A stretch of DNA of 63,950 nucleotides, filler included, from Octopus bimaculoides (Eukaryota), in NCBI RefSeq assembly GCF_001194135.2. It is 6 parts of 4 records of this genome, joined end to end, with 100 filler letters (N's around TTAATTAATTAA, not from the genome) between each part and the next. Parts side by side here need not be neighbours in the genome. Positions count along the whole stretch, not along the records: positions 1 to 12,724 come from NC_068982.1; 5 more parts are not named here. One strand, written 5' to 3'. Both the position numbers and the translations under genes were made by a program. The notes under the pieces were generated by a model. The model was given only the letters and a program-made list of their open reading frames with translations. It was not told the DNA's origin and ran no database searches. This document shows, piece by piece, positions 1-63,950 of this stretch (within the stretch, counting starts at the first letter, position 1; each line of letters opens with the position of its first letter).

Positions 1-40
<40 letters not shown>
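1..40. repeat. (CA)n microsatellite
   Basis: Perfect AC run at the window start. Confidence 0.95.
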
Positions 41-43
<3 letters not shown>

Positions 44-54
44 GTTAATTAAAA

Positions 55-300
55 AAAGAGAGAAAAGAAAAGGAAAGAAATAAAAAAACAAAAAGAGGAC
101 GTAGCACAAGCAATATATTACTATGACGCTCAGAGAAGGTAAAGAGTAATTGCTTTAGGTTTCGAGCAAAGCTCTTCTTCGGAAACAGGAAAAGCAGGGA
201 AGTCCAAATGGAAAAAGGAAGAACGAGGAAAAAATCGCCAATAATCTACGTGCGGTTACATTTCTAAAGTGACCGGAAGTAGAAGGACAAACAGAAAGCG
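55..300 (-). mobile_element. Penelope-type terminal-repeat fragment with a degenerate hammerhead motif
   Basis: Minus strand 187-151 reads TGTTT-CCGAAGA-A-GAGC-TTT-GCTC-GAAAC-C-TA-AAGCA, i.e. hammerhead order with stems I and II but an altered core. A related fragment lacking the motif lies at about 51650-51725. Confidence 0.45.
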
Positions 301-867
301 CTTTCTGGGAAGGAGAGTGTGAAGATGGTCGGTATGTGTGTGTGTGTGTGTGTGTGGAAGCGTATGTATATATGGTAGCGTGTGTGCGTGTGGTGGTAAC
401 TGTGTGTGTTTGTGGGAGCAATGTCTGTGTGTGTGTCAGTATCTGTGTGTGTGCGTGTTAATGTCGCTCTGAGAGGTTAGCAGCTATAGTGACAGGTGTG
501 TGAATGGGTGGTTGTGACAGTGTGTATGCGTGCATGTATGTATCCGTTGTGTGGCCAGTGTAGTCGCATCTGCTTCTCAAAGGAAAGGTTACTCAGCCAT
601 AAGCGCAGTCACAGAGGTGACACCGTCTACTAATGAGATGTCCAGCATGTTTTCTCGATCACCTTGTGTAGTAGAGGGTGTGGGTTAGCCAGTAGGCTCA
701 CTCTGCATTATAGGTCTCAACATTCAGATAGTCAGGCAGCTACTGGAAGGCTGATTTGGTGGTCTTACAGGCCCTCGAAGCCATATGAAATTTCATATTC
801 GGTGATGTTTTTTAGCGTGAAAAGAGTCTAAGAAGTAGTCATACTCAGTCACGAGTTGACTACCACT

Positions 868-998
868 ATGTATGTATGTATGTATGTATGTATGTATGTA
901 TGTATGTATGTATGTATGTATGTATGTATGCATGCGTGCATGTATGCCTGTATGTATGTATGTATGTATGTATGTATGTATGTATGTATGTATGTGTG
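868..998. repeat. (TATG)n microsatellite
   Basis: Tetranucleotide array flanking the 3' end of the adjacent R4/Dong fragment. Confidence 0.95.
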
Positions 999-1004
999 TA
1001 TGTG

Positions 1005-1830
1005 TCTTCTATTTTTTAGCCGGTTTCCAACAAAGATACAAGGCTCCATCTTTGGGATGTAGTTAACACGGACAAATTCACATTTGGAACTTGAGAAAAG
1101 TCTTGCATATTTTTACTGTTCCACTCACAGATTACACTTGTAATGTACGAATTAGCTGGTCGATTCTTCTTTCTGAAAATCACAATTTATCCAGATTCTC
1201 CTTTAAGCATTTACTAACAAAACCTAGTGATGCAATTATTATTGGTATGAATATGAATTCATAGTCTGGATATAGAAGCTGGAGGTTTCGAAGCAGCTGT
1301 TCATAGACATCCGCTTTTTCTTTGATTTTCAAAGAGATATTTATATCTACAGGGCGTCTGACCTCTATGATGGTACATACTTTTGTCCCTCTGACCCAAA
1401 CAACAATATCCGGCTTGTTATGCTTACATTTGACAGAAGTTTTGATGGGAATATTCCATCAGTATTCCTTGAGTTGGTGTTTATGAATGTATTCCATAAC
1501 AGGGATTTTCTAAGTTTATTTCAGGACAATCTTTTTTGCGGATGGCATTGTAAATTGTTTTAGCGACAACATCGTGCCGCATAGGAAGGTAGTACCGTGA
1601 CGACATTCAAGGGCAGCTGCTAATCATATATGTGATGTCTTCCACAGAAACATGACATAGCCTACACATGCGGTTGTACCTTGGGATTACAAGAGCGTCA
1701 TTGTCTCTCTTGTTTACCAGGTACTTTGTGGCAATCTCCTGTTCCTGGATTGCAAACGCATAGCCTTCAAAGCGAGTGCTTCCTGAGGAGGTCACTGCCA
1801 ACTAGTACAATGTTGCTCACTTCACTTTTC
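1005..1830 (-). mobile_element. R4/Dong-clade non-LTR retrotransposon, 5'-truncated 3' fragment (CCHC knuckle plus restriction-like endonuclease)
   Basis: Minus-strand translation gives CRLCHVSVEDITYMISSCP, then RHDVVAK-like, KHNKPDI (RLE PD motif) and FIPIIIG segments, with stops and frameshifts. Confidence 0.85.
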
Positions 1831-1865
1831 AGCACTGTACTTATATATTTATTTTTGCTGCTGCT

Positions 1866-1966
1866 GCATGTATGTATGTATGTATGTATGTATGTATGTA
1901 TGTATGTATGTATGTATGCATGCATGCATGCATGTATGTATGTATGTATGTACGTATGCATGTATG

Positions 1967-2000
<34 letters not shown>

Positions 2001-2022
2001 TGCATGCATGCATGTATGTATG
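1866..2022. repeat. (TATG)n microsatellite
   Basis: Array between two R4/Dong fragments. Confidence 0.95.
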
Positions 2023-2029
2023 CTTCACT

Positions 2030-2640
2030 TCTGTTTATCCTCATTTAAATTATTCCTTTGAAGAAGGAGCTGGCTTCTAACAAAGAAACAAAGCTCTATT
2101 ACTGGAATATAGATAACAAAAACAATGTCACATTTTAAACCTCAGAAAAGTCTTGCATAGTTTTACTGTTCCGCTTACAGACCGTATTTGTAATGTGCGA
2201 GTCAGTTGGGTGATTTCTTTTTCTGAAAATCCAAACTCAGCCAGACTGACAGTTGGGCATTTACTTACAAAACTAAGTGCTCCAATTGTTATTGGTATAA
2301 ATGTAAATTTGTAATCCGGATATAGAAGATGGACGTTTCGAAGCAGTTGTCCATAGTTATCTTCTTTCTCTTTGATTTTCTAGGAGATATTCACATCAGT
2401 AAGACTGCTGACCTCTATGACACTACATATTTTATTCCTGTATGTAGACCACACATCGCTGTCCTTGGAATATAGATATGAATCCATATTACCAGCGTAA
2501 TTCAAGGACTGGAAGATATATTATGAAATTAACGACAGGAATGCTGATTGCATGTATTTCATCATCAATGCGTTTGCTTCTAGTTTTTAACTGCGTAACT
2601 GACTTCAGAAAGTTGTATAATAGCATTATATCGTGACTGT
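2030..2640 (-). mobile_element. R4/Dong-clade LINE, second diverged 3' fragment
   Basis: Aligns by eye to 1005-1600 (e.g. GAAAAGTCTTGCATA.TTTTACTGTTCC and TTTCGAAGCAG.TGT.CATAG are shared). Translates to FIPIIIGAL.FVS-like RLE C-terminus. Confidence 0.75.
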
Positions 2641-2787
2641 ATAAAGAGTGGAGCGGGACATAGTTTGACGTTTATAGAGGAACTTGAATTTAAGAGTTAC
2701 TTGAGGCAAAGCCATTTAAAATTTGTTTTAGTGTGTTCTGTTGTATAATGTAGGTTAAACTTTCTTTCAATAAAAATGATTAAATAT

Positions 2788-2950
2788 AGGCACAGACGTA
2801 GCTGTGTGGTTAAGAGCTCGCTTTGAAACAACGTGGTTTCGGGTTTAGCCCTACGGTGCGGCACCTTGGGTGTATTTTACTATAGCCTCGGGCCGATAGA
2901 TGCCTTCTGAGAGAATTTGATTGACGAAAACTGTGGAAGTCCATCGTATG
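2788..2950 (+). mobile_element. tRNA-derived SINE, family A
   Basis: A/B-box-like head, GGCACCTTGGG...TACTATAGCCTCGGGCCGA body and TATG tail. Homologous to copies at 22.0, 27.4 and 47.6 kb. Confidence 0.75.
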
Positions 2951-2986
<36 letters not shown>

Positions 2987-4691
2987 TGTATATATATTTC
3001 GTGTTTTTCCATGGTCTGTTTGGAGTCTTTGTTCGTTTTTACTGCTTAACTGGTGTTTGTTGACGTTGGATGCTTTGATAGGTAACTGTCGACCAATGAA
3101 AATGAGTGCATTGTTAGATATAATTTCTTTATTTGTGAATTAAGGCTACCATTGGTTTCATGTGAAGAAACGTAGGAAATACAAATAAAGTAATTATATA
3201 TCCGCCAATGCAGTGTTGAACACTCATTTCATTGTTCGACATTTGCCAAAACTGCAACGATGATCTGGAACTCGACTGACGAAAGAAAACTCCGAATGAC
3301 CCGTCCTTGTTTTTTCTTGTCCCTTCTTGTATCATCTAACTGTCTGGGTGTTTTGTTATCGCCTCTTCCATTCTTGTCCGACTTTTTGTATTCTTTGATA
3401 TATATATNNNNNNNNNNNNNNNNNNNNNNNNNNNNNNNNNNNNNNNNNNNNNNNNNNNNNNNNNNNNNNNNNNNNNNNNNNNNNNNNNNNNNNNNNNNNN
3501 NNNNNNNNNNNNNNNNNNNNNNNNNNNNNNNNNNNNNNNNNNNNNNNNNNNNNNNNNNNNNNNNNNNNNNNNNNNNNNNNNNNNNNNNNNNNNNNNNNNN
3601 NNNNNNNNNNNNNNNNNNNNNNNNNNNNNNNNNNNNNNNNNNNNNNNNNNNNNNNNNNNNNNNNNNNNNNNNNNNNNNNNNNNNNNNNNNNNNNNNNNNN
3701 NNNNNNNNNNNNNNNNNNNNNNNNNNNNNNNNNNNNNNNNNNNNNNNNNNNNNNNNNNNNNNNNNNNNNNNNNNNNNNNNNNNNNNNNNNNNNNNNNNNN
3801 NNNNNNNNNNNNNNNNNNNNNNNNNNNNNNNNNNNNNNNNNNNNNNNNNNNNNNNNNNNNNNNNNNNNNNNNNNNNNNNNNNNNNNNNNNNNNNNNNNNN
3901 NNNNNNNNNNNNNNNNNNNNNNNNNNNNNNNNNNNNNNNNNNNNNNNNNNNNNNNNNNNNNNNNNNNNNNNNNNNNNNNNNNNNNNNNNNNNNNNNNNNN
4001 NNNNNNNNNNNNNNNNNNNNNNNNNNNNNNNNNNNNNNNNNNNNNNNNNNNNNNNNNNNNNNNNNNNNNNNNNNNNNNNNNNNNNNNNNNNNNNNNNNNN
4101 NNNNNNNNNNNNNNNNNNNNNNNNNNNNNNNNNNNNNNNNNNNNNNNNNNNNNNNNNNNNNNTATATATACATACATGAATGTATGGGTACAGGAAGTAA
4201 AAAAAACGTGAACGAAATGAGAAACGAGAAGATAAAAAACAAAAGCATGGAAAACAAACTTTTTTCGAACAACAAAAGAAACAAATAGAGAAACGTGACA
4301 GCCAACATAAAAAACATTCCCTTCGTCAGTTGTCTCCTGTTATATCTACTCTGCGTTTCGAAGGTAGGGACAAGACGCGACTTCGTTTAATCAGTCGTTC
4401 CTGCAAAGCAAATTAAATAACATTTGGGATTTTTAAAAACAGGACAGTAAGAACAAAACAGTAAAAACAAACGGTGAGGGCTGTTAAGCTATAATGAGGT
4501 AAAGTGATGAACGCAGGAAAAACGAGCTTTGAGAAGAGACAGGCAAAAGCACGTCTTGTCTTTAAGAAGGAAGTGGAAGAAAGAAAGATAAATAGCCGTT
4601 GGTCACGTGTGAGCAAGGAGAGAGTAAAGGAGGAAGAGTGCATATCATATTATCATATGATCGAATACCACGCATCCATTCCCAAGTAAGT

Positions 4692-4743
<52 letters not shown>

Positions 4744-4904
4744 TGTATGTATGTATGTATGTATGTATGCATGCATGTATGTCTGTGTATGTATGTATGT
4801 ATGTATGCATGTATGTGTGTATGTATGTATGTATGTATGCATGTATGTGTGTATGTACGTATTATGTTTGTATGTATGCATGTGAGTGTGTGTGTATGTG
4901 TATT

Positions 4905-5040
4905 CCACCACCGCTTTACAATCAGCGTTGGCTCATGTCCCCATAACTTAGTCGTTCGACACAAGTTAGACTAAATACCGAACTTTAGAAAGTACACAAG
5001 TACTGGGATCGATTTATTCGACTAAGCCCAATGACTGCAG
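4905..5040 (-). mobile_element. Interspersed repeat, family C fragment
   Basis: Reverse-complement similarity to 31640-31845 and 37010-37160. Confidence 0.5.
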
Positions 5041-5429
5041 GAAGTATGCGGTAAAATAAAAGAACATAAACAAATACTATGAAAGAATTGTCGAAAGAAG
5101 CTAAGTTATGAGTAACTGAACGCAACATAAATATATTATTGAATGAATATAAGCTGTAAATAAACAGACTAGGTTAGTTGTGGTCATACTGGATCGGTAG
5201 GAGGTGGATTGTGGCTTATGGAAAACTCTTATAAAAAGGTTAAAAGATGTACAATAAGATACCATAAGATCGCAAATGTCACGTTAACAAACCTGAGATG
5301 TATAAAATGCAGCTTTAGGAGATTAAATACCTTAAGAACAGAACTAAAAAGCATTGTTATTTTACAGCATAGTTATTTTACAGCATAGTTATTTGCTGTT
5401 TGGGGTGGGACAGTTGTGGAAATGACACT

Positions 5430-5917
5430 GCGCATCTGAGTGTGTGTGTATCTGTGTGTGTTTTATATGTGTATGTGTGTGTTTATCTGTGGGGGTGTGC
5501 GTGTGTGCGTGTGTGTGTATGTGCATGTGTGTGTTGTATCTTTTTTATATGTGCATGTGTGTGTATATATGTGAGTGTATGTGTATCTGTGCGCGTGTAT
5601 GAATTTTATGCGTGCATATGAGTGTATATCTGTGAGTGTGTGTGTGTCTGTGTGCGCGTGTATGTATTTTATTCGAGCATGTATGTGTATATCTGTGAGT
5701 GTGTGTGTGCGCGTATGTATTTTATATGTGCATGTGTGTGTATATTTGTGAGTGTGCATGTGTGTGTGTATGTGTGTTCGTTTTGTGCTTTATATGTGCA
5801 TGTGTGTATATATATCTATGAGTGTGTACGCGTGTGTGTATATGTGTTTTCGTGCATGTTTGTGCGTATGTATATGTGTGAGTGCGTGTGCGTCTGTGTG
5901 TGTGTGTGTGTGTGCGT

Positions 5918-6001
<84 letters not shown>
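5430..6001. repeat. Degenerate TG-rich compound satellite ending in (GA)n
   Basis: Recurring roughly 60-bp TATGTGCATGTGTGTG... blocks, then a pure AG run. Confidence 0.85.
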
Positions 6002-6006
<5 letters not shown>

Positions 6007-6130
6007 CGAAAATAGTTGGGACAGAATGTAAAGTAGTAAATCAATAATAATAAAGGATGAAAGGTAAACATAGAAAGAGAACAACGAATTGAAGATAAAA
6101 AGAAACAGCTCAGAGGTCAAGCAGCAACGT

Positions 6131-6153
6131 TAGTAGTGGTAGTAGTAGTAGTT

Positions 6154-6214
<61 letters not shown>

Positions 6215-6228
6215 TGGTAGTGGTGGTG

Positions 6229-6277
<49 letters not shown>

Positions 6278-6710
6278 TAGTAGTAGTGGTAGTGGTAGTG
6301 GTAGTGNNNNNNNNNNNNNNNNNNNNNNNNNNNNNNNNNNNNNNNNNNNNNNNNNNNNNNNNNNNNNNNNNNNNNNNNNNNNNNNNNNNNNNNNNNNNNN
6401 NNNNNNNNNNNNNNNNNNNNNNNNNNNNNNNNNNNNNNNNNNNNNNNNNNNNNNNNNNNNNNNNNNNNNNNNNNNNNNNNNNNNNNNNNNNNNNNNNNNN
6501 NNNNNNNNNNNNNNNNNNNNNNNNNNNNNNNNNNNNNNNNNNNNNNNNNNNNNNNNNNNNNNNNNNNNNNNNNNNNNNNNNNNNNNNNNNNNNNNNNNNN
6601 NNNNNNNNNNNNNNNNNNNNNNNNNNNNNNNNNNNNNNNNNNNNNNNNNNNNNNNNNNNNNNNNNNNNNNNNNNNNNNNNNNNNNNNNNNNNNNNNNNNN
6701 NNNNNNNNNN

Positions 6711-6755
<45 letters not shown>

Positions 6756-6777
6756 AGAAGAAGAAGAAGAAGAAGAA
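6131..6777. repeat. (TAG)n/(TGG)n/(AAG)n microsatellite spanning an N gap
   Basis: Direct sequence. It explains the poly-V/poly-Y ORFs in the track. Confidence 0.9.
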
Positions 6778-7020
6778 TGTAACTGTCATCTGAATAGTTG
6801 GTGCATTAACAACCAAATTTGAGAAATTGGGATTGACATGAAGGTAGAACATGCTAAAAAAAACTGCTTTATTTGAGACAGCGAGGATTTTGAGATTGGC
6901 ACGTGGGTGTTAAACATCGTGGAAAGAGACCCTGTGAGATCCTTGACAACAGGTTGTTGTCTGCTCTTGCAGAATTAACCGGAGCTAGTGAAGTCGAGAG
7001 CTCTGAGAAGTGAAATGGAC
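6778..7020 (+). mobile_element. R4/Dong-clade LINE, C-terminal end and 3' UTR
   Basis: Translates to IVGAL...FEKLG(I)DMKVEHA.KTALFETARILRL, resembling the conserved R4 terminus ..LLGTARILR. Confidence 0.6.
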
Positions 7021-7425
7021 GCCTATGAATGATAGATTATAAGAAAGCCTATGACATGATTCCACACTCATGCATAAGTGCATTTTGGAGTATATTCAGT
7101 ATTGCAGACAACGAAAGAGATTTAATTAGCTGTAGCATGAAGAAATGGAAAGTAGATTTGTATTCAGGTTACACAGCCTCAGGGAAAGATAATATTAAGA
7201 AACGAGTTTTCCAAGGATATTCGTTATCCCCTTTAATATTTGTGATTTGCTTAATCCTCCTCAGTTTAGTTTTAAGAAAGGCAAAAGTAGAGTATCTGTT
7301 CAGAGATAATAAGAGGAAAATTAGCCATTTGCTTTAAATGGCTGATCTGAAGCCTTTTAGTAAGAATGAAAAAGAGATAGATTCCTTAATACAAAGTGTA
7401 AGACTCTTCTGCAAAAATATAGGGA
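7020..7425 (+). mobile_element. R4/Dong-clade reverse transcriptase fragment
   Basis: ORF 7029-7337 contains IDYKKAYDMIPHS and FQGYSLSPLIF, followed by ISHLL*MADLK (decayed F/YMDD). Confidence 0.85.
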
Positions 7426-7689
7426 TCTTAATAATACTAAAACTCTAGAGATGTTTGTGTGTACCCGAAATATTTCAGAAATAGTAGATCTTATCTCCTA
7501 CCACGTAACAGCTATTTGCGATAAAGGAACCGAAATGCCTGTTACGTGGGAGCGTGATTTCGTTGTCACATTCATTGAAAGCATGCAAAATAACCAGGAA
7601 AAGATTTTAAAAAAAAACCCTACGAAACAAAACTCCGTTGCTGGGAAACTCAGACTTTCTAGGCGACCCAACGGGTCACGGGTAGTCTA

Positions 7690-7690
<1 letters not shown>
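7426..7690 (+). mobile_element. Short non-autonomous Helitron
   Basis: 5' A|TC(TTAATAATACTAAA), 3' hairpin GACCC-AAC-GGGTC followed by CTAG|T. Inserted between A7425 and T7691 with no TSD. Confidence 0.7.
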
Positions 7691-7731
<41 letters not shown>

Positions 7732-8298
7732 AAAGTTTAGGTTAACTCAAATATGTTTGTGACATATTTTAACTTCTAAAGGCGACTTTACTGCAGTTTA
7801 CCATAGAGAAAAATCTCTCGCGTACGGCAAGAGTGTAAACAGAACATTGCCAGCTAAGTGGCACCCTCTATCGAGTCCCTATGTGCATTTCTTGCTGGTT
7901 GTACTTTTTTTTTTTTAGTAGGGAATACCAAAGAGAGACAAACCTGAGTTGATTAGAAAGCCGTAGCTGTCAGTCAATACGATTTGCGCTCGCAGATTAC
8001 CCGGCCAAGATAAATGCATATGCATAAGTGTACAGCAGAAATGAGAAATGAGCAAACTTTGGATTTCTTCAGATATGCTTGTGTCATATTTTAACTACTA
8101 AAGATCTGCTGTATAATCCTGTGTGGGCTTAGGAGGAATCCAGTGGTGGTCTGGAGGGCGGAATACTCAAAGGTTGCCCTGAGTGGCACACACACACACA
8201 CACACACTAGCAACGCCAGGATGGAAATTTGTCCGTCCCTTTTCAATCTCCACAGTCCTACCGCCAATGAGAAACAGTCACACGCATACACACACACA

Positions 8299-8330
<32 letters not shown>

Positions 8331-8921
8331 TACACACACACTACACGCATACATAATTGTTTATTTTAAAGGCTTGTGTACAAATGTTCACTTTAAACTT
8401 GCATCGAATATATGACTCAGCAGTGATTAGTAGAATCCAAATAATGCGTATTGTTAATAGTAGCGACTATTTACTCTGACTTTTCGCCGATACTGGTTTC
8501 TTAGAACAATGTTTTGAAAAGGTCGAATCGGCGTCGCTTTGTAAAAAATCGCTTTTTACCTGTTTCTTTCTGGTAAATATCACATATGTATATGAATAGA
8601 TTGACATGTTTGAATTTGTCTATGTTACTCAAATGAATGCCAACCACTTGGAGTTATCTCCTTTAGAGCATTTTTGTTTAAAAAGTTCCTGGCTTTGGAT
8701 AAATGAAAATACAGGAGGATCAGTTAATTATGATTTTATTCAACATATTCTCTTCCCAGATTCACACACTTATTGCAGGTGTCCCTCAATTTTTCTAAGC
8801 CCTGTAAAAGAGCTCGGAATGTTGGGCTTCCAGCCGGCATTTCATAATACCCTTCAAGCTAGGAACTTTTCAGCACCCCATCATGTGTGTGTGTGTGTCT
8901 GTGTGTGTGTGTAAGATTTAA

Positions 8922-9228
8922 GGGGTGGAGCAGATGAAATCCGGGCTACATACGTTTCATAGCGAGCCGAACCTCGGAAGTGGTAAATATCTAAGCGAGG
9001 TGTATACCACTAGCTTCTCTTCAGGCCAAGAGTATCTTGATTAAATGAAGTTTATATTGTCTTTAGGAGGCATTCGATCGAACTTTCTGCGTGTTAACAT
9101 GTGCATCTCAACGACAATATAAACTTCATTTAATCATGACACCCTTACACCTCACTTGGATGTTTCCTACTTCCAAGGTTCCGCTCTTTATGAAACATAT
9201 GTAGCCCGGATTTTACCTATTCCATTCC
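8922..9228. mobile_element. MITE with TTAA target duplication and GG...CC termini (Kolobok-like)
   Basis: TTAA at 8918-8921 and 9229-9232. Imperfect 41-bp TIRs (33/41 identical) share AAATCCGGGCTACATA.GTTTCATA. Confidence 0.6.
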
Positions 9229-9434
9229 TTAACTCATAGATTTTTATTGGTATACCTGGAAATCCTGGTTGCTTACCGTGAAATATGAAATAATTTTTTC
9301 GGCTTATCGTACTTCGATAAGGAAAAAATCCACAACATTCCACACCAATAAATCATTATTTTTCCTGAAAGTTGCTTTTTATATTTTCTACAGATTGTTT
9401 GAAGCTCGCGTTCTTCCTATGCCTCGATCCTTGG

Positions 9435-9600
<166 letters not shown>

Positions 9601-9871
9601 ACATATGTGTTTGTGTGTCTATGCATCTATCATGTATGTATATGTGTGCATGTGTATATATATTAGTTTATATGTATATGTTTGTGTGCGTGTGTATATG
9701 TATGCGAGTTATGTATGAATATACGTATGCATGTATATGTATACGTGGAGAGCGAGAGAGAGAGAGAGAAAGAGAGAGACGCACATATAGACAGAGATAG
9801 AAAGAGAGATAGAGTGCTACGATTGTACTAAAAATACAAATGTGTTTTATTTTTATAGTTCATCACGGTTT

Positions 9872-10062
9872 AAGATGGCTGACAGAATCGTTAGCGCACC
9901 GGGCAAAATGTTTGTAGTAATTTTCTCGTCTTTACGTTCTGAGTTCATATTGCACAGAGGACGACTTTATCTTTCATCCCTCTCGGGAATCGATGAGATA
10001 AGTACCACGAGCAGCCACCTCCCCAAAAATTCAAGGCCTTATCCCTATAGTAGAAAGAATAT
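9872..10062 (+). mobile_element. SINE, family B (GGCAGAA.CGTTAGC...TTTCATCC...GTCGAT...AAGTACC)
   Basis: Homologous to copies at 35.9, 45.1, 47.9 and 48.3 kb. Confidence 0.7.
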
Positions 10063-10439
10063 ATTTTNNNNNNNNNNNNNNNNNNNNNNNNNNNNNNNNN
10101 NNNNNNNNNNNNNNNNNNNNNNNNNNNNNNNNNNNNNNNNNNNNNNNNNNNNNNNNNNNNNNNNNNNNNNNNNNNNNNNNNNNNNNNNNNNNNNNNNNNN
10201 NNNNNNNNNNNNNNNNNNNNNNNNNNNNNNNNNNNNNNNNNNNNNNNNNNNNNNNNNNNNNNNNNNNNNNNNNNNNNNNNNNNNNNNNNNNNNNNNNNNN
10301 NNNNNNNNNNNNNNNNNNNNNNNNNNNNNNNNNNNNNNNNNNNNNNNNNNNNNNNNNNNNNNNNNNNNNNNNNNNNNNNNNNNNNNNNNNNNNNNNNNNN
10401 NNNNNNNNNNNNNNNNNNNNNNNNNNNNNNNNNNNNNNN

Positions 10440-10680
10440 CAGGATAACTGCCACCCGTTTGAGAAATGAGCCCCGCAAAATGGAGTGACAGCAGCAACGA
10501 GTGTCGCTAGCCATTCTCCGTGATGACGCCATCGTGGTAATGTTTGCAGGGCGATATTGTACACGGTACTCCCTGCCCATTTTGTGTTGTTTAATTTCCC
10601 CCCTTTTTTTTTTCTTTTCTTTGTTTCCTTGTAATTGAATTATGATTCAATATTTACGTAAATAAAATTAGCATTTAAAG
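10440..10680 (+). mobile_element. Possible L1/Tx1-type LINE 3' end
   Basis: GC-rich coding-like stretch (RLRNEPRKME) followed by a T-rich UTR and AATAAA. Resembles the 3' end of the 13.3-14.85 kb element. Confidence 0.3.
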
Positions 10681-10888
10681 TGCCGGGTTATTGTGATTAA
10701 TGCTGATACTATTGCCGGATTTAGAATTTTGTTGTCGCTCGATTTATGTCGATGTTTATTTTTATTTGTGACTAATGTATGTTATCGGTGTGAGCATATC
10801 GGAGTTCGTTTAGCCTTGTACTGTATTATGACTATGGATGTCATTAATCAGCTCATTTATTTATTCATTTATTTTAGAAGAATTCTGT

Positions 10889-11585
10889 TGTAGTGGCGCG
10901 AAATTATGGCCGCCATTAAGGAAGTACAATCTACGCATGCTCAAGGGACTTGCCTTCCCGGAAGCCCCTCGAGTGTGCATGCGTAGTAAAACCAGTACTT
11001 AAAGCGCTTCGCGCGCTTTTTATAGCGCGATGCTTTCGACATGACCACTATTTGCTCCTTTAGCATGCCTCAACGAAGCTCTTAATATCCAGATGCCGAT
11101 AACAAGCTAACCAGCGGCTGCTAAGCTGAATGACACTTGACTTGTGCCGCTGGAATATTATTTTCCATGTGCATTGTATTACATTGTTGGGTATTTCCAT
11201 TCTCTGTATTAACAGATTGTTTCATTTTCATTGTATATCTACAGCCGCATCATGTTTCAGGCGCCCACTACAATCCTTTCCTTGCTCGTGCTACGTACTC
11301 GGTGGTGGTGGTGGTGGTGGGGGGAGCCATTGTAGTGGCGCGAAATTATGGCCGCCATTAAGGAAGTACAATCTACACATGTGCAAGGGACTTGCCTTCC
11401 CGGAAGCCCCTCGAGTACGCATGCGTAGTAAACCAGTACTTAAAGCGCTTCGCGCGCTTTCCAAGCCTCTTTAGCGCGATGCTTTCGAAGTGATAACTAC
11501 TTGCTCCTTTAGCATGCCTCAACGAAGCTCTTAATATCCAGATGCCGACTGCAAGCCAACCAGCGGCTGCTAAGCTGAATGACAC
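10889..11585 (-). mobile_element. Miniature LTR retrotransposon (TRIM-like): truncated 5' LTR 11331-11585, PBS 11321-11329, PPT 11273-11283, complete 3' LTR 10889-11272
   Basis: Two roughly 250-bp direct repeats, about 90% identical. The full LTR has inverted ends TGTAGTGG...CCACTACA. On the minus strand TGGCTCCCC follows LTR1 and AAGGAAAGGAT precedes LTR2. The internal region is 58 bp. Confidence 0.8.
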
Positions 11586-11999
11586 AAGATTTGTAAAACC
11601 AAGCATCACCAAAATAAAACTTATTTTTATTATGTTGTTAATTGTTCTACTGTTTCTTAATATATATTTTTGTTGAAAGGTGATAGAGAGAGGCTAAAGT
11701 CTCTATTGCTACTATCAACCTTTTACACTGTATTGTTTGTTAACGTTTTCCTATCTAGTTTGGTTTTATGTATCATATTGCAATCGCTCTTTGCTGTTAG
11801 TACGGGTGAGCGTTGTACTTATATGGTCTGTATCACAATTAGTATTCCACATTTTACAACTTTGACGTCTGTAATTAAATTTATACACATCGATTATAAG
11901 TAGCTTGTAAGTGGCTTTAGAGTTCTCTGGTTTGTTATTGATAAGAAGTTTATTTATTTAGAGTTTCGTGGTCGTAAATGCGGGAACGAAATCTGCTTA

Positions 12000-12520
12000 G
12001 TGGGTGCATTCCCAGGTCCAATTTATATATGTACATGAACCAAATCAGATAGATCCAATAATGGAAAAATAATGTTTCAAATCAGTCCAAAAATGTTTTT
12101 ACACTCGTTAGTTTTGGCGATGAAGTTATTCAGGAGAATGTTTTAAGCGTTTCCATTGCCCCACCAATAGGATTGCACTTCCTGTTCCCGAGCCTATAGT
12201 TGTGGTGTATTTTTAGTGTGTATGTTTCAATGAACTTTTTTTCATTTGCTGGATCTGGAAGAAGGAGTTATAATGCCCATATCCTTTGCAATCCCTCGAA
12301 TATTGGTGAGAGTGATGCCATTCGTGTTTCTCTTGAACCTTTGTAAATCAGCATCCGCGGGAAAGATAGAAGTAGGGAGAGAGAATTCCAGAGAGCCTAT
12401 GTTTTGGGAAAGAAGGACTGGGTATAGTGATTAGTGCAGGGCCTCGGGATTAGATATATATATTACGGATAATGAGAGGAGGAGAGGCGAATGGGTTCAG
12501 GTATCCCTGTGTGGATGCGG
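12000..12520 (-). mobile_element. Degraded LINE fragments (WNSLP-like C-terminus and possible APE start)
   Basis: Minus strand LEFSLPTSIFPADADLQRFKR resembles a CR1/Jockey-type C-terminus. TNIRGI...ET resembles an endonuclease N-terminus. Confidence 0.3.
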
Positions 12521-12605
12521 CATGAGCCCAGCCAGCTTCGGAAAGCAGAGACCATTACAGACAGTAGTGGTAGATAAAACACTATGTGCGCGCGTGCGTG
12601 TGTGC

Positions 12606-12673
<68 letters not shown>

Positions 12674-12768
12674 GACAGACAGGAGAGACAGAAAAAGAGA
12701 GTGCTTGCGGGCAGAGGCTAGAGTNNNNNNNNNNNNNNNNNNNNNNNNNNNNNNNNNNNNNNNNNNNN

Positions 12769-12780
12769 TTAATTAATTAA
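12769..12780. other. Assembly spacer TTAATTAATTAA between N runs (also 33784, 46327, 54385, 59785)
   Basis: Identical 12-mer embedded in N runs five times. It has stop codons in all six frames. Confidence 0.85.
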
Positions 12781-12824
12781 NNNNNNNNNNNNNNNNNNNN
12801 NNNNNNNNNNNNNNNNNNNNNNNN

Positions 12825-12882
<58 letters not shown>

Positions 12883-12884
12883 TG

Positions 12885-13320
12885 ATGTATGTGTGTTTGT
12901 TCTCTTCTGTTTTGGATTATTTGAAGTCATCCTGTAAGGAAGGAGCTAGTTTCTGACAGAAATACAAATCTCCATCATTGGAATGTAGATAACAAATCCG
13001 AATTTACATTTTGAACTTGCAAAAAGGCTTGTATATTATTACTGTTCCACTTAGAGATTGTATCTGTAATGTTTGAGTTAACTGGTTGATTTCTTTTTTC
13101 TGGTAACCCTAGCTTTACCAGTTTGTCTCAAAGACATTTACTCCCAAAACCAAGTGCAACAAGTACGTTCGATGTACAGATGTGAATTTATAATTTGGGT
13201 AAAAGCAGCTGTCCATCTTGTGCAGCTGGGTTGTAAAGGCTTAGCATTTGAAGTGCAATGTGACGTAGCGGTCTCGAGTCCATGTCGATGTTATTGTCAT
13301 CTTCAAGTCTTCAGGAAACA
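12885..13320 (-). mobile_element. R4/Dong-clade LINE, third 3' fragment
   Basis: Similar by eye to 1005-1350 and 2030-2400 (TTACTGTTCCACT.AGA..T.TA..TGTAATGT..GAGTTA.CTGGT.GATT). Confidence 0.7.
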
Positions 13321-13339
13321 TTGTCAGTTTTAGCATACC

Positions 13340-14850
13340 GAACATTTCAAATCTAGGTCTTCTTGGTGGTGTGTTACTCCAACATATTTTGGGTTGCTCA
13401 TGGGACAACGTCACCATCATATTATCGGCAAATTAAACACCCGAAAGGGATCAACCATAACCTATGGGATTGCGAGGCGGTGACAGCAGATAAAATCATT
13501 CAAGGAAACCCAGTGAGCCTGAAGCTCGGCACCTCGTGATGAAGATGCATGTCGTCCAAGAGCGTCGCTGAGCTCTGGACAGACGGACCGAATAAACTGT
13601 TCGGAATTTGACTTCTACCAGAACTCCAGATGAAGAAGGACTGGTTCGAGGTGACGAGCAAGGTGATTAGCCCTCACCCAAAAGTGGATTACGAAGAAGT
13701 TTTTTCCGGAAGGGCCTGCCTGAGGCGTTGAACGCTTGCATCGCATCCGACATATATTACTTACTGCGTGACCATCTTGTATTGACCCAGCTCACGTCTT
13801 ACCGGTATCGGGCGCATGTCTTGCACCTCTCTTCCATCTTCTGTGGAAATGGACCCGTTGTTCTAGTCAGACACTCCATTTGCCGCCAGCATCCGTTGAA
13901 TGGAGAACAACGCATACTGTGGTCAGTGATACTGTGGAACTCACAGGCGCTGAGACTACGGAATCTCCAAAAACTCTTTGTTTGTGAAGTTAAGTGGTTA
14001 CCATGTGCCTGACGAGATTTTCAACATCTCGTCTCTTGAGCAGTGTTACATATTTTTCGTCTTACAACGACCGAGGCATCTGGAATGTCTTCAAACTTTC
14101 ACAGCCCTCTGCTAGTCGTGCAATGCAGTCGGTGGTTGATCGATGCCTATTTCTGAATGACCATGATCACTGACAAAATCATCTGGCTGGTCTGTTGCGG
14201 AGGACTTTCGAACAGAACCCTTGGATGATTTCCAAAATTACCTGGCGTAAAAGTGCTAACGAGGGATAGGGCATTGCCGATCTGCATAAACTCTACAAAC
14301 GATGAAGTTGTGCCTGACTGAAATGTACACAGAACAAACACTCGTCCGTTGCTGACTTGTGTAGTTATGTCGAACACTGTGTTGTATGTAAGACAGATCG
14401 CCTTCCGTTGATCGAGTAATGGCCAGTTTTTATTCGTCTGTGGCTTTGGTGAAAGTGTTGTGTGGTAGGTGAGATTGAATGGGATGAAGACAGACACTTC
14501 CTCTTTGGCTAAACCCTTATCACCTTTTTATGCTTCAATTGTAAAAGAAGTGCTCTCTCGACCCTCAGTTTTGAAATGTGGATGAGAGTGGCAAATACGA
14601 TCTGGATGGTTGGGCCATCTCTAAGCATTCGCTTGTAGATTGGAGGTAGAAAATAGCGAGGGACCACTTGTGGAGTTTTCACAAGCAGCCTCGGGACCTT
14701 CCCCGCTCCTTTTGAGAAATTATTTCCTGTTTCACATTTTTGTTCCTTTGTTTCTATTAACTTAATATTTACACGCTTTTATGTTACAACACATTGTATT
14801 ATCTCGTATCGTCCCAAAATTTTAGTGAACCCTTATTTGGTTAATAAAGA
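13340..14850 (+). mobile_element. L1-clade (Tx1-like) LINE remnant, post-RT region to 3' UTR
   Basis: Decayed peptides PELQMKKDWFEVTSKV, DDFQNYLA..RALPI..KLYK and F.MWMRVA. Pyrimidine-rich UTR ending in AATAAA near 14843. Confidence 0.6.
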
Positions 14851-15599
14851 AAACATCACCTTAATCCTCAACCTTATAATCATTATCATTATTACTCTAC
14901 ATGTACAGTAATTTAGTGTCTTGCTAGGATATAATTTCAGGTTAGTGCAAAAAGTTTCTAAGGGTAGAAATTCCATTATTGTTATATATTAATGCAAAAA
15001 ATACTTCTTTAAGTTTATTTTTACGAAATTTATTTTTCCAAAACATTCTTCTGAAGTATCATATCGTATAGCTCTATGCAATTCGTTATATGAGCGAACT
15101 ATGGGCTATATGTAAAAAAAAAAAAGGAAATTAATTTCACAAAAAAATAACTTAATACGAAAATATTTTCTTTTAAAAGATGTTTACTTGCAACACATAT
15201 ATATAGCAACACAGTTTATCTAAAATAGTGACGGCGATAATAGTAAGTTTAACACATTTGGTCTGTTTCTGTCAGTCAGTACTGGAAATACATTCAATTG
15301 GTGACTTCATGAAATAGACATAAAAGTTATAAGTATAAAATACATTCAACATTTTTACTAGTTTCGTCTGTCGAAGAGACCTTAGCCTTAAACTTTCACT
15401 AGCGTTATGATGTTAAAATCGACGCTGTTAACTTCCATTCGCAAAAGTTGAAAATCGACAGTTGAAGTAATTACCTTGTCGAAAGAACATTCCACGGGGC
15501 CAATTTTCTGTGAATGAAGGCCTGGGTTAGTGGCTACTGCAGAGAAATGTTGTTCACAATATGGGTAACAAGAGGAGAATAGATTACTAAGACTTGATT

Positions 15600-16130
15600 G
15601 CGTGAGTGAAGGTCACATGGCACCAACAGGATCCACTGTAGGGAAGAAGTTAGTGATAGATGTATGCCAGGGGTGTGAGTGCGCTGATTTGCGCTTTTAT
15701 GCTGATCAATTTAGTGGCTTTTTTGCAACCAGTCTAGGGCGTGGTNNNNNNNNNNNNNNNNNNNNNNNNGGGGGGGGGGGGGGTAGAAGTAGCACCATCA
15801 CAGATGGGAATACTATACAGTTGTGGTTTCACACGAGCTTTGTAGATGGTTAGTTGTTGTGGTTGTTGAAATGTTTCCGGGCTCTAAAAAGGTGAGGCAG
15901 TTTTTTTCTTCGTGAGGTCTTTTTGTCTATGAGAATTGATGATATCCGTTCGCCAAGAGATATCCTGTATCATGGTGAGATCTATTCACTGCAAACAGTT
16001 TGGAGGTTGTCGTCATGTTTGGTGTTGGATTTTACGTTCTTTATAATGTTACTACATTAGATAGCAATTTCCTGAGCACTGCCTCGAGAAAGGCCACATT
16101 TAAAGAATCGCCACTGGATGGCACATTGTC
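15600..16130 (-). mobile_element. Possible degraded LINE endonuclease fragment
   Basis: Higher-GC block with an IDLTMIQD (I.QET-like) segment on the minus strand. Family uncertain. Confidence 0.25.
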
Positions 16131-16329
16131 AAAATTAATAATAAAATATTTTTTATGAACTGCTTCTAAAATTGCTACAGATTTTCAGTCACAAATTACA
16201 GTAAATATCCCAAAACTAATTCACTGTGGTTTGTTTTGACTTTCCTCGATTTTGGATATTTTGTGTAATGACAGCGGTTTTTCGTATCGACTTTAACATA
16301 AGGGCGTCATATTGATATAAAATTATTTC

Positions 16330-16525
16330 AAAATACATTGAAGTAACGACCATATATGTAGATGAACAATCAGTAGCATAAAATACATTCAAATAGTGAC
16401 CTCATGTATTGTTATAATAGCTAAGGGTTCAATTAGTGGTTCAAAATACATTCAAGTACTGACCTTATATATAGATATAATATTTAGCAGTGCAAAATAC
16501 TTTCAAATATTGGCCTCATATGCGC
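16330..16525 (+). repeat. Degenerate ~51-bp minisatellite (core AAATACATTCAA.TA.TGACC)
   Basis: Cores at 16331, 16381, 16444 and 16495, with two more at about 15286 and 15338. Confidence 0.6.
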
Positions 16526-17451
16526 AGAATATTTTCTTCTTTTGTTCTCAGTTGATAACATTTTGCTTAATGTTTGGATGAAATATGTCTGCCGATTATG
16601 TTAACAGAATGAGAGATGGGATGTATGAACATCCAACTTATCTTACTTAGTTTCTTTGCTTTGTTTCTTTTATAGTAGTTTGTTTTATTTTATTTTCAGT
16701 CGTACTGTTTTTAATCGATCGAAAGCCAGAATGCTATTCGGTCGATACTATTGCAACATAACTAGATAACTCTTTCTCAACTGTTATTATTTTTGAATAG
16801 CATATAGAGACCTAGAATTATCCTGTTATGGAATCTAAGTTTTCTGTCCATCCTCACTTAAATAATAATATATATTGATCAAAGAGCCATTACAAATTTC
16901 GTAAACGAGTGTATACATTCGATAGAACTCACCCAAGTAAATTAATGGTACTTATCCGAATCAGCTAAAGAGAATCGACTCAGTCACTCAACATGTTTGA
17001 AAGTTTGAAATAGCAACCAGATTTCTACCAAAACATACTCTACCGTCACAAAAACAGGGTTGAAAGAAACATTACCTAATTTAGTTCTAGATATACTATA
17101 TCACGAAACAATGGAATGAGTCCGACTGGAATGACTTGATCACCGTAAATCTGCCCGTTCTAGCAGGCCCTGAACTAAACAACAATAACCTGTGCTTTTA
17201 TTATCCATTGAAGATAAAAAGTAAGGTTGAGTCTAATGAAATTTGAACTCAGATACGTATAGATTTCTCTTCAAAATGCACAATAATTATTCTTTTGTTT
17301 TTCTCCAACTGAGAGTGGAAGTAATCAACTGAAGGCTTACAACTTGTTTATATGTTTATCGTGCCTCGGCGGGGTGAAAAGTACAGATCCTATCACATGA
17401 ATTTGAAGTTATAATATATAGTAGTAGGGAAAAATACTGCAAGGTTTTTAA

Positions 17452-18238
17452 CACTAGGACCGAGTGCATCAATTGACGCATTTTGAAATATTAATTGCAC
17501 ACAATTCAAAATCTATTGTAGATTTTGACATCATGGTGCTTGACGTTTCATAGATTTATGATATCTATATATATACTATGAATTGTAGGTTGTTTGCACC
17601 AACTGTAAAAAAAAACACATACTACCTATAAGGACCATACACATCAGTTGATTCATTGGTAACTTCTGAAACTTGCACCTGCTTATGTTTATAAATGCAT
17701 GAGACAACGTTTTAGATTCAGTAATTGCATAGCCTTTACAGCTCGTAAAACAAAACTGCAGTTTAGTCGGAACAATTCCTCAGAACAGAAGGGAATTAGC
17801 AGAAGCAGTAAAACAGGTGAAACCAGTCTATGAAACTGATTTTGAAATCCACAGAGAAGCCAACTGTCACTCATCGCATCAGTGCAAAAAATCAAAGTCT
17901 GTTGTTGTTTTGTGTACCTTACATGTAGAAGTTCCTTCTGAAAATAAGAAATGTATGAAGTCCGTAATAAACCTGTGTGGAAAATGTGCTCTAAAAAATT
18001 GCAATGAATGTTTAGAATTTCAATAAATTTCTTTTTATTTTGTAAATGTTGCGACTAATATCATCGCGAAGCCATAAAATTCATTAGATTTATACATTTG
18101 ATAATGATTTTATACTTCTTTTCTTTTCTTTTTCCTTTCCTTTTCTTTTCTTTTTTCCTTTCAAATTGAAAAGCACCTTTGCGTCAATTGACGCATGCTG
18201 GTCCTTAAATGTAGGTGAAAAATGCGGTCCTTCTAGTT
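17452..18238 (+). mobile_element. Internally deleted piggyBac transposon
   Basis: TTAA at 17448-17451 and 18239-18242. Ends are CACTAG.GGACCG / CGGTCC.TCTAGTT. Transposase remnant SLVGTIPQNRRE...QCKKSKSVVVLCTLH is fused to a Cys-rich tail CMKSVINLCGKCALKNCNEC. Confidence 0.8.
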
Positions 18239-19438
18239 TTAATATGGTATTTTGTTTCCCAAATACGAACACATTCTTGTCATCTATATTAATGATTTGT
18301 TTTTGCATAAAGGAAATAACAAAGAGTGGTCTCCACTATATTACCAGCTATTAGCATTTTCACTCTGAAAGATTGAAATCAACGAGATTTGAAATCAGAA
18401 CATACAAGTACATAACTGAATGTCTTTGAGTATCTGATTCGGTGCTCAACAGATTCTACCATTTATTATTCAACCTTATTACTAGTAGCAAAAATGAAAA
18501 TATAGTCAAAATATGACACATTGTCATACATGAAGGCGACAGTATAAGTCTACAGCTACTCAATAATGATGATAAATTCACTATTTAATAAACTCTTTAT
18601 ATTTTAAGAGAATGGAAATTTGAAGTTTTAGCAGACTCGAGATTATAAACTTTGTAAATTATATGAAATGGCATAAAATGAATATTGAAACTGTATCATC
18701 GTCTCAGATACTTCATAACTGACTTCATGCGTGGCCTGCTACTTCGCTACCGACGAGAGACTAAAAATTGTAGAGCATTTACTCCAGCGCTCTACAGTTA
18801 CTATAGATATATTTATATATTTTGTTGTCTTCCAGGCTTCGAAAATAATTTATTGATCCGTGCTAAATGCCCTAGCGTACAGATACAAAACTAATTCTTG
18901 TTATATTTCCAGTTCATCAGACGTTATAGAGAGTCAGAGCTAGAAAAAGAGAAAGTAACATGGTGAGAGAGAAAGAAAGTTATCGAGAAAGATACAAAGA
19001 AAGACAAAAATACGTTGCAAGAGACATAAAGATAGTGGGAGAGGCACAGACATATAGTGAGAGTGAGAGTGATAAAAGTAAGAGAAAAAATCTGTAAGGG
19101 ATAAAATGATTCTGATATTGTAGAAAATTTATTCTCTCAGCACAAAGGAAATGAAAGTTTGAGTAAGAAGAATAGGAAAGAAAGAAAGAAAGAAAGAAAG
19201 AGAATAATGAAAAGAAGCATTATTCAGAGAAGAAATAAAATAACAGCAACAAAAGCAAAGGGGAGAAAACGAAAAAAAAAACAAAAAAAAACAAACGAAC
19301 AAAATGCGAGCAAAAAGAAAAAGGAAGGAATTTTATGAGTCTGAAGAATCTATTTTGCTTCGAAAATTCCCTCGAGGTGGAAATAATTGACAAAAGTGAA
19401 AACTGATAAAACAGCATGTAATTATTATGAAGAGAATG

Positions 19439-19546
<108 letters not shown>

Positions 19547-20404
19547 GTACCAACAACAACAACAATAAGAATAAACATTGAGAAATAAAATTCCCTTCTC
19601 CAAAATCTGTTTTTTTTTTTTTCTTTTTTTCACGGAATCTTCCACTTTGATTCTTTAGCCATTCTTTTCATTTTGCTTCGGAGTTTTGCTTTTTCTCGTC
19701 CTTATTTAAATTAATCGTTTTCTTTTTTTTTCTTTTTTTTTTTTAATTATTTAAGTCGTTTATTCATTTCAGTCATTGGACTGCGGCCGTGCAGGGACAT
19801 AGCTTTCAAGAATATATTCCATTGATTATATTGGCTTGCAGCATTTGTTCTGTGATTGGTAATAATATTTTTTATCGATTTCCGAATGATGGAAAGCGAA
19901 GTAGGCCTGAATAGCATTTGAACTCTAAACGTATGTGAACGTAACGACCAGAAAATATTTTGCTTGACGCTCTACCGACTTTGCTGTCTACTGCTCTCAT
20001 ATTATATTTTTAATATCATCGTATTTTTTTATTATCTAGTTTTAGGTCCGCCCGATTGGTTAGCCTTATGACCAAAAGAATTCTAACAATAATATTTAAA
20101 CTCATCACAGGTTTATAGAAGTTTGGATATTACTGTTAGAATTCTCACGAACTAATTGTATAAATTCCTGCATTACAAACATAACTGATACGTACGTGCC
20201 CCATAGGTTTCTGATGTAAAAAGAATATATATATATATATATATATAGGTTTGGACTTTTTGTTGGAAATATAACGATACGAACCAATGCACCAGTCCTC
20301 CATTCCAAACGCAACTAATACGTATGTACCAATGAACATGTCTGTACGGAAATGCTTATGTATAGACATTTGTGTATGTGCATTTAAATATACATGTATG
20401 TACA

Positions 20405-21430
20405 TTTAGAAGAGCAGTGTTTTGCCAGCGTGCCTTCATGTTTGCACGAAGTTGGTCCCGATGTTGGAGTCGATCTTGCACACATCTTTGAACTGAGGAG
20501 AAGTAGGACTGGTGCCAGGTCCTGCGTTCTGATGCTGTGGCATCGTTTCAAATTGTCTTTAGTTTGTTTTTGAAGCGCAATAGTGGCCTTCTAACAGAGA
20601 ATTGGCCAAAGAGAAGTTGCTTCGGAATTCTGTTATCACTCGTACGTGAGATATGACCTGATCATCTAAGCTGTATTTTGATGAGATGGCTTCAATAGCT
20701 GATATGTTGCATTTTGTAAGTACCTCACTGTTATGATTATGGTCGCTCAGTTTTTTTTATGTTAAAGACAGTACGCAAGCATCGTACATGAAAGGCATCA
20801 AGCTGATTGATGTGCTTTCGGCACAAAGTCCAAGATTCAGCACCATAAAGCAATGTTGTCAAGAGCACCGACTTATGTACATTAACTTTCACTTGCAACG
20901 ATACTTCGTGGCTGTTCCATAGTCTGTGTTAAAGTTAACCGAAAACGGAGTTAGCCTTCCTGATTCTAGACTCTGTTTCTTTATCCATCTTCGCATCATT
21001 GGACACAATGGAAGTAAGATAAGTGAAGGGGGAAACAGTTTTTAATTCTTTTCTATCGACAGATACAGTAGGGGCAACAGCGGAATGATGGTCGCGAATG
21101 GGCTAATAGACAAGCTCAGTTTTCTTGATGCTGATGGTCAGACCAAAGGCTTTCGATACACGCGAGTTGTTTAGAATCTGTTGCATGTCCTCAAGAGTGT
21201 GTGCTACAAGTACACAATCGTCTGCGAAGACCAGATCTCGAACTGTTTGCACCAAAGTCTTAGTTTTTGCTTTGAAGTGCTGTTGGTTGACGAAGCCACC
21301 ACAAGAACTGTACTCCAAATTTACTCGTTCTTTAACACTTTCGAACGATGTTTCCAACATGACGGAGAAATACAAAGCAAGAACACAGCCTTCCAAGGAT
21401 TTCCCAGCAACAGACAAAAGGGAGATACGG
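20405..21430 (-). mobile_element. RTE-BovB LINE remnant (RT to C-terminus)
   Basis: LVFADDCVLVAH, FGLTISIKKTE, LTTLLYGAESWTLCRKH, LDAFHVRCLR and RIPKQLLFG motifs. Confidence 0.9.
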
Positions 21431-21560
21431 CTATGGTTGTTACATTCACATTTGTTACTTGTGTGCTTATAAAGCTGGACATTAGAAGCGTCTTTGAACT
21501 CCTGTGGGACTGATGCTGATTCCCAGATTAAGGAGAATATTCACGTTACTTGTTCAGCAG

Positions 21561-21801
<241 letters not shown>

Positions 21802-22040
21802 AACTTACTTGGAAAAAAATGCGCGGCGTTCATATAATAATATAAATAATATATAAATATATGCATATATCGATAGATATATGTACATACTTACATCTAT
21901 ATGTATACATACATGCATATATGGGTACAGGATATCAATGACACGTTAAACACAATAAGAAACGAAAACATAAAAACGAAAACATAGAAAACGAACTTTT
22001 TTCGTTGTTCATATATGTATGTATGTATGTATGTATGTAT

Positions 22041-22158
22041 ACCACAAGGCTTTGGTCGGCCTGAAGCTATAATAGAAAACACTTGCCCAATGGTGCCCAG
22101 CAGTGAGACTGAACCATGTAGTTGAGAATTAACCTTCTTACCACACTGCCACGCCACT
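22041..22158 (-). mobile_element. tRNA-derived SINE, family A
   Basis: Reverse complement of the family A head and body. Confidence 0.7.
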
Positions 22159-22317
22159 TCTATCATTGACCTTTTCGTCTTTTTCTTTTTTGGCTTTTAG
22201 TTTTTACCACTTTTGTTTATTGGCATAACACATTTTGGCTTGCACTATTTGCAGTAAGACTTTTTGTTTAGTACTTTTCCTAGTATATATAAATTTGTTC
22301 GCCTTTTGTGTGTGTGC

Positions 22318-22355
<38 letters not shown>

Positions 22356-23202
22356 NNNNNNNNNNNNNNNNNNNNNNNNNNNNNNNNNNNNNNNNNNNNN
22401 NNNNNNNNNNNNNNNNNNNNNNNNNNNNNNNNNNNNNNNNNNNNNNNNNNNNNNNNNNNNNNNNNNNNNNNNNNNNNNNNNNNNNNNNNNNNNNNNNNNN
22501 NNNNNNNNNNNNNNNNNNNNNNNNNNNNNNNNNNNNNNNNNNNNNNNNNNNNNNNNNNNNNNNNNNNNNNNNNNNNNNNNNNNNNNNNNNNNNNNNNNNN
22601 NNNNNNNNNNNNNNNNNNNNNNNNNNNNNNNNNNNNNNNNNNNNNNNNNNNNNNNNNNNNNNNNNNNNNNNNNNNNNNNNNNNNNNNNNNNNNNNNNNNN
22701 NNNNNNNNNNNNNNNNNNNNNNNNNNNNNNNNNNNNNNNNNNNNNNNNNNNNNNNNNNNNNNNNNNNNNNNNNNNNNNNNNNNNNNNNNNNNNNNNNNNN
22801 NNNNNNNNNNNNNNNNNNNNNNNNNNNNNNNNNNNNNNNNNNNNNNNNNNNNNNNNNNNNNNNNNNNNNNNNNNNNNNNNNNNNNNNNNNNNNNNNNNNN
22901 NNNNNNNNNNNNNNNNNNNNNNNNNNNNNNNNNNNNNNNNNNNNNNNNNNNNNNNNNNNNNNNNNNNNNNNNNNNNNNNNNNNNNNNNNNNNNNNNNNNN
23001 NNNNNNNNNNNNNNNNNNNNNNNNNNNNNNNNNNNNNNNNNNNNNNNNNNNNNNNNNNNNNNNNNNNNNNNNNNNNNNNNNNNNNNNNNNNNNNNNNNNN
23101 NNNNNNNNNNNNNNNNNNNNNNNNNNNNNNNNNNNNNNNNNNNNNNNNNNNNNNNNNNNNNNNNNNNNNNNNNNNNNNNNNNNNNNNNNNNNNNNNNNNN
23201 NN

Positions 23203-23283
<81 letters not shown>

Positions 23284-23349
23284 CTTTACTCTCTATTTAA
23301 TTCTTATAGTGGTTTTAGTCGTAGAACTGCAGTTATGCTGGAGCATCAC

Positions 23350-25640
23350 CTTTATTTTTATTATTTCAGTTTTGCTGTCGCTTTATGGCTGGCAGTCGGT
23401 CAATGATTGTAGCAGCCGATATTTCATGAGTGTATCCTTGAGTAGTTGGCTGTTTTGGTACCGTCGTTAGGGGTTTTTCTAATGTTTTATTTTAATATTA
23501 GTAGAGGTCTCTTCTATATTCCTGATTTCTTTAGGTAAGGCAGTTAAACAAATGAGGAGATCTAAATATCAGACAGATACATTAGAGTGGTTTTGCACGT
23601 GATTTCTAAGGTGGTATACTTGGAAGCTGATAGTATCAACCAGTTCGTACATTAAAATTTTCTCTTACGCGTCGAAGCTTGGAACATGCCCCTCCAGGAT
23701 GTTCCATCCGTATATGATAGTACATATCTCTCTTCGCCGTTCTGGAGAATAGAGACGCAACGCTTTCAGATGTTCCAGTAGTTAAGGCTTTTAACCGAAA
23801 TTATTTTACTGGTAAACGTCCTTTGTAACTCTTCGGTGTCTTTTATGAAACCGGATGAGTTTGGAGACGAAAGCTGTGAGCAGTATTCTAATCTGCTCAG
23901 AACTAAATTTTTCAGTAGAGTCAGCATAAATACCGGCTTTCTTGTCACAAAGGTTCGTATGATCCACCCAATAAGTTGTCTAGATTTAGAAGTCATTCTG
24001 GTGATGCTGTTGAAGAAAAATGCATCATTTGACATGATTACTCCGAAGTCTCACATGCCATTAGCGTTATTAACCATTGTTTTATCTAGTATCAACTAAT
24101 GTGATTTGTGTGTGTTCCCTCCGTAATGCAGAACTTGAATTTTTTTGATATATTAAATTTCCTATTGTTTTTATCTGCCCATTGATACACGAGGTTTATT
24201 TCATTTTGAAGTAAGATCGAATTTTTTTAATTTTGGATAGCCATCGATATTTTTGTTTCATCGGCGTAGCTCGTCAGGTTAGCCGAGTGCACGAGTGAGC
24301 TTATACCTGATAGAGTGATGATAAATGATAATGATAGGATGATGATAAATAATAATAGTATACCACTTATTACAACTGATTTTGTAGAGAGAAGACCGTT
24401 AGCAGCAACAGATTGATTCCTGTCCGGTAAGAAGTCAAAGAGTCATTCTCCGAGTTTTTCTGTGATACAACGTTCCCTCGGTCAATGATTGCATGATCAA
24501 TTTTCTCAAAGGCTTTAGCAAAATTAAGGTATATAAGTCAGCGTTCATTTCTCTCAAGTGATTATTGAGAACTATGCTTGGTGCTGTAAAAGTTGTTACA
24601 AGCAAGTTTGTCCAGTCTGAAAATCCTGTTGTGTATTATCTAAGAGGCTGTTCTCCCAAGTTATTCATTTTCGGACAATGCTTTCCCTTATTTTAGATGT
24701 GTGAGATGTGAGAGTTAACATCTATGATCAAACTGAGGTCGATCAATTGCATTATTAGCGTATTGCACACTCGATTAGGAGAGGAGGAAATGTGTTGCTA
24801 GATCTTCCTCCTTGTTTCCGTACCCTGCGTTCAGTCCCGTGTAGGACATAACCTGGTATACGTATTTCTGTATCCAATATACCTGGAGCCAGGTGCGTTT
24901 CACTTAGTGCTACACATATTCTTTTCTCTGTGTGCAAGGTTTCTGATATCTGATACACTTTTTTAGATTTGTGAAGTCTCAGAGGGCTCGTACATTCAGC
25001 ATAATTACTGGGTTGGGTTTGTGGGTTAATCACTACAATGGTGGGTCTTTGTGGGCCGGGGTAACAGCTGTGGTTGTTGTGTGAGAGCTGAAAGGTATTT
25101 TGGAGGATTTCTTTCGGCTGATCCATCATGGCTGAATAAGAATTTTATTTTGGAAGGAGTTAGTGTCTGGAATTCTTATGGCAGCACTGTTGTATATGGC
25201 TATGGTTATCTGGTTTGCGGTTGTTGATTTTACTAGTGTACCCGGTGGATATCTGAATTTCGGAGAAAGCCTGAACCAGCACTGCCACTGTGTGGGATGT
25301 TTCTACTGTGGATCTGGTGGTAGTTTGAGGTCATGCTTTTAATAGTGTGCCAATTCTCTGGAAGTTGAGTAAAGGGACAGTCAGCTTCAGATATAATCTA
25401 TTGCGATGGGAATAGTTGCAGATATTCGGATTCAGGGTTACACGAGTAGAAGCTGTTAAGTTTGATGAAATACTTGGTAGTGGTGGTGGTGCAAAATGTA
25501 TGTTTTGGCGTTGGCTGGTTCTGTTCGTCTGAATTATGCATCTTGTCCCAGGTGAATGTGTGAAATTGCAGTCACTGCGTATGCATATACTCTCACCTTG
25601 AGGATAACGGCATATTTTGAGGTTTCGTGTATTCATAGAT
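23350..25640 (-). mobile_element. CR1-like LINE, near full-span but internally deleted (ORF1 Zn-finger, APE start, RT, C-terminus)
   Basis: ORF1-like CRYPQGESICIRSDCNFTH. APE VALSETHL...IPGY...RRVRKQGG. RT YLNFAKAFEKIDH and SYADETK. C-terminus GWIIRTF...LEYCSQL..P...LNYW and GPHLFN..VPKQPT. Confidence 0.85.
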
Positions 25641-26084
25641 TTTAATTTTATTTACAGTTGGTAGATCTATCATGGAGGAATACATGCAGACGGTGGGGGA
25701 AAATGGAGGGGGAAAGAAAGGAGTGATTCTTCGCTAATTGAAGTAGTAGCGGTGGTAGATAGTAGCTGTAGATTAGGTGACGATTGTGCTGAAGGACTTC
25801 TTGTATTATTCTGAGAGAGTGAAGAACTGGGGTTGCTTGACTGAGGGGAACAGCTAGGAACTGAAGGTCATCAATAGTGCTAGTAGCGAGGAGTGGCTGT
25901 GGCTTATGATCATGTTGTTGTTGTTGTTTGGTAGTGGTAATGATAGTAGCAGTAGAACATGATGACAATGATGATGATTGGACGGTTGTGGCATTCAGAG
26001 GAAATGATGAAAATAGATAAATGCACTGTGAAAGGCTGTTGGGAAGTGACTGCGGCTGCTGGTTATGCTGTTGTTGCTATTGTC

Positions 26085-26098
26085 GATTTTGTTTTTGC

Positions 26099-26189
<91 letters not shown>

Positions 26190-26238
26190 GCTGTTGTTGT
26201 TGTTGTTGTTGTTGTTGTTCTTGTCGTTATTGTTGTTG
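26085..26238. repeat. (TTG)n microsatellite
   Basis: Direct sequence. It explains the poly-V/C/L ORFs. Confidence 0.95.
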
Positions 26239-27290
26239 AACTCTAGTAGGAGAAAAAAACGTGGTGAAGTCTCTCAAAATGTCTGTGAATTAATTTAAAC
26301 GTGATTTTAATGTATTTGTGTTTATTGTGTATTTGCCCCTCCGACCGCTTATTGAACAGTTGGACTGTTCTTTTGGCAATCTAATTCAGACATGAAGCAG
26401 CTATGTTTTCAGTTTGGAAGAGATAAAACTATGCATTTATGAGAATATTGATTTCATTCTGAGACCACTTTTGTTTACTGGTCTGTAACAATAGTAAGGT
26501 GAGGGTTATCAATAAAACTGCACCTACCGTTAAGTTTTAATACTAATCTTGAGGTTCTTGCAGGCACTGCTCATTTATATTTGTTTCTACAGTCGGCATA
26601 TAAACTTCTTTAAATTTCCACAGAATCAACTTTATCTCTTGATTATTATATAGTTGTGGATTTCGAAGGTTTTTCAGTTGAATAGTTGGGTTGAATTGAA
26701 TTCTTTCTTCGGCTTTCCTATTTTATTTCTTTCACATAGATGGTTGTTATATGGGGCGGTGGTTAGAGAGACGAATTACTTTTATTTCATTGCAAAAACT
26801 CAACTATTAGTGTGGCAATCAATAACCAAACATAATTTTTTGATGAAGTAGAGGTGTATCATTTTTCAGTCGATGAACAGAAACAACTTGGTTTCGATTC
26901 CAGCCAACTTGTAAATGTTGTAACTGTTGTGTTTATTAGGGTGGTGTAACAGAAATGGCAGACCACCAGATTAAGTATTGTGATGTATTCATTCGGCCCC
27001 TATATTTCTTGAATATAAGTCTTACTGCATGTATTAGACTTTACCTTTCATTTGTCACGTATCTATAAACAAATACAAGGTATATACAACTTGGCTAAAA
27101 GATTTTGCATTGGGCCAATGTAAGAAAATCATTATTATCGATCACTCTGACGTCACTGAATATTAGATTTTTGGATTTGTATGTGCTACATCCTATCAAC
27201 TGCTATTCCATAGTTTAATGCATACATGCATACATACATACATACATACATACATACATACATACATACATACATACATACATACACGTA

Positions 27291-27363
27291 GCCCGGCTAG
27301 CTCAGTCAGTAGAGCACGAGACTCTTAATTACGGGGTCGAAGGTTCGAACTCCACGTTCGAAC
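27291..27363 (+). pseudogene. tRNA-Lys(CTT)-derived pseudogene
   Basis: GCCCGGCTAGCTCAGTC.GTAGAGCA.GAGACTCTTAAT matches the canonical eukaryotic tRNA-Lys(CTT) 5' half. The anticodon stem has one mismatch, the T stem has two, and the 3' acceptor strand is lost. Confidence 0.75.
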
Positions 27364-27364
27364 T

Positions 27365-27530
27365 CCAGGAGCGGCTGTGTGGTAAGTAGCTTACTTACCA
27401 AACGCATGGTTCCGGGCTGAGTCCCACTGTGTGGCACATTAGGCAAGTGTCTTCTACTATAGCCTCGAACCGACCAAAGCCTTGGGAGTGGATTTGGTAC
27501 TCGGAAACTCAAAGAAGGCTGTTGTATTTA
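27365..27530 (+). mobile_element. tRNA-derived SINE, family A (directly fused to the tRNA-Lys pseudogene)
   Basis: CAGGAGCGGCTGTGTGGTAAG head through GGAAACTCAAAGAAG. Confidence 0.8.
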
Positions 27531-27689
27531 TATATAGAGAGAGAGATGAAAAAAAGGTTGGATTTAGATTCGTCCTTAAATTTGGAAGTTTCCTAAAAAG
27601 ATTTCTTATATTGATTCTTCATATTTTGCTGGTAGTTTACAGGCGTAAATTTGCAAATATGAAAATAATACTTGTAATTTTCGATTAGG

Positions 27690-27950
27690 GAGCAAATATT
27701 TAAGAAAAAGTGGAAGTGGATTGATAGCACAATTAGAAAGGACACACTAAATGTAGCGAAAAGTTCTTTACAGTGGAATCCGGATGGATATAGAAAGAGG
27801 GGCGGGCCTAAGAACTCGTGGCGTAGATCAACACAAAAGGAACTAGAGAAAGGAGGACATTCATGGCAGAGTATAAGTACAGAAGCGAAAAATTATGCGA
27901 CATGGAATTCAATTATAAGTGGCCTATACTCCGCGTTGGAGGGTTAAAGG
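27690..27950 (+). mobile_element. RTE-clade LINE 3' end
   Basis: Translates to KKKWKWI..TIRK...LQWNPDGYRKRGRPKNSWRRS...W.SI..GLYS. Confidence 0.75.
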
Positions 27951-29084
27951 CAAGAAAGAAAAGATATGTTTTGTGAATTTATAGAAAGAAATCCCATAAA
28001 ACTTAGCAGTTTAGTTAAAAATGGCGAAGAGAAGCTGTTAAAATATATAAGAGAATTTTAATTCGTGCAGACGATCGCTTCGTACAGAGATATAAAAATC
28101 AGGCACGTTCATGGTTGAATTGAATTAAATTAAATTAATTATATATCAATGTATTCTTCAGTGCAAGAAGTACAAACAAATTTTTTACAAAGTACTTGAG
28201 AAAGAAAATAGCAGAACAGAATCTAGGAGATTCATATTCATCCTTATGAGAAAAAGAGGTGTGAGTCCAGTTAGGTATTAACTATAACTAAAGGCTATAA
28301 CGATGATTTGGAAATATAAGTAAAAGAGGTTTCAGAGACGCTCCCTCTATAGATGAGTAAGAAGATTAGAAATTTTAACTCCAAATAAGTCGCGTAGGGC
28401 AAAAATTGTATAGAAATGTCCAATGGAAAGGCATGGCTATATTTGAATTAAGATATGACCTGACTGTTAAAAATATTACATAGTAAGGTGTATATTTTTA
28501 AAAAATTAATACATGAGAATGAAGTTAATCTAGAGGAGATAGTGTATAAAGAGCTACTAGATAGTTAACGTATACAAGTGTCAGAGAGGTAAAAAGGGTT
28601 GAAGAGAGAATAAGATGCGTAAGAGAGAATAAGATGCATAAGAACTAATATTTGTTAGTATCTATTAAATATAAGGTAGAAAAATAAATAAAAACAGAAA
28701 AAAATAGTTGTTAATATAACAATTCACTTGCTGTGACTATAAAGATGGAAAAGGTGAAGTTGAAATAGATAATGGATATTGGAATACGGAAAAATAAAAA
28801 CAATGTAGGGGAGATAAATGAGCTGGGAATGAAAATAGTAAATAAAGGGTTTAATTTGTATGTATTGATATGTAAGGTTATACAGTAACTATGTTTTACT
28901 ATAAATAAAAATTATGAGGTAAGAAACTAGCTTGGCATAATACCATTAAATATCCCTCTCACATTATACCAAGCATAAATAATAAATCGCGATAAGTGAA
29001 TTGCGATATGGCGAGTGATTACTGTACCTGTATATATATGCAATTATTTAATAAAAGATTGAGAGACAGTATATTAAGACACAT

Positions 29085-29265
29085 CTAAGTTATAATACCA
29101 ATAAGTCATAATACCAATTTGTCGAGTAGAGTCGACTATATCGATCTAGTACTTGAATGGTACTCTATTCTATAGACTCCGACAAGTTGACTTCAGTGAG
29201 ATTTGAACTCAGAATTTAAAGAACTGTTACTAAATACCAAAAAATATTTTACCCGACGCTCGCAC
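29085..29265 (-). mobile_element. SINE family B, degraded
   Basis: Reverse-complement similarity to family B. Confidence 0.55.
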
Positions 29266-29689
29266 TTCGTTTGTGAAGCTTTTTCTCCTAAATCCGAACA
29301 CGCAAGCTTAATATGCGAATGTTGCAACGGTTAACGTATTATAAACAAACGAGTGGCAGTGAGGTTTTAGCTTCGGATATTATGCCTTGCGTTACTTGTT
29401 CCGGTTCCCAGTGCTCAGATTTTATATTTCGTAGGAGTCATCTTTATGGGGGTCGAGGAATAAAGTTCAATTCAGAGTGGTATATTAGCAGACTTGTTAG
29501 AGCATCGGACCAGGTGCCTCGTAAATATGCTCCATGCGTTCTAACTGTTACTTTATTTCATCAACCCCGAAACGACGAATCGATAAGTAGCACAACTGAC
29601 TTCTGTTGAGATTTGAAGGCAAGATATAAAGGGATGCAAACTAAATACCACAAGGCATTTTCTTCCACTGCTCCTCCGATTCTGCCATC

Positions 29690-29885
29690 TCATACACGGT
29701 TACTAATACAGGCTCAAGGCATAAAATTGTGGGTGCAGTATACATCGGCACCAATATTTGACTGGTACTTATTGAGTGCACAACGATGAAATAAAAAGTG
29801 TGACCTTGGTGAAATTTGAACAAAGAACGTAGACAGATAGATACTAAATAACACCAGGAAATTTGTGAACCGCTCCACCGTTTCT
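29690..29885 (-). mobile_element. SINE family B, degraded
   Basis: CTGGTACTTATT...GACCTTGGTGAAATTTGAAC is the reverse complement of the family B core. Confidence 0.55.
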
Positions 29886-31639
29886 GACAACTCATAAATA
29901 ACAGCTTTAATAGCTAACAAGCTCGATTCGTGTTTTCTAGAATCATCAGCGTTAATTATACGATAGATAGAGCTGTATAGGAATCTATCTCCGATTTGCT
30001 TGTCTCCAGGGTTGGGTGGTATTGACTGTGCAACCCCCATCTTTGCTTCTTTTCTGCAGCTACTGACCCTAAACTGTCTGATATTACAGAAGATAAAAGG
30101 AAATTCCAGTATTAAGTTAAGCATTGTGATAAACAAGTCATAATTGATCTGAAGAGGTCAGCACAGGCTGAAGGCCTTGGCTTCTGCTGAACTCCGCCTA
30201 CACCAGCACGTCAGTATTAGATTTTTTCTATACCCATGCGCTTATACACTTACCTATGTGATATCTCAGACACACGCAGAGAGAAACACAAATACACATG
30301 CCCATATACACATACACCCGCACAAATTCGCACACAGATAAAAAACAAAACATACATACGTACATAGCGGATACATTCATACATGTATACAGATATATAT
30401 ATATATATATATATATATGTATAAATATATATAATAAATATAAATTACGAAAATTTAGATTTATATATATATATATATACATATATATGTGTGTGTGAGT
30501 GTATAATTACATATATAGGAATAGTATATATTTATATGTGTGTGTGTCTGTTTCTGGGTATGTACACACACATATATATATATTTACATGTATAATACAT
30601 ATACATGTACACACATAAATATATATATAAGTTTGTATGTGTGTATACATACACACACATATATAAATATACATGTATGCATAAACACAAATACACACAC
30701 AAACACACACACATATATCTTAAACAAACACAGTTGCATACATACATACATCTACTCAGTGATGCATTTTATGCATTTGTGTATGTGTGTGAATGTGCGC
30801 GTACGTGTGTGTTTGTGTGTTTGCTTCTATACATTGGTATTTGTATATTATGTAAAATATCATAAGCATAGTTTCTGTACAGAGAGTGATAAAAATATTA
30901 AACTAAATTCGTTTACACAAACGTATATATCTAAGCATGATGCCTGTGCTTGCAAGCACACTTGCATTTTTATACACACGCACACACATATTGATATGTG
31001 TGTGTATAAATGTATGTATATGTACATATGTGTGTGTGTGCATTGATGTATGTGTGTCCGATTGTCTCTAGCAGTCCTCCTCGTCAGGCTTGCCCAGTGG
31101 ATGTGCCATTTTAGTCACCGACCGTGCAACAGGTTGTTCTGGATTCCATGTTACCAGAAGCACTCATAAGAAACCTCACAAGGTATCTGACATACAAAAC
31201 TAAAAACAAAGATTTGTCAAAGGGTTGGATTAACTCAGTATAGCCTCAACGACTATCTAGCAAATAACACAAGCACTCAGAAATTGTGGGTTGGTGTCCA
31301 GAGTGCTAGAGGACTACTGGAAGTGAGGTACCTTTCAGCTTTTGTTAAAGCATGTCTCTAGATGTTTACTCTGATATAAAACCGGATTTTATGGACCTTT
31401 TGCTTGCAGTCGAGATCATGACTTGCCCACACTCCTGTGACTGCGACTCATATAGACACTAGATATATTCTCTTTGGATCATATCAATAGGGTTAAGAGA
31501 GTCTATAAGGTGTCATGTAAGCCCTATTAAAATTAAAATTTAGTACAGGTATTGCTGTATCAGTGATAGTCATAATCATCAACGAATTGACAGCCATGTC
31601 ATCATGTCCGTTTGTTGTAAATGTATAAATACGTATCTT

Positions 31640-31845
31640 TATCTTTTACTTGTTTTAGTCATTAGACTGGGATCATGCTGGGGCAGCGCCTTGGAAGTTT
31701 TAGTCGAATGAATCGACTGCAGTACTTTTTCAAAGCCTGGTACTTATTCCATTGTTGAACTGCTAGGTTACGGGAAAGTGAACACACCAGCACCGGTTAT
31801 CTAGCGGTGACAGGGAACAAACACAGACACAAAGACAAAAGTATG
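31640..31845 (+). mobile_element. Interspersed repeat, family C
   Basis: TTAGTCATTAGACTG..CATGCTG...GTACTTATTC...GAAC.GCTA.GTTACGGG shared with 37010-37160 and 19765-19850. Confidence 0.65.
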
Positions 31846-33153
31846 CACACATGTATACACATATACATATGTATATACACACGCGCGCACACACACACAC
31901 ACACATATAGTTAAGAAGTACGCTTTGCGAGCACGTGGTGCCGGATTCAATACATCTGCGCAGCACATTGAGCGTCAGGGCGACCAACGTCTTCAAAGTA
32001 AATTTCGTCGATGGAACCTCAAGAACACAACCAGTCCGAGAAACGAGTCCGGGAAACGAACTTACAATCTCCCGATTGTAAGCCCGATGCTTGTAAGCAC
32101 GTTCATATATATATGTATGTATGTGTATATATATATATATATAAATATATATAAAAAGGGCGTTAACTGTGTATTAATACCTCACGCTATCGGGGGACTA
32201 AATAAATAAAAAAAACTACCAAAAATAAGTAACATATTTACCGAAAGCGAGGGAATGCAACTTTTCAAATTTTATCTCTTAAAAACATTTAACTCAACGG
32301 TAGATGACTGGTTTCTCAATCAAATACAGAAAAAACTGTGAAGTAACCTGTATTCTTTTGTTCATCAGTACACGTATGGTTAAGATATATAAAAATAAAC
32401 AAGAATCAACCTACCACGATGTAGCCATCACAGTAACGATGACTTTTGTTCACAATTATATATCCCTGAAAGAGATTTGAATTTATCCAGTTGCATCTCG
32501 GTAACATGTCCTTATACAGAATGATATTCAGCACTGAATATATTCTAATTATTTATAATATAATATNNNNNNNNNNNNNNNNNNNNNNNNNNNNNNNNNN
32601 NNNNNNNNNNNNNNNNNNNNNNNNNNNNNNNNNNNNNNNNNNNNNNNNNNNNNNNNNNNNNNNNNNNNNNNNNNNNNNNNNNNNNNNNNNNNNNNNNNNN
32701 NNNNNNNNNNNNNNNNNNNNNNNNNNNNNNNNNNNNNNNNNNNNNNNNNNNNNNNNNNNNNNNNNNNNNNNNNNNNNNNNNNNNNNNNNNNNNNNNNNNN
32801 NNNNNNNNNNNNNNNNNNNNNNNNNNNNNNNNNNNNNNNNNNNNNNNNNNNNNNNNNNNNNNNNNNNNNNNNNNNNNNNNNNNNNNNNNNNNNNNNNNNN
32901 NNNNNNNNNNNNNNNNNNNNNNNNNNNNNNNNNNNNNNNNNNNNNNNNNNNNNNNNNNNNNNNNNNNNNNNNNNNNNNNNNNNNNNNNNNNNNNNNNNNN
33001 NNNNNNNNNNNNNNNNNNNNNNNNNNNNNNNNNNNNNNNNNNNNNNNNNNNNNNNNNNNNNNNNNNNNNNNNNNNNNNNNNNNNNNNNNNNNNNNNNNNN
33101 NNNNNNNNNNNNNNNNNNNNNNNNNNNNNNNNNNNNNNNNNNNNNNNNNNNNN

Positions 33154-33204
<51 letters not shown>

Positions 33205-33664
33205 GACTCACCTCAGACACAGCAAAATCTGTTTCAACAAACGAATTCACATGAATCTTACAAATCAGATGCAAAACCGAACTATACATATATATACATA
33301 TCTAAAAACAGAGAGAAAATCAGAGACACAGAGTATGTAAGTGCGTATATTTTTCTCAAACTTTAAAGCTTCCTATTGCTGCTGTGTGAAAATACCACTA
33401 AGTTCAGAAAATTTCAAGCGGATTCTGTATCTACTACAATATCCTTCTATAAACCAAAGCAACAACGTTCATTCTAAATCAACGTATTTGCAGAGCTTAC
33501 TAGCAATACAATTAGTCCTATTCATCGGTTCGGTTCAAATAAATGCATAGTTGGCGGAATATGTATTGAAACTGAAACAATTATTTTGTGAAACGGATAT
33601 GAATGAACATTTATATTACATGTATACATACCATCATAATTCATCCTTTTATTTTGTGATGTAC

Positions 33665-33739
<75 letters not shown>

Positions 33740-33839
33740 NNNNNNNNNNNNNNNNNNNNNNNNNNNNNNNNNNNNNNNNNNNNTTAATTAATTAANNNNN
33801 NNNNNNNNNNNNNNNNNNNNNNNNNNNNNNNNNNNNNNN

Positions 33840-34448
33840 TCTATTTCTAGCACATTGAATGTCCACGTTTGTGGTCAACGTCATATATAAAAATGTACTT
33901 TAATCCCCTGAGATTGCAGATACTGTTTCTGAATCTCTTTGATTCTTTAAATGTGCTAGCTTCCTGGTAATTAATCGATATTAATTTATATATGATTTGT
34001 TTGCCATATTTTTTAATAATATATTAACCTTTACCGAGTTTTCATACTGGATATATGCGACGCAGTAAATATTCTCTGCAGACATATTCCTGGAATTAGC
34101 GCGCCAAAACGAAGACTTTTGAATTTTACCATTAAGCTGTAATTAGCAGAACCATATACACGCGCACCTATGGCGGTGGGCAACTTTGTATGGGGTTCTG
34201 ATGATTATGGTTCCTTTACAAATCAGGCTGAAGAGAAATAGACAGTCGGTAAGATTGTTAGATTTTGAAACCGGTCCCTGTTTAACTATGCTCCTTTTTT
34301 CGGTGATTGTAAATGTCTTGCCCGCTTACGTTTTGGTATCACGTTATATTTCATGTTGAGAACAATTTAGGTCTTATTAGACACAAGATGTGATCTATTT
34401 CTGGCACATTGATTGTCCACGTTGGTGGTCAACGTCATATATGAAAAT
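33840..34448 (+). mobile_element. 554-bp unit bounded by 55-bp direct repeats, carrying a hammerhead ribozyme (retrozyme or PLE terminal repeat-like)
   Basis: Repeats at 33840-33894 and 34394-34448 differ at 4 of 55 positions. The left copy abuts an N gap. Confidence 0.6.
34224..34280 (+). ncRNA. Type I hammerhead ribozyme
   Basis: Stem I CAGG/CCTG; core CTGAAGA at 34228-34234; stem II GAAAT/ATTTT extended by GACAGTC/GATTGTT; GAAA at 34267-34270; palindromic minimal stem III ACCGGT; GUC cleavage triplet ending at 34276. Confidence 0.75.
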
Positions 34449-35404
34449 ATATATATATATATATATAGATAGATAGATAGATAGATAGAAATATAGATAA
34501 TTATGTGTATATATGCTTGAATGTATAGGCATTATTATATGTATTAAAACGTGTGTACATTAACGGGTCCTATTAAACTAATACCGTAGATAGGTGAGAG
34601 TGACGTAAATTTTATTGGGAATATAGTGTGCGGCTGTCAATTGAATCACAGCACGCCACTTACATTTGATCGCTGCCGACATCTTTGAGAATGCGTGGAA
34701 TACGGGAAGTCAAAGAGAGAAAAATGTACAGAACGAACTCCATTATAGTTTTCGGCATTTATTACTGCACGGCAAAAATTTACAGGTCAATGATAACTTC
34801 ATCTGAATTCAAATTTAAAGCTGCTGAAAATCGCGATTGGCAATATACGCGTGCGCGCCAGCATACGCGCATATACACAACTCTCTTAAGTTGATCTTTC
34901 AAATCTTATACCTGAAAATCTCCTATTCTACGGACTCACCACCATTACATTACAGAAGTCAGCCGATACTATACTAATAAATGACGCCTGATATCATAAG
35001 CACTTTAACAATGGAAGCCGTATGATGTACTGCGTTCAATAACAATACGATTCTTGACTATCAGATGTCCATCCGCTAGACGTTATTAAATATTTTAATA
35101 TATATTTCAATTTATATCGGCTGAGTCACTGAATATATGTTGTACATACATGAAAGAAATGTATTTGATTCAGACATCGAGTATAATATTATGCTACATG
35201 AATGTATGTGTTGTATTTTCATGACTTTCCTCAAGATTTTATTAACTGTTAACGGGTGTTTATGACAAAATTCTTGACGAAATGACATATCATTTATTTC
35301 TAAGAAATTGAAGATTGATAAATATAATTATAACAGATTATTATATTCCAATGTCTTGAGAACGGTTTGTAGTTCTGATATTGTTATCTTAATACCGGTT
35401 ATAC

Positions 35405-35774
35405 TTAAATATTTGTATGAGAATCATTTCGTGATTTTTGAAATATTGGGGGATATCTGTGCAACTCATTATTTACATGGAACAAATCGCCTTCTGCCGC
35501 TCTGGTAATCTGCCTAAAGGCAAAACACGACCCACTGGTAGTTTTTTCACAGCTTTCAATTACATTCATCTCAACGTGAAGCATCCTTTCTCTTCTTACA
35601 TGCAGGGATAACACCTGCATATAAGATCACATGACATGGCACTGGATATTCTCATCCTCCCGTCACTATACAAGATTGTGTTATTGCTTCAACCAGTGCT
35701 AGGAAAGTGGATTTCACCTCACTAGTGAATCAATTTTAGTACCTGTTTTCCTAATCGATGTATTTATATGCTGT
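35405..35774 (-). pseudogene. Decayed exon resembling a TNF homology domain
   Basis: Pyrimidine tract and CAG acceptor, then across frames: SLVR*NPLS*HWL, YSDGRMRI, YMQVL and SCF...AEGDLFHV. These follow TNF-domain motif order. Needs two or more frameshifts and contains stops. Confidence 0.4.
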
Positions 35775-35869
35775 CTGGTGTTTGTGTGAAAGAAAAATTG
35801 TAGAAATGTTCTCAAATGTCATAGTTATATCCCCTTAGTGTCATACGCACTTCACATATATTAGCTTGA

Positions 35870-36085
35870 TATCGGGTTCCAGATTTGGCACATGGCCACA
35901 AATCTCGGAGTAGTGGGTAAGTAGATTATATCGACCCCAGTGCTCATGTAGTACTTCTTTTAACGACTCCAAAATCATGAAGAGCAAAGTGGACCTCGGT
36001 GGCATTTGAACTCCGAACGTAAAGACGGTCGAGATCACGGAAGCATTTTGCCTGGTGTGGAAACCATTCTGCCAGCTCACCGCCT
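35870..36085 (-). mobile_element. SINE family B, near complete
   Basis: Reverse complement of GGCGGTGAGCTGGCAGAATGGTT...GTTCGGAGTTCAAATGCC.CCGAGGTC. Confidence 0.75.
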
Positions 36086-37009
36086 CCCTGCATCTTAACA
36101 CCATAGATGCATTAAATCAGATGCATTAAATTCGTTAAAACGTATTTCAACGTCTATATTTCGATATCTGGTTTTCAGCGAATAAGGTGACTAATGCTAT
36201 TCGTGTTCATAATCTACGAGTCATTTCAGTGTTTATATCGTAACAAAAATTAATCAGCAACGCAAACATGTAATATAAACTTGAGTATCATAGCCGTATG
36301 ATCATTACTCCTTTAACGTCTTTTTGACAACTTGGCCATCTTAATGAAAATTCAGACCCAATTAGTAACGAATACAATAGCTAAATACGAAAATTCACAT
36401 CATGTGATTCGTATGGTTACGTGACTGGTCACGTGTTCATTCATATTAGTATGATGCAAAGATACATGGTTTCTACAATAGCATTTTTCATTACAGTTGC
36501 CTGACATACATCTTAGTGATTGTACATTTTTGGCGTTTCCGGCCATTCCATTAATGACAGTTAATAAATGCAGGGAACTTTGCTGTTACATTTATCAAAT
36601 CAAGAGCGATCTATGGTCAATACACATCTTTTATGATTTAGTCCTATGGCCTCAAGCATTGCGATATGGAAATTATGTATAAAAGGAAATCACAAATTAT
36701 TGTTGTTTGCACACCAGAAAACTATAAAGGAATTAAATCTCCAATAGAAATTACATTTTCTTATTTTTGTTGGCAGATATATACAAATGGTTTTGACATC
36801 ACTAATGTTTATTAATAGAAGATAACATTAGATCAGATCAATGCAATATAACATAACAATAACTTGATTTTAAAACTTTAGAGCATTCGTTATTTTTTTT
36901 AATTACAGCAAAAATGTAATTCAGTTCTATATTTAAGAGATCAGGAATTATGTGCATTATTTACATTATTTACATTTGACGGATATTTTTCCTCATCTGG
37001 TTTGTTGAT

Positions 37010-37160
37010 ATTATTTTCATTTACTTGCCATTACTCGAACAAATCGACTTCAAACTTATTCTTAGTACTTATTCTATCGGTCACTTTTTCCGAACCGCTA
37101 AATTACGGGGATACAAACATACCAACATCGGTTGTCAAGCGATGTTGGGAGGATGGGTTG
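37010..37160 (+). mobile_element. Interspersed repeat, family C
   Basis: GTACTTATTCTATCGGTC...GAACCGCTAAATTACGGGG...CATCGGTTGTCAAGCGATG. Confidence 0.65.
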
Positions 37161-37579
37161 CCAGTAAAAATGAATCTGGAATATTTCAAATATATATTTG
37201 ACCAATATTGAATGAAAATCCTATTGCTTTGCAAGACTGAACTCATTCTGTATTTAGTCTAATGGGTGTTCCATTGGGCAGAAATATCAACGTATATTAT
37301 TCTGTTTGCCGTGAGTTAATTTTAGGCTCATAGCTATCTAAGTTTTTATAATGTTTTTACAACGTTCGTTATGTAACGAAGTAACATTTTGGCAGTATAA
37401 CTAACTGCCGTGAAGACATTATTGCATTTGCATAAACAAAAATATACGAAAGAAAATAAATTATTTGAATAAAAAGAATTGAAAGCATGTTTTCAAGAAA
37501 GACATGTATTAACACATAATTGAAATATAAAAACAAGTTTTAATAATAATCAGATTCTTCTTCATCATTACTATAATCT

Positions 37580-37600
37580 TCACCATCATCGTCGTCGTCG

Positions 37601-37653
<53 letters not shown>

Positions 37654-37702
37654 GTCGTCGTCATCATCATCATCATCATCATCAACATCATCATCATCAA
37701 CA
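37580..37702. repeat. (CAT)n/(CGT)n microsatellite
   Basis: Direct sequence. Confidence 0.95.
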
Positions 37703-39329
37703 TCGTTTATAATATTATTGCTTGGAAGAAAAAGATGGACAGTACCACAGTTCTCAAGGACCGGTCAGAGTAGTGTATCGAGTACAAGTGCCTATTTTGG
37801 CATTCTTTTGTACGGCTAGTTGCGCTTTTTATGGCAATTACTTTACAGAGTATACTGTGGACGTTTAGAATACAAATGCGTTGAATGGTTTCAGTAAAGT
37901 TTGAATTATAATGGTGGAAAACAAAGCGAACACAAAATGCTGGAAAATATTAACATGACTTACGCAAAATATGTTGTTATACGATACAATTGACAAGAAA
38001 CTTCATATACGGATACTTAATATACTGATTATATAAAAGATGTAAGAGTGAACATTTTCAAAAAGAACTATGTCTTACATATTTTGGACACAAACATGTT
38101 CCTGTGATTAATTAGTTTGCATTGCAAGGAAGTCGTTCTGCATTCAAAGCCAATGGGTTAAACGCGAACAAATACCATATAAATCAGCATATAAAACAAT
38201 TTCTTCTCCATATGAGATACAGAATGAATTCACGTAATCGGAAGCTGCGTGATAGTTCTGTAAAATGTGCTGTAATTTTGGCTTGTATATCAATTATTCT
38301 GTTTGTGGATACAAAAAACATCTTGTGAAGAATAATAAATGACATAATACAAACTTATAGAAAACATGAACAAGTGACTGTGTTTCTGCTTTCTAGGAAT
38401 CTAAGAAGTTTGAAAGAGAGGTTGCATGTAATGGGAATCTCTCAGTGGAATGGCATAAATTGCGTAAAGAAGAAAAAAAGATCTAACCTAATAAAACATA
38501 AATTGCAAATATAAAACAATGACCTAAACATTTTGACCGCAGAATATAATGCCAAGATATATTTCATTATTGGTCAGTACATGAAAAGGCTGAACAAACG
38601 GGGGAAAATGAAAGAAAATAAATTTTGTCTGATAAGCACTCGACTCAAAGAAGAAACCATAAAATGTCGCTGTTATTCATCTACAAGCAGAAAGCTATAC
38701 AGCCAGATACTAACTGAACTGAGAATCAGATATTGAATTACAATATATTTTTGTGTAATATATCGGAAGAGAATGATATAAGCTATATAGGAAATCTTTC
38801 CAGAATCGTATGACAAATATAAATGATGAACTCGAAATTTGAAATGTAGCCTGGAAAATGTAACAGTGAGAAATTTAGGAATTATTAAACAGCCAAAGGT
38901 TCACAGGGCGTAGAATTAAAAATAAAACGCCTAATCTACAAATTAAATATACGGAACAGGATACAGAATCTTGCGGCCAACTTTAATTAATATCCATTAC
39001 GAAATGTACCGCAATTACGAAACAAATTAGCTGTCACGTTAATTAAATGCATTTTAATTGAGTCATAAATAAGTGTTATCGGCAAGTTAAGTTACAACCA
39101 TATAATATGTGCTCAGCAGGATATCTATAAACACCATATATAAATTCATAGACAACGCAAGTGTGGAAAATGTTAACTAATTCGAAAATGTATGCATATA
39201 TTTAAATTAAGAGAAAAAAAAATATAGTGTCATGATACAAAATATTAATTTCAAGGAAATTTAATTAATATTTGGAGAAAAAAAATAATGTTTTTTAGAA
39301 ATGTCATGAGCATATAAATGAATTATAAA

Positions 39330-39665
39330 ATTTACATTGGTTCCTCTTGAGCAAGATATATCATTAACTGGCAATCTGTCCGCTCCGCCGATAAATGTTC
39401 CGGTTTTCCGATCAAGAGAACAGCCCACTTGTGAAATGAACGTGCAAGTGGCTGAGCATTCCACAGCCGTAATCTTAACATAATTCTCAGAGTGACTGAG
39501 CGTGATACAGGAGGCGAGCAGGTTGGACCTTTCAGCTATAGGTATAACACATTGTTTCTTGCTGAGTGGAAGGGGCGACCTAAAATAAAATATCTTGCAT
39601 CGCCAGGAATCGAACACACAAACTTACAATCGAGCGTCGAATGCCCAAAATACTAAGCCGTGCGC
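39330..39665 (-). mobile_element. Older copy of a tRNA-derived SINE (family D)
   Basis: Shares GTGAAAT.AACGTGCAAGTGGCTGAGCA.TCCACAG with the adjacent copy and has a decayed tRNA head at about 39590-39665. Confidence 0.6.
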
Positions 39666-39689
39666 TTACAGAGTAACATGTTGTTGTTG

Positions 39690-40066
39690 GCACTCCGTCG
39701 CTTACGACGTCGAGAGTTCCAGTTGATCCGATCAACGGAACAGCTTGCTCGTGAAATTGACGTGCAAGTGGCTGTGCACTCCACAGACACGTGTACCCTT
39801 AACGTAGTTCTCGGGGATATTCGGCGTGACACAGTTTGACAAGGCTGACCCTTTGAATTACAGGTACAAGAGAAACATGAAGTAAGAGTGAGAGAAAGTT
39901 GTAGTGAAAGAGTACAGCAGGGTTCGCCAGCATCCCCTGCCGGAGCCTCTTGGAGCTTTAGGTGTTTTCGCTCAATAAACACTCACAACGCCCGGTCTGG
40001 GAATCGAAACCGCGAACCTATGACCGCGAGTCCGCTGCCCTAACCACTGGGCCATTTCGCCTCCAC
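39690..40066 (-). mobile_element. Complete tRNA-derived SINE with conserved central domain (Deu/Nin-like; family D)
   Basis: Minus-strand head GGAGGCGAAATGGCCCAGTGGTTAGGG...GGTTTCGATTCCCAG with A and B boxes, and a (CAA)n tail. Confidence 0.8.
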
Positions 40067-40578
40067 TCACAGCAAAATGTATAGGGCGTGTATGCATGGA
40101 ATTACAGTGTCAAACGAATTTTAATAAAAGGAATTGACAATGTCCTTTTGGACATACATGAGAAAGCCACATCTTCATGAGGAGTAGGTGAATTCGAATA
40201 TAAATACATCCTAGCATGTCCCCCACTGGAGATCTTTAGCGCTTTCAGAAATATTAAGCGAGGCAACCAGTAGCATGAGTGAAATTCGATGAAACCACAT
40301 TTCAACATTTCTGAGTTATATTTTTTATATATAACCAGCTTGCATAACCAATGTTTCGTCGTCTCTTGTATTCCAAAAACCTATATTTAAACATCCCACA
40401 CATTCTAGGAATAGAAGCTATCACATTTCGTATAAGCAAGCCAGAGGCTTCTTTCACTGCACGATCACTGGCCTATTGAATGACTAATAGAAACATAGTC
40501 AGGTAGATGGATAGACAAAGCGACCAATAGACAAGCAGACATACGAACAGACAGGCGAATAGATAGATAGATAGATAT

Positions 40579-40616
<38 letters not shown>

Positions 40617-42531
40617 CTTTNNNNNNNNNNATAGATAGATAGATAGATAGATAGATAGATCTTTAGATATATGTTGGCAGTTACGATAGCAAAGACTCAT
40701 ATAACGAGCAAAAACATTAACCCCCCCAAAGCAATCAGATACTTACACAGCTGAATGAGGAAAAAACAACAAAATAAACCTCATATTTTCTCCCTCTCTC
40801 ACTCGAAAAAAGAGAGAAAGCAGTAGAAAGTGTGTCAATGCTAGAAATCAATAACTAAACGTAAATATTAGAAGTAGGAACTTTTACATTGTTTACATTT
40901 TTCATTCATGTATATTTTCTGTATACGAAAATTATTCTTGAGAAATTTATGCAGACATTAATTTAAATTGCTAATCAATAACGAGAGACATATGAAAATG
41001 TAGAGTTTAGAAGCGAAACAAATATATTTCGCAGGAAATAATAATGGTGACATTGAGTGAGAGGGACAAACACTGTCCTAATTATTAAAATGGATGAATG
41101 GAATGAGACAAATTGCGTTGCGCATGAATAATTAAGCGGAGGATTAAAAAGAGTCTAAAACAATTCGAACGGAAACGACTAGATTGAAGATGAAAGAAAA
41201 TAAATTCCATGTAAAATATGTTGTTATAAGAAGAGCTGATGTTAAAAATGTTACCTCTTTATCCCTTAAACTTGGGGGTATGAAAGTATCCTGGCAGACT
41301 ATTCCATTAACTCTTTAATAGGATCAACCAATAGCGAATACGTCGTTTTGTAGCAATATACTAATAGTGTAGGCATAGTTAAAATGACGTGTTTAACAGA
41401 ATTCTTCTCTAAAGGAATCCATGCTTTCAAAATAGAAAGCACTATCCATTGTGAGGTTACGGAAGAGAACATTTCGAACTGAAATGTCAAGGGAATTGCA
41501 TGTCTTTTCGAAGAATATAATTTAAAAAAAAAAAACTTCTTTACTCAACATTATTATGGTGTCCACATTTTTAATTTTTAATGTGAACAGACTATTTTTG
41601 CTTCAAATGCAGATTTTGAATATTTAATGAAATAACAAAATTTAAGACTTACTCCATCGTAGAATCGGCCATTGGTTATAATTTATAATCAGATACAAAT
41701 TGTCAAATGTTGATATTTTTATCTGTTTCTCAAACACATTTCAATAATTATTTTGATGATTTTCTAGGGAATCGGATGGAAAATATAGAATCATAGCATG
41801 AAAAGTTCCTCAGTCGATCTTTCTTACATTTCTGACAAATAATGTTTACAAAATGTTATTCTAATCTTCTATGTATTTATCAACTTATTACAATGATGGT
41901 TTTGATTGTTTAAGAAATGGTTGCTACTAATATACCCGCTAATTGTGCCACCATCTTACATACAAACAGCGCCGGGTTACTTTCAGTACATAAGATCGAC
42001 ATGGCTGCTAGTGTAGACACACATTACATTACTCTGTTCACATCTAATAATGGGCCTTTGTGTCTCAAATATATGAAGCTTATTATAGTTTTCGCTTACC
42101 GCATTGTAACAAGATAACCGTCTTCATTAGAATGTTAACTTCCATCTTTATTTTTGTCCTTTACTTGCATAAGAAATTAAATTATTCATAGAAAGATTCG
42201 ATGACGTCCCTACTGATAAATTATGCTGAACAATTGGTAAACAACACCCTGTCAATATTCCAACATAGAGAGAAGCAATACATTTTAGACGACAGTGTAT
42301 GATACACATTGCCCTTTACTTTGTACGATTATTATATTACGAAAAATAAATGCCTTCCGTTAGCGTTCTAAAAAATAATACTATTCATAACAAAATTAAT
42401 GATATTTCAAAGAAAATCGATATTTTCAGTATCCCAACTAAAAGTTAATGTAACTTTGAATAAATGATATTACAGATTCCATTCCCTGCGTTTCAGACAG
42501 AAACAACGTGCCAAACTGTTTAAGGAGTATA

Positions 42532-42571
<40 letters not shown>

Positions 42572-44610
42572 GATAAGCACACACGTGCACAGATACGCGT
42601 GCACACATGCACAAACATATATACATATATATGTATCTGTATATGTATGCATATGTATGTATGAGAGATTAAATTTAATACCACAGATAAGGAGATAATT
42701 ACTGGGATGTTGGTGTGAAATATAATCATATAAAACTACTGACCCATGTGTTAAAACGGTCTCGGCGATAATTATAAAGCGATACGCTCTATATAACATC
42801 TTTCTGGCAACGTAGCCATTACAATGAGCGTTGTCATTTATGTAGAAGCAACGATCATTTGAGGAACGCTGTTCGCTTGGAAATGATAATTTGCTGTATT
42901 CAATATTTGTGTAATTTATCTCACATACAAATGTAATTATATCGCATGTTTGCAGAATATAATATTATGAAATCAACTTCAGACAATGCCACACTCACTG
43001 AATCGAGACAATTCGATTTCTAATCTACATTCTATATATTATTTATATACGTTTTGTAAAAGGTATAGCGTTTACATTATAATTACAATGAAGCGCTAAA
43101 ATTTTTGTCCAAGCATCTTCCATCTATATTATTTATATTCATCAATTACAATTGATTGTGAATTATCATAATCCTGTATTATGTTGCTCACACATTCTCT
43201 CATACACTCCACAACACTTGGTATTAAAAATGCCGGCACTATTGGCAACGCTGCTGCATTGATAAATAACTCTATGTGTAATCTCATACTATCTTTAACT
43301 GATAAACATTATTATATTAATTCAAAGCAAGTGAGACAACTCTTTGGAATTTCCGACTCACTTTCGTTTATATGTCGGCGGCCAACTCCGTTGCTTGTCT
43401 GAATTTTCGCTTGTTTCTCAATGCTTCCTTCTAAATTCACACGATCATCTTAACTGTCATCCGATTACATCTAATATCACATACATATTTTGAAAGTGTA
43501 TGTTTACTTTTCGAAAGAAGAATAATATTTTCAAAAACAAATCTATTCTATAATTGAGAAAGCTGCTTATTAATTATCTATGTAACAATTACTAGAAGTA
43601 TTAAAAATAAGCAATTATTAAAGGGTTGACCGTCTGGAAATATTTTTTTATGAATTCATGTTCTAAAAAAATTCGTATGATTTCGATTACTCAAGTTTCT
43701 GCAATTCTTGTAACTCCAATTTCTCGCAAATTTAAATATTCGTTGCATTCACTGTGGAGTATTCCATGCTCATTTGCAAAATCTTTCACTTTTCCTTTTC
43801 AGTTTTAATTTACTATTTGGAAAACTGACAGTTGATTCTATTAATGTATACATAATATATTAATTATTATCTATTAATGTAAACGCAATATTGGCACTAT
43901 TTTGCGGGACGATTTATGATCGATTACATCAACTTCTCTATTCGACAGACACTTATATTTCGAACCCTGAAAGGATGAAAGCCGTGTCGGTTTCGGATGA
44001 ATTTGAACTTAAAAGCGTTGGAAGAAATGTTACTCAGAATTTTATTGAACACGATATTGATTCTAACACTTAACGGTGTTATTAAATTATATTTTCATAG
44101 CAACTAAACAAATTTACTCCCCCAGGGACATTCATTACATTCACTCTTAACAAACTGCTTCCAGAGTAGTTTTATTACTCTCCACCCGCTTTAATATATT
44201 TTCTTTCTCCTATCTTTGTGAAATCATTTCCCATTGATAACAAAGCATACTGGACGGATAGCGACTACGTGCTACAGGCAGCATTATTTTTCTCTGTGGA
44301 AACCAATAAGGTGTATGTGAATCAATGATATTGTGCTAATTTCTCACAGAACAACGATCTGATGTTGCGCGAAAACCCGAGGAACCATATCCTTGAATAT
44401 AATATTTCATCATGTCTCAATTTTCTCCTGAGTGTAATTGCAACAGTGTTTCACGGAAATACATTTGGTATACTTTACAGACAATGCCGTAGCTCAGTAC
44501 TGGATTTTCCTTTCCAACCAATCCGAAAACATTTAATAGATATTTAGCTTGAGTTACATGAAAACTTATCTGAAAACTTTGATCATCATCATTCTAAGAT
44601 TGACTATTTT

Positions 44611-44727
44611 ATTTACATTATTTACATTATTTACATTTGATTGATGTGTGTCCTCATCTTGTTTGTTGTTAACACAATATGAGGACAAATTTCCGTCAAA
44701 TTAAATAATGTGAATAATGTAAATAAT
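44611..44727. repeat. Inverted repeat, ~47-bp arms with a 21-bp spacer
   Basis: ATTTACATT...TGTCCTCAT versus ATGAGGACA...AATGTAAAT. A single-arm copy lies at about 36945-37005. Confidence 0.7.
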
Positions 44728-45072
44728 GTACATAATTCCTCATCTCTTAGATACAGAAATCGTTTGACTATCTTTGTCATCGTTTACAAAAATGACCAAC
44801 GACCAGCGTATAAATTAGCAGCAATTAGGAGTTTATAGATTTATTTTTCATGCAAAAAAATGAGATTACACTTGCCGACGGGGCTTCTATCATTCAGCTT
44901 CCCAAGTAATACTATTTCTGAAATGAAGGTTTTCTAAGTGTATGGTTATGCAAATGTACCCGAAATTAGGACATCATACTTCCTACAAGATGATATGTGA
45001 CATTCAGTTAATTAAATCAAAGTAACGTAAGTCGAAATGCATTGCAGTTTCGCATACATACCATTACTTCAA

Positions 45073-45378
45073 ATATATACCAACGTGTTCCACCGAGGTT
45101 GACTTTGCCTTTCATCTTTCGGGTCGAAAACGTAAGTACCAGTTGCGTACTGGGATCGATCTAATCGAATAATCCCCTCCCTAAAATTTCAACCCTTGTG
45201 ACCAGAGTAGAAAAGAATATATACAAACGTATTCCGCCGAGGTCGAATTTGCTTTTCATCCTTTCGGGGGTCGATAAATTAAGTACCAGTTGCGTATTGG
45301 GGTCGTTCTAATCGACTGGTCCACCTCCCTAAAATTTCGACCCTTGTAACTAGAGTAGAAAAGAATATATACCAACGT
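45073..45378 (+). mobile_element. Two tandem 5'-truncated family B SINEs separated by a thrice-repeated 14-mer
   Basis: ATATATAC(C/A)AACGT at 45073, 45217 and 45365. Confidence 0.75.
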
Positions 45379-45821
45379 ATGTTTGTTCGCGAGTGTTTAT
45401 ATTTGTGTATGTGTGTGTCTGTCTGTCTGTCTGTTTGTGTGTGTATATGTATCTATGTGTGCACCACTTTAAGTTTTGTTTTGTTTTAACAAAAGTAACT
45501 TTGGTTCTAAAAGATTGTAATCTTTCAATTATGATCTTTCAAAAGTTGTTTTGGCCTTCATGCACTCACACCCACTCCAACAATTAGCGCATAAGCTGGG
45601 TATGCTATATCTATGTCGGAGTATTTTTTATATTAAAAGACAAAAAAGAGTGAAAAACTACAGAAGGCTTGTGTTATATGGTTAATGAATATATTTAAAT
45701 CGTTGTTAGAAAAAGGTTAGAAAATTTTGCGTACGGTAACAATTTTTTTTTTTTTTTTTTGAGAAATAAGCGGTTTCGTATTTTCTTCCCAAATTTCTCA
45801 ATTTTATTTTTACCTATATTG

Positions 45822-46040
45822 TGTCATCTATTCGCTATGTTGTGAAATATTAAATGTTTGATTCCGCCCCTTTCAATTACCCCTAGGTATTTGTAGCTCA
45901 CCGCTGGTTCTAACTCTTTTATGACATTCTGCTGGTCAAAGTTAAACTTAGATGTTTCTGTCACTTTTCTTTTGATACAGGTGGCTGTTGCACATTTATC
46001 GAGGCCAAATCTCATCTTGATGTCATCAAGTAAGCTTTTG
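45822..46040 (-). mobile_element. R4/Dong-clade RT fragment
   Basis: DDIKMRFGLDKCA...IKELEPAVSYKYLG. Confidence 0.8.
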
Positions 46041-46060
46041 AATTATTATTATTATTATTA

Positions 46061-46103
<43 letters not shown>

Positions 46104-46107
<4 letters not shown>

Positions 46108-46282
46108 TAGTTTTATTTTTATAACGTGCTTTCACTTCACTACCGAGCGCAGCTCTGTGCGCCTTGGGTATGTGCTGTGGTTTGCTGTGGTGCTCTTATG
46201 TTTACTGTATTGAAAGTGTTTTGCGTAGAATGTGTGCAGTACCCAGTAGTGCAATGTTCTGTATGTTATATATATTTGTAAG
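46104..46282 (-). mobile_element. R4/Dong-clade LINE 3' end with (TAA)n tail (46043-46103)
   Basis: Minus strand NIYNIQNIALLGTAHILRKTLSIQ*, then a short UTR running into (TAA)n. Confidence 0.85.
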
Positions 46283-46382
46283 NNNNNNNNNNNNNNNNNN
46301 NNNNNNNNNNNNNNNNNNNNNNNNNNTTAATTAATTAANNNNNNNNNNNNNNNNNNNNNNNNNNNNNNNNNNNNNNNNNNNN

Positions 46383-46414
<32 letters not shown>

Positions 46415-46741
46415 CACAAACACTCACACACACACATACACACACACGCACGCACGCACACACATATATATAAAGGGAGAGAGACGGAGAGATAGATTGA
46501 TAGATAAATCCCTTCCCGCAGTGAATACCATGAAAGTGTCTCGGCTGATATATCATAATCGCGTAAACAATTCATCAAAGATTAAAGCATATTGCTTCTC
46601 CGTCCATGCTCTTGCGTATGGTAGACAAATCTGCTAATATTATCCCATATGAGTGCATGCTTTGGTATATTTCTGTTTGCATGTGATATATTTCAATACT
46701 TATATATACATATTCATATGCATTCATACATACATACATAC

Positions 46742-47450
46742 ATTGAGGCATTACTTGAAGAAAATCCTGCATTATCAGTTGACGAATTGGCAATAAAGCT
46801 TAGTTCAAGCCATACTATTGTTCATCGTCATCTTCAACAATTTGGAAAGGTTCCTAAACTTGAAAAATGGGTGCCTCGTGAATTGTCCGAAAGCAAACGC
46901 AATTCCTGAGTTGACAACTGCTCTCCTCTCCATTCTCGCGAACGTATTTCACCCTCTTTGGATAGACTTGTGACTGGTGACGAAAAATGGATCTTCTATC
47001 GAAATGTTAAACGTCGTAAACAGTGGCTTGGTGTGATTGCAAAGGAGTAATTCACTTTGAATTGTTACCACCTAATTCAACAATCAATGCTCAAGTCTAC
47101 TGTTAGCAATTAGAGCATTTGAACCAAGCTTTGTAGAAAAAAACCGCTTTAGTGAATCGAAAAGGAGTGATGTTTCATCAGGACAATGCGCGACCTACAC
47201 TGCAAAGATCACATCACAGAAGATCGAAGAGCTTGGTTGGGAAAAAATTCCTCATCCACCTTATTCTCCCGACCTAGCTTCTTTACACTACCATTTGTTT
47301 CGTAGTTTACAGGATCACTTAGGGGACATAACTTTCGCAAGCCAGAAGCTCGAAACTGACATTTCAGAGTTCTTCGCTTTGAAACCAAAAGAGTTTTACA
47401 TTGATGGGATTAAAAAGCTTGTAAATAGATGGAAGGAAGTCATAGATAAT
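46742..47450 (+). mobile_element. Mariner (DD34D) transposase remnant
   Basis: WVPREL, VTGDEKWIFY, FHQDNA and HPPYSPDLA motifs, with stops, frameshifts and an internal deletion. Confidence 0.9.
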
Positions 47451-47512
47451 NNNNNNNNNNCTTATACATATCAACTCGTGCGTTCCTTTTCAACCTGCTA
47501 CACACACACACA

Positions 47513-47552
<40 letters not shown>

Positions 47553-47559
47553 TATATAT

Positions 47560-47715
47560 AGGTGCAGGAGTGGCTATGTAGTTGAAAGATTGCTTCCCAA
47601 CCACATGGTTCCAGGTTCAGTCCGACTGCGTGGCACCTTGGGTATGTGTCTTCTACTATAGCCTCGGGCCGACCAAAACCTTGTGAGTGGATCTGGTAGA
47701 CGGAAACTTAAATAA

Positions 47716-47720
<5 letters not shown>
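47560..47720 (+). mobile_element. tRNA-derived SINE, family A
   Basis: Well preserved GGTGCAGGAGTGGCT...GGTTCAGTCC...GACGGAAAC. Confidence 0.85.
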
Positions 47721-47749
<29 letters not shown>

Positions 47750-47809
47750 NNNNNNNNNNNNNNNNNNNNNNNNNNNNNNNNNNNNNNNNNNNNNNNNNNN
47801 NNNNNNNNN

Positions 47810-47879
<70 letters not shown>

Positions 47880-47929
47880 GTTGTGCACCTGAGCATTGTA
47901 TACAACACTTTCCTTCATCATTATTATTT

Positions 47930-48260
47930 GAAGCGGTGAGTTGCCAGAATCGTTAGCACGCCAGACAAAATGATTTTCCGTATTTCATCTGTCTTTATGT
48001 TCTGAGTGCAAACTCCGCCGAGGTCGGAAACAAACGCAGTAAGTTGTGTATGCACATGCACGTGCAAATATATAATTCTTTTTGTATGTTGGACTGCGCA
48101 AATAAATTTATGTATCTGAGCCCATCTTGCCTTTCATCCTCTCGGGGTCGATAAAATAAGTACCAGTTGAGTACTGGGCTTGATGTAACCGACTTACCAC
48201 CTCCTCTGAAATTGCTAGCCTTGTGACCACCTCCTCCGAAATTGCTAGGCTTGCGCCACA
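47930..48260 (+). mobile_element. SINE family B interrupted by a ~100-bp insertion (48027-48127)
   Basis: SINE sequence stops at CCGAGGTCG and resumes at TGCCTTTCATCC. Confidence 0.75.
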
Positions 48261-48282
48261 ATTTGAAGCCGCTATTATTATT

Positions 48283-48496
48283 AAGGCAGCGAGCTGGCAG
48301 AACAGTTAGCATGGTGGACGAAATGTTTAATGGTATTGAATCCGTCGCTACGTTTTGAGTTTAAATTCCGCTGCGGTCGAATTTACCTTTCATGCTTTCG
48401 AAGACGGTGAAATAAATACCAGTCAAGTGCTGGGGTCGGTGTAATCAATTAGTCTCCTGACCCTAAATTTCAGGCCTTGAGACCATAATAAGAAAG

Positions 48497-48497
<1 letters not shown>
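48283..48497 (+). mobile_element. SINE family B with (TTA)n tail
   Basis: GGCAGCGAGCTGGCAGAACAGTTAGC head. Confidence 0.8.
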
Positions 48498-48528
<31 letters not shown>

Positions 48529-48904
48529 CATTATTATTATCATTATTATTATTATTGTTTTGTTATTGCTAGTACAAAGCAATAATTCGCAGATTCTACG
48601 TGCACTAAGAACAAATGAGAAAAAATCACTTTCTAAATGTAGTTAGTACTCGTTGGCCGTTGATGTTGTGCTTGTTATTGGCGTTGCAGAAGTTATATTT
48701 CAATGCTGCAGTTATTTTTAATGTAGAACTACCTTAAGTTTGGATTTAAACGCACGATTTTAAGCCTACAATTTCCGAAAAACTATTTTATTGATTACTA
48801 AGATAATGATTAAGAACTTCTTTGAAGCACTTACATAAAAACTAGTCTGCTATACATGCATAACACACAGATGCTTGCTTACGTTTGTTTCAGCATGTAT
48901 GTAG

Positions 48905-48983
<79 letters not shown>

Positions 48984-49012
48984 CATATATATATGTGTGT
49001 ATCTGTGTATCT

Positions 49013-49045
<33 letters not shown>

Positions 49046-49351
49046 GCGGAGATATGGAGACACAACAGGTGTCCTATTTTAAAGAGGCTTAGGTGCTTTC
49101 ATTTGCAAAGTTACGTGTTTACTTGTCTGTGCCAGAGCAGATGTGTATTTGCCTGCACGTGTGTTTGCGTGTATACGTGTTTATGCCACTGTGTATGAGG
49201 GTGTGTATGTATGATGGTGTGCTGCATATGTATGCGCATTAGCATACTATTATATAAATTTGAAAATAATAGTATTATCGATGTATATAAGTGCGTGTAG
49301 TAACAACAGCATACAGAGGTCTATACGAGCACACATACACGCATGTATATG

Positions 49352-49395
<44 letters not shown>

Positions 49396-49829
49396 CATGT
49401 ATGTATATACATATATCTATATAATATAAATATATATATATTTATATATATATGTTTATATATGTATATATATATATATAAATATATAAATATATATAGT
49501 ATGTATGCATATATGAATTTATATGCATATATTATATGAGTGCATGTGATTGTTGCAGACGCATACGTATACAAATACGTATCTACGTATTTGTAAACGC
49601 ATAGAAAGATAGAAAGATAGATAGATAGGTAGATAGATAGATATAGACAGAGGTAGTGTGATCAAGGGAGTGAGAGAAAAGGGAGGGACAAAGGGAGAAT
49701 ATAGAGAGGGAGAGAGAGAGAAAAGTTTCAACCATAAAAACACATTTTCTTCGTATAAATATAGTAAGAAAAATGAAAGTATCATTATTTTGAAACAAAC
49801 ATAATATGTCGTGTATCTACATGCACGTG

Positions 49830-49868
<39 letters not shown>

Positions 49869-50167
49869 CTGTATGTTGGACTGCACAAATAAATTTATGT
49901 ATCTGAGCCCATCTTAGTTTGTGTATTTTTCTAAGTATTATATGTTGATATACGTGTGCGTGTAAGTATTGTGTCTGTGTGTTTCTACTGTTTTTATCAG
50001 TATATGTATATGTATATGCATTCTTACATGCACGCATATATACACAAACATGCATATATACATATATATATATACATATGTATGTATAAATGAATTCATA
50101 TGTAAGTATATATTCATGCATTAATACACTACTAAGTATATGGATATGAATTATATATCTATATACA

Positions 50168-50204
<37 letters not shown>

Positions 50205-50205
<1 letters not shown>

Positions 50206-51325
50206 TCAAGCAGTAGTAACGTAGTGCGCCAACAGATGGCAGCACACGGTTGTGTGCGCAATAAGAGCTAGTAGTGATCTTAATGAGGCACCTGACCGAG
50301 TTGCATCACTGTGTTTACTTTGCAAGTTGTGAAATTTGTGTTTTTGTGATCACATCCATGCTGTAGTCTGCGATTTTGCCATAGACAGGAAGTTGGAACA
50401 AAGTGCCAACGTGAAATTTTGCGTTAAACTTAGGAAGTCTACTACACAGAGATTGAGCATACTTTGGTAAGCTTCAGGCGTGGGAGCAATGAGTCGTACG
50501 CAATGTTTCGCATGGTGTGGGTGCTTCAAAAGCAGGAGAACGTCCTTGGAAGACGATGAGCAGTCTAGAAGACCTACTACGAGCGTTACCCCGGAAATGT
50601 GGGAAAAATTCATCAGGTTGTGCATGAGGATCATCGGAGGATACTCATTGACATTGCTGGTGTTGTTGGTATGTCGTATTTGTGCAGGCAATCCTAACCT
50701 CTGAATTGAACATGCGGTGTGTATCTGTCAAATTTCTCCCCCCGCCTGCTGACCACGGAGTAGAAAGAACATCGCGTCGAAGTCTACCAAGATCTCCGTC
50801 GACGAGCTGTTGATGACCCGTCTTTCATGTCGAGGATCGTCACTGATGACAAAAATTGGGTCTACGGATATGATCTGAGACGAAGCAGTAGCCGTCACAA
50901 TAGCAGAAGGAGGACAGTCTGCGAAAAGACCGGATCTTTGGAGGACGAACAATTGGATTCTTTACGATGACAATAAACTCTGACACCGAGCACTCCTAAC
51001 TCGTGAGTTGTGGCCAAAAACATGGTGTTGCTTCCGCACCCGCCCTATTCGTCAGATTCAGCACTCGTGAACTTTCATCTCTTCCCTAAATTGAAAAGGC
51101 AGCTCAAAGGTCACCGTTTTAACACCATTGTGAAGATCATAACCGAATCGCAGAAGGTCCTCGATTCTCTCACGAAAAATGACTTCCAGGCCGGAAGTGG
51201 AAGGAACACTGAGATCAGTGTATTACTGCAAGGCCACTATTTCAAAAGAGATGATGTTAAAATTTAGTTTAATAAGTTATTGTTATTATACAAACTAGTC
51301 AGGGAACATTTTGACACTACTTTTG
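50205..51325 (+). mobile_element. Second mariner remnant (different subfamily)
   Basis: EQ.ANVKFCVKL, MSRTQCF.W..FK..RTSLEDDE, TDDKNWVYGYD and LPHPPYSSD.A.VNFHLFPKLK. A TIR-like end lies near 51298-51322. Confidence 0.88.
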
Positions 51326-51613
51326 TGTCTGTTTTTTTTTTTCTTTAAATAATTGGCAGAAGTTAGAGAGTGATTGAAGATTGTTGGGTGTGTTGACCCT
51401 TACGCACGAAACTCTTGGCCCTGGAGTAAATAAAAAAAATACAGACACATTTCTCATGTTTTGAATTCTATCTTCATGTTTTCGTCAACACACCTATATN
51501 NNNNNNNNNNNNNNNNNNNNNNNNNNNNNNNNNNNNNNNNNNNNNNNNNNNNNNNNNNNNNNNNNNNNNNNNNNNNNNNNNNNNNNNNNNNNNNNNNNNN
51601 NNNNNNNNNNNNN

Positions 51614-51652
<39 letters not shown>

Positions 51653-51774
51653 CGGAGGAAAAGAACACAGGAGAAAAACAACAACGCTAGGATGTAGCAA
51701 TACAAAGTATTAAGAGGCTCAGAAGTATATATAATAATACATACATGCATATTCGCGCGCGTGCGTATTTGTGT

Positions 51775-51848
<74 letters not shown>

Positions 51849-52102
51849 GCACGAACTACTATTATTTTCATGCATTAGAGACGTTACTTTAGGCAAGTTC
51901 TTATAACATTCCTTGTGCCTTCAAGTAACCTCCATGCTCTGAGAACAATACCTATTCAATTTACAAATAAGGACACTGGAACAAGAGAAATGACGAGAAA
52001 AATCGAGAAGAATGTAGATTCAAAAAATGGAAGGAGTGAAAAAAGCGGAGAAAGAAAAGAATAGGAAAAAGAAAGAAAAATTAGAGTTATATTCACTTTC
52101 AC

Positions 52103-52420
52103 CGTAAAGACGTAATAAAACTGGTTGCAGAATGATTTGACGAAAAGGGGCCCAAAGTCGGCTAGACAGCTGCTCGACCCGGAGAGGCTGTTGTCTTCCA
52201 GATCGCCAAAATAAATTTTCCATATGTCTGCATTTGCCGTAAATTTTTGATCTGGAATTCAGTGGTGCAGTGGAATTCTTAGAGTTAAAAAGAATATGCA
52301 GTCTTTCAGCTCTGCATAAGTTGCGTTTCTTAGATCTATTGACATATTACCATAAATTTCTCTACGATTTTCGACTTGATTGCATGTGGTGTGGAATTGG
52401 TCTTCAAGCCTCGTACGTGG
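52103..52420 (-). pseudogene. Candidate disabled host exon (106 codons, one in-frame TGA within an 18-nt insertion)
   Basis: TAG acceptor and GT donor bound a frame open except for TGA at 52261-52259, which lies between 8-bp direct repeats TGGAATTC. Product unknown. Confidence 0.3.
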
Positions 52421-54984
52421 CTAGCCAACTTAGTAGCTTTAATTTTGTCACTGTGTTGGAAAGAAGATAAGTGGTTTGCAAAACGTTCTATGAAATCACC
52501 TTCGCATAACCCGATGTGATTCTTTCGGCTAGGTTATCATGACGCGTTGCTGTGACAGATTTAATCTAACACGCTCGATCAAATTAACAAGCATAAAAAT
52601 CTCGGCAATTACAACTGCGAGTGGGCTTTTGGTGATGTTTATGAATGATTAAGTTTTTCGTGTTGAACAGCAGCTGTATGATATTTTAATCGAGAATCTA
52701 AGAAAAATTCTCCTGTATTTGTAACGCTTATCTGAGAGAGACAGAAGTTCTCTTGCCTACGTTAATTTTAACATTTAGTGAGAAAGTGGAGGCGAACCAA
52801 ATTATTTATTTTCTTATTAACAGACTGCTTCTTAAATCTAATGGTATTTCCTTATATTTTCCGATCTCTATCATGAGATCATTAATGGAGTCGTGATTAA
52901 TGTAAGCTATTCTTGCTAAAATAAAAATTACAAATTTTATTAACCATTTCTATTTCAAATGCCTTCCTAACAATAAAAATACAGTCAATTCTATTTGCTA
53001 TTTCAATTCCCGAAATAATTGCCGACTCAATGGTACTTGATTAACAATATCCTCAGTAAGTTGTGGTTAAATGCAACAAGGTATTAACAGAACGCCAACG
53101 AGTTATATTAGATTGGTAATATTGCTTCAAGGCTCGTTTACATCAAGATATCTATTCATTTAAGAAACAATTCAGAGATGGACAATGAGACTTTCTAAGC
53201 ATATTTGGTCTTAAAAAGTAACAACCCTGACAGTATTAATAATAGATTGTTAAATTCTTGGACAGGCCCTTCGATATGTACATGACAGATTTCTTTAAAA
53301 CATGTGCTGTAAATTATGCCTAGGTAAAAAATGATTAAAATTAGTTTAAGATATTCATATTGTAAACGAAAGATCTAAAAACTGAGGTTATGATTCAAAA
53401 TACTTTTATACTATGCGCCCCCAAATCGTTAATTTCTAGAATAATCCAAAAATTTTAGATTTATTTCGATTTTTTGGCATCTACTTTAAGAAATTTATGT
53501 TTTAAAGGCATCAAAAAAATGCTTTGTTATTTCCTTTGGACAGTTCATTCTGTATACACGCACGCAGTTATTTTTTATAATTATCGCACCGGTATTGCGA
53601 GATATCTATTCATATAAATATTTCTATCGTTTATTAAAACCACATTTTCTCTCCGCTAGCTGGCAAATTGCCTTCACTATTTTCAAAAAAATGTCACCGT
53701 TCCGCAATGTTTTTGGATTATTTTATTTTTTCTAACCAGAAATTGATACAGTATTTAAATATTCCCATCCACTTTCTTATATTCATATTTTCCCACGTGT
53801 CCTTTTGGTCGGGATCCCCAATATCGTCTGTAGTTTGGACATGAGGAAATTTGTGATGTTTCAGCTTCAAAGAGAATATTTAACTGTAGTTTCAGAATTG
53901 ACTTCTCACTTTAGCTGATTCTTCTTCACATTATGGGCTTATATTTGTCTATACTTACAAACATACAGATCCATAACCCAATCCCTACGTCCCAGTCATG
54001 TGTTTCTAGGAGATACCAAAGTAGTGGGGCATTTTGCAGACTGAAGTATGGTTACACCTTCGCTGACCCCGGATCGCTGTGGTAGCCTGAAGGCCTGTGA
54101 AGAACCTCGAAATAGTAAGCTCTGGTCTCGCCATTCGGACTGGCGTCAAAGCAATCCCTAAAAGATTTGGGTTTCGGTATCTCGACGCAGCACCATTGTT
54201 CAAAACCAGCTGTCTCCACCATATGATAAGCCGCTGAGGAGGCGTTGGAGTGAAGTGCGTGGGTATTAGGTACGCGAATTATTATCCACCCTGATAAGAA
54301 TTACAGGAACACGGCCCATCTAGACTCTGCACGATGCTATNNNNNNNNNNNNNNNNNNNNNNNNNNNNNNNNNNNNNNNNNNNNTTAATTAATTAANNNN
54401 NNNNNNNNNNNNNNNNNNNNNNNNNNNNNNNNNNNNNNNNAAGTTCCTGGATGAATATCTTCGACAAATTCCTCTTTAATCGAATGGGCAATGGTGCCTA
54501 AAAATAACTATGCAAATATACATTACTAAATGTCTTTTCCAGGTGGTGCTTTTACGTTAGCTATGGCCTGGGCCGATATGGCNNNNNNNNNNATGGCCTG
54601 GGCCGATATGGCCGAAACCTAAGTATGGAATAAATTGTTTACATTTTTGCATTAATAGGCATGCCATACATTATACAATACAATTCTATATTCACAAATC
54701 GTTGCAAATAAACAAAAGCTGGCAACTCTTTGAGCTGAATCGTGATGTTCCGGTGATCCAATGTGATGTTGGCCATTGTAACACAGGCGCCAAGAAGAAC
54801 AAGAGACAGCGTAGTTGTAGGGGGTGGCATCGACAGGAGGGTGGAACAAAGAGAGAGAGGGCAGGAGTAGTNNNNNNNNNNTGGAAACTTAACAGGAACA
54901 TAACCAGTATCAGAAGAGACTTAGATGTGGCTATTATACACTCCATTCTCTGTCACCTTTTATCTTCGTCTCTTTGACATTGAT

Positions 54985-55330
54985 TTCCTTGCTTGCGTAT
55001 GTTGGCTGGTCTTCCCAAGCACGGTGCTCGCCACAATTCGCGACCCTTTGTCGTCTCCTTTGATGGGTTCAACCTTTTTGGATCAATCTTCGCCATTTTG
55101 CCCCTGTTCTTTATCCGCAGGAGTTTGCATGAGTTTCATACACTTGTAGTGCTCACTACTACTTTTTATGCAACTTCCATGCTCCATATGCATCATATGT
55201 CCATACCAGTGTAGTCTTCTCGCGTTGCACAAAACCTATCTTATTTTTCTTTTAGCCAGAAATTTTCTCCGCTCACTTGTGCCTAGTCTTCGTGTATATT
55301 AACATTGCTCATTCGACCTTATTTCTTTCC
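54985..55330 (-). mobile_element. RTE LINE 3' end, degraded
   Basis: Frameshifted equivalents of RRL.WYGHMMHME.GSC.KK and DLKRLNLSKEMTKDREL, related to the element at 62.7 kb. Confidence 0.65.
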
Positions 55331-55949
55331 ATTCGCAAATCTTTCTTATTCGAATCCCTGTCTCCCAGTTATTCAGAATCGCATTTCGTTCACAAGACTT
55401 GTTTAATTTGAGAAGCCCTTTACTGACAGCAGAGGTATCAGCACCCTGAAATTTCCATCCCGTTCTCACTCACATCTCGCTGATTACATTCTAATGGAAA
55501 GTCAGAGGCTGAAGTGCGCCACGACCTCTACGGCGTATCCTTAAACTGGTGCAGCTCAAACTATAACACATTGGGGATCAACATCAAGCTAAGGATTCAA
55601 TGAGTAACCACAAGACCCAGAAAGACAATTCTGATGCCCTTATATCAATGGTANNNNNNNNNNTAACCACAAGACCCAGAAAGACAATTCTGATGCCCTT
55701 ATATCAATGGTAACTTTAGAGGCCTTGAGCAGAGAGACTAACAATATATTGAAGGCCGACAAAAGATTTTAAGGAGACTGCGAACACAAAAGATACTGAG
55801 TAAAGAAGTATAAAGAAGTAAAGGACTAATAAAACCAGCTAGAATTGGATANNNNNNNNNNNNNNNNNNNNNNNNNNNNNNNNNNNNNNNNNNNNNNNNN
55901 NNNNNNNNNNNNNNNNNNNNNNNNNNNNNNNNNNNNNNNNNNNNNAATA

Positions 55950-56700
55950 CACAGAGAGATAGGTAGGGCAGCACAAAGACAAGGTAGTGAGTTCAAGGCT
56001 CTAAGATTGGAAAGGCAGTATAGAAGAGTGGAAAAGGCCTTCACCATTATAACTCAAGAAATCTTCATAGTGTCTTCATAAATAAAACTTCAAAACAATG
56101 GAATATAAAGGATGATGAAACCCAAGTCATGGAAGTCATGAAGGACAACCTGAAATGGTGGAAGGTATTTATAAAGGGAAGATTCCATTGAGATGTAACT
56201 AAATCTGTAAAAGGCGTGAATGGCAGATAGACAAAATGCGAGTAACAGATTTCATTGCTTCCCAAGGTTGCAGGTAAGATATTACCCTAGCCTTCATCAG
56301 CCACACTAGTAAGGTCTTGATGAGAATTTTTCTGAAGAGCAAGAACAACAGACGAAAAACGGTTCGTAGATGTGCAGGTGACCTTTCGTAAAGGGGCCTT
56401 ATGGCAAAACCATGACAAAGCCAGGAAATATAATGTTCTAGTCATGCACAGTATTCATTGATTGTGTGAAAGACTGGCATTACACATTGTGGAAGATGTT
56501 GCAGATGATGGGGATGGAGATCTCAGCAGTCAAATTGTTACAAAGACCGTACATTACTCATCAGACAGTTGTTAGAATAAAACGCACGCTTACGGAAATG
56601 AGATCAAGAAAGAAATTCAGCAGGGGTGTCTGGTTTAACATCTGTTCTGACGAGACGATGAAGAGGTCTGGAAGATCTCGATAATGCATCAACAGCCTGT
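55950..56700 (+). mobile_element. RTE-BovB RT remnant
   Basis: LAFISHTSKVLMRI, VFID..K, TLWKMLQMMG and EIKKEIQQG motifs. Confidence 0.7.
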
Positions 56701-57399
56701 TGCTGNNNNNNNNNNNNNNNNNNGACAAAATCGCCGGTTGGTAATACGTAGACCAGTGGTGAAGCCAGCTCTCCCGCCAGACTTGCTTGGTCAGGAGGGC
56801 TGTTAGAACCTCAACACGATCTAAAAGTTATATGTCAGAAAGACAAACGAAACCAGCATGATTTCAACGACTTAGAAATTCCAAGTTAGTATTCAGCTTT
56901 AAGAATCAGGAACACTTTAGGATTTTCTAAAGTGTGTCTCTACATCGGACAGATGGTCTTGAAAGGATAAATTCGAGCACGTCTTTGAGAGGCGAAGGAT
57001 GAGGAAGTTAGCTCTGACAATAAACTGAATATGAAGAGAACACGAGATTCAAAGGCCCAAATTATCCCGAGAAGATTGTGAGGGCACAACAACTGTGTAA
57101 TATGATTGAAGGCAATACTGAATGTAAATATATATATATATATAATATACATTTATATATCCCCTAGCTAATGCTGTAGTAATTCAACGGTAGAACAGAA
57201 AATATAGGGATACTTTTGCTGAAATTCAACGTCGCCAACTCCATTTCATTCACAGTATTAAACATTTAAAGTCCAATCTCCGAATATAATACAGTTTGAA
57301 ACTGTATGACAGCACTTTCACGGTGTGTTCTATATGTTCCTTCNNNNNNNNNNTTTGAAACTGTATGACAGCACTTTCACGGTGTGTTCTATATGTTCC

Positions 57400-57640
57400 T
57401 TCACCAAAAAAATCTCTAGTCCATCTTCGTCGATTGCATCGCCTTTCAGTAACCGATCACATCCTCACAAAACCATTATATCGTCTGCACCATCAACAAA
57501 GTAGTTGATAAACTTCAGTCCTGTTCAGCTCTAGTCTTGGCTAGTAGATTTCTCACAGCTATGGTTTCAATGTCTTGCAATCCTACCGAAATGTGATTAA
57601 GGAAGCTAATTAATCGCCTGAATCTATCTCCAACATGTTT
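57400..57640 (-). mobile_element. Degraded RT fragment (RTE-like)
   Basis: INYF..GADDIMVL...GLEI segment. Confidence 0.4.
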
Positions 57641-58034
57641 NNNNNNNNNNNNNNNNNNNNNNNNNNNNNNNNNNNNNNNNNNNNNNNNNNNNNNNNNNNN
57701 NNNNNNNNNNNNNNNNNNNNNNNNNNNNNNNNNNNNNNNNNNNNNNNNNNNNNNNNNNNNNNNNNNNNNNNNNNNNNNNNNNNNNNNNNNNNNNNNNNNN
57801 NNNNNNNNNNACGCACGGATGTAACAATATTCTATCAGCATCTTATCTAAACTCAATACAGGTAGAGAAATTAATGATCTTTTCCCCTCATCAGCTCCAG
57901 ACAGCCCCTGGCTCTCCTGACAATTTCCATTTTTGCCTTCTCTTTTCACGCTCGCCCATTACAGCCCAGTTACTGTTTTTAGGTTTACTATATATTTTAT
58001 CTGTGTAAATTTTGAGTTTCTATTTTACTATAGT

Positions 58035-58433
58035 TATTCTGGTTGGCGTTAGGAAGGGCATCCAGCTGTAGAAACTCTGCCAAATCANNNNNNNNNNNNN
58101 NNNNNNNNNNNNNNNNNNNNNNNNNNNNNNNNNNNNNNNNNNNNNNNNNNNNNNNNNNNNNNNNNNNNNNNNNNNNNNNNNNNNNNNNNNNNNNNNNNNN
58201 NNNNNNNNNNNNNNNNNNNNNNNNNNNNNNNNNNNNNNNNNNNNNNNNNNNNNNNNNNNNNNNNNNNNNNNNNNNNNNNNNNNNATATAAAAAGCTTATA
58301 GTCTGTTTCAGATCCAATGTTATAAAGGTTTCCTTGTTGTAAATACATCATCTCAGGGAAGAGATTATCATACTTGTGACTCCTTAATATCATCATCATC
58401 ATCATCATCATCGTTTAACGTCCGCTTTCCATG
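58035..58433. mobile_element. RTE-associated 3' termini flanking gaps
   Basis: GGCGTTAGGAAGGGCATCCAGC (+) and (CAT)n-CGTTTAACGTCCGCTTTCCATG (a (GAT)n tail on the minus strand). Confidence 0.4.
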
Positions 58434-59840
58434 NNNNNNNNNNNNNNNNNNNNNNNNNNNNNNNNNNNNNNNNNNNNNNNNNNNNNNNNNNNNNNNNNNN
58501 NNNNNNNNNNNNNNNNNNNNNNNNNNNNNNNNNNNNNNNNNNNNNNNNNNNNNNNNNNNNNNNNNNNNNNNNNNNNNNNNNNNNNNNNNNNNNNNNNNNN
58601 NNNNNNNNNNNNNNNNNNNNNNNNNNNNNNNNNNNNNNNNNNNNNNNNNNNNNNNNNNNNNNNNNNNNNNNNNNNNNNNNNNNNNNNNNNNNNNNNNNNN
58701 NNNNNNNNNNNNNNNNNNNNNNNNNNNNNNNNNNNNNNNNNNNNNNNNNNNNNNNNNNNNNNNNNNNNNNNNNNNNNNNNNNNNNNNNNNNNNNNNNNNN
58801 NNNNNNNNNNNNNNNNNNNNNNNNNNNNNNNNNNNNNNNNNNNNNNNNNNNNNNNNNNNNNNNNNNNNNNNNNNNNNNNNNNNNNNNNNNNNNNNNNNNN
58901 NNNNNNNNNNNNNNNNNNNNNNNNNNNNNNNNNNNNNNNNNNNNNNNNNNNNNNNNNNNNNNNNNNNNNNNNNNNNNNNNNNNNNNNNNNNNNNNNNNNN
59001 NNNNNNNNNNNNNNNNNNNNNNNNNNNNNNNNNNNNNNNNNNNNNNNNNNNNNNNNNNNNNNNNNNNNNNNNNNNNNNNNNNNNNNNNNNNNNNNNNNNN
59101 NNNNNNNNNNNNNNNNNNNNNNNNNNNNNNNNNNNNNNNNNNNNNNNNNNNNNNNNNNNNNNNNNNNNNNNNNNNNNNNNNNNNNNNNNNNNNNNNNNNN
59201 NNNNNNNNNNNNNNNNNNNNNNNNNACACTATTTAAAAATCACTACGAATTTTTCGACACATTCTTACACCTTTAGTACAAAGGTGAGGTGCGCAATCAT
59301 TATTATAACATCCAAAGTGGTATAATGCACCTCCTCGAGTGATTGTTTAAATAAGGTCTTCATTAGATCATCTTGCCATTTTACTCAGTTTGATAATGCA
59401 TACCAAGAGAGATGTGTCGTACCCAGCAGCTTATAGACAAAAAGTAAGCAATTTAGACAGACAGGGAGGCAGACAGACAGATGGATGGATGGATGGATGG
59501 ATGGACGGACAGACATGCAAACGGAGGACGGACAGGGAGGGAGGGAGTGAGGGATGGTGAGTGGGAGGGACGTAGATAAACAGACAGACAGACAGACAGA
59601 TAGAGAGAAACTGAGGATGGACGAACGGACAGGTAGGTGGGTAGGGAGGTAGATAGGTGGGGAAGTAGGTAAGGAGGGAGGGTGGTAGACGAACGGACAG
59701 ATAGGTAGGTAGGGAGGGAGGTAGGAAGGTAGACTTGCAGNNNNNNNNNNNNNNNNNNNNNNNNNNNNNNNNNNNNNNNNNNNNTTAATTAATTAANNNN
59801 NNNNNNNNNNNNNNNNNNNNNNNNNNNNNNNNNNNNNNNN

Positions 59841-60150
59841 GTACCTCTCAATGGTTGACTGCGGACCGGGGAGGATGGCCATATGGAGGGAGATGAAGAC
59901 GGGGACTGCAGAGGAAATCACGGGAGTATTAAATGGGATATTCCTGGAACGAGGCCCTGTGGATGAGCTGCTGCTGGATAATGGCACTGCATTTCGCTCG
60001 GAGGTGCTGAAAGAAATGCTTGACGGGTGGCAGGTCAGCCGCTTCTTCAGGGCGGCATACCGGCCAAGTGGAAATGGAGTGGTGGAAAGGCATCATCGTA
60101 CCATCAAGACCATGGCAGAGAGGGGCCACATTTCGCCAATCGAGGCCGTA
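59841..60150 (+). mobile_element. Ty3/gypsy LTR retrotransposon integrase core fragment
   Basis: Uninterrupted frame VDCGP...ELLLDNGTAFRS...AYRPSGNGVVERHHRTIK (D,D35E). Bounded on the left by a gap. Confidence 0.85.
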
Positions 60151-60164
60151 AGTTGAATGAGACG

Positions 60165-61600
60165 GATGGGGCAAACCAAACAACATTCCAGTGGCTCTTA
60201 TTTTTGTGGGTGCTAGGGCCCAGCATATAGATGCGGTCCTTAAACCCACTATGCTAGTACCTTATTGTAATAGGGCATGTGGTGTCAAAGATTTATTGAC
60301 TTGAAGATAAGTCTGAGACCCTCTTGCTAACACCCTTCACTAGGTTCTTGAATATGACAGGAGTGGTGGAAGGAGGCTGTGTTGATGTATTGCATACCAA
60401 ACAGCCTCTTGTTTGGTATGCAGTAGGGCCTGTGTGTACTGCAGCCCAAGTCTAGAGTGACATCTAGGCAGTCCACAGTGGTGAGGTTGGTCTCAATAGT
60501 TATTTTGAGTCCCATGGAGCCTAGGGCACTAATCAGGTCCTTTCTAAGCATATCAAGTGTGTGCCCATTGGCTCCTCTAGAGATGGCCAGAGAATCATCT
60601 GTGTAGAGACTGAAGAGGACTGAAGGGAACTTCTTTCCTAAAGTGTCCACGATCGTAGGCTCCCATCTCCACACCGAAGGGACCCTTGCGGTCAAATTGC
60701 TTGACCCATGTCGAATCTTTATTAAGCAGCACCATTCTCCTGACTTGCATGATGACATCTATATCTCTATCGCTAATGTTTGTGAAGCCCTTAGTGAAGG
60801 TAAGTGCCTTGATCAGCAACCATTTCAATACGGACGGGTAAAATTCGACTATGTCAAATTGTGTGAACCTTGCTCTGTCCCTCCCCTGGTTGGCATTAAA
60901 TCATGAAGTCACCTCTTTAGTGGTGCACAATAGGGAGAGGCCAAATGCTCTCCCTATGTCACTGTTGATCTTCCTCAGTACATGTTTGCTTGCTTGACCA
61001 ATCTCAGATTTGGCCAGGTTGATCAGGTACCATTTAGGGTTAGAGGCAAAGTTTGGTTTGTGGTCTTTAATTGTGATAAAGGCATTTCTTTTGGCTAAAA
61101 TTTTTACTCTATCAGCTACACCTTAGCTAATTGCTATCTGTTTAGCTTCACTATTAATGTTGTTGCATGTGTTTGGGGAAGCATGCCTATATTATGTGTT
61201 ATGCAATTGTCTAAAACACTGCCATAAGTATATGCCTCTATCTTATATATGTTTTTAGTCTTGTCCAAGAAGAGTAAGGACCTGTCAGAGTTTTTTTAGT
61301 TGTATGTCTGTACAGAGTTTGCAGTGAAAATGGGAAGAGGGCTTATGGAATCTTAGCTTGAGAATGATGCCCTGTAGGTCCATTTCGAAGGTTTCATGTG
61401 TGGGAACCTCCTAGACTTGGCCTCAGAGGGTGGCATGCCTTGGTCATGGAAATATGCCTTCCACCCCATCCACTGTATGAGGTCTATCGTTTTCTCTAGC
61501 AGCATTTTTGCATAGACCCCTTTGGACAGTGCTGGAATATTCTTCGTGGAGTAACCAATGTCATAATGTTCCATGTTGTCTGAGAGTTTGTGGCAGTTGT
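60165..61600 (-). mobile_element. Penelope-like element, Naiad/Chlamys-type RT, degraded and lacking the GIY-YIG region
   Basis: YSTKNIP...LLEKT..LI..M.WKAYF, F.V.MGAYD, SLYTDDSLA, GLKITIETN...D.LDVTLDL and SGFK..NVVWFAP. Confidence 0.85.
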
Positions 61601-61779
61601 GAATATGTAGAAGTCTGAGGCATCAGTGCAGCGTTCAAACATAAACCATGGGGCAGCTTTCATAAGACACTCTGTGTCCAGGTCACAGGATGGATCGTCA
61701 GTGTATCATATATCCAAAAAAGAAGCACACTCTAAAGCATAGAGCCATAATGTATTTATATGCAGTTAAGTATATGTCC

Positions 61780-61980
61780 AGTCATAGAGTAACCAAGCAA
61801 TCCAACCCCGAGGGTTCCTATGATGTGACGATGGAAACCTATGACAGCACCGACATATGTGACCTCATTAGACTATACATTCTCGACACATTAGGAAAGA
61901 AGTTCCCTTCAGTCCTTTTCAGTCTCTACAGAGATGATACTCTGGCCCTCTAGAGGAACCAATGGGCACACACTTGATAG
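61780..61980 (+). mobile_element. Inverted partial copy of the same PLE RT
   Basis: YDVTMETYDSTDICDLIRLYILDTLGKKFPSVLFSLYRDD. The nucleotide sequence closely matches the reverse complement of about 60560-60645. Confidence 0.8.
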
Positions 61981-62400
61981 ACGGTATCAACCGCTGGGTA
62001 GGCTTGGGAAATGCTGGTTTATCTGAGAAAGAAGAAAAGGACCGACCAGGTTGGTAACCTGAGCGGAGTCTGAAGAGCTCATGGTTATATCAGAGAGAAC
62101 TATAGAAGAATTATAGGATTAATAGTTGTTATTAAAAGACAAAGGTGCTTTCCTAGCTGCTAGGATAATGTCAATGTCTGACAGAGAGAAAGGTACAAGT
62201 TTCCTTGCTAAGATATTGGCCTTATTTAATAGATATGAGGATATGGAAGCATAATAGCTTCAAATATTGAACTGAAGGAAGTGAGAGAGAGTGTAACCAA
62301 GTGATGACATCACCAGTACTGTTCCAATGGTTGGTCAATTATGCATTTGCTAATATGACCCAAATCTAGTACACACACACACATACATACATATATACAT

Positions 62401-62459
<59 letters not shown>

Positions 62460-62746
62460 ATCTTCAATCTTTAAATTGTTTCAATGACTTTTTNNNNNNN
62501 NNNNNNNNNNNNNNNNNNNNNNNNNNNNNNNNNNNNNNNNNNNNNNNNNNNNNNNNNNNNNNNNNNNNNNNNNNNNNNNNNNNNNNNNNNNNNNNNNNNN
62601 NNNNNNNNNNNNNNNNNNNNNNNNNNNNNNNNNNNNNNNNNNNNNNNNNNNNNNNNNNNNNNNNNNNNNNNNNNNNNNNNNNNNNNNNNNNNNNNNNNNN
62701 NNNNNNNNNNNNNNNNNNNNNNNNNNNNNNNNNNNNNNNNNNNNNN

Positions 62747-63950
62747 AGTGTAAGCTATGGACACATAAGAGGTGCAGCAATATCAAAGGAAGGCTAACTA
62801 GCAAGATAGTTTTTGTATGTGGCAGATGCTCAGGAGCAATAAACACTGAAAATGTGCAGAAAACAACCTTTACCACACTCCAGGGAGAAAAACTAGAAAT
62901 AGTTGATAGCTTCCACTACCTAGGTGACCAAGTTTGTAGTGAGGGAGGGTGCACTGAAAGTGTAGCTGTTAGAATAAGAATAGCCTGGGCAAAGTTTAGA
63001 GAGCTCTTACCTCTGCTGGTGACAAAGGGCCTCTCACTCAGAGTAAAAGGTAGATTTTATGACGCATGTGTATGAACAGCCATGCTACATGGCAGTGAAA
63101 CATGGGCCGTGACTGCTGAGGACATGCGTAAGCTTGCAAGAAACAAAGCCAGTATACTCCGATGGAGTAAGTGTGCATACTCGACAGAGTGTAAGTATCT
63201 TGAGAGAAAAGTTATACTTAAGAAGCATCAGTTGTGGTGTGCAAGAGAGACGATTGCGCTGGTATGGACATGCGGCAAGAATGGATGAGGATAGTTGTGT
63301 GAAAAAGTGCCACACCCTAGCAGTTGAGGGAACCTGTGGAAGAGGTAGACCCAGGAAGACCTGGGATGAGGTGGTGAAGCACGACCTTCGAACTTTAGGC
63401 CTCACGGAGGCAATGACCAGTGACCGGGACCTTTGGAAATATGCAGTATGTGAGAAGACCTGGCAAGGCAAGTGAGAGCATAATCTGTGATCTCTGTCAG
63501 AAGTGTAGCCAGCTCACTAATCCGTATCTTTACTTCATTGGACACTAAAAACCCTGCTTGCGAAAACCTGTTGAGGCAAGTGAATTTGGAATTTGAAATT
63601 TGAAATCTGAAATCGAAATTGAACCGAATCCGATGACTGGCACCCATGCCAACCTCTCCTTCATTGGACACTAAACGCTGCTTGTGAAGATCTGTTGGGG
63701 CAAGTGAAATCGTAATTGAACCATACTCGATGACTGGTCACTGCACCAGTGGAGCACTAACAGCACTGTTGAGCGTGTTCATTTCCAGAGCAGCTGTCTG
63801 GCTTCCATGCTAGTGGCCCGTAAATGGCACCATTAGAGCGTAATCGTTACCAGCGTTGCCTTCTAGCACTTGTGCTGGTGGCATGTTAGAAAATCATTCG
63901 AGCGAGGTCGTTGCCAGTGCCGCTGGACTGGCTCCCGTGCAGGTGGCACG
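62747..63950 (+). mobile_element. Young RTE-clade LINE: RT C-terminus and long 3' UTR (runs off the window)
   Basis: SFHYLGDQV, AWAKFRELLP, MLHGSETW, RRLRWYGH and GRGRPRKTWDEVV. Stop at 63475. Confidence 0.92.

Follow-up and report, generated by a model that had tools for sequence, protein, structure and literature searches.

In a stretch of the Octopus bimaculoides genome (RefSeq assembly GCF_001194135.2), two imperfect direct repeats are separated by only 58 bp. Are they a retroelement's long terminal repeats (LTRs), and was so short a form itself a transposing unit, or is it what was left when a longer element lost its interior? The window analyzed here is the whole stretch of 63,950 nucleotides, filler included, of which positions 1 to 12,724 come from NC_068982.1. 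A preliminary description of this DNA had proposed a miniature LTR retroelement (TRIM) with a tRNA-Asp primer site, mobilized by a gypsy partner. I re-examined the locus signal by signal and weighed this proposal against its alternatives.

Results

Delimitation of the LTRs

The direct repeat spans 10889-11594. Copy A occupies 10889-11145 and extends unpaired to 11272, and copy B occupies 11331-11594. The two are identical at 238 of the 255 aligned positions (93.3%, or 89.5% with gaps counted), and their alignment contains one 9-bp indel and two 1-bp indels. The second copy had been described as 255 bp long; it is indeed real and 93% identical to the first, but its length is 264 bp, with the similarity ending at 11594 and not at 11585. 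The DNA past 11594 is unrelated to the LTR.

Where does the complete unit end? It was found that the 8-mer TGTAGTGG occurs three times on both strands of the whole window (expected count, 0.56): at 10889 (+), at 11331 (+), and in inverted form at 11265-11272, which is the sole inverted occurrence. The segment 10889-11272 is a 384-bp unit that has TG...CA ends and carries a terminal inverted repeat of 8 nt, and the start of the direct repeat coincides exactly with the TG of the inverted terminus. In a first-order Markov simulation, the probability of an 8-nt terminal inverted repeat inside one unit was 0.0074. The 384-bp LTR with inverted ends that had been claimed is thus confirmed by the inverted 8-mer. 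Read on the minus strand, the complete 3′ LTR (TGTAGTGG...CCACTACA) lies at 10889-11272, while the truncated 5′ LTR lies at 11331-11594, as aligned to 10889-11145, and ends with ...CCACTACA at 11338-11331. The complete copy has both the TGTAGTGG and the CCACTACA ends, while copy B retains the CA end only. Since copy B breaks off before that point, the length of 384 bp is based on the inverted 8-mer and the adjoining polypurine tract (PPT), not on the similarity between the copies, and the full LTR length is defined from a single copy. A shorter LTR of 257-264 bp with a 185-bp interior was considered and rejected; it has non-TG ends, no adjoining PPT and no target-site duplication (TSD), and it leaves the inverted 8-mer unexplained.

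Primer site, microsatellite, and polypurine tract

The interior (11273-11330) is 58 bp long and reads, in minus-strand order, A, TGGCTCCCC, (CCA)n, 17 nucleotides, AAGGAAAGGA, and T. The single A at 11330 separates the 5′ LTR from the primer binding site TGGCTCCCC (11321-11329), which is the complement of the final 9 nt of tRNA-Asp (GGGGAGCCA). Directly after the primer site comes a (CCA)n microsatellite (11301-11320) of 20 nt or 6.7 units, for which Tandem Repeats Finder gave a period of 3 and 100% matches. A unique 17-nt spacer, GAGTACGTAGCACGAGC (11284-11300), leads to the PPT AAGGAAAGGA (11274-11283), and a single T at 11273 stands between the PPT and the TG of the 3′ LTR. All of these features are on the minus strand.

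The string TGGCTCCCC occurs once in the window (0.01 occurrences expected over 25 kb of both strands), one base past where the 5′ LTR ends. Among eukaryotic cytosolic tRNAs, no isoacceptor besides tRNA-Asp is known to have a 3′ end of GAGCCA. The comparison was made with the tRNA-Asp 3′ end ...CCCCGACGGGGAGCCA as printed in PMC5699543. The complementarity is exactly 9 nt long, position 10 being mismatched and the (CCA)n run coming next, and the compared tRNA is mammalian and may differ from that of the host. As for the PPT, only two pyrimidine runs of at least 10 nt exist on the plus strand of the 2.1-kb block around the element, and the PPT is one of them; the probability of a purine run of at least 10 nt ending within 0-2 nt of a fixed site is 0.0012. 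Thus, a tRNA-Asp-complementary primer site one base after the 5′ LTR, a PPT directly before the 3′ LTR (with one T between), and a 58-bp interior holding little beyond these two and the (CCA)n run, all noted in the preliminary description, were found to be as claimed.

Orientation, putative promoter, and hairpin

The primer site and the PPT bear out the minus-strand orientation assigned earlier. Two signals that had not been cited then, a TATA box and a hairpin, agree with it. A TATAAAAA box lies at 11017-11024 on the minus strand (LTR positions 249-256) as a putative promoter at the end of U3. A 79-nt hairpin, the putative start of R/U5, was predicted at 10922-11000 on the same strand, with a folding energy of -38.9 kcal/mol alone; it begins about 25 nt downstream of the first T in the TATAAAAA box. 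The 112-nt R/U5 stretch from the hairpin start to the LTR end gave z = -5.0, and none of 200 shuffled sequences folded as well. Copy B is predicted to form the same hairpin (-32.6 kcal/mol), although five substitutions fall inside it. The change in the 3′ arm costs 6.4 kcal/mol by itself, of which the paired change in the 5′ arm restores 1.6 kcal/mol, a weak compensatory change that, from two sequences, proves nothing. A TATA box followed by a hairpin is the layout expected of a U3 promoter and a structured R/U5, which these two features putatively represent. Neither an AATAAA nor an ATTAAA signal was found in the LTR. An element on the plus strand was rejected, as no TGG follows the first repeat on that strand.

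Decay of the copy

The 5′ LTR (copy B) is missing ~127 nt from the start of U3, and the 9-bp indel has broken up its TATA region, with TAAAGAGGCTTGGAAA in place of TATAAAAA. A blastn search found no match to 11146-11272 elsewhere in the window, including the 1.1 kb remaining to the right. Since the 5′ LTR is without ~127 nt of U3 and without a TATA box, and since the LTRs differ by 7%, the copy cannot move; it is a dead remnant. The truncation of the 5′ LTR also took away the upstream junction, so that a target-site duplication of 4-6 bp is no longer readable. As they stand on the minus strand, the flank after the 3′ LTR (ACAGA...) and the one before the truncated LTR (...GGTTTT) do not match.

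The divergence between the LTRs corresponds to a Kimura two-parameter (K2P) distance of 0.070. The 17 substitutions are clustered, forming seven adjacent pairs where 1.06 are expected (P about 1e-5), and several are dinucleotide or trinucleotide replacements. Since they are not independent point mutations, no age was derived from the divergence. The clustering could stem from gene conversion, from multi-nucleotide mutation, or from recombination between different family members.

Coding content and excluded element classes

No remnant of gag, pol, or integrase was found beside the element, and no Pfam domain was detected in the six frames of 10441-12724. An Rfam scan (E <= 1) of 10889-11594 gave no hammerhead ribozyme, 5S rRNA, or tRNA-like element, and ARAGORN predicted no tRNA gene in the window. 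A retrozyme was ruled out by the lack of a hammerhead ribozyme in the LTRs, and a Cassandra-type TRIM by the lack of 5S rRNA-derived or tRNA-like sequence in them.

Search for relatives

Does the element have relatives? A sensitive blastn search of the window returned the two known copies and (GGT)n noise at 6208-6245, and neither a second element nor a solo LTR or full-length relative. Four conserved LTR segments, the junction of the LTR end and the primer site among them, were searched as exact 20-24-mers, which occurred in none of the viral contigs and in none of the prokaryote genome contigs. A scan of metagenome contigs with the LTR segments gave two matches, both of which are bare 20-21-mer chance matches in contigs of 56-61% GC. 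No relative was revealed by protein searches with two LTR reading frames or by one exact-sequence look-up, and a literature search for the primer-site string found nothing relevant.

The only reverse-transcriptase fragment in the window lies at about 7029-7450 (+), in the frame of 6762. It is degenerate (MIDYKKAYDMIPHS...FQGYSLSPLIF...), with stop codons within. Its best relatives are 49% identical proteins with an RVT_1 domain only. The contigs of these relatives (ENA ERZ25066843) are rich in transposable elements and animal-like, and a neighboring gene on one of them has Exo_endo_phos domains. These contigs, which belong to a different organism, have a 43-bp reverse-transcriptase motif in common with the window and nothing else, and none matches the LTR. 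Judged by the domains of these relatives and of the neighboring gene, the fragment is LINE-like and not part of an LTR element, and I read it as a LINE remnant unrelated to the element studied here.

Setting of the element

The surrounding DNA is rich in other repeats. N runs lie at 3408-4162, 6307-6710, and 10068-10439. The microsatellite load is very high, perfect repeats making up at least 10.8% of the non-N bases, including (TATG)n, (GA)n, (GTA)n, (CA)n, and (GACA)n. The Rfam matches in the window (mir-297, mir-3149, sno_ZL1, and others) are all below gathering scores and were treated as artefacts; those compared with the repeat coordinates sit on microsatellites. A repeat with a spacing of ~1050 bp lies at 809-3010; its 300-nt blocks 1018-1317 and 2068-2367 share 76% identity, and (TATG)n arrays occupy 809-1083, 1817-2047, and 2935-3010. 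It resembles a tandem duplication with a long period, seeded by microsatellites. An inverted repeat with 93-nt arms (8912-9004 and 9146-9238), 81% complementary and 141 nt apart, may represent a MITE-like or foldback element. There is also a family of TG-rich repeats of ~103 nt, with six overlapping copies in 5423-5784, whose starts are 8-135 nt apart, and a weaker copy at 9600-9702.

Discussion

Origin of the short form

Could the locus be an ordinary segmental or tandem duplication whose LTR-like motifs are coincidental? Formally, a 442-bp unit in about 1.6 copies is a partial tandem repeat. However, the start of the repeat falls exactly on the TG of the inverted terminus, the primer-site 9-mer sits one base from the repeat edge, and the TATA box and the hairpin have the same orientation. 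When the chances given above are multiplied (0.0074, 0.0012, and the 0.01 expected for the primer-site 9-mer), the product is well below 1e-6, and such a coincidence is scarcely credible. Since the combined chance estimates are this low and the signals agree on the minus strand, it is secure that the segment from 11594 to 10889 on the minus strand derives from an LTR retroelement. An artefact, in which a repeated LTR element was collapsed or mis-joined in the draft, is very improbable. The window comes from a draft that is gapped and rich in microsatellites, its own three N runs measuring 372-755 bp, and an assembler could be misled by the (CCA)n run in the interior. Nevertheless, the element lies inside a contiguous 2.3-kb block without N, its LTR copies differ at 7% of sites and have, as read from the alignment, a longest identical stretch of ~48 bp, so that they are not easily confused, and a mis-join via 20 nt of (CCA)n would call for a very small k-mer.

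The alternative that calls for the closest attention is a one-off derivative of a full-length LTR retrotransposon, which lost its gag-pol interior at this locus, by illegitimate recombination once inserted or by a template switch of the reverse transcriptase in one replication event, without any short family. A single copy was seen, with none elsewhere in the window or in the viral, metagenome, and prokaryote contigs; this copy is otherwise rearranged, as the truncation of the 5′ LTR and the 9-bp indel attest; an LTR of 384 bp is what autonomous elements typically have; and the putative deletion junction has a (CCA)n run, a kind of repeat that favors slippage or template switching. On the other hand, no trace of coding sequence is left (no Pfam domain in 10441-12724), and deletions that spare the 9-nt primer site and the 10-nt PPT alone are a small fraction of those possible. 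I therefore hold a one-off derivative to be unlikely, though a serious candidate. Since a multi-kilobase deletion sparing both the primer site and the PPT is a priori rare, mobilization in trans is favored; a primer site and a PPT spared with the rest lost are exactly what selection for trans-mobilization leaves. I lean, with modest confidence, towards the reading that the short form itself was the transposing unit, a TRIM-type non-autonomous element primed by tRNA-Asp and mobilized in trans.

This TRIM reading agrees in part with the preliminary description. TRIMs are typically 0.5-1 kb in size, and an intact element would have measured 826 bp (384-bp LTR, 58 bp, and 384-bp LTR). The small size and the non-coding interior, with a primer site and a PPT and no Pfam domain, speak for it; the LTR of 384 bp speaks against it, being longer than the 100-250 bp usually quoted for TRIM LTRs (PMC6934838). 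The gypsy partner proposed earlier has no specific support. Elements of the gypsy, copia, and BEL superfamilies share TG...CA ends and a tRNA primer site, and the length of the TSD cannot be read; nothing in the sequence separates these three.

Proposed mode of mobilization

From the anatomy and its statistical significance, I infer transcription, trans-mobilization, and a short form that was itself the transposing unit, along the following lines. RNA polymerase II would start at the foot of the hairpin, some 25 nt downstream of the U3 TATAAAAA box. The resulting short R-U5-PBS-PPT-U3-R transcript may have been packaged in the particles of an autonomous LTR retrotransposon. Plus-strand DNA would be primed by AAGGAAAGGA, and the TGTAGTGG/CCACTACA ends would be recognized by the integrase of the partner. 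Since the interior consists of the primer site, the microsatellite, 17 nt, and the PPT only, any packaging signal would have to lie in the LTR, where the hairpin is the obvious candidate.

Was there a whole family of such elements? It is possible that the copy belongs to an amplified animal TRIM family, tRNA-Asp-primed, with a 58-bp interior among the shortest in animals and with its packaging and dimerization signals all in the LTR, the 79-nt hairpin being the candidate; I put this forward tentatively and with less than even confidence. Against the TRIM reading as such stand the single copy, which alone defines the full LTR length, the unreadable TSD, a match of only 9 nt between the primer site and a tRNA-Asp of mammals, an LTR as long as 384 bp, and the lack of AATAAA or ATTAAA.

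Comparison with known elements

The biv-TRIM of bivalves (Satovic et al. 2019, PMC6934838) is likewise an animal TRIM with two direct terminal repeats and a very short non-coding interior that ends in a short PPT. Its terminal repeats are 202-218 bp, its interior is 77-80 bp with a 7-bp PPT, and it occurs also as solo repeats and in tandem forms (PMC6934838). Compared by description only, biv-TRIM has no recognizable tRNA primer site, in contrast to the clear 9-nt tRNA-Asp site found here, and its dimensions differ from the 384-bp LTR and the 58-bp interior of the octopus element. The ta-TRIM of taeniid cestodes (Koziol et al. 2015, PMC4558846) resembles the octopus element in its TG...CA LTRs, in a primer site close to the LTR that is complementary to a tRNA 3′ end over only nine bases, and in a PPT lying shortly before the 3′ LTR. 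It differs in its use of tRNA-Leu, its 198-bp LTRs, and its interior of ~590 bp, and it has a candidate partner, lennie, with common LTR ends, primer site, and 4-bp TSD; many of its copies are degenerate, solo, or tandem (PMC4558846).

In ants, PbTRIM (Zhou and Cahan 2012, PMC3532108) is an animal TRIM of 480-781 bp whose non-coding interior also has a primer site and a PPT. However, it is primed by tRNA-Leu through a site of ~15 nt and has LTRs of 152-184 bp, and 4-bp TSDs were reported on 67 complete copies and 159 solo LTRs, as against the one truncated copy here, for which no TSD is readable. Plant TRIMs and SMART elements (Gao et al. 2016, PMC4717578) are miniature LTR elements as well, some of them ~280 bp in total; they are often tandemly arrayed and apparently arose from larger LTR retrotransposons via loss of the interior (PMC4717578). 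Plant TRIMs typically have a tRNA-Met site and 5-bp TSDs (summarized in PMC3532108), in contrast to the match to an animal-type tRNA-Asp end here. Priming of the minus strand by tRNA-Asp, from a site a few bases after the LTR, is found in Diaspora and Calypso, Ty3/gypsy elements of soybean (PMC1142308). These are, however, plant elements of large size, autonomous or nearly so, and their primer site matches the soybean tRNA-Asp over 18 nt. The short primer site, the tiny interior, the small total size, and the priming by tRNA-Asp thus each have a precedent among these elements. In short, animal TRIMs, 9-nt primer sites, and interiors of less than 80 bp have all been published already, and the type of element is known.

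Significance

As a single dead copy, the element has value for repeat annotation only; it should be masked as an LTR-element remnant and not taken for a gene or a regulatory feature. If it belongs to a multi-copy family, it would be one more animal TRIM beside those of ants, taeniid cestodes, and bivalves. Such a family would show how little interior the machinery of a partner needs and would suggest the LTR hairpin as packaging signal. If this is true, the element would offer a natural, minimal substrate with which to establish what the RNA of an LTR retrotransposon requires for mobilization in trans.
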